A stretch of 40,000 nucleotides of DNA from NCBI RefSeq assembly GCF_001420915.1, contig NZ_CP013021.1, positions 2,428,361 through 2,468,360 on the forward strand. Reading direction: 5' to 3'. Both the position numbers and the translations under genes were made by a program. This DNA comes from Agarivorans gilvus (GTDB taxonomy: Bacteria > Pseudomonadota > Gammaproteobacteria > Enterobacterales > Celerinatantimonadaceae). Positions 1 to 40,000 of the stretch are shown here, piece by piece. Under the pieces are notes generated by a model. The model searched no databases. It saw nothing but the letters and a program-made list of their open reading frames with translations, and was not told where the DNA came from. Positions within the stretch are counted from its first letter, which is position 1; each line of letters begins with the position of its first letter.

Positions 1-2689
1 GGTTGTCTACGATGCTCTGCATGTAGTGGGTATATTTCTTCGCTCGATCCGCTTGATTTGATGCTGAAACGATACCGCCGTGGAACAAACCGGTATCTGT
101 CGCACCGAAATGGAACTCACCAATAATGCTCGGCTTATCTAGCTCAGGGAGTAAACTCCAATCACCTTTGCTGTTCAAGTCTTCTGCATAAAGGTTGTAA
201 CTCATAACATCAACGTAAGGGGCTGCGCCGCGGGCGATTTCAGGAGTTACCCCCCAATCAGCGAAGCGGGCCCCAAGGTACATATGGTTAGGCAACACTT
301 TTTTTAGTTCAGCCTGTACAGTAGAGAAATACTTCTCTGAGAGCATTTGCAGCATCTCGGAGTAATCTTTCTTCATACTACTGCTTAAGCGAGAACGATG
401 ATCAAAAGAGACTTCAAAATCAGCCCATGACGTAACCTTAGTTCCCCAGCTTTGGTTAAGTGCATCAATGCTTGAGTACTTGTCTTGCAAATGCTTAGTG
501 AAAGCGGCCTTAGCAGGGCTCTCTTTGATGTCATAACTCAGCGCATTCACTACGAGGCCGTAGTGGTTGGCTTCGTTCTTGGTATTACCCCAACTAATTT
601 CATTGTCGACAAAGATACCCATTAGCCATGGGTCGTCCTTGCTAACTTCGGAAGCCACTTTCTCCGCCATCTTGCGGGTGCTAACGGCAAACTCAGGATC
701 GAATGGGTCATGGATCGGTCCCCAGTAATCGTTACCAGTACTGATGCGAGCGTGATCACCGAAAATCCAACCATTGGCCGCATAAGCAATTTGCTGATTA
801 TCATAGAACTTAGGATCCGCCCAATTACCTAAGGTGGTAAAGCCCCAATCTTGCATACGATTTAGCGTGACATCCTTCCAAATCTTCAGAGCTTCTTCAC
901 GAGAGGTTTGGTACTTACGTTGTAGGTTGGCACTGTAAAAACTAAACACCTCGCCTTTTTTCAATGCACCAGTGTGTATCCAATCAGCATAATCATAGCT
1001 CTCCGCGAGCACATCATCATACTCTGGTAGCCACGTGAACATGCTATTACGCAACTCAGACGCAACTTCACGGCCTTCTCGAGTTTCTTTGTTGCTGAAA
1101 TCAACACCGGTAATAGTTACGGTGTCATCCATCCGGATGTTATCTAGGCCTGTCACAAAGAACAGATAACCTTCAGGATCGACTAATGCCCATTTACCGT
1201 CGACTTTTTCAGCTCGGAAAAAACCTGTTGCTTCTAGTTTGGGACCATCGGCCCAGCCGCCGAACTTACTACGATCCGGTAATTGAGTAGGATGCTCTAG
1301 AGAATCAAGCTCAGCTGCGCCTGCGGCTTGAAGATCTTCCAAACTCTTCACTTTTTGCGCCCAGTCTTGGCCAGTATATTGACCGAACTCGTCTAGTAAT
1401 CCTTCATAACGACTCGTATCTGATTCTAAGTTTGGAATTAAACGAACACTGCTTATCTGTAACTTTTGATCCGCAGTTGGGTTTTGCAGGTACAACTGCA
1501 TAGAATAGATGTTGGACAGGTCAAGATTGTTATCACCCCAACCGTAGCTTATAGCTTGCGCCTTATAAGATTTCTTCGGTGGTTCACCACGCATACCGGA
1601 TACCATTTGATCTCCAGCAGGCATCAGCGACAAGTAGTAAGTTCCTTCATCATTTGGCGCAATGGTGACATAGCCCGACCAAGAATTTTGCACCCCATTG
1701 GCAGTACCACCAAAGGCTTCATGCTCGTCATCGTCAACGCGAACGAACAGCTGCAACGGCTCGTCTGATTTGTTAACCATATCAAAGGCAACGTTGAAAT
1801 CTCCCTGACCAGACCAGTCCCAAGGAACGTCAGGACGGAACGTAATATTCGGGTAGGAGTTGCTGGCAGAGAACAAAACGTCAATTGCTGCACCATCATC
1901 GGTTTTCACCGGCGAGATTGTCGTTGCCACACTTCGCTCTGCAGAAATAAAGCTATCTTGTCCCTTCTCGAAATCAGTAATAGCCAAAACAGTTGGCACT
2001 GGACCAGTAACAACTTCTTCTGCGCCGGATGCTTCAACAAAGTCACCAGTAGCATCCACTAGGGCAAAGTTATCTACGATGACACTTTGCTGATCGATTG
2101 GGCCTTGTACGAAAATCTGAAACTCAACCAATTTACGCAGGTTGATTTTCTCTCCGCCCCAATAACCGTCTAACTTCCGCTTAGAACCGTTAAAGATCAT
2201 TTCAACTGGTACAGTTTCTCCAGCAGGCACACTAAGCGCATAGTTAAGCTGATTGTCTCCGGCACCCATCACACCAACATTGTCAGCAATTTTCAAAATA
2301 ATGTTAGCGGTACTGTCGGTAGGGTTGGTTACATCTAAAGTTAAACTGCCTTTGGCGTTCCAATTCCAATTACCAGTGTCTGGATGAAGCTTCACGTTTG
2401 GCCAAAACTTGAACTTGTTGGCCTCATTCACTGAATCGAAATCTATTTTCAGCGCTTGACTGCCAGCAGTAACACCAGTATCAGTAACGGCGCTCGCCTT
2501 GGCATGTTCGGCCTTCAGCTTGCTAAAAAACTTATCGCTCTCAAAATCAGGAAGCGCACCACCCATGTCTTCAACTACTTGTTCACCGGCGGCAGCTTGC
2601 TCATTCTGTGGGGTCGTAGAAGCACAACCATAAATGCCTAATAAACTCAGGCTAAGAACGGTTGCGATTTTGCTTTTAGTAAATGTCAT
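1..2689 (-). CDS. GH50-family beta-agarase, lipoprotein precursor (3' end runs off the left window edge)
   Basis: Absent from the ORF track because no stop lies inside the window. My minus-strand translation from the ATG at 2689 gives MTFTKSKIATVLSLSLLGIYGCAST... (lipobox IYGC). The same frame reads GH50-like sequence at every point I translated (near 2689-2330, near 1150-900, near 300-130) and at base 1 (...LPELDKPSIIGEFHFGATDTGLFHGGIVSA...); I did not translate the whole 2.7 kb. Segments GLDNIRMDD, MFTWLPEYDD, FSFYSANLQRKY and RFADWG align with the two other GH50-like genes here. The small track ORFs at 622-2641 are other frames or the opposite strand inside it. Confidence 0.85.
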   Translation of the reverse strand, partial: MTFTKSKIATVLSLSLLGIYGCASTTPQNEQAAAGEQVVEDMGGALPDFESDKFFSKLKAEHAKASAVTDTGVTAGSQALKIDFDSVNEANKFKFWPNVKLHPDTGNWNWNAKGSLTLDVTNPTDSTANIILKIADNVGVMGAGDNQLNYALSVPAGETVPVEMIFNGSKRKLDGYWGGEKINLRKLVEFQIFVQGPIDQQSVIVDNFALVDATGDFVEASGAEEVVTGPVPTVLAITDFEKGQDSFISAERSVATTISPVKTDDGAAIDVLFSASNSYPNITFRPDVPWDWSGQGDFNVAFDMVNKSDEPLQLFVRVDDDEHEAFGGTANGVQNSWSGYVTIAPNDEGTYYLSLMPAGDQMVSGMRGEPPKKSYKAQAISYGWGDNNLDLSNIYSMQLYLQNPTADQKLQISSVRLIPNLESDTSRYEGLLDEFGQYTGQDWAQKVKSLEDLQAAGAAELDSLEHPTQLPDRSKFGGWADGPKLEATGFFRAEKVDGKWALVDPEGYLFFVTGLDNIRMDDTVTITGVDFSNKETREGREVASELRNSMFTWLPEYDDVLAESYDYADWIHTGALKKGEVFSFYSANLQRKYQTSREEALKIWKDVTLNRMQDWGFTTLGNWADPKFYDNQQIAYAANGWIFGDHARISTGNDYWGPIHDPFDPEFAVSTRKMAEKVASEVSKDDPWLMGIFVDNEISWGNTKNEANHYGLVVNALSYDIKESPAKAAFTKHLQDKYSSIDALNQSWGTKVTSWADFEVSFDHRSRLSSSMKKDYSEMLQMLSEKYFSTVQAELKKVLPNHMYLGARFADWGVTPEIARGAAPYVDVMSYNLYAEDLNSKGDWSLLPELDKPSIIGEFHFGATDTGLFHGGIVSASNQADRAKKYTHYMQSIVDN

Positions 2690-2755
2690 CACATTGCCCT
2701 TTAGGATAGAACCCGCAGCGTATCCCACGGGTCTTTATTATTTTAAGAATTTGGT

Positions 2756-4141
2756 TTACCACCAAGCCTCGAACTGCGCACCAACAGTAAGTGCTGTGCG
2801 TTTACCAGTTTGAGAAACGTAAGGGTTGGTACGCCATTCCCAGCTTTCGTTTGCGGTTGGGATGTCGTTATAAACAGTAGTCTTGGTATCCAACTCACCA
2901 TAAGTAGCGAAGAATCGAATTACAGGACGGTCCCAGAAATCGCCACCCAAGTGAAGGTTTTGAGCGATAGTGGCTTTCCAAGAAGTATTTGTTCCTGGGT
3001 CTGAGCCCTCATTCACGTCATCGAACTTCATCATGTCATAACCCAGTTCAAGCTGAGTAGACCAACGATCACTCCAGTTGTAGGAGTTACGTAATACAAA
3101 TGAGTTCCAAAGCGTTTTTTCCCATGCCACGCTATTAATTCGACGTTGGCGAGCTTCTTCGTTAAAACTTTGGTATTCACCAGTCCATGCGTATTCAATA
3201 CGGAAGGTATCAGTTAGGTTCTGCATACCTTGGAATACCCAACCTACAGAATCTGTTGGGAGGTATAGCCAATCTTGAGTCATTGAGGTGCTGGTATTGC
3301 GCCCATAGCGAAGTATAAATTGATTAAAATCAGCCCATTGTCCCTGTCTAATAGCAAAACCCAAGGTATAACTGTTTGGTTGATGGAAACTGGCAGATTT
3401 CTCTACATCACCCCAAGACCACTCATACTCAAGGTCAGAGTCAGAGCCGTAGTAGAAGCCATAGTTAGCAAACACATCCATGGCAATATTGTCTGCTAAC
3501 GAAATACCATGTAAGCGAGTTGAAATAGCGTGATAGTTACCGCGAAAGCCCGGCTCACCTTCACACTCCCACGTTTGTTCATTAGTATTAGTACAGAAAT
3601 CTTGACCGGTGACGCTTCCGTTACCTTCTTTAGTGTAGCCGACGTTAAGTTTGGCAAATCCAAGATCCAAGTCATCAATACCCGCACCTACACCATCATT
3701 CATAACCATGTGGTAATCAATGAGTTCTGATTTATAGCGTTGGTAGTAACGCTGGCCAGCCCAGATGGCGGCTTCGGGATTACTTGGAATTACGCCACGG
3801 CCAACAACCCACCATTCGTCAAGGTTGAAGTCTTCTGCATCACTCGCAATATTGGTCTTAATAATCCAATTCATGCCATTCTTAGACACCCCATAGTCAA
3901 GGTGCAGTTCAGCAAAAGTGCCTTCGTTACCAAGCCGGCCAGTCATAGCGCTATTATTACCGGCGGTCTGAATAATATTCATACCATTGTTGGCATTATC
4001 AGATTGACGATTCAGAATTTGGTCATTAGTTGAACCGGTGCCACCTTTGCCGTAACCCCAGAATCGAAATCCATCTAAGTTTTCACCGAATGCCGAATTA
4101 CAGGCAAGAGCGAGGGCTGAAAGTGCAATGACTCTCTTCAT
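2756..4141 (-). CDS. LamB/maltoporin-family carbohydrate porin (candidate agaro-oligosaccharide channel)
   Basis: 461-aa ORF with an N-terminal signal peptide (MKRVIALSALALACNSAFG). Aromatic-rich beta-barrel-like composition and a C-terminus ...FEAWW, as in LamB-type porins. Sits between a GH50 gene and a sugar symporter gene. Confidence 0.75.
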   Translation of the reverse strand: MKRVIALSALALACNSAFGENLDGFRFWGYGKGGTGSTNDQILNRQSDNANNGMNIIQTAGNNSAMTGRLGNEGTFAELHLDYGVSKNGMNWIIKTNIASDAEDFNLDEWWVVGRGVIPSNPEAAIWAGQRYYQRYKSELIDYHMVMNDGVGAGIDDLDLGFAKLNVGYTKEGNGSVTGQDFCTNTNEQTWECEGEPGFRGNYHAISTRLHGISLADNIAMDVFANYGFYYGSDSDLEYEWSWGDVEKSASFHQPNSYTLGFAIRQGQWADFNQFILRYGRNTSTSMTQDWLYLPTDSVGWVFQGMQNLTDTFRIEYAWTGEYQSFNEEARQRRINSVAWEKTLWNSFVLRNSYNWSDRWSTQLELGYDMMKFDDVNEGSDPGTNTSWKATIAQNLHLGGDFWDRPVIRFFATYGELDTKTTVYNDIPTANESWEWRTNPYVSQTGKRTALTVGAQFEAWW

Positions 4142-4180
4142 GCTAATTTCCTTATTTTAAGTTGTTTTGTTTATGAAAAG

Positions 4181-5446
4181 CTAAGCAAGTACCGGATCTT
4201 CTTCCGGCTCAGACTTTTTTTTCTCAGAGCTGAGAGTAAACACAGCCATCACCGTGGCGACCGCCGCGAATAAACCGAAGTAGATATAGCTATAAGGGAA
4301 GCCGTATTGGTCATACATGCTGCCCATAATTGGCGAGGCTATCGCGGTCATTAAATTGTTGACAACCTGAAAGCCAAACATATAAGTGAATGAGTTAACT
4401 TTCCTATCAAACTGCTCAGCAGTGTACGCAAATACCGAAACAATAAGCAGAGGGTTAACAATACCGAACAGCAGTTTAGCCGCAATTGCAAGATAGAGAT
4501 TCTTCTCGCCAAGGCCAGCATAGCCAATCATCAGTAGAAAAGAAGTAATGCCGCATGCGGTGAGAAGTAGACTGCCTTTAGCACCAATTCTCTTGATGAT
4601 ATAAGGCACACCTGCACTAACAAAAAATAAGAAAACCGCAGTCAATCCATCCATATTTGAGCTAAAGCTAATCCCCTCTTCTTGAGTAGGAAAAAAGCTG
4701 ATGAAATAACGCGTAAATTGAGTCATAGACGTCCAGAATACGACTGAAATAGTGCCCGCATAGGTCATAAAGGCCCACATTTTTGGGTTTTTAAGCAGTT
4801 TAATAACATCTTCTTTAGTGATTTTGTCTGCCGAAATAACCTCGTTGTCGACATCATCCAAATGCTTAACTCGTAAAGACCAGCAAAAAAACAACATAAG
4901 AAAGGCCGCCACACTACAGGCAACAAAAATCAAATCAGGGTTAATGTTATAAAGAATACCAGCTAATACAGCAGACACCCCCCATGCAGCAATACCAAAG
5001 CCATTAACTAGGCCAAAGTCGTTGTTGTGACATCTAGCAAATCGATCACTATAGGAGGCAATCACACCGCTACCAGCTTGGAATAACATCCCTAGATATA
5101 GCGAACCGATAACAATCCCTGAAACAAAAGTGGCATCATTAGACAACAACGGCCCATAGACAAAAATATAGAAAGGCCCAATCAACAAACTCAGCACCGA
5201 TATAAAATAAATAAGGTGTTTTTTCATACCCAACTTATCGAGTATGTAACCAAACGCGGGTTTAAATAATACTGCTACCCCTGTTTGCAGACCAAACAAT
5301 ACACCAATTTGAGAACCATCTATGCCTACACGATCGTTCAACCAAACCGCAAACAGCGAGCCTGAGCTTAAAGACCAAAAAAAGTTATAAAAAAAGTACA
5401 TTAGGCACACTTTGCCCATTGCTATACGATTCGAGTCGGTTTTCAT
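4181..5446 (-). CDS. MFS oligosaccharide:H+ symporter, LacY-like
   Basis: The track ORF is 4181-5512. I prefer the internal ATG at 5446 (MKTDSNRIAMGKV...). About 12 hydrophobic segments. The N-terminal region LMYFFYNFFWSL...LFKPAFGYILDKLGMKKHLIYF resembles the LacY family. The start choice is uncertain. Confidence 0.75.
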   Translation of the reverse strand: MKTDSNRIAMGKVCLMYFFYNFFWSLSSGSLFAVWLNDRVGIDGSQIGVLFGLQTGVAVLFKPAFGYILDKLGMKKHLIYFISVLSLLIGPFYIFVYGPLLSNDATFVSGIVIGSLYLGMLFQAGSGVIASYSDRFARCHNNDFGLVNGFGIAAWGVSAVLAGILYNINPDLIFVACSVAAFLMLFFCWSLRVKHLDDVDNEVISADKITKEDVIKLLKNPKMWAFMTYAGTISVVFWTSMTQFTRYFISFFPTQEEGISFSSNMDGLTAVFLFFVSAGVPYIIKRIGAKGSLLLTACGITSFLLMIGYAGLGEKNLYLAIAAKLLFGIVNPLLIVSVFAYTAEQFDRKVNSFTYMFGFQVVNNLMTAIASPIMGSMYDQYGFPYSYIYFGLFAAVATVMAVFTLSSEKKKSEPEEDPVLA

Positions 5447-5791
5447 AAAATCTCCATTAACCGAGTTGACGTCCTTCATTGAGTCAACCAAGCACTTAAA
5501 TTGGCAAACCAATAATAATAAACTGAGGCTAATATTACCTAATGTTCAACCAATTTAACGTGATTAAAGTCGACATATGCCACCAAGAGTATCCTTAAAG
5601 GTCGATCTCCATCACAACACATCAACAATAAAAGAGCACACCTCAACCAATTAACAACAACAAGCTGAAAACGCTCCCTCCCCCTTATACAAAGGATATT
5701 AATTGGATATAAAGAGCAAAATAACTAGCGCCAGATCACTTTTATAACACTAACTTCCAACACCAATGATTATTTGAGGTAACCTAGAAAA

Positions 5792-5805
5792 AATGGTTAA
5801 CCAAT
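5792..5805. promoter_or_regulatory. Candidate GntR/FadR (UxuR/ExuR-like) operator box AATGGTTAACCAAT
   Basis: 11/12 match to the palindrome ATTGGTnnACCAAT that recurs in promoter regions of this window. Lies about 20 bp upstream of the GH117 start. A weaker copy AATGTTCAACCAAT is at 5541-5554. Confidence 0.5.
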
Positions 5806-5826
5806 ATTTAGAGTATAGAGGACATT

Positions 5827-6912
5827 ATGCTAAAATCAGCACGAAAGCTCAGCTTAGCGAGTAAACGCGCGCTTGAGCGTGGCTATGATAACAAAGGACC
5901 AGAATGGTTTATTGAGTTTGAAGAACAAGAATTGTTAGGTGACTTTGCATATCAAGAGGGAGTCATTCGTCGCGACCCTACAGCAGTCATCAAAGTCAAT
6001 GGTATATATCACTGCTGGTATACCAAAGGCGAAGGTGAAACCGTGGGCTTTGGTTCTGACAATCCAGAAGATAAGGTGTTTCCTTGGGACAAGACTGAAG
6101 TCTGGCATGCCACCTCTGATGATGGAATGACGTGGAAAGAACAAGGAAGCGCAATCACCGCTGGAGAACCCGGCCGCTATGATGATCGGGCAGTGTTCAC
6201 CCCAGAGGTGCTAGTTCATGAAGGCAAGTTTTACCTAGTCTATCAAACGGTCAAAGCCCCTTACACTAACCGACAAATTGAAGAAATTGCTATTGCTTGG
6301 GCAGATTCGCCCTACGGTCCTTGGACTAAAAGCGATGCTCCTATTCTTAGCCCAGAACAAGACGGCGAGTGGGACGGAGAAGAAGACAATCGCTTCAATG
6401 TAAAAAGTAAGGGCAGCTTTGATAGCCATAAGGTGCACGATCCTTGCCTGATGTTCTTCAAAGGACAGTTCTACCTTTACTACAAAGGAGAAACCATGGG
6501 CGAGGGAATGAACCTAGGAGGCCGTGAGATCAAACATGGTGTAGCCATCGCCGACAATATTCTTGGCCCTTACCGCAAGTCAGAATACAACCCGATTAGT
6601 AATAGCGGCCATGAAGTGGCGGTATGGCACCAAAATGGCGGTATCGCATCACTGATCACCACCGATGGCCCTGAGAAAAATACCGTGCAGTGGGCCGCTG
6701 ATGGTATCAACTTTGAAATCATGTCGCATATCAAGGGAGCTCCTGAAGCACTTGGTATTTACCGTCCCGAAGCAGATGAACCTCTTGAAGATCCGGGGCT
6801 GCACTGGGGGCTTTGCCACCGCTACGATCCCTCTTGGAACTGGAACTACATTTGCCGTTACCGGGTGAAGCGACAAATCATGGACGCTGGTACCTTCCAG
6901 AATACCAACTAA
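5827..6912 (+). CDS. GH117 alpha-1,3-(3,6-anhydro)-L-galactosidase (neoagarobiose / neoagaro-oligosaccharide hydrolase)
   Basis: 361-aa cytoplasmic ORF. Its size and sequence (…[21 protein letters not shown]…[15 protein letters not shown]…[10 protein letters not shown]…) match my recollection of GH117 enzymes. The agarolytic gene context supports the call. Confidence 0.8.
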
Positions 6913-7006
6913 GCGGCCAAAAACGACCATTGTTGCTTACTCAGCGGGACTAAGCCATGTAGTAGACTCGAGCATGGAGTAGCTCCCGCTTTTAACAGGA
7001 GCTCTC

Positions 7007-9415
7007 ATGTTACGCCAAGACAAAGACTTTAATGATGGCTGGAGTTTTCAGCTAAACAGCCAGCCAACAACTCAGGGTTGGCGAACGGTTAGCCTTCCCC
7101 ATGACTGGAGCGTGGAGGCTAAATTTGACCCCTGCTTAGAAGGAGCAACCGCCTATCTGCCCGGCGGTATCGGCTGGTATCAAAAGTACTTCCAACTCAA
7201 GCTGCAACCAAAGCAGCGTGCCTACCTAATTTTTGACGGCATCTATAATCACGCTAGCCTTGAGCTAAACGGGCAGAACCTGCACTACCAAGTATTTGGC
7301 TACTCACCATTCTATCTGGATATTACGGAGTATTTGCAAGCTGAAAACCACTTGTTGATAAAAGTCGATCGTAGCCGAATAGCGGATAGTCGCTGGTATT
7401 CAGGTTCAGGGATCTATAGAGAAGTACGTCTGCTTGTGGTTAATCAAGTTCACGTTGCACCTTGGGATAACTTTATCTTTGCAACGCAAGCCTGCGCCAG
7501 CCAAGCAAGCCTGACCCAGCAACTGCAAGTGGCTGGAGTGCGCCCCGGCGCGTCACTTCAGGTGAGGACTCGCCTGATTAACGCTGCAGGCCAAGTGTGC
7601 GCAGAGACCACACACCAACAGCAGTCTCTGTACAACTCGGTTAATTTAGCCCTTCAGTTAACTGTTGATGCACCAGAGCTTTGGGGCCCTGAGTCACCTT
7701 CACTTTACCGAGCCATAACCGAAGTGCTTTGCGATGGCCAGTTAAGCGATAGCTTTGAGCAACAAGTTGGTATTCGTCATTTGTACTTCGATCCCAAGCA
7801 AGGCTTCTACTTGAACCATCAAGCTTATCCAATCAAGGGAGTTTGCTTACACCATGAAGCTGGAGCGGTTGGCGCGGCGGTCCCCGATGGCGTATGGCTA
7901 CGCCGCTTAACTAAACTCAAAGAGGCTGGGGTCAATGCGATTCGAATTGCCCACCACCCCGCGTCGTGCGCACTGCTAAGTCTTTGTGACCGCCTTGGGT
8001 TACTGGTTCAAGATGAATTCTTCGATGAATGGGACTACCCCAAAGATAAGCGCCTCAACATGCACGATCAGCATGGCGATCCGCTTTCCGAAGGCTATGC
8101 CAGCTACTTTGCCGAGCATGCACAGCGCGATCTAACTAACGCCCTTAAAGCTCACCGTAATCACCCCTGCGTGTTTATGTGGAGCATTGGCAACGAAATA
8201 GAGTGGACTTATCCACGCAATGTGCAAGCCACAGGGTTCTTTGATGCAAGTTGGGATGGCAACTACTTTTGGAGCCAACCGCCCAACAGCCGTGAAAAAA
8301 TAGCCCAAAAATTGACAGAATTACCACAGCAGGAACAAGACATAGGCCGTACCGCTCAGCGCCTAGCTAAATGGGTCAAAGACTTAGACCAATCAAGACC
8401 GGTCACCGCGAACTGCATTCTCCCTTCGGCCAGTTACGAGTCGGGCTATGCACAGGCCTTAGATGTGATTGGCTTTAGTTATCGCCAAGTGATGTATGAC
8501 TATGGGCGACAGCATTATCCAAGTTTGCCAATCATCGGCAATGAAGTGCTTCCTCAGTGGCATGAGTGGAAAGCAGCCTCAGCCAGACCACATGTAGCAG
8601 GCGTGTTTTTGTGGACCGGCATTGACTACCTTGGCGAAGTTCACCAACAATGGCCAACTCGCAGCCTTGCTGCAGGCCTACTGGACACAGCAGGTTTTAC
8701 TAAGCCCACATGGCAGATGTTCCGAAGCCTTTGGCAGCAGCAGCCGGTCCTAGCCTTATACACTCGCCCCTTTGATCACGAACAATTTGTACATAACAAC
8801 CAGGTTGTAAGCGCTAAGGACCCGAATGCTTGGCAACAAGCACTTTGGATTTGGCCGCAACTCAATCAGCATTGGAATTATCAAGACCAAGATATCATCT
8901 TGGTCGAAGCAATAAGCAATTGCCCAGAGCTTGAGCTATTCGTCAACGGTAGCAGTGTAGGCAAGCGTCAACTCAGCCAGCAAGCCGACCGCATTTTCCG
9001 CTGGGCGGTGCCGTTTAGCGCCGGTGAATTAAGACTAGAAGCTCGTGATGAGCATGGTAACCGGCATACAGAGCAATTGAGCACTAGCGATGACGCGCGG
9101 CAACTGGCGCTAAGCCTAGAGCTTAGCGAAGACAACTTAGTCGCTCACCTGATCGCCCAGTTGGTTGACAAACAAGGTTTACCTGTGCGCCACCAACAAC
9201 GGCGAGTTGAGTTTAGTGCTGATAATAACGCCCACCTGCTCGGTGTTGACAATGGCTCGGCATCTAATGTGGAAGCATTTACCGGCCCCACTCTCAACAC
9301 CTCTAAAGGGCGAGCTCTGGCAATATTCAAAAGGTCCACGCCAACACAAGCTGTCCAATTGGGTGCAGCCTTGCAAGGAGGTCAGCTACAACAACTTAGC
9401 TGGCCAGCAGCCTAG
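7007..9415 (+). CDS. GH2 beta-galactosidase (candidate agarolytic beta-galactosidase acting on agaro-oligosaccharide non-reducing ends)
   Basis: 802-aa ORF with RBS AGGAG 7 nt upstream. GH2-like blocks: LPHDWS, NAIRIAHHP, and MWSIGNE (acid/base Glu context). No signal peptide. Confidence 0.8.
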   Translation: MLRQDKDFNDGWSFQLNSQPTTQGWRTVSLPHDWSVEAKFDPCLEGATAYLPGGIGWYQKYFQLKLQPKQRAYLIFDGIYNHASLELNGQNLHYQVFGYSPFYLDITEYLQAENHLLIKVDRSRIADSRWYSGSGIYREVRLLVVNQVHVAPWDNFIFATQACASQASLTQQLQVAGVRPGASLQVRTRLINAAGQVCAETTHQQQSLYNSVNLALQLTVDAPELWGPESPSLYRAITEVLCDGQLSDSFEQQVGIRHLYFDPKQGFYLNHQAYPIKGVCLHHEAGAVGAAVPDGVWLRRLTKLKEAGVNAIRIAHHPASCALLSLCDRLGLLVQDEFFDEWDYPKDKRLNMHDQHGDPLSEGYASYFAEHAQRDLTNALKAHRNHPCVFMWSIGNEIEWTYPRNVQATGFFDASWDGNYFWSQPPNSREKIAQKLTELPQQEQDIGRTAQRLAKWVKDLDQSRPVTANCILPSASYESGYAQALDVIGFSYRQVMYDYGRQHYPSLPIIGNEVLPQWHEWKAASARPHVAGVFLWTGIDYLGEVHQQWPTRSLAAGLLDTAGFTKPTWQMFRSLWQQQPVLALYTRPFDHEQFVHNNQVVSAKDPNAWQQALWIWPQLNQHWNYQDQDIILVEAISNCPELELFVNGSSVGKRQLSQQADRIFRWAVPFSAGELRLEARDEHGNRHTEQLSTSDDARQLALSLELSEDNLVAHLIAQLVDKQGLPVRHQQRRVEFSADNNAHLLGVDNGSASNVEAFTGPTLNTSKGRALAIFKRSTPTQAVQLGAALQGGQLQQLSWPAA

Positions 9416-9594
9416 GAGCTTGATGCGCCTAGGCTGTCCACAGGGTTAGGCGCATCACGTTACTGTGACAAAACGCACACACATCAACCAAAAACACAAA
9501 ACAAGCCAACCATTAAGAAAATTCATTAACCAAATCACACAACTGTACAACCAATATATCTATAGTCTGCGGAGTAACTAACAAGGAGAGCATA

Positions 9595-10968
9595 ATGTTA
9601 CCTCGACACTATAAGAACCTACTGCTACTAACTCAGGGACTAAGCCTATCTTTCGCCAGCCTAGCGGCAAACGATTGGGATACAATTCCAATTCCTGCCA
9701 ATCCTGGTACCGGCTATGTCTGGGAGCTTCAAGAAGCCTATTCAGATTCCTTCAACTATTCCGGAAAAACCAATGAGTTCACCAGTAAGTGGAATGATAG
9801 CTATTTTAAGAGTTGGACAGGTCCAGGTCTAACCCATTGGGACTCATCTGAATCGTGGGTTGCCGATGGCAACCTAATTGTTAGCGCCTCGCGCCGCCAA
9901 GGAACCGACAAAGTCAATGCCGGCGTGATTACCTCAAAAACTAAGGTGAAATACCCTATTTTCCTAGAAGCTAGCATCAAGGTGAGTAACCTAGAGCTAT
10001 CTTCTAATTTCTGGCTATTAAGCGAGAATGATGAGCGAGAAATAGACATTCTTGAAGTTTACGGTGGGGCCGCTGATACATGGTATGCCAAAAACATGTC
10101 TACCAACTTCCACGTGTTCATCCGAGACGCTGCCAGCAACCAAATCATCAGTGACTTTAACGACCAAACCCACAACGAACCCTCTTGGGGAACCTACTGG
10201 CGAGATGGCTTTCATCGATTTGCTGCCTACTGGAAAAGCCCAACCGAGGTAACTTTCTACATTGATGGCCAACAGACACCAGAAGGCTCCTGGGCTCAAG
10301 TAGTGATGAAAGATAAAGATTACACTGGTGCTGTTCTCGACAAAAGCGTCTACAACCTAAACCAAGAGGCCTTCATCATTATTGACACCGAAGACCATAG
10401 CTGGCGCTCAGAAATGGGCATTATTGCCAGTGATACCGACTTAGCTGACAACAGCAAAAACAAGATGTATGTTGATTGGGTGCGCGTCTACAAACCAGTG
10501 ACTGATGATAGCTCAGGGGGAGAAAACGGAAATGTCAGCGTACCTAGTACTTACACCAACCTACAGTTGGTTCATAGCGACCTTTGCTTAGACGTTGCTA
10601 GTGGAGCGACTTGGAATGGAAGTACCTATCAGCAGTGGATATGTAATACAGGCAATAGCAATCAACGCTTTCAGTTTTCCGCGCTAGGCAACGGGCAGTA
10701 TGCCATCAGCTCCGAAGTAAGCCAGCTCTGCCTAGAACTTGACCAAGCAAGCCATGCCGATGGTGCAACAGTTCATCAGTGGGTTTGTAACCACTCCGAC
10801 AGTAAGCAAACCTGGACCCTATTTGATAAAGGTAGCAGCACCTTTGAAATCCGTAACAAGGTCTCTGGAAAATGCTTAGAAATTGCCAATGCTTCTAGTA
10901 ATAACGGCGCTCCGCTCCAACAGTGGTCCTGTGACGGAGGCAACAACCAACGCTTTAAATTCCTCTAA
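9595..10968 (+). CDS. Secreted GH16 beta-agarase with C-terminal ricin-type CBM13
   Basis: Signal peptide (LLLLTQGLSLSFASLAA). GH16 catalytic motif ExDxxE seen as EIDILE. Gly/Ser linker, then three QxW repeats (YQQWIC, VHQWVC, LQQWSC) typical of ricin-B lectin folds. Confidence 0.85.
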   Translation: MLPRHYKNLLLLTQGLSLSFASLAANDWDTIPIPANPGTGYVWELQEAYSDSFNYSGKTNEFTSKWNDSYFKSWTGPGLTHWDSSESWVADGNLIVSASRRQGTDKVNAGVITSKTKVKYPIFLEASIKVSNLELSSNFWLLSENDEREIDILEVYGGAADTWYAKNMSTNFHVFIRDAASNQIISDFNDQTHNEPSWGTYWRDGFHRFAAYWKSPTEVTFYIDGQQTPEGSWAQVVMKDKDYTGAVLDKSVYNLNQEAFIIIDTEDHSWRSEMGIIASDTDLADNSKNKMYVDWVRVYKPVTDDSSGGENGNVSVPSTYTNLQLVHSDLCLDVASGATWNGSTYQQWICNTGNSNQRFQFSALGNGQYAISSEVSQLCLELDQASHADGATVHQWVCNHSDSKQTWTLFDKGSSTFEIRNKVSGKCLEIANASSNNGAPLQQWSCDGGNNQRFKFL

Positions 10969-10994
10969 TCACAAAGTCTCGCCTAAAAAGGTTT

Positions 10995-11020
10995 GGCCGG
11001 CTATCGCCGGCCTGTTTTGT
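10995..11020. terminator. Bidirectional intrinsic terminator between convergent GH16 and GH50 genes
   Basis: GGCCGGC-tatc-GCCGGCC stem-loop. TGTTTTGT follows on the + strand and AAACCTTTTT on the - strand. Confidence 0.7.
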
Positions 11021-11022
11021 AT

Positions 11023-13298
11023 CTAAACACGAAAGCGTTTTGGATACATACTCTGATTTACTCGCTTCGCCGCATCAACCATCGGCTGATAAGGTACGTC
11101 GCTTATCGATACAAAGCCGATGTTGTAGTTTTCGCCATCGAAGGAACGCCCGGTGATCGGCGAGTCAATGTATTGAAAATAATGAGCGCCAACAAAATAA
11201 GGGTTGTCGACCACGGTTTGCATATAGCGCTCAAACATCTGGCCCCGCTCCTGCTGCGAGCAAGCCGTCACCAGCCCCGCATGGAAGAAGCCGGAATCCA
11301 ACGCACCAAAATGGAATTCGCCAATAATACTTGGCATATCAATATCAGCTAGGAAACTCCATGGTTCTGGGTGAAGCCCTTCTTTATAGTAGTTGTAGCT
11401 GACCACATCAACGTGCTTAGCAGCGGCTCTAACCACTTCTGGGTTCATTCCCCAATCAGCAAACCGGCAACCTAAGTACAGGTGATTAGGTAGCTGCTTC
11501 TTCAGCTCCTGCTTGACGACACGGAAGTATTCGCTGGCAAAAGCCTCTAGTAAAAGCGCATAATCTTCGACTTGGGCAGAATTATGAGTAAGACCTTTCA
11601 CTCCTTTAGCCAAATCGGCCCATGAAGCCAGATTGGTTTGCCAACTTTGGTTTAGTGCTTCAATCACCGTATATTTTGTCTTGAGCAACTCAACGAAAAC
11701 GGCCTTAGTCGGACAGGCATCCGCACTGCGTCCTAAAGTATGAATGGCAATACCGTAATGGCCATCAATGCTCCCCATACGGCCCCAACTTTTTTCGTTA
11801 TCAATGAAGATACCAACACACCACGGTGTATCTTTGATTTCATTTTTCACTTGGCTCACGGTAGCCGCGGCGCGCTGACGAAAGCGCGGGTCGAAAGGAT
11901 CAGGTAAGGCTGCCCAAAAGTCATCGCCACTACTAACCTGGTCAAACTCACCAATGATCCAGCCATTGGCAAAGAAGGGAATTCGTTGGTTGTCATAGAA
12001 CTCGGGCGCGGTCCAGTTACCTAGACAAGTGAAGCCCCAGTTCAACATACGGTCTACGGTAACATCACGCCATTTCGCCATGTAATCAGCGCCGTCCGCC
12101 CCATACTTACGCTGTAGGTTTGCTGCATAAAAGCTATAGGTTTCACCTTGCTCTACCGCGCCTTCGAATAACTCACGCATATAACCATAATGCTCGGCTA
12201 AGGGATCATTATAATCCGGTAACCACTGATACATGGCTCGGCGTACCTCGCTGGCCACCTTGGCGGTAGCTAAGGCTGCTCTGGGTACCGTGACTTTTTC
12301 TTTAGAATCCTCGGGGTGACATCATCATCATCACGCTGATTAACCAGCTTATGATCGTAATCTATACCGGTAATGGTCGAGGTGTTAGCCAGACGAATAA
12401 TATCTAATCCAGTCGCAAAATAAGGATACCCCTCAGGATCAACTAAGGACCATTTGCCAGCAATTTTCTCAGTTCTAAAATAGCCACTAGCTTGCTGACG
12501 AGGACCATCAAGATACCCACCAAATTTTGAACGTCCCAGCATAGGGCCTTTGGCCAACTCAGTGAGTTCAGCCTTGGTCACTTCAGCTAATTCCTGCTCA
12601 GAATGGATCTTCTGGGCGTGTTCTTGCTGGGCATTCTGCCCGAAACGGTCAATAATCCCGCTGAGATAATTAGGATCAACCGCGGGGCTAGACTGTAGCC
12701 GAAAGTTGCTTAATAACAGATGGTGATCCAGCAGACTCCCGTGAATGCTCAGCTCAATCTTACTAATTGCACTAAGGTCGATGTTCAATGCTCCCCACAT
12801 CCAAGTAGCGTACACATCCTTGGTCCCCCATGGACAGGGATTAGAGCGTAACCCGCTAGCATAATTACAGGCCCCTCCATGGAGCGTTTCACCTTTTAGT
12901 TCCACCATAAAACTTTGCTGTTTACCTGGTGCAATATTGATACAACGACTGTGCATTTGCCCTTGATGATCAAAGATATTGATGAACATTTGCGTGGAAT
13001 GTTCATCCAAAGCTCGTGCATCGAAAGCGAAACAAAAATTCCCTAAATCACTCCAGTCCCAGTTCTGCTGAGGCTCAATAAATACCGAGGTGTAAAAATG
13101 CTTCTTGCTTAAGGCTTTTATTTCAAGGCATTCAAATCGCAAGTTAGCCTCTACATTACTAAAGCTAAATTCTTCAGGAAGCGTCGATTGAGAAAAATCA
13201 AAGAGAGGGAGCGCTCCTTGCAAGGGCTGATTTGCTGGCTCCATTTGGCTAGTTGTCACAGTTTTACCTCTTCTTATAGAAGGCGCATTCTTTATCAC
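11023..13298 (-). pseudogene. GH50-family agarase paralogue, no signal peptide (cytoplasmic type), interrupted by a 1-nt frameshift near 12313-12316
   Basis: Track ORFs 12270-13298 and 11023-12258 are the N- and C-halves of one GH50-like protein. They are collinear with the 1-2689 and 34152-36979 paralogues. The frame changes in ...DDDDVTP|EDSKEKV... at a G4 run (C4 on the coding strand). One extra C restores VTPEDSKEKVTVPRAALATAKVASEVRRAMYQWLPDY. This may be a sequencing indel rather than a true pseudogene. Confidence 0.8.
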
Positions 13299-13370
13299 CT
13301 AAGTTCTATTACTTAGGTTGAAGCACCCTACCACCATGTTCCGATTCAATGTGTTGACCATAATAGCATT

Positions 13371-13384
13371 TTTGGTCAACCAAT
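13371..13384. promoter_or_regulatory. Candidate GntR/FadR operator box TTTGGTCAACCAAT
   Basis: 11/12 match to ATTGGTnnACCAAT. Lies in the divergent region between the GH50 paralogue (start 13298, -) and the MFS sugar porter (start 13494, +). Confidence 0.5.
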
Positions 13385-13493
13385 TTACGACAAAGCTCTC
13401 AATTCCATTATAAATACGAGGATAAAACAAACCAAAACCAATAGAATCAGGCAATTCAGCCAAACAAACTCATCAACCAAAAAGGGAGTTTTC

Positions 13494-15026
13494 ATGCCAT
13501 ACATCTATCGTTACGCCTTAATTGTATCCATTGGCGGTTTCCTATTTGGGTTTGATTCGGCGTTAATTTCAGGTTTAGTACCTTCAATTACTCAGGCTTT
13601 CAACCTCAATCAACTGCAGCTAGGTTTTGTTATCAGCGCACCAGCACTTGGCGCGGCACTCGCTTTGTGTTTTGTTGGAAAAATCGCCACCTATCGGGGG
13701 CGCAAAGGTGCCTTGGTATTGGTATCTAGGCTTTACTGTTTAGCCTTGATGATGGCGCTATTATCGCCGAACTATACCTTGCTGGTATTAGCTAGGTTAT
13801 TATGTGGAGTCGCTTTCTGCTCCCTTTCGCTTTCGTCTATGTATTTAGGGGAAGTATCTCCCTCAGCAATCCGTGGGAAGCTGGTTTCAATCAATCAATT
13901 AAGCTTGGTGGTGGGATTGTGTTTAGCGTATATCGTCAACTTTGCACTGATTAATACACTCAGCCACTATTTATTAGCACAACACCTCTGGCGAGGAATG
14001 CTAGCACTAGAGTTGATTCCAGCTCTTAGCTGGTTCATTTTGCTACGCAAAATCCCGGAGTCACCACGGTGGTTACTTAGTCAAGGGCTAGAGAATCAAG
14101 CAAAATTGTCTCTGCGCCAAGTGTTACCTAATACGGAATTCCTCAACACCTGGTCAAGCCTCAAAAGCAACAAAGAGACTAGCCCGACTTCCGCTATAAA
14201 AGCTCTTGGTAATCTGTTCAGTTGGAAGATGAGAAGGCTATTCATCATTGGTTTTTTCTTAGCGTTTATGCAAGCCGCAACCGGTATGAATGCAATTCTC
14301 GTCTATGCTCCTAGCGTTTTCTCTCAACTAGGTTTTACTGAAAATGCAGCACTCTTACAATCGGCATATATTGGCATAACCACCTTAATTTTCACTCTTT
14401 TTTCACTGTATTTAGTTGATCGTGTAGGGCGTCGCCCCTTATTGCTATGGGGTTTAGCATTTGCGGTGCTAAGCCATTTAACCAGCTGGTATGCTATTAG
14501 TACTGCTCCTCAACGCTTAAGCCATGAGTTTTTGGAAAGTTTAGAACAGCTCTTTGACCTATCACTTCCCCTCGTTGTCGACAGTGTGTATTCCTCTAAG
14601 TCTGCCTTAGAAATAGCACTAGCCGAGTATTTGTCAGGCCCACAACTAGCGCTAATTAGTCAACAGCAATGGCATTTAGCCCAGGAGCTTAATGCCAATT
14701 TGGTACTAGCTGGTTTGCTAGGCTTTATCGCCGCATACTCTCTTTCACTTGGCCCAATTATGTGGATTGTTTTCTCTGAAGTGTTTCCAAGCAGCATTCG
14801 TAGTATTGCAACGCCTTTTTTCGCCTTACTTGCCAGCTTGGGAAGCTATCTAAGCCAACTGCTGCTCCCTTGGCAACTTGCTGAATTGGGAGCCGCCAAC
14901 ACCTTCTTCATTTATGCAGCGAATGGATTTGTGGCTCTAATATTTATCGCCATAGTCTTACCAGAAACTAAAAATCAAGGCTTAGAAGACATCAGTAGGC
15001 TACTGGTAGCAAACGGTGATGCCTAA
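13494..15026 (+). CDS. MFS sugar-porter family transporter
   Basis: 510-aa ORF with multiple TM segments. Carries the sugar-porter signature PESPRWL (IPESPRWLLSQG) and VDRVGRRPLLL. Has an unusually long hydrophilic insertion around residues 335-400. Confidence 0.8.
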   Translation: MPYIYRYALIVSIGGFLFGFDSALISGLVPSITQAFNLNQLQLGFVISAPALGAALALCFVGKIATYRGRKGALVLVSRLYCLALMMALLSPNYTLLVLARLLCGVAFCSLSLSSMYLGEVSPSAIRGKLVSINQLSLVVGLCLAYIVNFALINTLSHYLLAQHLWRGMLALELIPALSWFILLRKIPESPRWLLSQGLENQAKLSLRQVLPNTEFLNTWSSLKSNKETSPTSAIKALGNLFSWKMRRLFIIGFFLAFMQAATGMNAILVYAPSVFSQLGFTENAALLQSAYIGITTLIFTLFSLYLVDRVGRRPLLLWGLAFAVLSHLTSWYAISTAPQRLSHEFLESLEQLFDLSLPLVVDSVYSSKSALEIALAEYLSGPQLALISQQQWHLAQELNANLVLAGLLGFIAAYSLSLGPIMWIVFSEVFPSSIRSIATPFFALLASLGSYLSQLLLPWQLAELGAANTFFIYAANGFVALIFIAIVLPETKNQGLEDISRLLVANGDA

Positions 15027-15436
15027 CTCCTACAACAACTCTAAAATTGTAATAATGGTGGCCAACTAAAAATAATCAGCCACGGCTCGAGCTGCTGCTT
15101 CTTTAAGTTGAAGAGCTCTACGACTGGTATTTTATTTCAAACGAAAAAGTGATTTTTCTATCAGAAGATTCTTGAAGAAGAAACTAATAACAACTAATAC
15201 ATTGTGTCACAACGCGGATTCGCTACGACAGAATCGCTTGGTGATCACAACACACGGACTTGGCCTCGAAACTCAGTTTTGGACAGAAATAAGTTAGATC
15301 ACTAACACTAGCGCAACCAATTGAGATTACGAAAAGTATGTCATACATCGAAACTACGTTAAGGACAGTTTTGGAGTAATGTATTATGTAGTAAGAAAGT
15401 CAAAACTGGCCGCAAACTCAATATCCATCGTTTGTA

Positions 15437-16063
15437 TCACCCTGCTACATCATAGAAAATCTCATCGGCTCGTCGGTCAAGCTCATTAGTGTGATTTGTT
15501 AGACCTCTCAACCTGTCATCCCAAGTTTCAATAGCCAACAAGATGATTTCTCGTGATGTTGCCTTGTCGATTACACTAGAAGGAGTTACAAACTGTTCAT
15601 TAACTGAATCAGTGTACAAAGATGCTTCTCTTAGCTCGACTAACCCACCAGCTTCCGCCATATCCAATAAGGCTCTAACTCGATCCTTACCAATAGCTTT
15701 AGGCAATCGAGAACCAATGGCGATAACTTCTTGAAGAGCAATGACGTGCTTTGCTCGATGATTGTAGAGCTTATCTTGTCGTTGCTTCTTTACCTCCTCT
15801 GGCTCTCCCATACTGCGAAACATTGCAACTTCAAGCTTGGCGATTTCCTCAATGGCAGATATCGCCAGAAAGACGGGCACATGGTAAATGCCTGACTTGT
15901 AGAGTTGATATGCACTTTCAAAGAGTGAAAGCACATGGTCACAGCCACTATTGAACTCTTCTATTACATTAGCTTTGTTGAAGATGTTTCGACCTTTGCC
16001 GATTGCCTCACCAACAACTATTGCCTTTCTAATTGCTATAGCTTTGTCTATGTCCACCAGCAC
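15437..16063 (-). CDS. AbiV-like abortive-infection protein (HEPN-like helical protein)
   Basis: 208-aa ORF with a GTG start. All-helical composition. Blocks AISAIEEIAKLEV and LYNHRAKH resemble my recollection of the AbiV family. Divergent from the RexAB-like pair. This is a recollection-level assignment only. Confidence 0.45.
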   Translation of the reverse strand: MLVDIDKAIAIRKAIVVGEAIGKGRNIFNKANVIEEFNSGCDHVLSLFESAYQLYKSGIYHVPVFLAISAIEEIAKLEVAMFRSMGEPEEVKKQRQDKLYNHRAKHVIALQEVIAIGSRLPKAIGKDRVRALLDMAEAGGLVELREASLYTDSVNEQFVTPSSVIDKATSREIILLAIETWDDRLRGLTNHTNELDRRADEIFYDVAG

Positions 16064-16204
16064 ACCCAGCCCATTATTGATAGTTTTCTAAGTATGAATT
16101 ACATTACTATTCTCTGGCCCAATTCATATTCAAGGTTAGAGAAATGTATACTATAAACTATTATGCAACATGTTATTAAGAAGTAATATCAAAAGGGACA
16201 GTTA

Positions 16205-17236
16205 ATGAAGCTACGCTATTTCGGCTATCACTTGCGTAAGTTTGACACTCAAAAGACGTTTCTATTCAACATCAAGTCAATCGTTGACGCATTCATTAGC
16301 TCTAACAATATGGAGCTAAAGAGCAGCTTTAAGCGTGGTGATGACAAACTATATTTGACCCACATTGCGGGACAAAAGAACGTCTATTACTTCGTCCGTA
16401 CCAGTGACGATGATCTAATCAAACGTATCAACGAGCAAAACCTAACGGTCAGTGACATCACAGATAAGCTATCTGCTAATGAAAAGGTCGCTTATGTATC
16501 GTATGTGTATTTGAATGACACAGACAACATCATGGCATGTGCAAGTAGCACTAGCTGTCCTCGATTTGATGATTTTGCGGATTACATCAACGAGTTGTTT
16601 AACAAGGTCGGTCTTAAAAACTATGACTTCTTCATTGATGCTCTGACATCAAACAGTAACAAAGCCGATTTGATGAATATGGAAATGGTCAACAGTGTGT
16701 ATGTCGATGTTGCAGCAGATAAAAGCCTTGGGAAGTTGATAGCTAAAGAACTGACGGGCAACCCAAATGCTTCACTAGGAAACTTCCGTATTACGATTGA
16801 GCCAACAGGATCGAATCTAAAGCAAACATTTGTTAATATGCTGGCCCGCTTAGCACCTACAGGTAAAGCAAAAAACACTCAAGGTGTCATTCGAATCGGT
16901 GCTAAAGCGAAGCACAACGAGCTAAAAGGACAGTTGAATGACTATTGGTTGGATAATGAGAACAACCTAACAGACAACCTAAACCCTAAAGCTAAGACGA
17001 AGTTACCAGATCAGATCACGGCAAAGCACGATGAGAACTCGTATCTGGACAACCTGTATAAAGCATACGTTAAGAACAAGAACCTGAAATCTGAAGCGGA
17101 TACATTACTGGCGACGTATGCAGACAAGACACAGTTTGCAAAGAAAGCCAAAAATCAAGTAACTCAAGCTGATGCTGAACCAGCAAATGACGAACCGACA
17201 ACTTTAGTACCACTAAACTCTGAAGCGACTAGCTAA
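16205..17236 (+). CDS. RexA-like protein (sensor half of a RexAB-type abortive-infection pair) with a long Lys/Asn-rich C-terminal extension
   Basis: The N-terminal 210 aa align by eye with lambda RexA as I recall it. Ours: YYFVRTSDDDLIKRINEQNLTVSDITDKLSANEKVAYVSYVYL; lambda: FLFTKTNDKSLVQKINRSKASVEDIKNSLADDESLGFPSFLFV. Ours: DLMNMEMVNSVYVDVAAD; lambda: DVMHMHFIGRTTVKVEAK. Ours: FRITIEP; lambda: LDIVIKP. Tightly linked to the next gene (one base between its stop and the next ATG). Confidence 0.6.
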   Translation: MKLRYFGYHLRKFDTQKTFLFNIKSIVDAFISSNNMELKSSFKRGDDKLYLTHIAGQKNVYYFVRTSDDDLIKRINEQNLTVSDITDKLSANEKVAYVSYVYLNDTDNIMACASSTSCPRFDDFADYINELFNKVGLKNYDFFIDALTSNSNKADLMNMEMVNSVYVDVAADKSLGKLIAKELTGNPNASLGNFRITIEPTGSNLKQTFVNMLARLAPTGKAKNTQGVIRIGAKAKHNELKGQLNDYWLDNENNLTDNLNPKAKTKLPDQITAKHDENSYLDNLYKAYVKNKNLKSEADTLLATYADKTQFAKKAKNQVTQADAEPANDEPTTLVPLNSEATS

Positions 17237-17237
17237 A

Positions 17238-17702
17238 ATGACCAGAACTGAGATTGCAAAACTAAAGAAAGTTATATGGTTCACGCCTCTACTTGGTGTG
17301 ATCTTTGGCTTTGCATATCTTGGCCTCAAAGCTCATTTTGATTGGGCTTTTGGCTTCACTGAAGTCCGTACACTATCAACAATAGTTGCAGGGTTCAGCT
17401 TCACGATGCAGGGTTTCCTAGCTGCTATCGCTGCATTTCTCTTTTCATTGCAGAAGTACCGATTCTTCAAGAGATGGGTGGAAGATGGTAACTCTGAAGT
17501 TTTCTTTACTCTCTTTAAAGTTGCATTCGTTTGTCTGTTCATCACCTTTGGGTTCAGCTTATTCGTGTTCACATCTCAAGGGCAAGGCTTTGCATTCAAA
17601 GCAATGATGATGTCTGTAACCAACAACATCATCCAGCTTTGCATAATAACCATTATCATCATGGACAAGGTGTTTAAAGCTCGTGAGAGTGACGTCACCT
17701 AA
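17238..17702 (+). CDS. RexB-like small 4-TM membrane protein
   Basis: 154 aa with four clear hydrophobic helices. Same size and topology as lambda RexB (144 aa, 4 TM). Its ATG lies one base after the stop of the RexA-like gene. Confidence 0.55.
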   Translation: MTRTEIAKLKKVIWFTPLLGVIFGFAYLGLKAHFDWAFGFTEVRTLSTIVAGFSFTMQGFLAAIAAFLFSLQKYRFFKRWVEDGNSEVFFTLFKVAFVCLFITFGFSLFVFTSQGQGFAFKAMMMSVTNNIIQLCIITIIIMDKVFKARESDVT

Positions 17703-17840
17703 TTCAACTCTATAATTAGAGTCGTGGAAGTGGGGGCAAGTCTTGCCTCTTGCCATTCATTACTTTTTGTATATCAAACCTAGCAAAGTATCCGAAATAG
17801 TGATTCGAGCCTAGGCTCACTTTGGGGCAGTTTTGATTTC

Positions 17841-17954
17841 ATTACGCAACGTGCGTTTCATAAGTTGCGTAATAACAGTGAAAGACGCTTTGAGGCAGAG
17901 GTGATTTACGAAACAACTTGTTTCGCAATTGTGCAAGAGGCGGTTGCATAATTG
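17841..17954 (+). repeat. Hairpin-module element, copy A (three stem-loops)
   Basis: Three stem-loops: ATTACGCAAC-N13-GTTGCGTAAT (17841-17873), CGAAACAA-c-TTGTTTCG (17909-17925), and CAATTGTGCAA-gaggcgg-TTGCATAATTG (17926-17954). Bases 17903-17957 align at about 70 percent with 23253-23307, with compensatory stem changes. Confidence 0.6.
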
Positions 17955-18238
17955 AAGTTTGGCATGCCAGCTATCAGTCAGTCTTATGGCAAAGAAAACC
18001 CCAGTTATACATTTGTGAATAAATTCATGTCAGTCGAGTTTGAGCTGATACTCCGTTGGACACTGTTCATTATTACTGCGTCACTTACATAAAAGCGTCG
18101 GCGGCGCTACATGTACTCTTATTCGACATATGCATATTTCAGTTTTAACTAAAATTTGAAATGCGGCACGTTTTATAACTTATTGTTATTCTATTATTTT
18201 GGTATCCAAACCACACAAAACCGTAGTAGGAGATATCA

Positions 18239-18367
18239 ATGGGCATAAAACCTGGGCCAAAGAGAAAAAATGAAGACGGAACACCCGATAAACGACAGCG
18301 TGTCCGTCCAGAAACAAAGAAAAAACACCCAAAACTAAAAGAGCATAACCACGAGAAAGGTGATTAA
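18239..18367 (+). CDS. Possible 42-aa highly basic peptide
   Basis: ATG preceded by GTAGGAGAT (a good RBS). Encodes MGIKPGPKRKNEDGTPDKRQRVRPETKKKHPKLKEHNHEKGD. Followed by the stem-loop GATAAAGCAGC-N8-GCTGCTTTATC at 18375-18404. Below the track length cut-off, and no homologue recognised. Confidence 0.3.
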   Translation: MGIKPGPKRKNEDGTPDKRQRVRPETKKKHPKLKEHNHEKGD

Positions 18368-18749
18368 ACTCTATGATAAAGCAGCCTACTTAAGCTGCTT
18401 TATCAATAGCTCCCACAGCCTAAGCAAATAATATTTGACGACTGTACTACCTCAATATTCTGAATAAGCCAGCCAACTTGTTTTTCTAGCACACCTTCTT
18501 AAAAATGTTCAACCATATGATTATTATGAAAATATCACATGCGCCTTCAACAAAATCGAGCAAAAGATCAGAAAATGAGACTTGTTAGATTGTCTAAGTG
18601 CATGGATGCCCACGCATAAGGAAAAGTAGGAAAAATACCAGAGTTGTGAATTGAGGCGTAAGCCTGTTGAAACACGTTTTGGGGCACAAACGTGCTAGTA
18701 CGCCTTAAGCGACAAACACAGGACAAAATTTCGTCCCGTATCATTACCT

Positions 18750-20012
18750 TTATTTGCAGCTAATAAGTGGAATATGTCGCCAATCCGTCGTGTATTGAGG
18801 CGTGAGCATATCCCTTCGCATATGCCACTTGGGGCTGATACCTTGTGAGCCTAGAAACATTGTGCCACTGCCGTAGCGTTGATTTAATGCATCAACAGCT
18901 TTCATTAGTTCTGGTCGGCCCGGCTTTGCCGTAAACATATCCAGTTGTTGATACTGTTCATCAATTAAATCTATAAGGCCCACGCCGACTTTGTAGTATT
19001 TGATACCTGGAATAAATAGTTGGGGTATTGCTTGTGAGACCAGCTGACTAATCACAATGGTATCGTTAGTTGCACAAGCGGGCCGCAGCAACTGCTTAAA
19101 GCCTCGACTGATACCATCATCAAACGGCGAGTTATGTGCAAATATTAAAATCGCACCGACTACGCTACCTTGCTCTCTTGCTTTTAAACATGCACAGCTC
19201 ACATGCAGTGAAAATGCTTGCATCAACGAGTGTAGCTCCAGTATTCGTTGGCCAGTGCTTCTCGTTGAGAAAATTTGCTGCTTATTCGCTCGCGCTTCAT
19301 CCCATGATTTTGCGGATACACCGTTAAGTTCGAGTATCGTTCTCTCCATCTCCACGCTGAAATGCTGCTTAGCAAGCTTCGGTGGCATATTCGCCAACTT
19401 GTATCCGGTTGTTATTCCCATGTCTTTGAGACGTATGCTTAACTTTCGGCCCACTCCCCACACATCGGACACACACATTTGAGATAAAATACGGTCTCTT
19501 TGTTCATTATGCTCAATCACACAAACCCCATTGAAACCAGGTAAACGTTTAGCAGCATGATTGGCGACCTTACACAGCGTCAGCGTTTTTCCAAACCCCA
19601 CACAAACGGGTAAACGCACTTCTTTCCAAACAGTTCGACGGATTTGCTTTCCCAGAACCTCAAGCGGGGGCAGAGCCTCACAGGCATTTGATACATCTAT
19701 GAAGGTTTCATCAATACTGTATACATGTTGTCTTGGAGCAAATGCGCCAATGATTTGCATCATATGCATCGATAAATCTGCATATAGCTCATAGTTTGAC
19801 GAGCATACAATGACACCTTTTTTTTCGCACAATGATTTAATCTGGAAAAAAGGTTTAAAGCGCTCGATACCAATAGCTTTAGCCAAACGATTTACAGCAA
19901 CCACACAACCGTCGTTGTTGCTCAGTACTATGATTGGTTTGTTGCGCCAATCAGGGCGAAACACCGCTTCCGCTGAACAATAAAAACTATTGGCATCAAC
20001 AAGCGCAAACAT
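18750..20012 (-). CDS. umuC: Translesion DNA polymerase V catalytic subunit UmuC (Y-family)
   Basis: 420 aa. The N-terminus MFALVDANSFYCSAEAVFRPDWRNKPIIVLSNNDGCVVA is the canonical UmuC/Y-family start. Its start codon overlaps the umuD stop (ATGA). Confidence 0.9.
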   Translation of the reverse strand: MFALVDANSFYCSAEAVFRPDWRNKPIIVLSNNDGCVVAVNRLAKAIGIERFKPFFQIKSLCEKKGVIVCSSNYELYADLSMHMMQIIGAFAPRQHVYSIDETFIDVSNACEALPPLEVLGKQIRRTVWKEVRLPVCVGFGKTLTLCKVANHAAKRLPGFNGVCVIEHNEQRDRILSQMCVSDVWGVGRKLSIRLKDMGITTGYKLANMPPKLAKQHFSVEMERTILELNGVSAKSWDEARANKQQIFSTRSTGQRILELHSLMQAFSLHVSCACLKAREQGSVVGAILIFAHNSPFDDGISRGFKQLLRPACATNDTIVISQLVSQAIPQLFIPGIKYYKVGVGLIDLIDEQYQQLDMFTAKPGRPELMKAVDALNQRYGSGTMFLGSQGISPKWHMRRDMLTPQYTTDWRHIPLISCK

Positions 20013-20419
20013 TAAAGCAGTTTCAGCAAACGAGACGGCCGGTGACAGCGTATAGAGCGGATAACGACGCCTTCTACAGTAAACCTATCACAACTACTGA
20101 CAGCTACTGGGCCATAGTGTTCATTGGCTGATAGGAGCATACGTCTTGATTTATCGATAATCTTACACACAAACTCGCCGTTGATATTTGCGACAATGAC
20201 ATCACCACTCTCTACATGGACGTGACGGTCAACAATCAATACATCCCCATCGTGTATACCGCTACCCAACATTGAGTCTCCGGACGCTAGACCGATAAAT
20301 GTGGCTGATGGATGCTCAATAAGTAAGTCATCTAAACTCAGTGGGAGTTGCGAATATTCAGTCGCGGGGGATTCAAAACCTGTAAGGCCAGCACTCGCTA
20401 GAATAGGGATTACTTTCAT
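20012..20419 (-). CDS. umuD: UmuD, S24 LexA-like self-cleaving peptidase subunit of Pol V
   Basis: 135 aa. Has an Ala-Gly cleavage-type site near the N-terminus (ASAGLTGF), Ser nucleophile context SGDSM, and a downstream Lys (FVCKII). Sits directly upstream of umuC. Confidence 0.9.
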   Translation of the reverse strand: MKVIPILASAGLTGFESPATEYSQLPLSLDDLLIEHPSATFIGLASGDSMLGSGIHDGDVLIVDRHVHVESGDVIVANINGEFVCKIIDKSRRMLLSANEHYGPVAVSSCDRFTVEGVVIRSIRCHRPSRLLKLL

Positions 20420-20431
20420 TAAAGTCTTACA

Positions 20432-20447
20432 CTGTATTTATATACAG
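20432..20447. promoter_or_regulatory. LexA (SOS) box CTGTATTTATATACAG upstream of umuD
   Basis: Perfect CTGT-N8-ACAG palindrome 13 bp upstream of the umuD start codon. Confidence 0.85.
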
Positions 20448-20672
20448 CAATTATAGATACATTGGGCAAAAAGAGAAACTAGTAATTGCCGTAAAAAAGA
20501 GTCACTTGAATCAGTCTCCGCATAGACGTCAGATGATTGGATGATGTCTGTTCGCGTTTTTACTAAGCCTACCTTTCAGGCATGCAATTACTCTTAAGTG
20601 AGTAATTATCAACTTACAACCATATTGATAGTTATGTTAGATTTGGACTAAAGCCTAACTAAAGGATTTATA

Positions 20673-21410
20673 ATGAAAGCATGGATAGCAATTCCGTTAT
20701 TAGCCTCGGGGTACCTGAACGCTTCTGAATTTCGTACACCAAATTGCCCAATTGGCTGCCCAAGTCTTGATATTGAGGGGAATATAGTCATTTTCGAACG
20801 GCTATACACACTCTCCCAAAATAAGAAAACGAAGTTTGCTGATTGGGTGGCTTATGAAGTCGATGTGCTTAACTTTGGCACAACAACTAACAGAACGTGG
20901 AAAAACAATCCTTTACTTGATGAAAATGAACGACTGGAAAAAGATGACTACAGTGGAGCGTCAAGTAAACTCGATATTGACCGTGGACACCAAGCTCCAC
21001 TAGCAAGTTTTGTGGGAAGTCGCTACTGGCCTACCCTTAACTATTTATCCAATATTACGCCTCAAGCTAAAGGTTTAAACCAGGGCCCATGGAAAAACCT
21101 AGAAGAAGCGGTTAGAGATGCTGTTGGGTTTCGTGAAAACCTATATGTTATTACGGGAACACTTTACCTAAATGAAATGGAAGACTTACCAAAAGCCGAT
21201 GAAGCTCATGCCATACCATCTGATTACTACAAAATTATATATGATGATAAAGGCAACTCTGCCGCGTTCCTAATGAACCAGCAATCAACCAGGGATACAG
21301 ACTACTGCACGACAAAGAAAACAATCTCTGAATTAAGGGCTATCGTGCCATATACCATTCCTGAAGGCTTAGCTGACAGCAATGTAATTTTTGCACGACT
21401 AGGTTGCTGA
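20673..21410 (+). CDS. Secreted DNA/RNA non-specific endonuclease (Endonuclease_NS / NucA family)
   Basis: 245 aa with signal peptide MKAWIAIPLLASGYLNASE. Carries the family active-site motif DRGHQAP (DIDRGHQAPLASF). RBS AAGGA upstream. Confidence 0.8.
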   Translation: MKAWIAIPLLASGYLNASEFRTPNCPIGCPSLDIEGNIVIFERLYTLSQNKKTKFADWVAYEVDVLNFGTTTNRTWKNNPLLDENERLEKDDYSGASSKLDIDRGHQAPLASFVGSRYWPTLNYLSNITPQAKGLNQGPWKNLEEAVRDAVGFRENLYVITGTLYLNEMEDLPKADEAHAIPSDYYKIIYDDKGNSAAFLMNQQSTRDTDYCTTKKTISELRAIVPYTIPEGLADSNVIFARLGC

Positions 21411-21538
21411 ATGTAATTCAAATATCTAGGGGGAAACTTGCTCAACCGACCTCCGAATAAGATGCTCTAGCTCATCTTTGGACATTTCCGAGTTAAAGCC
21501 TTAACTCTAACTCGTCAGTTTCGGATAAATATTTCTAT

Positions 21539-21641
21539 GGGTTAACGCTTTGCTCAGCCGCCGCCGGAATGGAGCTGCTTTGTGCTAGCGTAGCGTACAG
21601 CACAAAGCGAGCGGAGTGTAGGCGCAACAATTTGTTATGCC
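21539..21641 (-). repeat. Roughly 100-nt imperfect palindrome, attC-like (candidate integron-cassette recombination site), or a bidirectional terminator
   Basis: On the - strand it starts GCATAAC (containing the TAA stop of the HNH-like ORF) and ends GTTAACC. These approximate R'' (RYYYAAC) and R' (GTTRRRY), with one mismatch each. Central stem GCTGCTTTGTGCT / AGCACAAAGC(g)AGC has a bulge. The complement GTTATGC recurs just upstream of the same ORF (22952-22959). No intI is present in the window. Confidence 0.3.
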
Positions 21642-22915
21642 TTTTCTGCTTCCACTAGTCGAATAGTTTCGTTGATTGACACTTCATTGATGCTATTTAA
21701 ACAGTCAAATCGCCAGCCACTTACTAAACTGTAGTGTTTAAAGGTATTCCAGAACTTTTGGTAATCTTCATCGTTTGAAAAGTCAACATTATCCTTTTTA
21801 CTAAAAGGAATTATGTATACATAAACAACGCTACCAAGCCTAAACTCTGAAACAACGTGCGGTATATCGGAGTCATCTATTTTGCGAACGTAGTTGGTAA
21901 TTTGAGGTACTTTAGAAAACCCACTATGAACAATATTTACAGCGACATTAGGTAAGCATAACTCTTTCTGATCATCGGTTTTCATCCACGTTATAGTTTG
22001 CTTAAGATCCGCTACATGCTCTTCATCAATTGTAGACAGTGTAATTTTACACAGCGCCTTGTAAAGTTTTGCTGGAGTGAACCTTTTTGTAGAATCCAAA
22101 TGAACTTTTATTTCCTTGTCGCTTACCGTCTCTATATTTTGGGATGCGACAATTGGCATATTGTTTACAACTTGCATGTGCCCATTTTTGTATTTTATTT
22201 TGGGAGTTCCGCTTTTCCCCTTTACACCAAGGAATACCCGATATATGTCTAAATGTTCGATCAGTGATGGTTCGATATTATTTCCAAAGAATTCATTGCA
22301 ATCGTCACATTCGTCACCAAGAATTATATTTTTGTTTCCAAGAGCCTCAGGGATCGCATGAGCCACCTTTCTGAAGGTGGCACCTTCATTCAAAGTTTTA
22401 TTGCAAAACCTACAGCAACGACTTTCTTTTTTTGCATTTCCTATAATTGTTCTTCTGTCATTCCTAGGGAGATTCAAGTTGTACTTTGATGTTAAATCCC
22501 CCGAAAATTCATCCAAAACACGCATTTTTGCTTCAAAATTTGACTGTAGTTCTTCTGTATTGCCAAACTCATTTAGAGTAGAAATGTATGTTTCTAGCTT
22601 TAACTTTTCCGACGTGTCAGTCGGTATAGACGGAAGCACTAAAAAATATTCATTGGTTGATAGATTTTCTATTTTGCTCTTCAGCCTGTTTAAAATCGGA
22701 TGAGAGCTTGCATACTTGACGACAAAGTCAGAGACTTTTTGCTTTAAATCTTCTGTCAATTTCTGCTCTGAAGAAACTTTTAAGGTGTTGTCTTTAATAT
22801 CGCCAAAGCATGCCAACAGCTCTAAATATACAGTACCAGTTTCTTCGTTAGCTGGCTGAAGGTTGATACCAAAGCCATCACCTTCTGTCATAAAGCAAAT
22901 ATTGTAACTTTCCAT
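21635..22915 (-). CDS. HNH-like (HNH_5-type) nuclease-domain protein with unknown N- and C-terminal regions
   Basis: 426 aa. The central block CRFCNKTLNEGATFRKVAHAIPEALGNKNIILGDECDDCNEFFGNNIE follows the CxxC...H...CxxCN pattern of HNH endonucleases. About 170 aa on the N side and 200 aa on the C side are not recognisable to me. Confidence 0.5.
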   Translation of the reverse strand: MESYNICFMTEGDGFGINLQPANEETGTVYLELLACFGDIKDNTLKVSSEQKLTEDLKQKVSDFVVKYASSHPILNRLKSKIENLSTNEYFLVLPSIPTDTSEKLKLETYISTLNEFGNTEELQSNFEAKMRVLDEFSGDLTSKYNLNLPRNDRRTIIGNAKKESRCCRFCNKTLNEGATFRKVAHAIPEALGNKNIILGDECDDCNEFFGNNIEPSLIEHLDIYRVFLGVKGKSGTPKIKYKNGHMQVVNNMPIVASQNIETVSDKEIKVHLDSTKRFTPAKLYKALCKITLSTIDEEHVADLKQTITWMKTDDQKELCLPNVAVNIVHSGFSKVPQITNYVRKIDDSDIPHVVSEFRLGSVVYVYIIPFSKKDNVDFSNDEDYQKFWNTFKHYSLVSGWRFDCLNSINEVSINETIRLVEAEKA

Positions 22916-23258
22916 ACTAGATTTCCGTAATCAATTTGCCACCGCACTGTAGGCATAACATCTTAGTATTGATGTCCTGTGCGGTTTGCTGGGAATCAAT
23001 CGATGTTGGACTTGGCAACTGCCACATCCGGATTATTTGGTATTAATCATGCTATAGGAATTTGCTTTTTTACGGTAGGGGGTTCTTTAACCGATTGAAG
23101 ACTAATTGCTTGAATTATTTTATGCTTTATCGCCCTACGACTTGCACTGTCCCAGTAATAGTGGACACGCTTAATCATTACTAAAATTTGGTCAACTGGA
23201 TTGCTTAAATTGGAAAGGCTCTGACATCCGTACCTCCGAATGGGGCATAAGTAATTTA

Positions 23259-23387
23259 TGAAACAAGCTGTTTCACATTTTTGCAAGAACCTCTTGCAAA
23301 ATTAGGGACGAGAATTTGTCCAACAGGCTGTTGGACATTTGTTGAATCAGACTACTTTCTAATTGTGCAACAGCTTGCTGCACAATT
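23259..23387 (+). repeat. Hairpin-module element, copy B (four consecutive stem-loops with 3-nt loops)
   Basis: Four stem-loops: TGAAACA-agc-TGTTTCA (23259-23275), TTTTGCAAGA-acc-TCTTGCAAAA (23279-23301), TGTCCAACA-ggc-TGTTGGACA (23317-23337), and AATTGTGCAaCAg-ctt-gcTGCACAATT (23361-23387). An alternative stem GGAC-N8-GTCC (23306-23321) overlaps the third. Confidence 0.6.
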
Positions 23388-23548
23388 GACGTAGATGGAA
23401 ATTGTACTGAAAAAGCGATAAAACCGTGGCCAGTTTTACTTGACCACTACATAGGTTATTACAGCCAAATCAGGCCTTACCAATTTTCGCACTCATGTAA
23501 GTATCAGAATCGCGTTTAGCTAATCATTAAATCTCGACCGAGTTCATA

Positions 23549-23854
23549 TTAGGCATAGTTAAAATGATGCTTCATAAAAAAATCCAGATAGCATCCTCTT
23601 TCTAACGTTCTTTCTTCGATCTGCTTCCACAACACGGGTAAATAGGTCTTAAGAACTTCAGCAGCCGATTGATAGTATTCATCCACACAGTCCCCATCAG
23701 CTGCTTTTAGCCAATCAGAAGGAGTTAAAAGGGTCAATCCTTGGTGGTAGTATTCAGGAATAGCTTTACGAATTGATTCTTCAGTGCCGCTGGCGACATA
23801 AATTGTAACGCCTTCACCCGTCGCGTAATAATGGCTAACTCCTACATAAAACAT
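23549..23854 (-). CDS. Hypothetical protein (about 101 aa)
   Basis: The track ORF is 23549-23896. I prefer the ATG at 23854 (MFYVGVSHYYATGEG...), which has AGGAG 6 nt upstream. No family recognised. Confidence 0.5.
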   Translation of the reverse strand: MFYVGVSHYYATGEGVTIYVASGTEESIRKAIPEYYHQGLTLLTPSDWLKAADGDCVDEYYQSAAEVLKTYLPVLWKQIEERTLERGCYLDFFMKHHFNYA

Positions 23855-24407
23855 ATTAACTCCTGACATCCTATTGCTTAATGAAAGTAACTTCACTGAT
23901 AATAAAAATTCTTAAACTCCAACACATTTCTGAAAACGCCCTAACTAGCATAATAAGTCATTAACCATAATGTAAGGTTCGTTCTGAAACATTTTTGAGG
24001 CATAAGCATTGCCAGCAATGTCTGGATGTTCAGGTAGATTTGAACTCGACAGGTTACAAGCATATACTGCTGATGCTTGCTATGAGAAACGTGGCTTCGG
24101 CTCCACTCGTAGACAGATTAATCCAAATAACCCTGTTCTCTTCCGCTCATAGAGTATTGACCACAGGTAGCAGAACAAGAGCCACTAACAGTGGCTCTTG
24201 TCGTATCTAAGTGTTAGAAAAGTTGAGGTATCCCCCTTCAACATTGCCACTTTCATATGTGGGGCGTAACACATTTGGGGGCAGAATTTTCTTAGACTAA
24301 TCACTTAAGTTAGGAAAGTACGGATTGTCTATAAACAGGTGTCGGGAAGCACCTTTTGTTAAATGCGTCCTCTGAGAAATTCAATTGAGGCCAAGCTTAC
24401 TTTATTA

Positions 24408-24716
24408 TTATGATTTAAAAGACACCTTAGACTTATCAATACCAAAACTTTCATCTGGAAGCTCTTGGCTTTTGTCAAACATGACAATACTTCTGCGATG
24501 CTCCTTTAACGCGGAAAGAGCAATTTTAAAACAGCCTTCACATAAATCTAGGTGATAGCAGCTACCATCTTCTTTAGAACCGTATCCCCATTGAGCATTG
24601 AGTTTTCCTGCTTCTTCAATTTTATGGCCATTGACGTCTACCATTAGGCTTTCACCACAAACGTCGCAGACACTATCTATCATAGTCTCAACATATTGTT
24701 TCCCATATATTTTCAT
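24408..24716 (-). CDS. Small zinc-ribbon-like protein (two CxxC pairs), function unknown
   Basis: 102 aa with CDVCG ... CEGCF. Sits 50 bp downstream of the cREC-like gene on the same strand, so probably co-transcribed. Confidence 0.55.
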   Translation of the reverse strand: MKIYGKQYVETMIDSVCDVCGESLMVDVNGHKIEEAGKLNAQWGYGSKEDGSCYHLDLCEGCFKIALSALKEHRRSIVMFDKSQELPDESFGIDKSKVSFKS

Positions 24717-24766
24717 ATAGATACTCTTGGTTAGTATTATTAGTTAACGTTAGCAATACTTTGAAC

Positions 24767-25081
24767 TTAAGCCAACGGTGACTTGTTATGTCTTTGAACA
24801 ATATGATTGATGTTTTTAATACCTAGCTCCATCTTTTGACGCGCCGATGAGTTTGCAGAGTGCACTTTCATTTTGGGTGGGACAAATTGATTAAGCAATG
24901 CCTGCTCTTCTATCCAAAGCACAACATCATATCCAGTGCCGTGGTCATCATTTCCGAGATCATGGTCTAAGCTAATTTCTGTTACTTCACCTGTTTTCAG
25001 CAATTCTATGGCTTCCTCCGGCCAATATACTCTTACCCACCCTTCAGGTGTCTCTCGTTCATCATCTAGGTAAACTTTCAT
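24767..25081 (-). CDS. Receiver-like small protein resembling the cyclic-phosphate-processing receiver (cREC) family
   Basis: 104 aa. MKVYLDDERETPEGWVRVYWPEEAIELL...ISLDHDLG matches my recollection of the MK.fLDDeR.P.GW...SLDHDLG pattern of these phage/island-borne receiver-fold proteins. RBS GGAG upstream. Confidence 0.5.
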   Translation of the reverse strand: MKVYLDDERETPEGWVRVYWPEEAIELLKTGEVTEISLDHDLGNDDHGTGYDVVLWIEEQALLNQFVPPKMKVHSANSSARQKMELGIKNINHIVQRHNKSPLA

Positions 25082-25266
25082 GTCTTTACTCCATGTTCAC
25101 ACCCGACAGAGCATGTCGTAGCATGGTGAATTTTAATAGCCTGATATACTTTTACCAATCCACAAAAATCAGGAAAAATTAAAAGTTATGCAACGTACGA
25201 CGCCTCCCCAACACAAATTAAAACATGACTACCTTTAAAATATACCTCGCTAGTATGATATCGAAT

Positions 25267-25346
25267 GCGTTACGCAACTTGCGTAACGCAACTTGCGTAA
25301 CGCAACTTGCGTAACGCAACTTGCGTAACGCAGCTTGCGCAATTGC
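25267..25346. repeat. Tandem repeat, 14-bp unit GCGTAACGCAACTT, about 5.7 copies; fully self-complementary array
   Basis: Copies start at 25267 (variant GCGTTACGCAACTT), then 25281, 25295 and 25309 (identical), then 25323 (GCGTAACGCAGCTT), with a partial GCGCAATTGC at 25337. The array alternates ACGCAA and TTGCGT half-sites with 1-nt spacers. It can therefore pair in many registers (for example TTACGCAA-c-TTGCGTAA). Confidence 0.9.
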
Positions 25347-25497
25347 TATTTCCTTTAATTTTCAATTTCTTAAAGTAAAGTTTGCGCACATCACAAGCTG
25401 AATTGTGCTGCTGTATATAACAGCTAAATCACGAAAACGTCGCCGTCAACGAAGTAGAGAAAACCAACCTTTACATCGTTACTCATTACGTCTGTGG

Positions 25498-26520
25498 CTA
25501 GAAAATATTTAGGCCAAATATGTCTTTGATATCAAAGAGCACTTTATCTGTCTTTTCTCGTGAAACTTGACTTCCTGCCTTCAAAATGTCGATTAGTTGT
25601 GCCTTATCATTTAAGTACACGGCTCTTTTTTGTCGAATAGGCCGGAGCATTTCTTGTAAGCATTCTTCTAGGATTCTCTTCGTCACGCCGTCACCTAGTC
25701 CTCCTCGTTGATAGTGTTGCTTTAATTGTTGGACATAGCTTTCATCAGAATGAAAAGCATCTAAATAAGTAAACACCACATTCCCTTCTATCTTGCCGGG
25801 GTCTTCAATTCTTACATGGTGAGGGTCGGTATACATAGACTTGACCGCTGCGGTGATTTCCTTTTCACTCGCTCCTAGATTAATAGTGTTCCCCATCGAT
25901 TTAGACATCTTATTTTTTCCATCGGTGCTGGGTAAGCGTGGCGCTTTGCTTAACAATGGCTGACATTCATTGAGAACATTGCGCCCGGCTAATGCGTTTA
26001 TCTTCCGCACGATTTCATTGGTTTGTTCAAGCATTGGTAATTGGTCGTCACCAACGGGGACTAATGTTGCGTTAAACCCAGTGATATCCGCGGCCTGAGA
26101 GATGGGATACGTTAAGAAACCTGCGGGGATGGAGCGCTCAAATCCTTTATTCTGAATTTCACTTTTAACTGTAGGATTACGCTCTAATCGACTAATAGTA
26201 ACTAGGTTACTGTAATACATAGTGAGTTCGGCAAGCGCTGGTAATTGTGACTGAAGGCATATAGTCGTTGCTGATGGGTCTATCCCTACAGCGAGGTAAT
26301 CCGCCACCACATTTAGAATATTCGATGACACTTTTTGAGGGTGAAGGGCATTGTCTGTCAGGCCTTGCATATCAGCAACAAGAATGGTTTGTTCATGGTG
26401 AGCTTGTAAAGCGACACGCTGCTTTAAAGAACCAACGTAATGGCCTAGGTGTAATGGGCCAGTCGCTCTATCACCGGTTAAAATAACCTCTGATTTATCC
26501 GTTTTATGTTGTGTATTCAT
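25498..26520 (-). CDS. trpS: Tryptophan--tRNA ligase, TrpRS-II type paralogue (auxiliary trpS)
   Basis: 340 aa. HIGH-type motif GPLHLGHYVG and KMSKS motif present. Overall it resembles the Deinococcus TrpRS-II type (TGDR.TG.LHLGH, LVADMQGLTD, VPVGDDQLPMLEQT) rather than the housekeeping gammaproteobacterial TrpS. RBS GAGGAG upstream. Confidence 0.9.
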   Translation of the reverse strand: MNTQHKTDKSEVILTGDRATGPLHLGHYVGSLKQRVALQAHHEQTILVADMQGLTDNALHPQKVSSNILNVVADYLAVGIDPSATTICLQSQLPALAELTMYYSNLVTISRLERNPTVKSEIQNKGFERSIPAGFLTYPISQAADITGFNATLVPVGDDQLPMLEQTNEIVRKINALAGRNVLNECQPLLSKAPRLPSTDGKNKMSKSMGNTINLGASEKEITAAVKSMYTDPHHVRIEDPGKIEGNVVFTYLDAFHSDESYVQQLKQHYQRGGLGDGVTKRILEECLQEMLRPIRQKRAVYLNDKAQLIDILKAGSQVSREKTDKVLFDIKDIFGLNIF

Positions 26521-26623
26521 CGGTATATCTCCTCGTCAAATAAATTGGCCACTGGAGATACAAAAGAGATGACATTCTTAGCTACCTACCAGCAGCATAA
26601 GAATGTAAGAATTCTGTGCCGCT

Positions 26624-26677
26624 CTAATGAGAGCGCCACCAAAGAATAGATAATGTAGGCATTGGAATATTATTCAT
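26624..26677 (-). promoter_or_regulatory. Candidate trpL-like leader peptide ORF (MNNIPMPTLSILWWRSH*) of a Trp-sensing attenuator for the auxiliary trpS
   Basis: 17-codon ORF about 100 nt upstream of trpS with tandem TGG TGG codons (26636-26641), ending WWRSH-stop. E. coli TrpL ends GWWRTS-stop. The Trp codons lie inside the stem GGCGCTCT-catt-AGAGCGGC. Downstream is a 12-bp bulged hairpin ACATTCTTAtGCT...AGCTAAGAATGT followed by CATCTCTTTTG. No clear SD precedes the ORF; a possible -35/-10 pair (TTGTCT-N17-TAGATT, 26684-26712) would make it nearly leaderless. Confidence 0.5.
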
Positions 26678-27288
26678 GACAGGAATCTAACAATAATCAA
26701 GTTAGGAGACAAGCGTTTGAGCGCTCCCTTAGCATCTATGTAGGCAACTCGTTGGCTTTACTCTAAGTTTAAGCGTCAAATTGCTTCTTCGGTTATAAAC
26801 TAGCTACCAATGATAAAAGTACTGTGTTTTTAATGTTATCGAGAACAAACATTAGATGATGAAATTTCCTGGCAACTCGACCTGAATTTTGTCCGTTTGT
26901 AATTACAGTGCGGGTTACAGAGCGACATGTGTAGTGAATTACTGGATTCAGCCTGTCAAAATGGCGAGTCTTTGAGCACTTTGAAGGCCCGTATGAGAGA
27001 CCCAATAATTTTTACCCTTTTCCGGCGTAGTGTTTTCACCTAGGCCGTAAAACACAGCACCAATTACTGAATTATTCCAATGTCCCCTCAAGTAAATTCC
27101 CGCGTAATTTACACACATATAGAAATGATTCATCAGACAAATTGTCTACTGACTGTGTAAGCGAGGAGTGCTTATCTGATGTATTTAGGTGCCTGTTTGG
27201 TAAGGTCTGAAAACTTTATATAAACGCTACCCTTCAAAAGAGACCGTTAAAGCAGTTTTTCGAATACACTTAACTTTGAGTTCCGCAC

Positions 27289-27315
27289 AAAAAAAAAGCG
27301 GACTATAAAGTCCGC
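27289..27315 (-). terminator. Intrinsic terminator of the minus-strand oxidoreductase operon (right edge of the island)
   Basis: On the - strand: GCGGACT-ttat-AGTCCGC followed by T9. Confidence 0.85.
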
Positions 27316-27359
27316 AAACAAATCAAAAGTTCAAAGGAGAGGTCTAATGAATAAATGAA

Positions 27360-28370
27360 CTAACTCACTAAATATTGATAAACACCTTCTGCTACTGGAA
27401 TGCCGTTCTGCTGACATTGGATCTTGTATTCCACTTGCAGATCATTTGGTGCTAACACTTTGTCTACACCAGGAGCTGGAGGCACCTGATGAAGCTCATT
27501 AACTAATTGAGCCATAACGGTTGCAAACAGTGGATTGCCCAACTTTTCAGGGTTAATCACTATCACTAAACTCGCCAGTTTTCTCATCTTGTCGTAATCA
27601 CCATACATCTTAACGATGTGATTACTATAGTTTGCTCCCATCAACACCCCAGTAAGAGCATCAATCGCTAGTGAGATGCCTGAACCTTTATGGCCACCAA
27701 ACGGTAGTAAGGTCGTTGCCTTGTGCGGGTCTGTAGTATCATTCCCGTGCTCGTCCAAGGCTAGTCCAGAGGCAATAGTTTGATTAGTTTCTCTTGCATG
27801 AAGTAACTTACCGTAAGCGGTCGCACTAGTTGCCATATCCACAATCATTGGAGAGCCACCTTCAACTGGAAAGCCAAACGCAATAGGATTGGTTCCTAAA
27901 AACTTGGTTGCTCCACCATAAGGGGCAACACAAGTATCAGTTTGAGTCATTGATATGCCAATCATCCCGGCGTCAGTGGCTTGCTCCATGAAATAAGATA
28001 GTGCACCACAATGAGAACCATTCTTCACACTAACAAAACCTAACCCACTGTCTTTGGCCATTTCGATAGCATGACGAGTAGCCGCAATCATAGCACTGTG
28101 GCCCATGCCGTCATCTGAATCTAACACCGCAACTGATGAAGACACCTGCTCGATGCTGAACTCAGCATCAGGTTTAAGCCCTCCAGCCTGCAGTCGAGTA
28201 CAATAGTGCTCTACCCGCATTACCCCATGCGAATGCACCCCTGTCATGTCCGCATGAACCAATACATCCACGACTTCTTTGGCTGACGCTACGTTTAAAC
28301 CAGCAACAACCAGCTTTTCCAGTGCAAGTTGCTTTAATTCCTTCTCAAATACATACTGTGTGGTCATCAT
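27360..28370 (-). CDS. Ldh_2-family (malate/L-lactate/ureidoglycolate/2,3-diketogulonate type) NAD(P)H oxidoreductase
   Basis: 336 aa. The block HADMTGVHSHGVMRVEHY...GTNPIAFGFP...FGGHKGSG is typical of the Ldh_2 family. Confidence 0.75.
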   Translation of the reverse strand: MMTTQYVFEKELKQLALEKLVVAGLNVASAKEVVDVLVHADMTGVHSHGVMRVEHYCTRLQAGGLKPDAEFSIEQVSSSVAVLDSDDGMGHSAMIAATRHAIEMAKDSGLGFVSVKNGSHCGALSYFMEQATDAGMIGISMTQTDTCVAPYGGATKFLGTNPIAFGFPVEGGSPMIVDMATSATAYGKLLHARETNQTIASGLALDEHGNDTTDPHKATTLLPFGGHKGSGISLAIDALTGVLMGANYSNHIVKMYGDYDKMRKLASLVIVINPEKLGNPLFATVMAQLVNELHQVPPAPGVDKVLAPNDLQVEYKIQCQQNGIPVAEGVYQYLVS

Positions 28371-28383
28371 CTTTTCCTACGAT

Positions 28384-29400
28384 CTAAAAATTCACTACGC
28401 CTTTAATTAGCTCTTTGTTTTCCACCACTTGCTCGCGGTATTGCTCACCAAAGCTGGCGAAGTCGTAGTCTTTGTTTTTCATAATGGATTCGCTTATAGC
28501 GCCCTTCTCCATCAACTCAATTACTCTTTCAAAGTCCTGGCGGGTAGCATTGCGACTACTTAACAACGTGGTCTCTTTTTTGTGGAAAGTTGGATCGTCT
28601 AACACTAGATCACCAATATACAAACCAATGAAAACAATCTTTCCACCATGGCGAATTAACTCAACACTGCGGCTCATTGAAGCCTTATTACCGGTGGCAT
28701 CCATCAGCGTGCATGGCAATTCTCCGCCAAAAGCTGCACGCAATTGTTGTTCATAGTCAGCAGCAACAGGATCTAACGCGGGCACACCCAAGACCTTGGC
28801 TACATGCTGGCGGCGCTCTTCACTGACATCTGCCACAACCACCCTGGCACCTTCAGCCTTCGCAATAGCAGCTGCAGCTAAACCTATAGGTCCAGAGCCA
28901 ATCTGCAACACATTTTCACCCGCTTTAACTTGAGCGCGACGCACGGCATGGGCACTAATCGCAAAACACTCAACCAAGGCACCTTGACTATCACTGACGC
29001 CCTCAGGCAAAGCCACTAAGTTGTCTTTTTTCACCGCCAAATATTCAGTAAAACCGCCATCTTGATGAACTCCGTACAAGGAGACATTTTCACAACAGTT
29101 GGTCTTACCATCTTTACAAGCCGCACATTGACCGCAAGGAATACATGGAATAACCGAGGCACGTTGACCAATTTTTACATCCGCAGCCTGCGCTCCTGCA
29201 TCTACCACCGTTCCGCAAATCTCATGCCCTAGAACACGCGGGTAGCTAAAAAATGGTTGGCGACCCGCGTAGGCATGTATGTCCGTGCCACAAATGCCCA
29301 CCGCATTAACTTTAAGCAACACCTCATCATTGCCAAACTTGGGTAGCTCCCTCTCCACGTATTCGATAGAGAATGGTTCGTTACAGATTAGGGTTTTCAT
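28384..29400 (-). CDS. Zn-dependent medium-chain alcohol/polyol dehydrogenase
   Basis: The track ORF extends to 29421. I prefer the ATG at 29400 (MKTLICNEPF...), which has GGAGAGAG upstream. Zn motif GHEICGTV, structural-Zn Cys cluster CGQCAACKDGKTNCC, and NAD fold GSGPIGL. Confidence 0.8.
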   Translation of the reverse strand: MKTLICNEPFSIEYVERELPKFGNDEVLLKVNAVGICGTDIHAYAGRQPFFSYPRVLGHEICGTVVDAGAQAADVKIGQRASVIPCIPCGQCAACKDGKTNCCENVSLYGVHQDGGFTEYLAVKKDNLVALPEGVSDSQGALVECFAISAHAVRRAQVKAGENVLQIGSGPIGLAAAAIAKAEGARVVVADVSEERRQHVAKVLGVPALDPVAADYEQQLRAAFGGELPCTLMDATGNKASMSRSVELIRHGGKIVFIGLYIGDLVLDDPTFHKKETTLLSSRNATRQDFERVIELMEKGAISESIMKNKDYDFASFGEQYREQVVENKELIKGVVNF

Positions 29401-29410
29401 TATCTCTCTC

Positions 29411-30880
29411 CTACTCGGCAAGCAACTGGCGAATCACCGCCTGAATGCCCAGCTGTTGAATTTGTAAAAAGGCGCTGACGACTGCATCAGCAAACTGAGG
29501 ATGAGTATGTGGTAACTCACCGAAAATGGGGCTTAAACTCAGCATTGCTCTGACCTTAAGCTCTGGTGTTTCAACATCCGCTAAAACTTGTCGGAACTGC
29601 TCAGCCATAGGATCTTCTACAGCTTGTCCCTTGGCGAAACTGGCAATAACAAAATGCATCCAACCAGCAATCGACACAGGTAAACATTTCGGTGACAGCC
29701 CCTTGGCAAGCAATTGTTGTAGTGGATCAATGGCTCGCTGAGTTAGCTTTTGCGACCCATCCATAGCTATTTGAGCTGTCTTATGTTTAATGTTGGGGTT
29801 ACTGAATCGCTCGATTAGAACTTTGGCATATGCAGCTAAGTCAACATCCAAATTAGGACTTAGGCTCTTCGCCTGCTCCTCAAGCATCAACTTAAATGTA
29901 GCTTGACGAAAATCATTGTTTTCCATGCATTGATAGATGTATTCAAAGCCAGCCAAACTACCGTTATACGCAAGGAAAGAGTGACTACCATTTAGCATAC
30001 GTAGCTTCATTTCTTCATAAGGCAGCACATCTGTTACAAACATGGCTCCAGCCAAGTTCCAGTCTGGGCGTCCTGCAACAAAGTTGTCTTCGATGACCCA
30101 CTGGCGGAACTCTTCACAAACCACACCACAGGGATCGGCATAGCCAGTATGTTGCTCTAGTGCCGCAAAAGCATCTTCGGTCATAGCTGGCACAATCCGA
30201 TCAACCATGGTGCTAGGAAAGCTAACATTGTCCTCAATCCAACGAGCTAATTCACCGTCTACGGTTTTGGCAAAACCGATTAAAGCATTTTTAGTTAAAT
30301 GACCATTCTCAGGAATATTGTCACAAGACATTACACTAACCGGAGCCAAACCTCTTTGTTTGCGTAAGCGCAACGCTTCAACAATTAATCCAATAGCACT
30401 TTGTGGCTGCTGAGGTGTCGCAAGATCATGTCTGACTAAAGCATTATTTAGATCTAATTCGCCAGAGTTAGGGTCAACACAATAACCCTTCTCTGTGATG
30501 GTAAGAGAGATTAACTTAACCTGCGGTTCAGCTAATTTTTCAATTGCTTTATCAATACCGTGTAACGGTGTATGAATCGCTTCCGTTACGGTACGCACTA
30601 AACGCGAACAACTCCCATGAGCGGAATTTTCATAAACTGAAAATAAACAATCTTGAGCGAGTAGATCCTCAACCAACTGTTCACTACCAAACAGGTTTAT
30701 TTCACATATTCCCCATGGGCGACCACTAACTTGATTAGTTAGATCGTTATATACGGCTTGATGGCCTCGGTGAAACGCACCGAAACCGATATGAACAATC
30801 TCGGTCTGTAGCAATTTTCGGTCATAATCCGTTACCGAATCGTAGCGGCGCTTATTAGCGGTATTTACATCGCGGCTCAT
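29411..30880 (-). CDS. Long-chain mannitol-dehydrogenase-family oxidoreductase (UxuB / fructuronate reductase-like)
   Basis: 489 aa. The N-terminal IVHIGFGAFHRGHQAVY and ISLTITEKGYC blocks match the UxuB/MtlD-type family as I recall it. Confidence 0.75.
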   Translation of the reverse strand: MSRDVNTANKRRYDSVTDYDRKLLQTEIVHIGFGAFHRGHQAVYNDLTNQVSGRPWGICEINLFGSEQLVEDLLAQDCLFSVYENSAHGSCSRLVRTVTEAIHTPLHGIDKAIEKLAEPQVKLISLTITEKGYCVDPNSGELDLNNALVRHDLATPQQPQSAIGLIVEALRLRKQRGLAPVSVMSCDNIPENGHLTKNALIGFAKTVDGELARWIEDNVSFPSTMVDRIVPAMTEDAFAALEQHTGYADPCGVVCEEFRQWVIEDNFVAGRPDWNLAGAMFVTDVLPYEEMKLRMLNGSHSFLAYNGSLAGFEYIYQCMENNDFRQATFKLMLEEQAKSLSPNLDVDLAAYAKVLIERFSNPNIKHKTAQIAMDGSQKLTQRAIDPLQQLLAKGLSPKCLPVSIAGWMHFVIASFAKGQAVEDPMAEQFRQVLADVETPELKVRAMLSLSPIFGELPHTHPQFADAVVSAFLQIQQLGIQAVIRQLLAE

Positions 30881-30953
30881 TTAACTCTCCAAGTGTTCAA
30901 CCAAAAATGGCTAACAAGAAACTCAACAGAAGTACAGGTTGAACAATATCATA

Positions 30954-30967
30954 ATTGGTTTACCAGT
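30954..30967. promoter_or_regulatory. Candidate GntR/FadR operator box ATTGGTTTACCAGT
   Basis: 11/12 match to ATTGGTnnACCAAT. Lies in the divergent region between the uxuB-like operon (-) and kdgK (+). A weaker box AGTGTTCAACCAAA is at 30892-30905. Confidence 0.5.
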
Positions 30968-31107
30968 AAAACAAAAGTAAGTACTGATTAATAAACCCGT
31001 GATCTTTTTCACAAACACGTAATTAATGAATAAACCTAGAGTAAAAGTGTTAAATAACGCACATAACAACAACAATTTTACTTGAGGATATAGCTTAGAG
31101 CCCCACA

Positions 31108-31121
31108 ATTGGTTGACCAGT
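31108..31121. promoter_or_regulatory. Candidate GntR/FadR operator box ATTGGTTGACCAGT
   Basis: 11/12 match, about 95 bp upstream of kdgK. Split half-sites ATTGGT (31141-31146) and ACCAAT (31158-31163) follow. Confidence 0.5.
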
Positions 31122-31214
31122 GGCATGCATAAACTTTAGTATTGGTCGAAAGGTAAAACCAATTTTTGCATTTAGGCGCCTAATGGCAGCCTTACTTTGA
31201 TATGAGAGAGCAGC

Positions 31215-32153
31215 ATGGACAGTGAAATATTAAGCTTTGGTGAACCTATGTTTGAGTTCAGCCAAGTTGGAAGTTCCGAGCCAGGAGGAGCTGACTTCCT
31301 TAGCGGCTTCGGTGGTGATGTGTCAAACTTTGCTATAGCAGCGGCCCGACAAGGTGCCAATGTAGGTATGTTAACTCATTTAGGCAACGATGCTTTTGGT
31401 GAAAAGTTTCTCGCACTTTGGAAAAAGGAAGGAGTAAGCATCGATAACGTAGTTATCAATCCAGAAGCTCACACAGGTGTATACTTCATCACGCACGATG
31501 AAGATGGTCACCACTTTTCATTTCTTCGAAAAGGCTCTGCAGCTAGCCGAATAAGTGCAGCTCAACTCCCTAACAACGCAATTGCCAAAGCCAAGTTGCT
31601 CCATGTTACAGCTATCACTCAAGCAATTAGTGACAATTGCTGTGATGCAGTGTTTGCCGCTATTGAACAAGCCAAGCAACATAACACTCTCATATCTTAT
31701 GATACCAACCTTAGGTTAAAACTATGGTCTTTAAACCGCGCGCGCGCAGTTATTAACGAAACAGCCTCGCTGATAGACATCTGCTTTCCAAGTCTGGATG
31801 AGGCGCAATTACTTACTGGCCTAAAACAAGCAGATGACATCATTGATCATTACCTAAAACTGGGAGCAAAAATAGTAGTGCTCAAACAAGGTCGTGAAGG
31901 CGCCACTGTGGCAACAGCCAATGAACGTCATACTATCAAGCCACACAAGGTTAAAGCTGTTGATGCTACCGCTGCGGGAGATTCATTCGCGGGCTCTTTT
32001 TGTACTCACTTTGTTCAGGGTAAACCGCTGCAAGAGTGCCTAGCCTACGCCAATGCTACAGCCTCTATCACCATTACAGGATATGGTGCAGTAGCTCCTC
32101 TGCCGAGCTTAGCCCAAGTTCAAGAACGCCTAACAGAATCACTTATCAGTTAA
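31215..32153 (+). CDS. kdgK: 2-dehydro-3-deoxygluconokinase (PfkB family)
   Basis: 312 aa. PfkB signatures FGGDVSNFA and DATAAGDSFAG. Immediately upstream of a KDPG aldolase gene. Confidence 0.85.
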   Translation: MDSEILSFGEPMFEFSQVGSSEPGGADFLSGFGGDVSNFAIAAARQGANVGMLTHLGNDAFGEKFLALWKKEGVSIDNVVINPEAHTGVYFITHDEDGHHFSFLRKGSAASRISAAQLPNNAIAKAKLLHVTAITQAISDNCCDAVFAAIEQAKQHNTLISYDTNLRLKLWSLNRARAVINETASLIDICFPSLDEAQLLTGLKQADDIIDHYLKLGAKIVVLKQGREGATVATANERHTIKPHKVKAVDATAAGDSFAGSFCTHFVQGKPLQECLAYANATASITITGYGAVAPLPSLAQVQERLTESLIS

Positions 32154-32165
32154 AAAGGACAGAAA

Positions 32166-32792
32166 ATGCAACAAATAATTGAACGCCTCAGCAAGCATAA
32201 AGTCGTACCAGTGATTGCAGTGGATAAAGCAGAAGACATTCTACCGCTCGGTGAGCAGTTGCAAGCCAATGGTCTTCCTGTTGCCGAAATCACTTACCGT
32301 TCCGATGCTGCGAGCAAAGCAATCGAATTACTAAGAGAAGCTTATCCTGATATGCTCATCGGCGCAGGAACTGTACTTAACGAAAAGCAAGTTATCGCGG
32401 CTAAACAGGCTGGCGCAGACTTCATAGTGTCACCAGGCCTAAACCCAAACACAGTTAGAGCTTGTCAAAAACATAATATTGCTATCATCCCTGGCGTAAA
32501 CAACCCTTCAACTGCAGAGCAAGCGATTGAACTAGGTTTAGACACAGTTAAATTTTTCCCTGCCGAGCCCTCTGGAGGCATCGCGATGTTGAAGTCATTA
32601 TTGGCTCCCTATAGCATGCTGAAAATCATGCCAACAGGAGGTATTAACGCCAAAAACATTCAATCTTATCTTGATGTGACTGGTGTTGTAGCTTGTGGAG
32701 GCTCGTGGATGGTAGATAAGTCACTGATCAATAGCGGAAAATGGGAAGAACTAGGTGAGCTTATAGCCGATATTGTTAAACAATTAAAATAG
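32166..32792 (+). CDS. eda: 2-dehydro-3-deoxy-phosphogluconate (KDPG) aldolase
   Basis: 208 aa. Blocks VVPVI, GAGTVLN, and VKFFPAE (Schiff-base Lys context) are typical of Eda. Confidence 0.85.
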   Translation: MQQIIERLSKHKVVPVIAVDKAEDILPLGEQLQANGLPVAEITYRSDAASKAIELLREAYPDMLIGAGTVLNEKQVIAAKQAGADFIVSPGLNPNTVRACQKHNIAIIPGVNNPSTAEQAIELGLDTVKFFPAEPSGGIAMLKSLLAPYSMLKIMPTGGINAKNIQSYLDVTGVVACGGSWMVDKSLINSGKWEELGELIADIVKQLK

Positions 32793-32803
32793 CCGAGAAA
32801 AAA

Positions 32804-33894
32804 ATGACCTTAGCAATTAAAGAAATATGCACCCGTTTATTTAAGGTGCCATTGGCTGAGATTCTCTCTGATGCCAAACATGGCGATCACGACCATTTCG
32901 AGCTAATCACATGTACCATTACTTTAGAAGACGGCAGCAGCGGCACCGGCTACACCTATACCGGCGGCAAAGGCGGCTATGCCATCAAAGCCATGCTAGA
33001 CCATGACTTGCGCCCAATGCTATTAGGTAAAGACGCCAGTGCCATTGAAGACATTTATGATGAGATGGAGTGGCACATTCACTATGTAGGCCGTGGGGGA
33101 TCTCTTCCTTTGCTATGTCTGCAGTAGATATTGCACTGTGGGATCTAAAGGGCAAACGCGAAAATATGCCTCTTTGGAAAATGGCAGGTGCGAGCAGTGA
33201 TCGATGCAAAGCCTACTGTGGTGGTATCGATTTGAACTTTTCCTTAGAAAAGCTGTTGAATAATATTCAGGGCTACTTGGATAGTGGCTTTAATGCCGTC
33301 AAAATTAAGGTCGGCCAAGCCGATATGAGCAAAGACATCGAACGGATCCGTGCTGTTCGCCAACTTATTGGTCCCGAGACTATCTTTATGATTGACGCCA
33401 ATTACTCGCTCTCGGTTGAGCAAGCCATTGCACTATCCAAAGCCGTTGAAGACTGTGATATCACTTGGTTTGAAGAGCCAACAATTCCTGACGACTACCT
33501 AGGTTTTGCCAAGATTGCGGATGCCACCCGTATTCCTTTAGCCATGGGTGAGAACCTACATACCATTCATGAGTTTGGCTATGCCTTTGAGCAAGCAAAG
33601 CTGTCTTTCATTCAGCCAGACGCATCAAACTGTGGAGGCGTTACCGGCTGGTTGCGAGCAGCTAAGCTGTCTCAGGATTATGACATCCCCGTGTGTTCCC
33701 ATGGTATGCAAGAATTGCATGTAAGTTTAGTGTCTTCACGCCCAAATGCAGGATGGTTAGAAGTACATAGCTTTCCAATTGACCAATACACCAAGCGCCC
33801 ATTAGTAGTTGAAGATCATCTAGCCATTGCACCCAGTACCCCAGGCATCGGTGTTGAGTTCGACTGGGATAAGCTCGCCCAATACCAAGTTTAA
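32804..33894 (+). pseudogene. Enolase-superfamily cycloisomerase (candidate 3,6-anhydro-L-galactonate cycloisomerase), split by a 1-nt frameshift at the G5 run 33095-33099
   Basis: Track ORFs 32804-33127 and 33070-33894 are the capping and barrel halves of one mandelate-racemase/muconate-lactonising-type protein. One extra G restores ...[26 protein letters not shown].... Context (ALDH, kdgK, eda, agarases) supports the anhydrogalactonate role. Probably a homopolymer sequencing error. Confidence 0.75.
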
Positions 33895-33902
33895 CTTAAG
33901 CC

Positions 33903-33930
33903 AAGCCCTGCACTCGCAGGGCTTTACCTT
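33903..33930 (+). terminator. Probable intrinsic terminator after the cycloisomerase gene
   Basis: AGCCCTGC-actc-GCAGGGCT followed by TTACCTT (weak T tract). Confidence 0.5.
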
Positions 33931-34034
33931 GCGCACTTTACTCCCCCAGAATCAAGCCACCGCAAGCACTGCTGACCTTAGCCGTTCCTTTTTCACGCAC
34001 ACTAGTTTTAATTTTGTTAGCAAGCTCACTGTTT

Positions 34035-34048
34035 ACTGGTAAACCAAT
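34035..34048. promoter_or_regulatory. Candidate GntR/FadR operator box ACTGGTAAACCAAT
   Basis: 11/12 match, about 100 bp upstream of the third GH50 gene. Confidence 0.5.
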
Positions 34049-34151
34049 AAATACTATTGATCATCCAATAACCAAATAAATTAACCAAAGGGGAGCTTTG
34101 GTCAGCCTATGGGGCATAAGCCCCAGCCTGGCTCTAAGGAATGAAATAAGC

Positions 34152-36979
34152 ATGAGAATAGACAAATTACCTTTCGCGGGAGCATTACTCGCCATCCTGA
34201 TTGGAGCCTACGGATGCACATCCAATTTAAACAATGCCCCTTCAACCAAGCAGACCGGCAACAGCCAACTGCCAGACTTTGAGAGTAGAGCATTTTTCAG
34301 TTCAGTGCTTACTGAGCATGCCACTGCAACAATGGTAACTGACTCAGGAGTGATGGCGGGTAAGCATGCGCTTCAGCTAGAGTTTGAGGGAGTTAATGTG
34401 GCCGAGCAATTTAGTCGCTGGCCCAATGCTAAATTTCACCCCGCAGTCCAAGCTTGGGATTGGAGCGCCTACCAAAGCCTTAGCATCGATTTGACCAACC
34501 CCGACATGCAAGCCGCGACGGTCATTTTAAAGCTCGCAGACAAACTCGGCGTAAAAGGCTCGCCGCCTAATCAGCTCAATTACCAGTTTAGGATCCCAGC
34601 TCAGCGAACTCAGCAGTTAACCCTAGAGTTCGATGGTGGAACCAAGCAGCGCCCCGGATATTGGGGTGGCACTCAGCTTGATCTCAGCTCCATTTTAGAG
34701 TTGCAAATTTTCGTTCAAGGTCCGATCAAGGAGCAGCAGGTTATCCTAGATAACCTACGCCTAAACAAAGCTAGCTCTGAGCAGAGCGTTGTCGATACCA
34801 AGACCATTATTCGGAAAATCCCCACGCTGAAAAACCTCACTAGCTCTAGCCAAGGGCATAGCAACCTAGTCTCTTATGAGCGCAGTGAAGGTACCATCAT
34901 TACTGAACTCACAAATGGTATGGAAGGCCTGCTCGACATCCGCTTTTCAGCTAACACTGACTACCCTAATGTGACCTTTAAAGAAGCCTACCCTTGGGAT
35001 TGGAGCGAGTATCAAGAGCTTAGCCTAGCCTTCGATATTGATAACCAGCAAAACCAAGATTTGCAGTTATTCGTTCGTGTTGACGACGCCGAGGACCAGC
35101 GCTGGGGAGGCTCAGCCGACGGAGTAAACAATAGTCTCTCAGCAATGGTTACACTGCCAGCCAACAGCAGCGGTAGTTACTATCTACCGCTAAAGCAATT
35201 GAACCAGCAGATAAATGCTGGCATGACCGGCTTACCTCCTAAACCAAATTATCTGGCTGAGGCAATAAAGTATGGTTGGGGGCAACGCCAATTGGACCTC
35301 AGCAACATCGTATCTTTTCAGCTCTATCTGCAACAACCCAAGCAAGACGCCCACCTGCAACTAAAACGTCTGCGCTTAATCCCCGACCTTGACTCAGAGC
35401 AACAAGGCTTTGCACAAATCGTCGATAAGTTTGGTCAATACACCGGTTATGACTGGCCCAAGAAGGTTCATAGCGATGAAGAACTGCGCACCATGGGCCA
35501 CGTGGCTAAGTTGTCACTCAAGTCTTCATCAGCGATGCCGCAAAGAAGCAAATTTGGCGGATGGCTTGAAGGCCCTAAAAGCAAAGCCAGCGGACACTTT
35601 AGAACGGCGAAGCTAGGTGATAAATGGAGCTTGGTCGATCCCTTGGGTTACCCTTTCTTCGCCACCGGCTTAAGCAATATTCGCCTAGATGATAGCTATA
35701 CCCTGACCGGTTACGATTCCTCAGACCAAACCAAGAGCATGCTATCACCAGTGCGGGCCAGCATGTTCACTTGGTTGCCAGAGAGGGGCGAACGGCTAGC
35801 GGATGGCTTCTCCTACGCAGAAAAACTGCATAGCGGAGCGCAACAACAGGGTGAGATCTTCAGTTTTTACGCCGCCAATCTACAGCGAAAGTATGGTGGC
35901 TCACTTGAGCAAGCACTGAACAGCTGGCAACAGGTAACCTTAAGCAGAATGCAAGATTGGGGTTTTACTAGCTTAGGAAATTGGACTGACCCGGCTTTTT
36001 ATAACAACGGCTCCATCGCCTATGTAGCGCATGGGGAGATCACAGGAGAGCATGCTCGCATCGCCACGCCAAACGACTATTGGGGCGCAATGCATGACCC
36101 ATTTGATCCGGTATTTCGTCAAAGTGCGCGAGCGATGGCCCAAGGCTTAAGCGGACAAATTAACCGAAACGATCCATGGTTGATTGGCATCTTTGTCGAC
36201 AACGAGCTGAGCTGGGGCAATCAGCAAAGTGACGCGAAGCACTTTGGCTTGGTCGCAGCAGTATTAGCCAAGGATCAAAGGAACAGTGCAGCCAAGACCG
36301 CCTTCACCGACTACATCAAAAGTAAGTACTGGACGATAGAAGACCTAAACCAAAGTTGGCAAACAACGCTCACATCCTGGGTGCAGTTTGAGCGGGGCTT
36401 CGATTATCACTCTGAGCTGCATCAAGCAATGCGACGCGACTACTCGGAGTTATTGTACTTATTTGCTGAGAAGTACTATGCGATTGTTCGCGCAGAGCTG
36501 AAGAAGGAGCTGCCCAATCATCTATATCTAGGCTCCAGATTTGCTGACTGGGGCATACCGAAGAAGTCCTGCATGCGGCATCACTCTACGTGGATGTATT
36601 GAGCTTCAACCACTATAGCGATGACTTTTCATCTAGCGGTCCGTGGGCCCAACTGGCGGAACTGGATAAACCGGCCATGGTGAGTGAGTTTCATTTTGGT
36701 GCGACTGATATGGGGATGTTTGCCGGAGGCGTAGTATCGGCAAAAGATCAGGAGCAGCGAGCGGCGAAATACTCGCACTATATGCGCGGAGTCGTCGCCC
36801 ACCCCAACTTTGTCGGAGCTCAGTGGTTTCAGTATATCGATGCTCCCCTTACCGGGCGCGCGTGGGATGGAGAAAACTACAACAACGGTTTTGTCTCAGT
36901 GAGTGACTCACCCTACCCACAACTGGTCGAAGCGGCCAAGAAATTTAATCAGCAGTTATATCAAAGCCGCTTCAAATAA
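34152..36979 (+). pseudogene. GH50-family beta-agarase lipoprotein with tandem N-terminal non-catalytic modules, interrupted by a 1-nt frameshift near 36558-36561
   Basis: I prefer the ATG at 34152 (MRIDKLPFAGALLAILIGAYGCTS, lipobox) over the track TTG at 34098. Track ORFs 34098-36602 and 36590-36979 join if one base is added in ATACC-GAAGAA, giving RFADWGIPEEVLHAASLYVDVLSFNHY. That spacing is identical to the two paralogues (GVTPEIARGAAPYVDV, GMNPEVVRAAAKHVDV). Confidence 0.8.
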
Positions 36980-36994
36980 GTTCATCGTCCCTTG

Positions 36995-37021
36995 GCCCCT
37001 ACTTTGTTAGGGGCATTTTTT
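36995..37021 (+). terminator. Intrinsic terminator after the GH50 gene
   Basis: GCCCCTA-ctttgt-TAGGGGC followed by ATTTTTT. Confidence 0.8.
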
Positions 37022-37395
37022 GCCCACTGCTAGGTCCAGCCCCAAGCTAAACCACAACATGCATCTCACCAAAGCCAGAGCACTAGGTAAATAAACAAGT
37101 AATCGAACAATGAGGGAGTAATGTCTCAGCCTAATAGCTGAATCGCGTTTGCTGACGCTTGAACAACAGTCATAGGCTTACTAAGCCAAGTGCGGCTAAG
37201 AGAGCAGAGGAAGGATGGAGAACGCAGAGACTTGGTAAGTACCAAAGAGTACTTGGGTTTCGCTATTAAACTACAAGGAGCCCAGATATAGCGGATAAAT
37301 ATGGCTAAATGCCAAGCCTAACAACACCAGCTTGAGGGAAAAAATTACCGAAAATGGGCTCAAGTTAAACACGGCAACTCCTTGTACTACACCGT

Positions 37396-37419
37396 AAAAA
37401 GGCCCCGCCATAGCGGGGC
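37396..37419 (-). terminator. Intrinsic terminator after the aldehyde dehydrogenase gene
   Basis: On the - strand: GCCCCGC-tatg-GCGGGGC followed by CTTTTT. Confidence 0.8.
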
Positions 37420-37459
37420 AAATAACTAAGGAAATTAAGGCTGATGATGATTAGCTGTA

Positions 37460-38908
37460 TTAGCCATAGTTGAAATAAACTGTCTTCTTCTGCAAGTAGC
37501 CTTCAAGACCATGTTTACCATCTTCACCACCGACTCCACTACGCTTAAATCCGGTATGAAATCCATTCAGTAGTTCACCGTTAGGTCTATTAACGTAAAT
37601 TTCACCTACTTCCAACTCATTGACGGCCTTCATCACCTTCCTGACATCATGAGTAAACACGTAACCCGATAGTCCCAAATCAATATCATTTGCCAGCTCT
37701 AATGCATGTTCAAGATCTTTTACTGGCATTGCTGTAACAATAGGACCAAAAGTTTCCTTCTTCATGATCTCCATATTGTTATCAACATCGACGATCACAG
37801 TCGGCTCAAACCAATAACCTTTCTCAAATTGAGGCCCTGTTGGCACACTGCCACCGCAAGCTATAGTGGCCCCTTGCTGTTTAGCCCTTTCTACAAGCCC
37901 AACTAAATTATCAATTTCACGGGCATTCACTTTTGGACCTATGTCGCTAGTCTCAAGCATCGGATCACCGACTCGAAGAGACTTCGCTTTAGCGACAAAC
38001 TTCTCCATGAACTCATCGAAAACGCCTTGTTGAATATACATTCGCTCATTCGAAGTACATATTTGACCACAATTACCAAAAGCCGATTGAATAGCTAATT
38101 CAACGACATGATCTACATCAACATCATCCAACACTATAAATGGAGCTTTCCCTCCTAATTCTAGATTGAGTGCGGTGATATTCTCTGAAGCAGAACGATA
38201 CAAAATTGACCCTACTTCAGAGCTTCCTGTAAGGGTAACTAGTTTTGTAATGGGATTACGTACCAATTCATCACCAACAGTGGCCCCCTCTCCTGAAACG
38301 ATATTAACTACACCCACAGGGAAACCAGCCTTTTCCACTAGTTCTCCCAACAATAAAACAGCTAAAGGCGTATCTGCAGGAGGCATTACTACCATTGTGT
38401 TACCAGTAACTAATGCATTCCCCAGCTTGCGAGCAGCCAATGCCAACGGGTAATTCCACGCCAACAGGCCAACAGTTACACCATAAGGTACACGTTGAAT
38501 CCAAATCTGTTCATCTGAATTTTCACTTGTAACAATCTCTCCCTCAATTCGACGAGCAGATTCGACCGCGTAACGGAAAAAGCCTACAGACCCCTTAACT
38601 TCACCAAGAGCGTCTTTATATAACTTACCTTGCTCTTTAGTTAATAACGTCGCGAAACGCTCAGTATTTTCTTCTAACAAATCTGCTAGCTTGGCCACAT
38701 AACCGGCTCGAACTTGAGCAGGCAAGCGCTGCCAGTCTTTTTGCGCAGTTTGAGCTCCTTCTAAGGCTCGTTTAGCGTCCTCTCTTTCAGCTTTAGCTGC
38801 ATATCCAACAACACTTTCGTCTGTAGGGCTAAGAACTTCAATTAGTTCCTTTCCTACTGCTTCACACCATTCTCCGTTAATATACATCTTATGGGTAATA
38901 GAGCTCAT
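37460..38908 (-). CDS. NAD(P)+ aldehyde dehydrogenase (candidate 3,6-anhydro-L-galactose dehydrogenase)
   Basis: 482 aa. ALDH signatures LELGGKAP and FGNCGQICTS (catalytic Cys). The substrate call is inferred from the agar catabolic context only. Confidence 0.8.
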   Translation of the reverse strand: MSSITHKMYINGEWCEAVGKELIEVLSPTDESVVGYAAKAEREDAKRALEGAQTAQKDWQRLPAQVRAGYVAKLADLLEENTERFATLLTKEQGKLYKDALGEVKGSVGFFRYAVESARRIEGEIVTSENSDEQIWIQRVPYGVTVGLLAWNYPLALAARKLGNALVTGNTMVVMPPADTPLAVLLLGELVEKAGFPVGVVNIVSGEGATVGDELVRNPITKLVTLTGSSEVGSILYRSASENITALNLELGGKAPFIVLDDVDVDHVVELAIQSAFGNCGQICTSNERMYIQQGVFDEFMEKFVAKAKSLRVGDPMLETSDIGPKVNAREIDNLVGLVERAKQQGATIACGGSVPTGPQFEKGYWFEPTVIVDVDNNMEIMKKETFGPIVTAMPVKDLEHALELANDIDLGLSGYVFTHDVRKVMKAVNELEVGEIYVNRPNGELLNGFHTGFKRSGVGGEDGKHGLEGYLQKKTVYFNYG

Positions 38909-38932
38909 ATATCCCTCGACTAAATTTGCACT

Positions 38933-38946
38933 AGTGGTAAACCAAT
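38933..38946. promoter_or_regulatory. Candidate GntR/FadR operator box AGTGGTAAACCAAT
   Basis: 11/12 match, 25 bp upstream of the ALDH start on the - strand. Confidence 0.5.
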
Positions 38947-38964
38947 GGGTTTATTTTACACAGT

Positions 38965-38978
38965 ATTGGTTAACCATA
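38965..38978. promoter_or_regulatory. Candidate GntR/FadR operator box ATTGGTTAACCATA
   Basis: 10/12 match. Two weaker boxes lie at 39088-39101 (TTTGGTTGACAAGT) and 39099-39112 (AGTGTTTAACCAAC), just upstream of the regulator gene. This suggests autoregulation. Confidence 0.45.
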
Positions 38979-39220
38979 GGAGTGATGCAAGTCACACCTT
39001 CCGCAGTTTGTGAAGTGCCCCCCAAAAAACTTAATAACAAATAATTGAAATATATAGGTCCATTCTCTTAGAATGTTGTTAATACCGTTTGGTTGACAAG
39101 TGTTTAACCAACAACTTATCCCGTAGGCAATTGAGTTGGCTTATGAAAGCTTAACAGTAGAAGCAGAAAGTGGATTGCTCCTACACCAATTACCGCCTAA
39201 AACAAAAAGCTGGTTACCCC

Positions 39221-40000
39221 ATGAAGCAAACAGAAACAAAACGGCGCTATTATGAAGTTGGCCTTCAGATTGAAGAACTACTGTTTTCAGGTGTTTTTAA
39301 AGCTGGGGCCCGCTTACCATCAGAACGAGAGTTAAGCGAGCGTTTTGATACCAGTAGAGCAACAGTTCGCGAAGCTATCATCATGCTCGAATTAAAAGGA
39401 CTTGTTACTGTTCGTCAAGGCGCCGGTATATTCTTTACCGAAACCCCGGATAGCACAACTAATCGCCATATACTCCCTAAAAGTGATATAGGCCCCTTCG
39501 AGTTATTACAAGCACGACAAATAATAGAGAGTAACATCGCGGCTTTCGCTTCTACACAAATTAAATTCAGCGAACTACGAGAGTTAAAACAAGTATTGGC
39601 TATGCAAGAAAGTGAAATAAATGGCAATAGCGATAAATTTGAACAGCTAGACCAACAATTTCATGTCTTAATAGCAGAATCAACCCAAAACAGAGTACTG
39701 ATCAATCAAGCAGTGGATATGTGGAGCCATGTTCGTACAGCCAACCCTTTGTGGAATGAGTTGAATAACCAGTTCTTACACGAAGAAAGATTGCAAACTT
39801 TATGGATTGATGACCACAAAAAAATTCTATTAGCGCTACAAAAACGCTCCCCAACAGAAGCTCGCAACGCGGTGTGGCAACATATAGAAAACAGCAAACA
39901 AGAATTGTTGCGCCTATCTAACCTTGAAAATACCGATGCCGATACAGATGACTTCTTTTTCGCCGTGGAGTTTGATACAGACTTTGCGCACCCTGAATGA
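39221..40000 (+). CDS. GntR-family transcriptional regulator, FadR subfamily (UxuR/ExuR-like)
   Basis: The track ORF starts at a GTG at 39170. I prefer the ATG at 39221 (MKQTETKRRYYEVG...). N-terminal winged HTH LPSERELSERFDTSRATVREAIIMLELKGLVTVRQGAGIFF, then an all-helical FCD-type C-terminal domain. The stop is at the last base of the window. Confidence 0.85.
   Translation: MKQTETKRRYYEVGLQIEELLFSGVFKAGARLPSERELSERFDTSRATVREAIIMLELKGLVTVRQGAGIFFTETPDSTTNRHILPKSDIGPFELLQARQIIESNIAAFASTQIKFSELRELKQVLAMQESEINGNSDKFEQLDQQFHVLIAESTQNRVLINQAVDMWSHVRTANPLWNELNNQFLHEERLQTLWIDDHKKILLALQKRSPTEARNAVWQHIENSKQELLRLSNLENTDADTDDFFFAVEFDTDFAHPE

Follow-up and report, generated by a model that had tools for sequence, protein, structure and literature searches.

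Rickettsia palindromic elements (RPEs) are mobile insertions of about 100-150 bp that lie in frame within protein-coding genes, in many unrelated genes of one genus; pdif modules are XerC/D sites with an 11-6-11 architecture that flank mobile gene modules in Acinetobacter plasmids. REP/BIME sequences of Gammaproteobacteria are clustered short extragenic palindromes with a short conserved flanking motif, number in the hundreds per genome together with a cognate RAYT (TnpA-REP), and are insertion targets of the IS110 family; integron attC sites keep their structure over their sequence, lie at cassette boundaries and are targeted by IS1111/IS110-type elements and group IIC introns. Quasipalindromes are reportedly subject to template-switch mutagenesis (the Ripley model, and E. 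coli studies by Lovett and colleagues), a mutational process and no element class, by which one arm can be copied onto the other, so that 'compensatory' changes arise in concert and palindromes become perfect up to their centre even when no folded RNA is under selection.

Two intergenic arrays of palindromes, A and B, in the window (the whole stretch of DNA that was analysed, 40 kb in length) were compared with these systems. As in REP/BIME, their units are clustered, extragenic, imperfect palindromes accompanied by a short conserved motif, the 'head', directly after which an IS110 end is found at one related locus (L082); unlike REP/BIME, they are near-perfect up to a centre of 1-3 nt, share sequence with part of the DUF1016 coding region, and no RAYT transposase was seen here. 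Palindromic DNA both within ORFs and in non-coding DNA is a feature shared with RPEs, but the present units measure 23-31 bp, hold one fixed position in one gene family of many phyla, and have covarying arms. The arrays agree with attC in the features listed above, and a preliminary description of this locus had proposed an attC-like logic for them; this reading fails, because R'' (RYYYAAC) and R' (GTTRRRY) cores were absent by direct reading and no integron integrase was found among the 20 large ORFs of the island and its left flank (Pfam). The units also lack the R''/L''-L'/R' arrangement, extrahelical bases and strand asymmetry of attC and are much shorter, IntI is absent here, and the genes run in both orientations. 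Like pdif modules, the arrays are short dyad sites bordering exchangeable gene blocks in plasmids and islands, although their sequences are not dif-like, do not follow the 11-6-11 architecture and show no sign of Xer involvement. Template switching leaves the fixed position in DUF1016 genes across phyla unexplained.

Two intergenic arrays and their units

When the two intergenic regions were compared with the window by low-stringency self-BLAST, the A/B pair was by far the best off-diagonal match (17891-17953 versus 23241-23303, 76% over 63 nt, E = 3e-9). The ungapped alignment of 17903-17957 with 23253-23307, from which the preliminary description had started, was reproduced with 40 of 55 matching positions where 39 had been counted, and all of its stems were present, including the upstream module at 17841-17873. 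The feature is larger than was described at that time: array A occupies 17821-17951 and array B 23241-23387, both consist of near-perfect palindromes with 1-3 nt centres, both open with a TTTGGGGCA-type head, array B goes on to include palindromes B3 and B4, and a related tandem array is located at 25266-25339.

Array A begins with a plus-strand head (17821-17829, TTTGGGGCA), followed by the ACGCAA-type palindrome A1 (17841-17873, ATTACGCAAC-N13-GTTGCGTAAT, with 10-nt arms that are 100% complementary) and by a second plus-strand head (17889-17897, TTTGAGGCA), a few bases after which, at about 17903, the similarity to a Vibrio pectenicida plasmid (L005) stops. Palindrome A2 (17906-17928, TTACGAAACAA-C-TTGTTTCGCAA) has a stem of 11 nt formed by 17906-17916 and 17918-17928 with 91% complementarity, and in the genome pattern scan presented below it was the unit type that encodes (I/F)(A/T)KQxVSQ in DUF1016 genes; A3 (17929-17951, TTGTGCAAGAGGCGGTTGCATAA) contains one G.T pair and two broken inner pairs. 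A third head lies apart on the plus strand (18673-18694, with TTTTGGGGCA at 18678); it is enclosed as a loop by a 7-bp inverted repeat, 56 nt off the umuC stop codon.

Array B opens with a plus-strand head at 23241-23249, within GAATGGGGCATAAGT. Its first two palindromes are the homologues of A2 and A3, namely B1 (23257-23277, TGAAACA-AGC-TGTTTCA, stem 23259-23265/23269-23275) and B2 (23277-23303, TTTTGCAAGA-ACC-TCTTGCAAAA, stem 23279-23288/23292-23301, 10 nt, 100% complementary). They are followed by B3 (23316-23338, TGTCCAACAG-G-CTGTTGGACA), which is near-identical to a coding palindrome of Vibrio DUF1016 genes, AATTGTCCAACAAGCTGTTGGACAATT, and by B4 (23361-23387, AATTGTGCAACA-GCT-TGCTGCACAATT), whose minus strand reads IVQQAVAQL. 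Two head-like motifs were located further along on the plus strand, at 23994-24002 (TTTGAGGCA, in the next intergenic region after array B) and at 24275-24283 (TTGGGGGCA), before the tandem array (25266-25339), which comprises 5.3 copies of TGCGTAACGCAACT with a 14-bp period, forms overlapping ACGCAA-type palindromes and is similar to A1 in self-BLAST. A sigma-54 reading of the head was considered and set aside, the spacing being GG-N9-GC instead of GG-N10-GC and the resemblance unconvincing by eye.

The units follow a common design of 23-31 bp with AATT-like outer ends, an inner ACA-N(1-3)-TGT and arm middles that vary in sequence while remaining complementary. At a minimum arm of 8 nt and a maximum loop of 3 nt, perfect palindromes were about four times as frequent in the window as in shuffled sequences (11 distinct, in 13 rows, versus about 3, with a maximum of 7), and 5 of the 11 fell in a few intergenic array patches.

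The idea that the two copies resemble each other by chance, or are diverged copies of a promoter without structural meaning, as the preliminary description had itself envisaged, can be regarded as extremely improbable. The common stretch is indeed only 55-63 nt long and holds only two compensated pairs between A and B, but the E-value of the self-BLAST match, the same order of units at no fewer than six other Vibrio-type loci, and matches down to 2.5e-7 to a covariance model built from coding palindromes (see below) all contradict it, and no promoter-like site was found in array B or inside array A.

Palindromes within DUF1016/YhcG genes

A degenerate pattern for palindrome 1, AWTTRYGAAACAANNTGYTTCRCAW, was scanned over genomes and matched in more than 120 of them, among other phyla in Verrucomicrobiota, Bacteroidota, Firmicutes, Proteobacteria, Cyanobacteria, Omnitrophota and Planctomycetota. 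Among the matches listed, the palindrome was flanked by both DUF1016 halves at 82 of 120 loci, by the N part only at 12, by the C part only at 2, and by neither at 24, among them all three Vibrio loci. The peptide that it encodes in the genes is I-A-K-Q-x-V-S-Q, with (L/I)PWGH after it, and the genes were identified as DUF1016_N + YhcG_C (Pfam) and as PDC-S02 (PADLOC), the latter being a candidate single-gene anti-phage system in PADLOC. At one position of the pattern the arms paired, among the matches listed, as C-G (n = 104), T-A (n = 29), C-A (n = 8) or T-G (n = 6), indicating that an Ala/Val change on one arm is matched by a synonymous change of a Ser codon on the other.

An unbiased sample of DUF1016 genes was drawn from viral contigs using the C-terminal motifs KDPYxFDF and FLLELGxGF only. 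Most of the sampled genes had a perfect palindrome with arms of 8-15 bp in the 41 codons before PWGH/SWSH, and the palindromes differed in sequence, as reflected in the encoded peptides (for example IVQQAVAQ, IGQQAVDQ, AIVQQAVGQL, ILQQVVAKL, ICQTLSGKL and KGETLSHLL). The median arm length was 8.5, versus 4.9 in shuffles that kept the protein and the codon pool of the gene, and in 20 of 36 genes the observed arm was reached by 0 of 200 synonymous-codon shuffles. Between coding palindromes, 12 of 13 pairs had changed on both sides, with a covariation of 0.79 versus 0.21 that was reached by 0 of 500 shuffles; the alignment was centred on the best palindrome of each gene, which inflates the percentage paired, so that the synonymous-codon shuffles are the fairer control. 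The palindrome is thus maintained by a constraint at the level of the nucleic acid and not by the protein. About one third of DUF1016 genes, including those of the E. coli YhcG type, are without a long palindrome.

Since the coding palindromes are centred on a first codon base, each first base is paired with another first base and each second base with a third, which means that every synonymous site is used and that the residues encoded by both arms are tied to each other through complementarity. One to five units per gene encode xxQQxVxQ repeats directly ahead of PWGH, and some genes carry a series of different palindromes. Breakpoints at the palindrome also occur in the DUF1016 genes themselves and speak for the junction role proposed below: DUF1016 deletion derivatives in which the palindrome is fused to the C-terminal tail (L013, L117), a DUF1016 gene truncated immediately past the palindrome (L071), and 45-bp tandem expansions at the palindrome (L035, L046). 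Many PADLOC fragment models start or end near the palindrome residue. Searches of the PDB by sequence returned no solved DUF1016 relative, and no description of the palindrome was found in the DUF1016/YhcG literature, the coverage of which was incomplete, so that this is an absence of evidence only.

A covariance model (R1) was built from 24 coding palindromes only and run on the 40-kb window, where its top five matches were B4 (2.5e-7), B2 (5e-6), B3 (3e-5), A3 (6e-3, spanning 17923-17957) and A2 (0.015, spanning 17900-17934); the tandem array at 25266-25339 was matched weakly (E = 0.34). The model reached E = 5.5e-10 on true Vibrio DUF1016 genes and also matched the orphan arrays at loci L004, L079, L082, L087, L209 and L210. 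The window units have the 23-31 bp dyad, the AATT-like ends, the ACA-N(1-3)-TGT core and the complementary variable arm middles of the family, and do not have its in-frame position within a DUF1016_N + YhcG_C gene upstream of the PWGH codons. The preliminary description had held that the modules were not a protein-coding remnant, a statement that has to be withdrawn, given that such palindromes code within DUF1016/YhcG genes and that a model trained on coding copies finds the window units.

In the window the units are non-coding. No ORF spans array A or B, the units are spaced 23, 37 and 47 nt from centre to centre, and no remnants of the N- or C-terminal domain were detected by tblastn next to any orphan array, indicating that the window units are orphan derivatives and not parts of a gene; a decayed whole DUF1016 gene around the arrays was rejected by the same search. 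Neighbouring units of an array are motif-like in alternating frames, and their shared AATT ends overlap. A likeness to the PWGHN codons of Vibrio DUF1016 genes, CCTTGGGGGCATAAT, was noted for the head of array B (in GAATGGGGCATAAGT), at about 15 of 19 nt, a degree of similarity that could be due to chance. These genes read AATTGTCCAACAAGCTGTTGGACAATT-ACCTTGGGGGCATAAT, which is nearly B3 followed by a near-head sequence, and from this resemblance the TTTGGGGCAT-like head probably derives from the PWGHN codons.

Covariation and the DNA or RNA nature of the dyads

Paired changes that preserve the stems had been put forward as evidence for structure conserved over sequence, and hence for a functional RNA or a single-strand DNA site. 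The changes themselves were real in an alignment of eight sequences, in which six copies had C-G at columns 36-52 where window copy B had T-A, and columns 58-76 were split evenly between G.T and T-A, with four copies each. Between A and B alone, the two compensated pairs are accompanied by about four pair-breaking differences, and are therefore weak evidence by themselves. In the alignment of the eight orphan copies, 88.9% of cells were paired, versus 34-43% with slid partners, but only two pairs had changed on both sides, a count matched by 263 of 500 shuffles. Conservation of structure over sequence thus holds for the wider family, where the coding palindromes covary beyond shuffles, and is weak for A/B and the orphans taken alone. 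Some orphan copies are partly decayed, with broken inner pairs in A3 and a broken third unit at L209, which fits relics as well as active sites.

Several observations bear on the kind of molecule concerned. Mismatches on the sense strand of coding palindromes were of the G.T type in 6 cases and of the A.C type in 8, without strand bias, and were distributed likewise (6 versus 8) at the position of the pattern mentioned above, among the matches listed. Complementarity extended up to a 1-nt centre in 17 of 27 coding palindromes, which could not be used by a hairpin loop and argues against RNA; a plus-strand A.C mismatch in unit 1 was conserved in every orphan copy; and single-stranded folding of the arrays was well above shuffles on both strands (z from -3.5 to -7.1). 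The lack of a wobble strand bias, the 1-nt centres, the equal folding of both strands and the conserved A.C mismatch together argue for DNA rather than RNA. They would fit a dyad acting as duplex or cruciform, or a process such as quasipalindrome template switching in which one arm serves to rewrite the other, better than a strand-specific RNA.

The functional RNA proposed earlier is accordingly disfavoured. In this reading, the arrays would be REP-like hairpins in 3' untranslated regions, serving to end or to stabilise transcripts, or would be a small RNA; this we consider improbable, even though arrays A, B and 25266 lie 110-160 nt downstream of the 3' ends of rexB, ORF 23549-23896 and trpS, respectively, and strong folding is predicted. 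No Rfam family reached its gathering threshold anywhere in the window, and none matched at the modules at E <= 1, in agreement with the earlier statement that the copies belong to no element class that could be named. No intrinsic terminator with a G+C-rich stem and a T/U run was found in 17600-18800, and the stems of the units are A+T-rich; B3 alone (23317-23337) passed a loose terminator scan and is terminator-like by score, no other unit has a U-tract behind it, and no promoter-like site was found in or next to array B.

Perfect dyad symmetry up to the centre is also what an operator or a centromere-like array for a dimeric, duplex-binding protein would have, the protein being perhaps DUF1016 itself in an autoregulatory role and the orphans being extra sites or decoys. 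Such binding sites are compatible with the conservation of AATT at the outer ends and of ACA..TGT inside, the middles being variable, with the 23-nt spacing of units, which is about two turns, and with the 14-bp tandem array nearby. Nevertheless, we hold this reading to be doubtful: arm middles that vary and yet stay complementary would be needed by a sequence-reading dimer only with lineage-specific co-evolution, no regulator gene is consistently adjacent, and the conservation of the I..Q..Q L residues in the coding sequence can explain the AATT ends.

Island context, relatives and mobile-element neighbours

The arrays belong to an island of about 10 kb located between an MFS transporter gene and trpS, on a chromosome described as Vibrio-like that carries sugar and agarase genes. 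The island contains AbiV (15437-16063), RexA and RexB (16205-17702), array A, a 42-aa ORF, umuC and umuD (18750-20419, minus strand), an Endonuclease_NS protein and an HNH_5 protein (21635-22915, minus strand), followed by array B. A solo IS3-family insertion sequence end abuts array B on the plus strand (23404-23455), as judged from plasmid matches, numbering in the thousands, that fall at ends with an IS3-family transposase annotation, and after it come small ORFs, a cREC_REC protein and the 14-bp tandem array. An IS200/IS605 (TnpA/TnpB) identity for the 135-aa and 420-aa ORFs was ruled out, as these are UmuD and UmuC. No tRNA or tmRNA gene and no HUH-type (IS91, IS200/IS605) transposase was found in the window, the phage collection gave no match, and exact-protein look-ups found identical HNH, TrpRS and MFS proteins in the source genome GCA_014636215.1 (contig BMDY01000015.1) only.

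The same array with the unit order kept was found at six or more other Vibrio-type loci, so that the further copies sought in the preliminary description do exist. The ordered series of units was present at two loci on one contig of Vibrio mediterranei (L079, L082), in Vibrio sp. nBUS_14 (L087), in two metagenome contigs (L209, L210) and in a family of MOBH Vibrio plasmids (L004, L006), and partly present in the V. pectenicida plasmid, making about eight orphan arrays in total; an orphan-specific junction pattern was matched by two metagenome contigs and 0 viral contigs. The head and A1 were 87% identical to positions 5001-5085 of the V. pectenicida plasmid, and B2 and B3 were 81% identical to the MOBH plasmids. 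In these comparisons the similarity to other replicons was limited to the array, with unrelated flanks. The copies thus stand where similarity begins or ends, which bears on the question, raised in the preliminary description, of whether they mark the borders of variable gene blocks. The plasmid match to 17819-17903 ends directly past the second head and on the plasmid side continues into the umuD promoter, while umuDC in the window is inverted relative to the plasmid and 2.5 kb away from array A.

On balance, and with modest confidence, we favour the explanation that A and B are dyads of DUF1016 origin, active at the level of DNA, and serve as rearrangement junctions in a defence island. The arrays, a head followed by palindromes, would be derivatives of a DUF1016 segment that have lost their coding capacity and now stand between gene blocks, and they would act, if at all, as duplex dyads or as dyads capable of forming cruciforms or hairpins. 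Fork hairpins, template switching and breakage may all occur at short perfect palindromes; the second of these would copy one arm onto the other and so produce the 'compensatory' changes, breakage and recombination at palindromes could join unrelated DNA, and site-specific mobile elements may target the adjacent head or the hairpin. Recombinogenic dyads that are also targets of mobile elements would be placed where unrelated blocks of islands and plasmids meet, and the modules would then be junction points or rearrangement hot spots rather than a gene, a small RNA or an operator. Both the action at the DNA level and the role as a hot spot are what we infer from the mosaic context and the symmetry of the units, and the feature in the window itself is probably a relic or a hot spot. 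More tentatively, and as a rather unlikely possibility, the palindrome could be a cis-acting DNA site of the DUF1016/PDC-S02 nuclease, for recognition, regulation or recombination, written as a dual code into its reading frame, in which case the Vibrio arrays would be working sites of that machinery, either decoys or cassette-exchange sites that drive the turnover of defence islands. What keeps the palindrome in the genes could, in the most interesting reading, be selection for a cis site of the nuclease or of a partner recombinase, given that a tyrosine recombinase gene neighbours DUF1016 in one Vibrio plasmid and lies near the array in others.

If the link with DUF1016 holds, a widespread family of candidate anti-phage nucleases carries a second code, at the level of the nucleic acid, within its reading frame, and a testable cis element would offer a handle on the role of DUF1016/PDC-S02. 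Model R1 together with the head motif would serve as a marker for junctions of cargo exchange in defence islands and plasmids of Vibrio and relatives. A caution also follows, in that 'compensatory changes' in short perfect palindromes can be the product of processes acting on DNA and are not in themselves the sign of an RNA.

The behaviour of the heads suggests another arrangement, in which a site-specific recombinase would use heads and palindromes as its att-like sites. Tandem accretion or exchange of cassettes between directly repeated heads would then have built the island, and the DUF1016 palindrome would be the same site. All six head motifs of the island are on the plus strand and intergenic, a 380-bp unit common to L079, L082 and L209 has direct copies of the head at its borders, and similarity between replicons ends at heads. 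A gene for a 'site-specific integrase' lies 10 bp upstream of DUF1016 in a V. chagasii plasmid, and the MOBH plasmids have an IS91 transposase gene and a tyrosine recombinase gene 380 bp from the array, inside a unit with Tn7-like ends. We nonetheless judge this arrangement unlikely: there is no recombinase gene in the island of the window, the genes between heads run in both orientations, and the gene upstream of DUF1016 in V. nigripulchritudo is annotated as hypothetical only. Known core sites of tyrosine recombinases have an asymmetric spacer of 6-8 bp, which the 1-3 nt centres of the units are not. Enrichment of DUF1016 genes beside recombinase-driven invertible loci has been reported (PMC9881135) and is in keeping with the involvement of a recombinase.

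Returning to the junctions that we favour, mobile elements were found beside the arrays at several of the related loci. At L082 it is immediately behind the head that the end of the IS110-family element is inserted, and L079 has an IS110-type target, TTGGnnCAAAA, like that at the L082 head. A group II intron was detected with Rfam about 50 nt from a copy of palindrome plus head at L087. The Tn7-like motifs, the extended head and the GTTG-region motifs of the Vibrio relatives are absent from the window; at L079 a Tn7-like end stands beside the array, and in the plasmids this type of end also delimits the 4.1-kb unit in which the array is located.

The order of the arrays is conserved across several Vibrio species and plasmids, which could mean that they have a function of their own.

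Island setting and segments shared with plasmids

AbiV and RexA/RexB were identified in the island by PADLOC (15437-17702), and the island's far edge holds a cREC_REC protein adjoining a trpS gene (24767-26520); the setting of both regions is a defence island within a sugar-utilisation region. A 176-bp segment immediately 5' of the HNH_5 gene (22955-23130) showed 93.8% identity to Shewanella xiamenensis plasmids, in which its counterpart precedes another gene, a zinc-ribbon one, instead of HNH_5; this segment looks like a common 5' region ahead of exchangeable cargo genes. Another segment (18121-18403) showed 92% identity to a conjugative plasmid of Vibrio sp. J383, and a 42-aa ORF (18240-18368) and a palindrome with 15-bp arms (18374-18405) form part of the matching segment; in that plasmid a group II intron lies about 600 nt downstream of the counterpart.

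Head motif and ACGCAA-type palindromes

Six intergenic copies of the head, the short TTTGGGGCA-like motif that opens palindrome arrays, were found in the island at 17821, 17889, 18678, 23241, 23994 and 24275, all of them on the + strand. A longer version of the head (..AAC..TTTGGGGCATAAATGAGCTAG) was found again in the Shewanella and Vibrio plasmid loci L001 and L002, as well as in the metagenome contigs L209 and L210. In a V. mediterranei locus (L082) an IS110-family element is inserted immediately after the head. At 25266-25339, TGCGTAACGCAACT is repeated 5.3 times in tandem, each unit giving overlapping palindromes (GTTACGCAAC / TTGCGTAAC). A head is followed by comparable ACGCAA-type palindromes in L209 and in Vibrio sp. 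nBUS_14 (L087), and unit A1 of array A (17841-17873) is also of this type.

Mobile-element ends and recombinases

A lone IS3-family terminal repeat without a transposase gene (23404-23455) adjoins array B. In the MOBH Vibrio plasmid L004, a 4126-bp unit (1585-5710) comprises arr, an IS91 transposase, a tyrosine recombinase and a palindrome array, has borders formed by Tn7-like ends in inverted orientation that contain three TnsB-type repeats, and is carried in identical form by two different plasmid backbones. The same Tn7-like end was detected next to a palindrome array in V. mediterranei (L079, 4621-4742).

Rearrangements and neighbours of DUF1016 genes

In five loci from the genome scan, the DUF1016 nuclease genes were rearranged exactly at the palindrome: an internal deletion joins the palindrome to the C-terminal tail in L013 and L117, a stop immediately follows the palindrome in L071, and a palindrome-containing 45-bp unit of the gene occurs in up to 7 repeats in L035 and L046. 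On a V. chagasii plasmid (L211, 3233-5047), a 252-aa gene annotated as 'site-specific integrase' lies 10 bp upstream of the DUF1016 gene, whereas a different gene occupies the 5' position in V. nigripulchritudo (L212).

Follow-up and report, generated by a model that had tools for sequence, protein, structure and literature searches.

Short imperfect intergenic palindromes of the REP/BIME type occur in clusters, conserve their structure by compensatory changes and are associated with HUH-type single-stranded DNA (ssDNA) enzymes. The array described here, array 1, resembles them in these respects. It lies in the window, a 40,000-nt stretch of the Agarivorans gilvus contig NZ_CP013021.1 that was analysed as a whole. 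REP/BIME sequences, however, are present tens to hundreds of times in a genome, have a GTAG-type tetranucleotide next to the stem and are mobilised by RAYT HUH transposases, whereas the palindromic unit (PU) of array 1 is found at about one locus per genome (with two arrays in 40 kb here, both in one island), has no GTAG and is additionally embedded in frame in a protein gene. No RAYT-like (Y1 HUH) ORF was found in the window.

In-frame palindromic DNA with either strand coding, variable copy number and horizontal spread links the PU to the Rickettsia palindromic elements (RPEs) and PARCELs (PMC2996958), which are the best conceptual precedent for the units in DUF1016 linkers. PARCELs are repeats of 25 aa in surface proteins (DUF285/TIGR02167; PMC2996958) and differ in sequence from the PU, and membership of the PU among them was rejected because this is a different repeat family. 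RPEs span 100-150 bp, whereas the PU has 27 bp (8 codons) and a single nuclease family as host. Unlike RPEs and PARCELs, the PU also forms stand-alone arrays flanked by candidate recombination sites.

IS91-family elements have terminal palindromes, form ssDNA circles and frequently read through their ends, and one-ended transposition is frequent (PMC13181058). The likeness to IS91/ISCR systems lies in an IS that ends in GGGGCA by the array of plasmid pVPS62 and in an IS end remnant that abuts the array of the window. In contrast to these systems, the array is outside the IS, most modules have no IS91 gene nearby, and the GGGGCA site is unlike the published IS91 cleavage tetranucleotides (CTCG/GTTC). 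As in integrons and Xer dif systems, short sites in one orientation divide accessory genes that are unrelated to each other. The recombinase carried by the IS is Xer/integron-integrase-like, and the GGGGCA site can be read as 11-6-11 with GGGGCA as its centre. The conserved AAC/GTT beside variable complementary positions presumably recalls the R boxes of attC. However, the sites measure about 30 bp against 57-141 bp for folded attC sites, and the PU hairpins are separate 12-bp stems rather than one long bulged hairpin. Neither an integron integrase nor attI was found in the window, and no GTTRRRY/RYYYAAC pair was found at the segment bounds; by eye, GTCCAAC...GTTGGAC is present in unit c only. 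Runs of 100-200 nt of adjacent hairpins that function only as ssDNA are also known from ssoA, G4-type and Frpo sequences of elements with a single-stranded stage. These are strand-specific with family-specific conserved loops, whereas PUs are strand-symmetric with varying loops, and the likeness is an analogy only; no replication or transfer genes are linked to PUs. The literature on DUF1016/YhcG palindromes and on IS91 with tyrosine recombinases yielded no published description of the PU or of the GGGGCA site.

Four diverged copies of one palindromic unit

The first-pass annotation had described four hairpins in array 1 whose stems differ and are not copies of one operator. The four hairpins were all recovered at their positions, but they are diverged tandem copies of a single 27-bp PU with the consensus aATTTG-NNN-AACA-NNN-TGTT-NNN-CAAATt (Table 1). 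A repeat finder placed the stems in direct-repeat families with 68-79% identity, and a unit scanner found the outer (ATTTG/CAAAT) and inner (AACA/TGTT) boxes to be common to all units. The variable triplets are unlike between copies, and their complementarity is nonetheless kept. The family was defined as a 12-3-12 palindrome with outer ATTTG/CAAAT, inner AASA/TSTT and complementary variable triplets, and all four units of array 1 belong to it (9-11 of 12 pairs, 13-16 of 18 box positions).

Table 1 Features of the array 1 neighbourhood and of the surrounding island (positions in the window)
Feature	Position	Strand	Sequence	Remarks
Degenerate GGGGCA-type site, island left edge	15266-15297	+		Weak; site profile E=0.33
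GGGGCA site past rexB	17810-17838	+		Site profile E=0.006
Second module	17881-17953	+		Left site 17881-17909, two units
Array 2, type a unit	17904-17930			
Array 2, type b unit	17927-17953			
Best GGGGCA site of the window	18667-18697	+	TTGAAACACGTTTTGGGGCACAAACGTGCTA	Between array 2 and umuC; site profile E=5e-7
Degenerate site, NS endonuclease/HNH gene gap	21466-21495	+		Weak; site profile E=3
IS91-family end remnant, transposase-distal (oriIS-side)	22954-23136	+		183 bp
Segment common to left flank of other modules	23164-23197	+	TTAATCATTACTAAAA.TTGGTCAACT	
Left GGGGCA site of array 1 module	23241-23258	+	TGGGGCATAAGTAATTTA	Site profile E=0.19
Array 1	23254-23387			Four hairpin-forming palindromes
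Unit a	23254-23280	none	ATTTA TGA AACA AGC TGTT TCA CATTT	9/12 pairs over 27 nt
Unit b	23277-23303	none	ATTTT TGC AAGA ACC TCTT GCA AAATT	11/12 pairs
Unit c	23314-23340	none	ATTTG TCC AACA GGC TGTT GGA CATTT	10/12 pairs
Unit d	23361-23387	none	AATTG TGC AACA GCT TGCT GCA CAATT	11/12 pairs
Diverged module tail	23388-23425	+		Alignment A2
Terminator-like hairpin with T run	23426-23447	-		Promoter/terminator scan
GGGGCA site ending array 1 segment	24265-24294	+		Site profile E=7e-5

Units a and b share 4 nt. Unit a has a perfect 7-bp core (unit scanner), and its TGA/TCA is replaced by CGA/TCG in orthologous units of other Vibrio, a compensatory change. Unit b is kept in pVPS62, Photobacterium, V. 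owensii and others. The highest conservation was found for unit c, which is present at 119 genome loci. Unit d contains a single A.C mismatch; its counterparts read GCAGCA/TGCTGC in module L087 and GCAACA/TGTTGC in module L110, and the copy in the window is a half-changed intermediate between these two forms.

Shuffle controls excluded a chance origin of the hairpin cluster. The window holds 12 perfect stems of at least 7 bp with a 3-nt loop, compared with 3.0 ± 1.7 in dinucleotide shuffles, and three of the 12 lie within 80 bp at array 1. Such a cluster of three arose in none of 300 whole-window shuffles, and three such stems arose in none of 5000 local shuffles of the array 1 region. Folded as ssDNA (+ strand), array 1 forms four separate hairpins at -32 kcal/mol (z = -5.7); four separate hairpins are also formed by the - strand as RNA (z = -5.4). 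Shuffled sequences and stem conservation in relatives had both been named as checks by the first-pass annotation: the clustering goes beyond the shuffles (fold z about -5.6), and related genomes retain the stems and show compensatory changes in them. Its isolated hairpins at 24175, 17744 and 27134, described there as similar, lack the PU boxes and are not family members. A genuine second array (17904-17953), which it did not mention, shares 76% identity with array 1 across 63 nt.

Across 12 aligned modules, 86.5% of cells are paired, against at most 44.5% in slid registers, and changes on both sides were seen at nine pairs. The covariation score of this alignment was reached by none of 500 shuffles; such scores are inflated here, as the sequences tested are related and the structure was itself obtained from the same sequences. 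When units were picked by the conserved boxes alone, the triplets were fully complementary in 28 of 36, with at least seven different triplet identities. Template switching at quasi-palindromes can produce compensatory changes in the absence of selection, and covariation is therefore no proof of function.

A non-coding module, its GGGGCA sites and the defence island

Together, the units of array 1 form a non-coding, cassette-like PU-array module. In modules of the window type, stop codons separate the units, and the inter-unit spacing is not a multiple of 3 in 26 of 31. A collection scan of species-representative genomes placed homologous modules in a dozen Vibrio species, Photobacterium and Pseudoalteromonas, with about one locus in each genome; the array is also present in 13 plasmid records, in the same context in 12 of them. 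Over a dozen species share this module at 80-90% conservation, non-PU head and tail included, between unrelated flanks. The module is bracketed by direct sites of about 30 bp (YTCTAA-N5-7-YTTGGGGCA-N4-YGNGTTAG), whose GGGGCA is the exact point at which unrelated DNA is joined. For example, pVPS62 and a V. owensii plasmid diverge exactly between GGGGCA and a following AAAT, with 129 bp of right-hand DNA duplicated, and the divergence point of modules L012 and L038 is exactly GGGGCA. In these comparisons, the sites behave as breakage-joining points.

The left site of the array 1 module is placed like that of 12 other modules, and in alignment A2 the likeness to other modules starts at or right after its GGGGCA. 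Its tail shows only partial likeness to the consensus tail AAATAAATCTCATGATGGTTTCATGCG...TTGGGGCA (alignment A2), and the right-hand GGGGCA site that is present in other genomes is absent. Because this site is missing and the tail has diverged, the module of the window may be a decaying copy. The upstream segment common to the left flanks of other modules is 85% identical over 34 nt to L039 and is visible in the flank of L012 too.

The surrounding low-GC island, which includes AbiV, RexAB, umuDC and nucleases, is a Vibrio-type defence island. A site profile scan of the window placed all GGGGCA sites in one orientation and within the island, which they cut into segments, one of them opened by array 1; several of these calls are statistically weak (E 0.19 to 3). 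The GC drop starts near the degenerate site at the left edge. The site between array 2 and umuC matches AACACNTNTTGGGGCA exactly, and the arms of the site in the NS endonuclease/HNH gene gap fit the pattern (TCTAGCTCATCTTTGGACATTTCCGAGTTA). No transposase or DUF1016 gene was found in the window, no regulator gene was found adjacent to array 1, and no phage match was obtained; among the modules, neither a common regulator nor a consistent neighbouring DUF1016 gene was found. Strand-biased circularising elements (SE/GInt) that lie beside the V. cholerae module were also considered, and their ends, 13-19-bp terminal repeats, are unrelated to the array.

The IS91-family end remnant near array 1 is 92-94% identical to Shewanella xiamenensis plasmid copies and homologous to the stretch that lies downstream of the IS91 transposase (identified by Pfam and NCBIfam) in pVPS62 and a P. 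carrageenovora plasmid. In pVPS62, the array lies directly beyond the GGGGCA terminus of an element with an IS91 Y2 transposase and a 276-aa Xer/IntI-like recombinase. Three IS copies from Shewanella and Pseudoalteromonas have no array, and the array was rejected as a part of this element. A mini-IS with both ends at 22954-23250 was likewise rejected, as only the remnant itself is IS-derived and the segment at 23164-23197 matches the flank of another module. A general IS91 association was ruled out, because DNA of this family occurs within 4 kb of only 2 of about 17 modules (window and pVPS62); the responsible enzyme may thus be a host function. Among the three roles proposed in the first-pass annotation (structured RNA, ssDNA recognition array and protein-binding platform), the link to recombination or ssDNA-active enzymes fits best, considering the GGGGCA bracketing, the IS91-family (HUH) remnant at 105 bp and the pVPS62 context.

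Palindromic units inside DUF1016/YhcG genes

PUs were found in frame within DUF1016/YhcG (PADLOC PDC-S02) nuclease genes of many phyla. This sharing of the PU with coding sequence was beyond the reach of the first-pass annotation. The unit encodes an x-V-Q-Q-x-V-x-Q linker ahead of IPWGHN, in ORFs of 1.1-1.4 kb with confirmed DUF1016_N and YhcG_C domains. In an unbiased gene sample, 33 coding units had a mean of 10.5 of 12 pairs, compared with 6.0 after synonymous resampling (p=5e-7); the palindromy of coding PUs goes far beyond what is needed to encode the peptide. Each of the unit types a-d of the window has a counterpart among the peptide types of DUF1016 linkers; for example, type b encodes FTQEPLAQ, and unit c reads FVQQ(P/A)VGQ. 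Whichever reading is adopted, x-V-Q-Q-x-V-x-Q of DUF1016_N should be treated as DNA-constrained in alignments and trees.

Two DUF1016 genes of Endozoicomonas are broken exactly at the PU, and many PDC-S02 sub-profiles stop near residue 110, at the start of the linker. Judging from these breaks and profile ends, the PU appears to be a rearrangement junction in DUF1016 genes. DUF1016 remnants carry lone PUs, and micro-remnants that keep the PU alone are common. In several phyla, lone PUs either immediately precede divergent genes or are located within intergenic DNA of type I R-M systems, and in some genomes they occupy 5' leader positions. The PU is an intact AT-rich palindrome even in genomes with 64-72% GC. 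In total, relatives were found at 119 genome, 8 metagenome and 47 viral/MGE loci.

In tblastn searches with three DUF1016 proteins, neither the window nor 15 other modules gave a match at E<=1, and conceptual translations of the modules had no match to Pfam DUF1016_N. The spacings of 23, 37 and 47 in the window break the frame, compared with 24 and 39 in DUF1016 genes. On these grounds array 1 was rejected as an in-place DUF1016 gene or pseudogene; only the 27-bp units are shared. A PDB search returned no DUF1016 relative.

Competing explanations of the array

The putative function of array 1 is most likely that of a recombination-associated hairpin/cruciform module. In its full form, which we favour tentatively and place somewhat below an even chance, this explanation holds that the PU is constrained as DNA and is a hairpin or cruciform recombination signal in cis, carried in a cargo-less cassette, and not an RNA gene, terminator or ordinary operator. 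Selection would act on the PU as DNA. The PU would extrude as a hairpin in ssDNA or as a cruciform and would serve recombination in cis as a structural signal or break point, and the array would move as a cassette through ssDNA-active recombination enzymes. The candidates are an IS91-type HUH transposase and/or its Xer/integron-integrase-like tyrosine recombinase, which would act at the GGGGCA sites. From the sequence comparisons, the module may be mobile and the PU may be bound by protein. If this explanation is true, a DNA palindrome, and not protein function, would shape part of a widespread candidate anti-phage nuclease, and the same palindrome would circulate on its own, as a cassette, in the defence islands of marine Vibrio. 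The PU and GGGGCA sites would then offer a handle on the gain and loss of defence-island segments and a testable substrate for DUF1016/YhcG, a family with no solved structure or known activity. They would also be a third case, after the RPEs and PARCELs, of in-frame nucleic-acid-level elements. Even under the least interesting reading, such arrays should not be annotated as sRNAs, terminators or small ORFs. A bolder version, which we regard as unlikely, makes the PU a self-maintaining element inside the PD-(D/E)XK genes of DUF1016/YhcG/PDC-S02 that is found in bacteria and their mobile elements as well as in at least one archaeon and dictates the amino-acid sequence of the linker. There it would be a hairpin/cruciform substrate or recombination handle of the nuclease or of partner recombinases, and the stand-alone Vibrio arrays would be its non-autonomous copies, decoys or exchange points, with defence cassettes swapped at GGGGCA.

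The array might instead be a functionless relic, a DUF1016 linker fragment captured once, for example by IS91-type read-through ending at TGGGGNCA of the W-G-H-N codons. It would then be carried as junk in a mobile cassette, its palindromes being kept by quasi-palindrome template switching or by mismatch repair in transient hairpins. This is rather unlikely in our judgement, even though unit types a-d are all known as linker peptides, the WGHN codons (TGG GGN CAY AAY) resemble the TGGGGCATAA site, one-ended transposition of IS91 is frequent, the frames are broken (23/37/47 vs 24/39), the copy in the window is truncated on the right and PU-only micro-remnants are common. Against it, the whole module, with its non-PU head and tail, is 80-90% conserved between unrelated flanks with no other DUF1016 debris, its translations give no DUF1016_N signal, the tail of about 45 nt from the last unit to the site has no counterpart in DUF1016 genes, and the AT-rich palindrome stays intact at 64-72% GC. 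A protein-binding platform, in which the PUs would be sites of a dimeric or structure-specific DNA-binding protein, is a still less probable account. Its most attractive binder would be the DUF1016/PDC-S02 nuclease or its N-terminal domain, which might autoregulate or mark its own gene from the PU inside it, the stand-alone arrays being regulatory sites or decoys. The boxes at fixed positions, the 23/37-bp spacing that recurs in arrays, the tight evolutionary link of PU and DUF1016 genes, the lone PUs ahead of divergent genes or within intergenic DNA of type I R-M systems and the location in a defence island are in line with such a platform. However, a sequence-reading dimer needs no complementarity at positions that it does not contact, and complementarity is kept there; as unlike triplets coexist in one array, diverged specificities do not explain them. 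Moreover, no DUF1016 gene or obvious regulator lies in the window or consistently by the modules, and the DUF1016 family has neither structure nor biochemistry. Two ordinary forms of operator were rejected outright: a dimeric HTH repressor array, given triplets that differ yet are complementary and no regulator adjacent to or shared among the modules, and phage immunity-region operators, given no phage match, no adjacent regulator and an incompatible triplet covariation.

A small protein gene, with an open frame through the module (...IHETGCFAIVQDPLAQLDTRVCPTACWTF...FVQQAAAQ...) that would encode a peptide of 40-80 aa, is extremely improbable. Four Vibrio genomes have ORFs of 70-83 aa that run across the module, and in the window the same frame stays open for 47 codons, but PUs are by construction free of stops in all six frames, the window has no ATG or plausible start, and no family match was obtained. 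Unit c is read in different frames across genomes because of 1-nt spacing differences (36/37/38), and a small ORF was rejected because its reading frame is not conserved. The ORF that overlaps the array (23047-23286, -), which the first-pass annotation described as spurious-looking, has no family match. A structured RNA (a small RNA, a REP/BIME-like 3'-end stabiliser or a 5'-UTR regulator of the HNH gene) is very unlikely, and the proposal of such a role in the first-pass annotation did not hold up. The predicted RNA folding is strong, the array lies between two - strand genes and some lone PUs are in 5' leaders, but Rfam 15 gave 0 matches at the gathering threshold, and permissive searches reached at best 13-19 bits against cut-offs of 44-68, in eukaryotic snoRNA/miRNA families. 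A known RNA family or tRNA was rejected for want of a match. Imperfect pairs showed no G.U vs A.C strand bias in non-coding units (7 vs 10) or on the sense strand of coding units (3 vs 9), the latter ruling out an mRNA hairpin in DUF1016. Given no Rfam match and no such bias, the symmetry looks DNA-level. In addition, the promoter/terminator scan found no promoter-like site near the array, and the orientation of modules relative to neighbour genes is not conserved. The same scan placed a terminator-like hairpin ahead of the array on the - strand, downstream of a 115-aa ORF (23549-23896, -) and between it and the array, so the array is not needed as terminator of this ORF. An intrinsic terminator was rejected in view of this separate T-run terminator and of PUs without T tracts. 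The earlier statement that no hairpin is followed by a T tract proved slightly too strong, although the units are indeed not ordinary terminators: unit c, followed by TTTGTT, received a weak terminator-like call in a simple scan and was the sole unit to do so.

Palindromic units in a low-GC island

Genes for agar and sugar catabolism lie on either side of a low-GC stretch in this marine gammaproteobacterial chromosome (Table). The stretch is a defence or mobile island encoding AbiV, RexA/RexB, UmuDC, a DNA/RNA non-specific endonuclease, a 426-aa HNH_5 protein, a cREC_REC protein, a second tryptophanyl-tRNA synthetase (TrpRS) and small unknown ORFs. Neither a tRNA nor an Rfam family was found in the window, with permissive thresholds included for Rfam. 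Because a separate terminator-like hairpin lies between the 115-aa ORF and the four palindromes of array 1, array 1 is not the terminator of this ORF.

Table. Features of the island in window coordinates.
Feature	Position	Strand	Basis or remark
Low-GC island	~15-27 kb (~15200-27000)		Inserted in agar/sugar catabolism region
GGGGCA sites	17810, 17881, 18667 (E = 5e-7), 24265	+	Site profile
Weaker GGGGCA sites	15266, 21466, 23241	+	Site profile
Array 2, two units	Starts 17904, 17927		Unit scan
HNH gene	21635-22915	-	One side of array 1
IS91-family end remnant, 183 bp	22954-23136		92-94% identical to transposase-distal end of Shewanella xiamenensis plasmid copies
Array 1, units a, b, c, d	Starts 23254, 23277, 23314, 23361		Unit scan
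Terminator-like hairpin with T run	23447-23426	-	Between 115-aa ORF and array 1
115-aa ORF	23549-23896	-	Other side of array 1

The four hairpins reported by the first-pass annotation at 23253-23387 are present there; the repeat finder gives three of them perfect stems (7, 10 and 9-10 bp) and the fourth a 12-bp stem containing one mismatch. The window contains 12 perfect stems ≥7 bp long that enclose a 3-nt loop, compared with 3.0 ± 1.7 in dinucleotide-preserving shuffles, and three of the 12 fall inside 80 bp at array 1. The cluster also withstood the shuffled-sequence control on hairpin density: none of 300 whole-window shuffles gave a comparable one, and three stems were reached in none of 5000 shuffles of the array 1 region. 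Four separate hairpins were predicted both for the forward strand as single-stranded DNA (-32 kcal/mol, z = -5.7) and for the reverse strand as RNA (z = -5.4).

The annotation also took the stems to be unlike in sequence and alike only in architecture, which proved wrong, as the repeat finder aligned them as direct repeats with 68-79% identity. In register, the unit is a 27-bp palindrome, aATTTG-NNN-AACA-NNN-TGTT-NNN-CAAATt, whose outer and inner boxes are conserved, whereas the triplet between the boxes varies from unit to unit yet stays complementary (TGA/TCA, TGC/GCA and TCC/GGA among the window units). The four hairpins thus belong to one unit family. A two-unit array (array 2) had been overlooked, and the isolated hairpins at 24175, 17744 and 27134, listed as similar, lack the boxes and are unrelated.

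The unit in DUF1016/YhcG genes and in non-coding modules

Scanning one genome per species for the most conserved unit type, c (TTTGTCCARCAGNCTGTTGG), returned 119 loci in many phyla, including one nanohaloarchaeal MAG. Nearly all carry the entire 27-bp palindrome, including the bases beyond the search pattern, and 34 have at least two units with other complementary triplets. DUF1016 coding homology encloses or adjoins the unit at 67 loci, and the ORFs with the unit comprise DUF1016_N and YhcG_C, a family corresponding to the PADLOC candidate defence family PDC-S02. Here, one to five units occupy the linker just N-terminal of the conserved IPWGHN motif and are read in frame as x-V-Q-Q-(P/A)-V-x-Q, for example, TTT GTC CAA CAG CCT GTT GGA CAA. 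Because the unit DNA is palindromic, either orientation yields the same peptide, apart from a swap of the central P/A. The spacing between units in these arrays is a multiple of three in all 27 cases (24, 39, 48, 63 and 72). The unit is therefore common to array 1 and to DUF1016 coding sequence, and an in-frame palindrome shared across phyla is unexpected.

Since the c-type search pattern biased this first sample, DUF1016 genes were resampled from viral/MGE contigs with linker-independent peptide patterns (KDPY[IVR]FD and YW[EQ]LG...). The 33 distinct 8-codon units obtained have a mean of 10.5 of 12 complementary pairs, versus 6.0 under synonymous-codon resampling with each gene's own usage (Wilcoxon p = 5e-7), and 31 are individually extreme. 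The linker amino acids covary, and the DNA symmetry is thereby kept: Q-Q-x-V corresponds to the boxes AACA/TGTT, Q-E-P-L to AAGA/TCTT, Q-T-V-S to AGAC/GTCT and Q-E-V-P to AGGA/TCCT. Each of the window's four unit types has a counterpart among the linker peptides of viral/MGE DUF1016 genes (IAKQPVSQ, FTQEPLAQ, FVQQPVGQ and FVQQLVAQ). Among box-selected units, the triplets are fully complementary in 28 of 36 (chance, 1/64), with at least seven triplet identities. No G.U preference was seen among the imperfect pairs on the DUF1016 mRNA strand (3 G.U-type versus 9 A.C-type) or on either strand of non-coding modules (7 versus 10). Together with the excess pairing, this argues against an RNA hairpin and favours symmetry kept in DNA, so that the unit symmetry is DNA-level in character.

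The non-coding form is found in the window and at approximately 16 loci of Vibrio (a dozen species, including V. cholerae ATCC 14035), Photobacterium and Pseudoalteromonas. The order of a module is TTGGGGCA, GAARTAATTCA, two to five units (a, b, c, d) and AAATAAATCTCATGATGGTTTCATGCGTTCTAAACACGTCTTGGGGCA. Spacings are 23, 36-38 and 47, with 26 of 31 not multiples of three; stop codons lie between units, and open stretches are short. Some modules are threaded by an open frame; every unit is stop-free in six frames by construction, and the frame reading unit c varies among genomes. Neither flanking DUF1016 homology (tblastn with DUF1016 proteins) nor a DUF1016_N signal in conceptual translations was detected for these modules. 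When 12 modules were aligned, pairing in the four hairpins reached 86.5%, compared with at most 44.5% in slid registers; both sides changed in nine pairs, and the covariation score, which carries the tool's caveats about related sequences, was matched by none of 500 shuffles. The window copy aligns through unit d, its tail having diverged and the right-hand site being absent. Its unit d (GCAACA/TGCTGC) is a one-step intermediate between those of L087 (GCAGCA/TGCTGC) and L110 (GCAACA/TGTTGC), two homologous loci, and the nearest relative of its b-c part, spacer included, is in V. owensii. With approximately one module per genome, the modules are not a REP-like dispersed repeat. Array 1 is thus non-coding and cassette-like.

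In V. cholerae ATCC 14035 (L059 1331-7481), the module's neighbours are a gene for a serine recombinase of 200 aa and a three-ORF operon (819, 729 and 178 aa) whose 729-aa ORF has tyrosine-recombinase-like motifs by eye; this gene set may resemble GInt/SE-type integrative elements.

GGGGCA sites and the IS91-family element

In blastn searches of plasmids, the b-c part matched twelve ~200-kb MOBH Vibrio plasmids and one Photobacterium megaplasmid with 81-87% identity; phages and E. coli gave no match. The array of V. parahaemolyticus pVPS62 is 380 bp upstream of a gene pair encoding a tyrosine recombinase (Phage_integrase; Xer/integron-integrase-like, scoring under curated cut-offs) and an IS91-family transposase (Y2_Tnp/Zn_Tnp_IS91; NCBIfam transpos_IS91). 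The DNA upstream of the recombinase gene terminates in GTTTTGGGGCAT, and the array follows directly. In Pseudoalteromonas and Shewanella, diverged copies of the IS also terminate in the TTGGGGCA motif, and no array lies beyond it; the array is thus separable from the IS. IS91-family elements have terminal palindromes, form ssDNA circles and frequently read through their ends (PMC13181058). The end remnant in the window aligns with DNA downstream of the transposase gene in pVPS62 and in a P. carrageenovora plasmid, and elsewhere its parent element carries an Xer/IntI-like tyrosine recombinase. Reading 22954-23250 as a complete miniature IS was rejected, only the remnant being IS-derived; 23164-23197 matches the left flank of another module. 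IS91-family DNA lies near only 2 of ~17 modules.

The TTGGGGCA motif belongs to a site of ~30 bp whose arms are inverted, for example, GCTCTAAACACG TCTTGGGGCATTTT CGTGTTAG; copies in direct orientation bracket the modules, and the site also forms the end of the IS. Beyond these GGGGCA sites, module flanks are unrelated among genomes. Two loci, L012 and L038, share the module and right flank and diverge on the left exactly at GGGGCA. Furthermore, the 129 bp immediately after GGGGCA in the backbone of V. owensii plasmid p2 are present twice in pVPS62 (L001/L173 versus L005), once in place and once as an extra copy joined at GGGGCA|AAAT to the end of the IS/array segment. These comparisons identify the site as a point of breakage and joining; the GGGGCA sites behave as junctions. 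Two readings of the site are possible: an 11-6-11 Xer-type core centred on GGGGCA, or a short stem whose 16-nt loop would contain an HUH nick site. The pVPS62 segment itself contains radC, a serine recombinase gene, arr, the IS91 and recombinase element and the array.

A profile built from 26 sites matched the window on the forward strand only and in the island only. The sites divide the island into co-oriented segments: AbiV and RexAB; array 2; umuDC and the nuclease; HNH and the IS remnant; array 1 and the 115-aa ORF; and so on. An umuDC operon directly adjoins an array or site in each of three genomes (window W2, L012 and L008), with the UmuC proteins only 42-57% identical, which suggests a recurrent association and not a single common island. 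The perfect 12-bp hairpin at 24175-24201 (ACAAGAGCCACT-AAC-AGTGGCTCTTGT) precedes the GGGGCA site of position 24265 by ~65 nt.

Rearrangement at the unit and its interpretation

DUF1016 homology is absent within 1.5 kb at 52 of the 119 genome loci. Among these are the Vibrio-type modules, DUF1016 micro-remnants, for example, L113 (FVQQPVGQMPWGHN|LPSIEQIERELGGQ and a stop), AT-rich units kept intact in genomes of 64-72% GC, and single units situated in the intergenic DNA of type I R-M loci or, at a distance of a few bases, upstream of divergent genes. Two Endozoicomonas species (L013 462-488 and L046 488-514) have a DUF1016 gene interrupted exactly at the unit, and the DNA joined to it, in opposite halves, is the same foreign sequence in both. 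Many PADLOC PDC-S02 sub-profiles are C-terminal-only or N-terminal-only, the latter ending at approximately residue 100-115, the linker beginning near residue 110, consistent with frequent gene splitting at the palindromic linker. Considering these breaks, remnants and fragment profiles, the unit behaves like a hot spot of rearrangement.

We infer that the unit acts as an extruded hairpin or cruciform, which might serve enzymes of recombination or ssDNA handling. As the main alternative, the unit would be a captured relic without function whose palindromy is kept by template switching; conservation of the entire module across many species whose flanks are unrelated weakens this reading. The unit possibly binds a protein, perhaps the DUF1016 protein itself, and an integron attC site is a less favoured reading. 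The array failed the tests that define REP/BIMEs, intrinsic terminators, Rfam families, phage-type operator arrays and DUF1016 pseudogenes, and the test for lying within an IS91 element. The observation of the units is robust, and extrusion is their proposed mechanism. The nearest concepts are palindromic elements both between and inside genes (REP, RPE and PARCEL) and site-partitioned cassette arrays; no description of the unit, the DUF1016/YhcG palindromes or the GGGGCA site was found in the open-access literature.

Type I R-M hsdM/hsdS ORFs beside DUF1016 genes (L014 2656-4842, L105 1-1464 and L108 501-2273) carry an inserted segment, for example, ...VVDFYCNEQKLVIELDGAIHN..., resembling a DUF559-type endonuclease domain by eye. 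A second palindromic family is present at segment junctions in the window: a 14-nt tandem repeat, TGCGTAACGCAACT (5.3 copies, 96% match), lies at 25266-25339 between the TrpRS and cREC_REC genes. Its core, TTGCGTAACGCAA, is a palindrome with a 3-nt centre, and a related inverted copy (TTACGCAAC...GTTGCGTAA) occurs at 17842-17872, between the two GGGGCA sites beside array 2.

Follow-up and report, generated by a model that had tools for sequence, protein, structure and literature searches.

The tandem-Trp leader of trpS2 in Salmonella enterica (STM4508) has already been noted in a 2026 preprint. In a Salmonella miaA mutant, in which UGG decoding is impaired, TrpS2 protein is increased, which the authors attribute to relaxed attenuation at the tandem-UGG leader; efficient reading of UGG requires the tRNA modification i6A37. 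In a transposon screen, neither trpS nor trpS2 of Salmonella was essential by itself, which points to redundancy. In Streptomyces, attenuators upstream of trpS have been predicted and, according to reviews, the auxiliary TrpRS (trpRS1 or trpS2) is indolmycin-resistant and under ribosome-mediated attenuation. The E. coli pheM-pheST leader has been cited as a gamma-proteobacterial precedent, and Deinococcus TrpRS II has been described as binding nitric-oxide synthase (NOS) and as induced after radiation.

Here we analyzed a locus from Agarivorans gilvus (NZ_CP013021.1) that lies in a stretch of 40,000 nt, hereafter the window; all coordinates are window positions, and all features of the element are on the minus strand. 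As the Salmonella trpS2 leader has already been described, the module found here belongs to a known kind of control. This module of approx. 1.6 kb comprises a predicted sigma-70-type promoter, a 17-codon leader ORF, a structured RNA of approx. 100 nt and a Trp-free TrpRS-II-type gene (trpS2); from our analyses, the leader appears to switch this spare enzyme on when charged tRNA-Trp is short. Salmonella trpS2 belongs to the same enzyme family (64% identity), likewise has a leader (19 codons, ending RWWLPS-stop) with hairpins 1:2, 3:4 and 5:6, and likewise shows a promoter-like hexamer that, as judged by eye, ends approx. 7 nt before the leader ATG. The two loci differ in that the Salmonella hairpin is GC-rich (GUAGCCGCC-GAAA-GGCGGCUAC) while that of the window is AU-rich and extended, with a displaced U run, in that the window has a longer (13-bp) alternative pairing of the anti-Shine-Dalgarno (anti-SD) sequence, and in their genomic contexts. 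The Salmonella sRNA IsrQ, located beside STM4508, was considered as a leader transcript and rejected, as it is on the opposite strand.

Streptomyces also has an auxiliary TrpRS behind a Trp-codon leader, but its leader sequences are unrelated to that of the window. The pheM-pheST locus is likewise a synthetase operon in which attenuation by a leader peptide responds to the cognate tRNA of the enzyme itself, but it concerns another amino acid and a housekeeping rather than a spare enzyme, and it is no mobile module. E. coli trpL and the window leader are both short, have two adjacent UGG codons in segment 1 and an end of the form WWR-(T/S)-S/H-stop, and share the 1:2, 2:3 and 3:4 alternatives at similar energies. 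Unlike trpL, the window leader precedes a synthetase gene rather than biosynthesis genes, has no SD before the leader ORF, and has an additional SD-masking helix coupled to the terminator arm, and the terminator is weak in this lineage.

The module (promoter, leader, trpS2 and 3' flank; 25122..26764) is shared with Agarivorans sp. QJM3NY_25, which by blastn shows approx. 92-93% identity to the window across positions 26764-25126 and no match beyond; the genes flanking the module are unrelated between the two genomes. The module is an independent, self-contained unit placed in different contexts, and this agrees with the horizontal acquisition proposed in the initial annotation. In the window, it is flanked on one side by sugar and agar catabolism genes (Ldh_2, ADH, mannitol dehydrogenase, KDPG aldolase and agarase-type genes) and on the other side by defence genes (AbiV, RexAB) plus UmuDC and nucleases. 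The earlier description of the gene as island-borne holds in part: the gene borders a defence-gene insertion, yet the small module to which it belongs is separate in its own right. No tRNA was found at the island edges, and none of the ORFs scanned gave an integrase-family Pfam match.

The trpS2 gene (25498..26520) encodes a tryptophan--tRNA ligase of 340 aa, a complete class I enzyme with HIGH and KMSKS motifs (HLGH from residue 24 and KMSKS from residue 204) that scores as trpS (TIGR00233, 230.9 bits versus a cutoff of 176.75; PF00579 also matches). Among solved structures it is closest to D. radiodurans TrpRS II (1YI8/2A4M; E = 7.6e-105, 54% identity over 321 residues), whereas E. coli and Bacillus-type TrpRS gave E values of approx. 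1e-27 to 1e-32, with 27-30% identity; identity to E. coli TrpRS was approx. 27%, a value with which the PDB matches agree. The gene is thus of the TrpRS-II type, as originally annotated, and is nearer to the D. radiodurans enzyme than to housekeeping TrpRS I. Further features shared with D. radiodurans TrpRS II (1YI8, 1YIA, 1YID, 2A4M) are a Gln where Bacillus has His43, an SQAAD motif and the absence of Trp from the aligned region. The trpS2 product as a whole contains no Trp residue, as compared to approx. 6.8 expected from the other window proteins, and the Trp count was also 0 in all 120 homologues listed. No NOS gene is present in the window, and the regulation of Deinococcus TrpRS II is not known to involve a leader peptide.

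Overall, trpS2 is best read, from its sequence, as a spare or back-up synthetase. That it might instead be the only housekeeping trpS of the cell, with a leader that simply autoregulates it, is very unlikely: apart from the low identity to E. coli-type TrpRS, only one other Agarivorans locus was found among the 80 best relatives, with the gene at a different place; some Vibrio genomes carry two copies (L017 with L032, and L029 with L067); the complete Klebsiella, Aeromonas and Proteus chromosomes that have a copy with a tandem-Trp (WW) leader also have a second TrpRS-like locus; and Salmonella has both trpS and trpS2.

The initial annotation had also linked the gene to resistance against TrpRS inhibitors. 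Bacillus His43, whose role in indolmycin binding has been described in the literature along with the H43N resistance mutation, aligns with Gln52 of the trpS2 product (in a Bacillus numbering that agrees with the literature), and the His43 contact for tight indolmycin binding is therefore missing. Of further Bacillus residues, Asp132 and Gln147 are kept, while Met129 becomes Gln142. The trpS2 product is thus a candidate for an indolmycin-resistant enzyme, with Gln at the His43 position as the sole feature that fits resistance. An indolmycin gene cluster in the window was considered and rejected, as the neighbours are the sugar/agar catabolism and defence genes named above, and no link to an indolmycin biosynthetic cluster was found within the window. 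The Pseudoalteromonas indolmycin cluster has its own ligase.

The leader ORF (MNNIPMPTLSILWWRSH followed by a TAG stop; 26624..26677) has 17 codons from ATG to TAG, and its stop codon lies 103 nt from the trpS2 ATG. The tandem Trp codons, UGG UGG (26636..26641), which would act as the sensor, are codons 13-14. The ORF is as originally annotated, i.e., a short upstream ORF with tandem regulatory codons as in trp-type attenuators, and homologous WW leaders are present in 79 of the 80 best related loci, which represent Vibrio, Alteromonas, Shewanella, Photobacterium, Psychromonas and other genera; these leaders have 16-19 codons, end with WW(R/C)S-x-stop and lie at the same distance to trpS. TGGTGG is invariant in the aligned leaders (77/77), while the flanking codons differ. 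Leader endings in the enteric, Aeromonas, Proteus and Salinivibrio homologues are more divergent but still contain WW, and in the enteric, Aeromonas and Proteus homologues (approx. 61-64% identity) the WW leader is followed by a GC-rich hairpin, a U-rich tail and SD hairpins. Homologues on A. baumannii and Rhizobium plasmids are without a WW leader, and the leader is thus not universal in the enzyme family. Judged from these comparisons, the WW leader upstream of trpS is not a chance occurrence.

A predicted promoter precedes the leader ORF, with a -35-like hexamer (TTGTCT; 26707..26712) and a -10-like hexamer (TAGATT; 26684..26689) that ends 6 nt before the leader ATG. The pattern TTGnnn-17-nAnnnT-6nt-ATG, which is conserved across loci in an alignment made by eye, was present in 77 of 79 distinct upstream regions as compared to 2.6 in shuffles, and the gap between hexamer and ATG among these 77 loci was 6 nt in 66, 7 nt in 10 and 5 nt in 1. 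Conversely, an SD-like 4-mer before the leader ATG was found in none of the 79 upstream regions. As the gap is conserved and no SD-like 4-mer is present, the leader ORF is predicted to lie on a leaderless or nearly leaderless mRNA; it appears to be translated from such an mRNA, with the conserved promoter ending 6 nt upstream of the ATG, and the transcription start of the module is a prediction from the same pattern. By consensus the promoter is weak (8/12 matches) and was not called in a consensus promoter scan, and no TrpR operator was seen in it by eye.

Folding of the 180-nt leader gave a z of -3.0 as compared to shuffles. Helix support was counted as the percentage of cells paired over 77 aligned leaders; the five helices 1:2, 2:3, 3:4, 3:5 and 5:6 were each paired in at least 90% of cells, although much of this support represents conservation, and the changes on both sides of a pair, which were found in 1:2, 3:4, 3:5 and the antiterminator, come from few lineages. 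Hairpin 1:2 (GUGGCGCUC / GAGCGGCAC; 26616..26639) pairs positions 26639-26631 with 26624-26616, so that the leader stop codon lies in its loop and 3' arm; 99.5% of cells are paired, and its energy is -13.9 kcal/mol. In line with the initial annotation, TGGTGG (26641-26636) lies with its 3' part in the 5' arm of this hairpin. In 9 sequences a C-G pair of this hairpin is replaced by U-A; by this change the Arg codon CGC becomes the Cys codon UGC, and segment 2 changes to match.

These changes bear on whether the leader peptide could, in the manner of TnaC, respond to free L-tryptophan within the ribosome instead of to charged tRNA-Trp, a reading that we regard as extremely improbable. Such sensing would fit the peptide end, FFWWRS, which is fairly conserved in the Vibrio and Alteromonas group. 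However, the length and the upstream residues of the peptide vary widely among loci, and Arg after WW is replaced by Cys only together with the compensatory RNA change, which places the constraint at this position on the RNA. In addition, the Salmonella response to the loss of i6A37 fits codon reading and not free Trp. The Trp12-Asp16-Pro24 spacing of TnaC is also absent from the leader peptide.

The alternatives to hairpin 1:2 follow the trp-type layout, i.e., 1:2, 2:3 and 3:4 are mutually exclusive and the regulatory codons lie in segment 1. In the antiterminator 2:3 (26591..26623), segment 2 (AGCGGC[A]) pairs with segment 3i ([U]GCUGCU) and, in addition, AGAAU pairs with AUUCU; 91.2% of cells are paired, 4 pairs change on both sides, and the energy is -11.0 kcal/mol. 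This helix becomes the minimum free energy (MFE) structure with segment 1 under a ribosome mask and 3:4 excluded; the mean cost of forbidding 3:4 in the stalled state is 3.0 kcal/mol. Hairpin 3:4 (26572..26606; ACAUUCUUAUGCUGCUGG-UA-GGUAGCUAAGAAUGU, then CAUCUCUUUUGUAU) is terminator-like and present in the MFE structure, with 90.6% of cells paired, 7 pairs that change on both sides and an energy of -17.7 kcal/mol. In the enteric homologues, terminator-like GC-rich hairpins are found at this same position, and the GCCGCCGGAAGG core of hairpin 3:4 recurs in the copies from Klebsiella and the E. coli plasmid. The energies of the three helices resemble those of a classical attenuator, and the attenuator layout proposed in the initial annotation is conserved across genera, with compensatory changes. 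Some of its details had to be corrected: the last hairpin is present and followed by a U-rich tail, but it has 15 pairs (9 + 6) rather than 12, and of the three AUUCUU segments proposed to pair with one UAAGAAUGU, support was found for only the third; pairing of the second does not exceed the shuffled level (77.6% of cells, a value reached by 393 of 500 shuffles). The leader gave no match to the Tryptophan operon leader or to any other family in Rfam, where two chance-level matches were all that was seen at E up to 10, and the window gave no match at gathering thresholds.

The U-rich tail (CAUCUCUUUUG; 26561..26571) lies directly 3' of hairpin 3:4, but the U run begins 6 nt after the stem, and because of this offset hairpin 3:4 was not called as an intrinsic terminator in the window; it was not called in two Vibrio loci either. 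The hairpin of the E. coli plasmid homologue was called, as the only enteric-type one confirmed by the scan. As a canonical U tract after 3:4 is missing in the window and in the two Vibrio loci, termination is uncertain, and the clean intrinsic terminator of the initial annotation was not recovered in this lineage.

A further hairpin that was absent from the initial annotation, 5:6, covers the ribosome binding site of trpS2. The 5' half of segment 5 (UAUCUCCAGUGGC; 26548..26560) is an anti-SD, of which UAUCUCC pairs with the SD GGAGAUA (26526..26532), which is thereby sequestered; 96.5% of cells are paired. The MFE structure of the full-length leader is 3:4 plus 5:6, with a probability of an unpaired SD of approx. 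0. Segment 5 as a whole is also complementary to segment 3i, the loop and segment 4i of the terminator-like hairpin. The resulting 3:5 helix has 13 bp, with 96.9% of cells paired and a U-A to C-G change in 7 sequences, and in 61-63 of the 77 leaders it is the MFE structure of the nascent RNA as long as the SD has not yet been transcribed. By eye, the hairpin 5' arm and loop are again complementary to the SD-pairing segment in three Enterobacteriaceae copies. Direct pairing of segment 4 with segment 5, which would have closed an alternating chain of helices, was considered and rejected, since it consists just of GCUA/UAGC and CUG/CAG with a bulge and is absent in the window. In equilibrium folding with a stalled-ribosome mask the SD never opens (median probability of being unpaired, approx. 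0.00-0.03), even with 3:4 forbidden. As the SD is closed in every equilibrium fold, the translational step that we propose would have to be kinetic.

This closure of the SD in all equilibrium states modelled would be expected if the leader were a classical attenuator that acts on transcription only, in which 3:4 and the U tail terminate, 5:6 is a constant damper and the complementarity of segments 3 and 5 is non-regulatory. The classical logic and energies of 1:2, 2:3 and 3:4, the scan-confirmed terminator at the same position in the E. coli plasmid homologue, and the similar GC-rich hairpins with U-rich tails in other enteric-type homologues also fit such a device. Nevertheless, we consider it unlikely, because the tail in the marine lineage makes a poor terminator, in leaders of the L045/L047 type the aligned U run is approx. 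17-18 nt from the stem, and a 3:5 helix without use is hard to square with 13 bp, the high paired fraction and the compensatory changes; by eye, 3:5-type complementarity also recurs, with different sequence, in enteric leaders. Control of translation only in this lineage, with constant read-through and with stalling deciding between an on state, in which segment 3 and the loop take up the anti-SD, and an off state, in which the anti-SD pairs with the SD, appears less likely still. The lack of a called terminator in the window and two Vibrio loci agrees with it, as does the fact that anti-SD, SD and 3:5 helix are the most conserved parts and that 3:5 is the nascent-RNA MFE structure in most leaders. 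However, the tail has remained rich in U, the counterpart hairpin of the E. coli plasmid copy was confirmed as a terminator by the scan, and the stalled-state antiterminator itself occupies segment 3i, so that opening of the SD needs an extra strand exchange.

From the weak 3:4 terminator, the conserved SD mask and the alternative anti-SD pairing together, we infer a combined transcriptional and translational switch, and the leader is probably a ribosome-mediated attenuator that senses the Trp-tRNA supply and acts in both ways on a back-up TrpRS. With a good supply, the ribosome would reach the UAG inside hairpin 1:2, so that segment 2 is either covered by the ribosome or paired with segment 1; hairpin 3:4 would then form and transcription may end in the U-rich tail, while in read-through transcripts segment 5 would bind the SD and keep trpS2 off. 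When charged tRNA-Trp is scarce, which presumably could result from Trp starvation, from poor UGG decoding or from an inhibited housekeeping TrpRS, the ribosome would stall at UGG-UGG and cover segment 1, and segment 2 and the downstream AGAAU would pair with segment 3 as the antiterminator, so that 3:4 does not form. Once freed, the loop and the 3' arm, followed by segment 3i, could capture the anti-SD as the 13-bp helix and leave the SD open. Being free of Trp, the enzyme can be made when Trp-tRNA is lacking; its synthesis would thus proceed and restore charging. Of this scheme, the ORF, the helices with their conservation and covariation, the enzyme class, the lack of Trp and the occurrence of the module in different contexts are observed, while the transcription start, the order of folding, the relative weight of termination and SD masking, and the physiological trigger are inferred.

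A more specific version is possible, and we offer it tentatively. The marine leader may be a kinetic switch with two outputs, in which the 5' arm, the loop and the first 3'-arm bases of the terminator also act as a decoy that draws off the anti-SD; antitermination and unmasking of the SD would then coincide in a single event. A leader ORF translated from a leaderless mRNA would drive this switch, and the whole unit with its Trp-free enzyme would be a mobile, self-regulating rescue cassette of 1.6 kb, spread among Vibrionales and Alteromonadales and selected by marine TrpRS inhibitors, e.g., Pseudoalteromonas indolmycin. In broader terms, a spare synthetase of the TrpRS-II type appears to have spread through many marine and enteric bacteria together with a dedicated sensor of tRNA-Trp charging; if the resistance reading is true, such modules would represent an inducible, ready-made reservoir against antibiotics that target TrpRS (e.g., indolmycin, chuangxinmycin). 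The leader is proposed as a compact natural case of termination control and SD masking in one RNA element, and possibly as a case of a leaderless leader peptide in gamma-proteobacteria.

A phage vector for the module was considered and set aside, as most matches in the phage collection were large records of bacterial appearance; the module, including a leader ORF of the WW(R/C)S-x type, was present on one IMG/VR contig, which is no proof of phage transfer. At the other end of the module, a terminator scan found a terminator-like hairpin (CGTTGACGGCGACG then TTTTCGTGAT; 25438..25451) located 46 nt 3' of the trpS2 stop codon.

The gene at 26520-25498 (minus strand) is a complete trpS encoding a tryptophan--tRNA ligase of 340 aa, which matches TIGR00233 (230.9 bits; cutoff 176.75) and PF00579. 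The initial annotation had assigned it to the TrpRS-II type, rightly, as D. radiodurans TrpRS II is the solved structure nearest to it (E = 7.6e-105; 54% identity over 321 residues), versus 27-30% identity to the E. coli and Bacillus enzymes; the PDB ranking agrees. The leader-trpS layout proposed there was also correct, with the corrections given below: a 17-codon leader ORF, MNNIPMPTLSILWWRSH-stop (26677-26624, minus strand), carries tandem UGG codons at 26641-26636 (minus strand) and ends 103 nt before the trpS ATG. Among the best 80 homologous loci in reference genomes, 79 showed a WW(R/C)S-x-stop ORF of 16-19 codons approx. 155 nt before trpS; the upstream sequence of the sole remaining locus was too short for a leader call. 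An alignment of the 77 distinct leaders showed TGGTGG to be invariant and the adjacent codons to be variable. In 9 sequences the Arg codon CGC after the Trp pair was replaced by Cys UGC, each time with a matching G-to-A change in segment 2 of the leader RNA, which argues that at this position the RNA helix, rather than the peptide, is constrained.

The sequence TTGnnn-17-nAnnnT followed by the leader ATG was found in 77 of 79 distinct upstream regions (2.6 in shuffles), with a gap between the promoter-like hexamer and the ATG of 6 nt in 66 cases and 7 nt in 10; the leader ATG was not preceded by an SD-like motif in any of the 79 regions. In the window, the -35-like hexamer is TTGTCT (26712-26707) and the -10-like hexamer TAGATT (26689-26684), both on the minus strand. 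From the hexamer-ATG spacing alone, the mRNA 5' end is predicted to coincide with the start of the leader ORF, give or take one or two bases.

Folding of the 180-nt leader was better than that of shuffles (z = -3.0) and gave three minus-strand hairpins, i.e., 1:2 (GUGGCGCUC/GAGCGGCAC, whose loop contains the stop codon), 3:4 (ACAUUCUUAUGCUGCUGG-UA-GGUAGCUAAGAAUGU) and 5:6, in which UAUCUCC pairs with the trpS SD sequence GGAGAUA. This last, SD-masking hairpin was absent from the initial description, whose specific pairings were largely wrong; for example, the proposed pairing of a second AUUCUU segment with UAAGAAUGU was paired in 77.6% of cells, and shuffles do as well. Helix support was assessed by pair counts over the 77 leaders. 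Helix 1:2 was paired in 99.5% of cells (both-sided changes at 1 pair), helix 3:4 in 90.6% (both-sided changes at 7 pairs) and the nearly invariant helix 5:6 in 96.5%. The core of the alternative helix 2:3 was paired in 98.5% of cells, with only one-sided changes (G-U to A-U or G-C), and the full antiterminator (AGCGGCA with UGCUGCU plus AGAAU with AUUCU) in 91.2%, with both-sided changes at 4 pairs. A 13-bp long-range helix, in which segment 3, the loop and 4i pair with segment 5 (GCUGCUGGA-A-GGUA with UAUCUCCAGUAGC), was paired in 96.9% of cells and showed a U-A to C-G change in 7 sequences; the RNAalifold consensus structure consists of 1:2 and the core of this long-range helix. In leaders of Vibrio chagasii, V. 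atlanticus and V. crassostreae types (L045, L047-L050, L058, L059 and L061), the Arg-to-Cys codon change and the compensatory segment 2 change occur together with an insertion of approx. 10-14 nt 3' of the terminator 3' arm (columns 142-166 of leader alignment A1), which creates a second copy of that arm's GAAUGUC/AUGUC motif.

Helix energies in the window, with the medians of the 77 leaders in parentheses, were -13.9 (-13.7) kcal/mol for 1:2, -11.0 (-11.0) for the antiterminator, -17.7 (-14.1) for 3:4, -12.5 (-15.8) for the long-range helix and -6.9 (-6.9) for the 5:6 core. When segment 1 was masked by a ribosome, forbidding 3:4 had a mean cost of just 3.0 kcal/mol and gave the antiterminator as MFE structure, which in these models is the behavior of a classical attenuator. 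The SD was never open in any equilibrium state modelled. In transcripts truncated right after segment 5, before the SD, helix 3:5 was part of the MFE structure in 61-63 of the 77 leaders, and at full length the MFE structure was 3:4 plus 5:6; these folds suggest a folding-history switch. The helix present as segment 5 emerges (3:4 or 2:3) would decide the fate of the anti-SD: if segment 3, the loop and 4i capture it, the SD would stay open; if it is left free, it would pair with the SD and close it.

An E. coli IncFIB plasmid carries, between IS26 and IS1, a copy at approx. 61-64% identity; others at this level were found in Klebsiella, Salmonella, Aeromonas, Proteus and Salinivibrio. In all six, a WW leader (MNRNVVISHLRRWWLPA, MNRNVIVTYPRLWWLPA, MNTKRSNATQRHLRWWLPS, MNMTSFNHNYWWCCF, MNTRPRSLRSIQNWWRFI and MKTVFDTHTLLIFRTQWWRAL) precedes a GC-rich, U-tailed hairpin, and an SD hairpin lies further downstream; the WW leader was absent from a Rhizobium plasmid copy and an A. 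baumannii copy. The E. coli plasmid hairpin (AAAGCCGCC-GGAA-GGCGGCUUU, then GUUGUUU), the only distant one scanned, was called a terminator. As segment 2 repeats the hairpin 3' arm in all six, 2:3 competes with 3:4 there as well. By eye, the hairpin 5' arm and loop of the three Enterobacteriaceae copies are complementary to a segment that also pairs with the SD (e.g., GCCGAAAG in Salmonella and GCCGGAAG in Klebsiella, both complementary to CUUUCGGC). The core of this hairpin (GCUGCUGGAAGGUAGC against GCCGCCGGAAGGCGGC) is retained in the marine leaders, which differ in having an AU-rich extension and a U run that is displaced. The last hairpin of the initial annotation is present, but has 15 pairs and a U run offset by 6 nt, and neither the window nor two Vibrio loci gave a terminator call in the scan. 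Given this displaced tail and the scan result, transcription termination in the marine lineage is uncertain, and SD masking is probably important.

This kind of system is already known: the Salmonella homologue, trpS2, has been grouped with pheST as attenuation-controlled, and attenuators have been predicted upstream of auxiliary trpS genes in Streptomyces. TrpS2 protein is increased in a Salmonella miaA mutant, which decodes UGG poorly, and trpS2 mRNA follows the trp operon in two transcriptome studies; in a S. Typhimurium transposon study, trpS and trpS2 were both non-required, unlike other synthetase genes. The observation itself is confirmed, and both sequence comparisons and experimental work on Salmonella trpS2 give good support to the attenuation and auxiliary-synthetase readings. 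The window module is a new, well-conserved marine addition to a described class; its coupling of SD masking with the terminator arm, its predicted leaderless leader and the enzyme's lack of Trp are possibly new details. The leader-trpS element is solid, tidy and testable.

The window TrpRS contains no Trp (approx. 6.8 expected from the other window proteins), nor do any of the 120 homologues among the matches listed; 7 of the 8 more distant copies (six with WW leaders plus the Rhizobium and A. baumannii copies) also have none, and the Salmonella copy has one. Synthesis independent of Trp-tRNA, for an enzyme induced by lack of Trp-tRNA, fits a rescue role. Reviews link auxiliary TrpRS enzymes with indolmycin resistance, and the indolmycin cluster of the producer Pseudoalteromonas luteoviolacea includes a Trp-tRNA ligase. 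The reported indolmycin determinants of Bacillus TrpRS are His43, Asp132 and Gln147, with H43N conferring resistance; the window enzyme has Gln52, Asp145 and Gln160 at these positions. The absent His is compatible with low indolmycin affinity, and indolmycin resistance is a possible role of the enzyme.

Homologues at 83-87% identity were found by protein search in many Vibrio, Alteromonas, Paraglaciecola, Shewanella, Salinimonas and Planctobacterium, and one at 97% in Agarivorans sp. QJM3NY_25. Against this genome, the only close relative, homology was confined to 26764-25126 (approx. 92-93% identity), covering the promoter, leader, trpS and approx. 370 nt of 3' flank; there the module is flanked by genes for a carboxypeptidase and an oxidoreductase. 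In each of two Vibrio genomes the leader-trpS2 module is present twice (L017 and L032 on chromosomes 1 and 2 of Vibrio sp. MA40-2; L029 and L067 in Vibrio sp. HN007), and promoter-leader DNA is approx. 82% identical between orders. Homology limited to the module, differing flanks, multiple copies and cross-order likeness together indicate that the module moves on its own; no mobility gene or terminal repeats of the module were found. A module at 84% identity with an intact leader, MKYIPTLTSFFFWWRSN, occurs on a contig classed as viral (IMGVR_UViG_3300009428_004071, 2840-4020). The WW-leader trpS2 of the E. coli IncFIB plasmid pB379_2 (NZ_CP090457.1, 3830-5005) has a diguanylate cyclase gene as its neighbour, and plasmids of Shigella and Klebsiella carry similar copies.

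The module lies in an insertion (approx. 15.4-27.3 kb) within a region devoted to agar and sugar utilisation (LamB, LacY-like, GH2, GH43-like and agarase-CBM proteins, KDPG aldolase and others), together with AbiV, RexA/RexB, UmuDC, two nucleases and a cREC-REC protein; no tRNA was found, and none of the ORFs scanned matched an integrase family. At 15437-17702, an AbiV homologue (PADLOC, E = 2e-70) adjoins a RexA/RexB pair (E = 3e-33 and 1e-11), so that known abortive-infection genes share this approx. 12-kb insertion with the trpS module. A UmuD-like (Peptidase_S24) and UmuC-like (IMS) pair lies at 18750-20419 (minus strand). Immediately 3' of trpS (25252-25356), approx. six tandem copies of a 14-nt unit, TGCGTAACGCAACT, can form a long hairpin, as the units are self-complementary; the QJM3NY_25 locus, the only one sharing this 3' flank, has far fewer copies. 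Immediately adjacent to the module's 3' boundary is a 104-aa cREC_REC-only protein (cyclic-phosphate-processing receiver; 24767-25081), followed by two small ORFs without family match. Elsewhere in the window, an MR_MLE (enolase-superfamily) gene at 32804-33894 appears to be split into two overlapping ORFs of 107 and 274 aa that divide its N-terminal domain, which may reflect a frameshift, a pseudogene or a sequencing error. Two neighbouring ORFs at 11023-13298 (minus strand) with agarase-CBM and GH42-like domains together have a domain order like that of one 834-aa protein encoded at 34098-36602, and may represent a disrupted paralogue.
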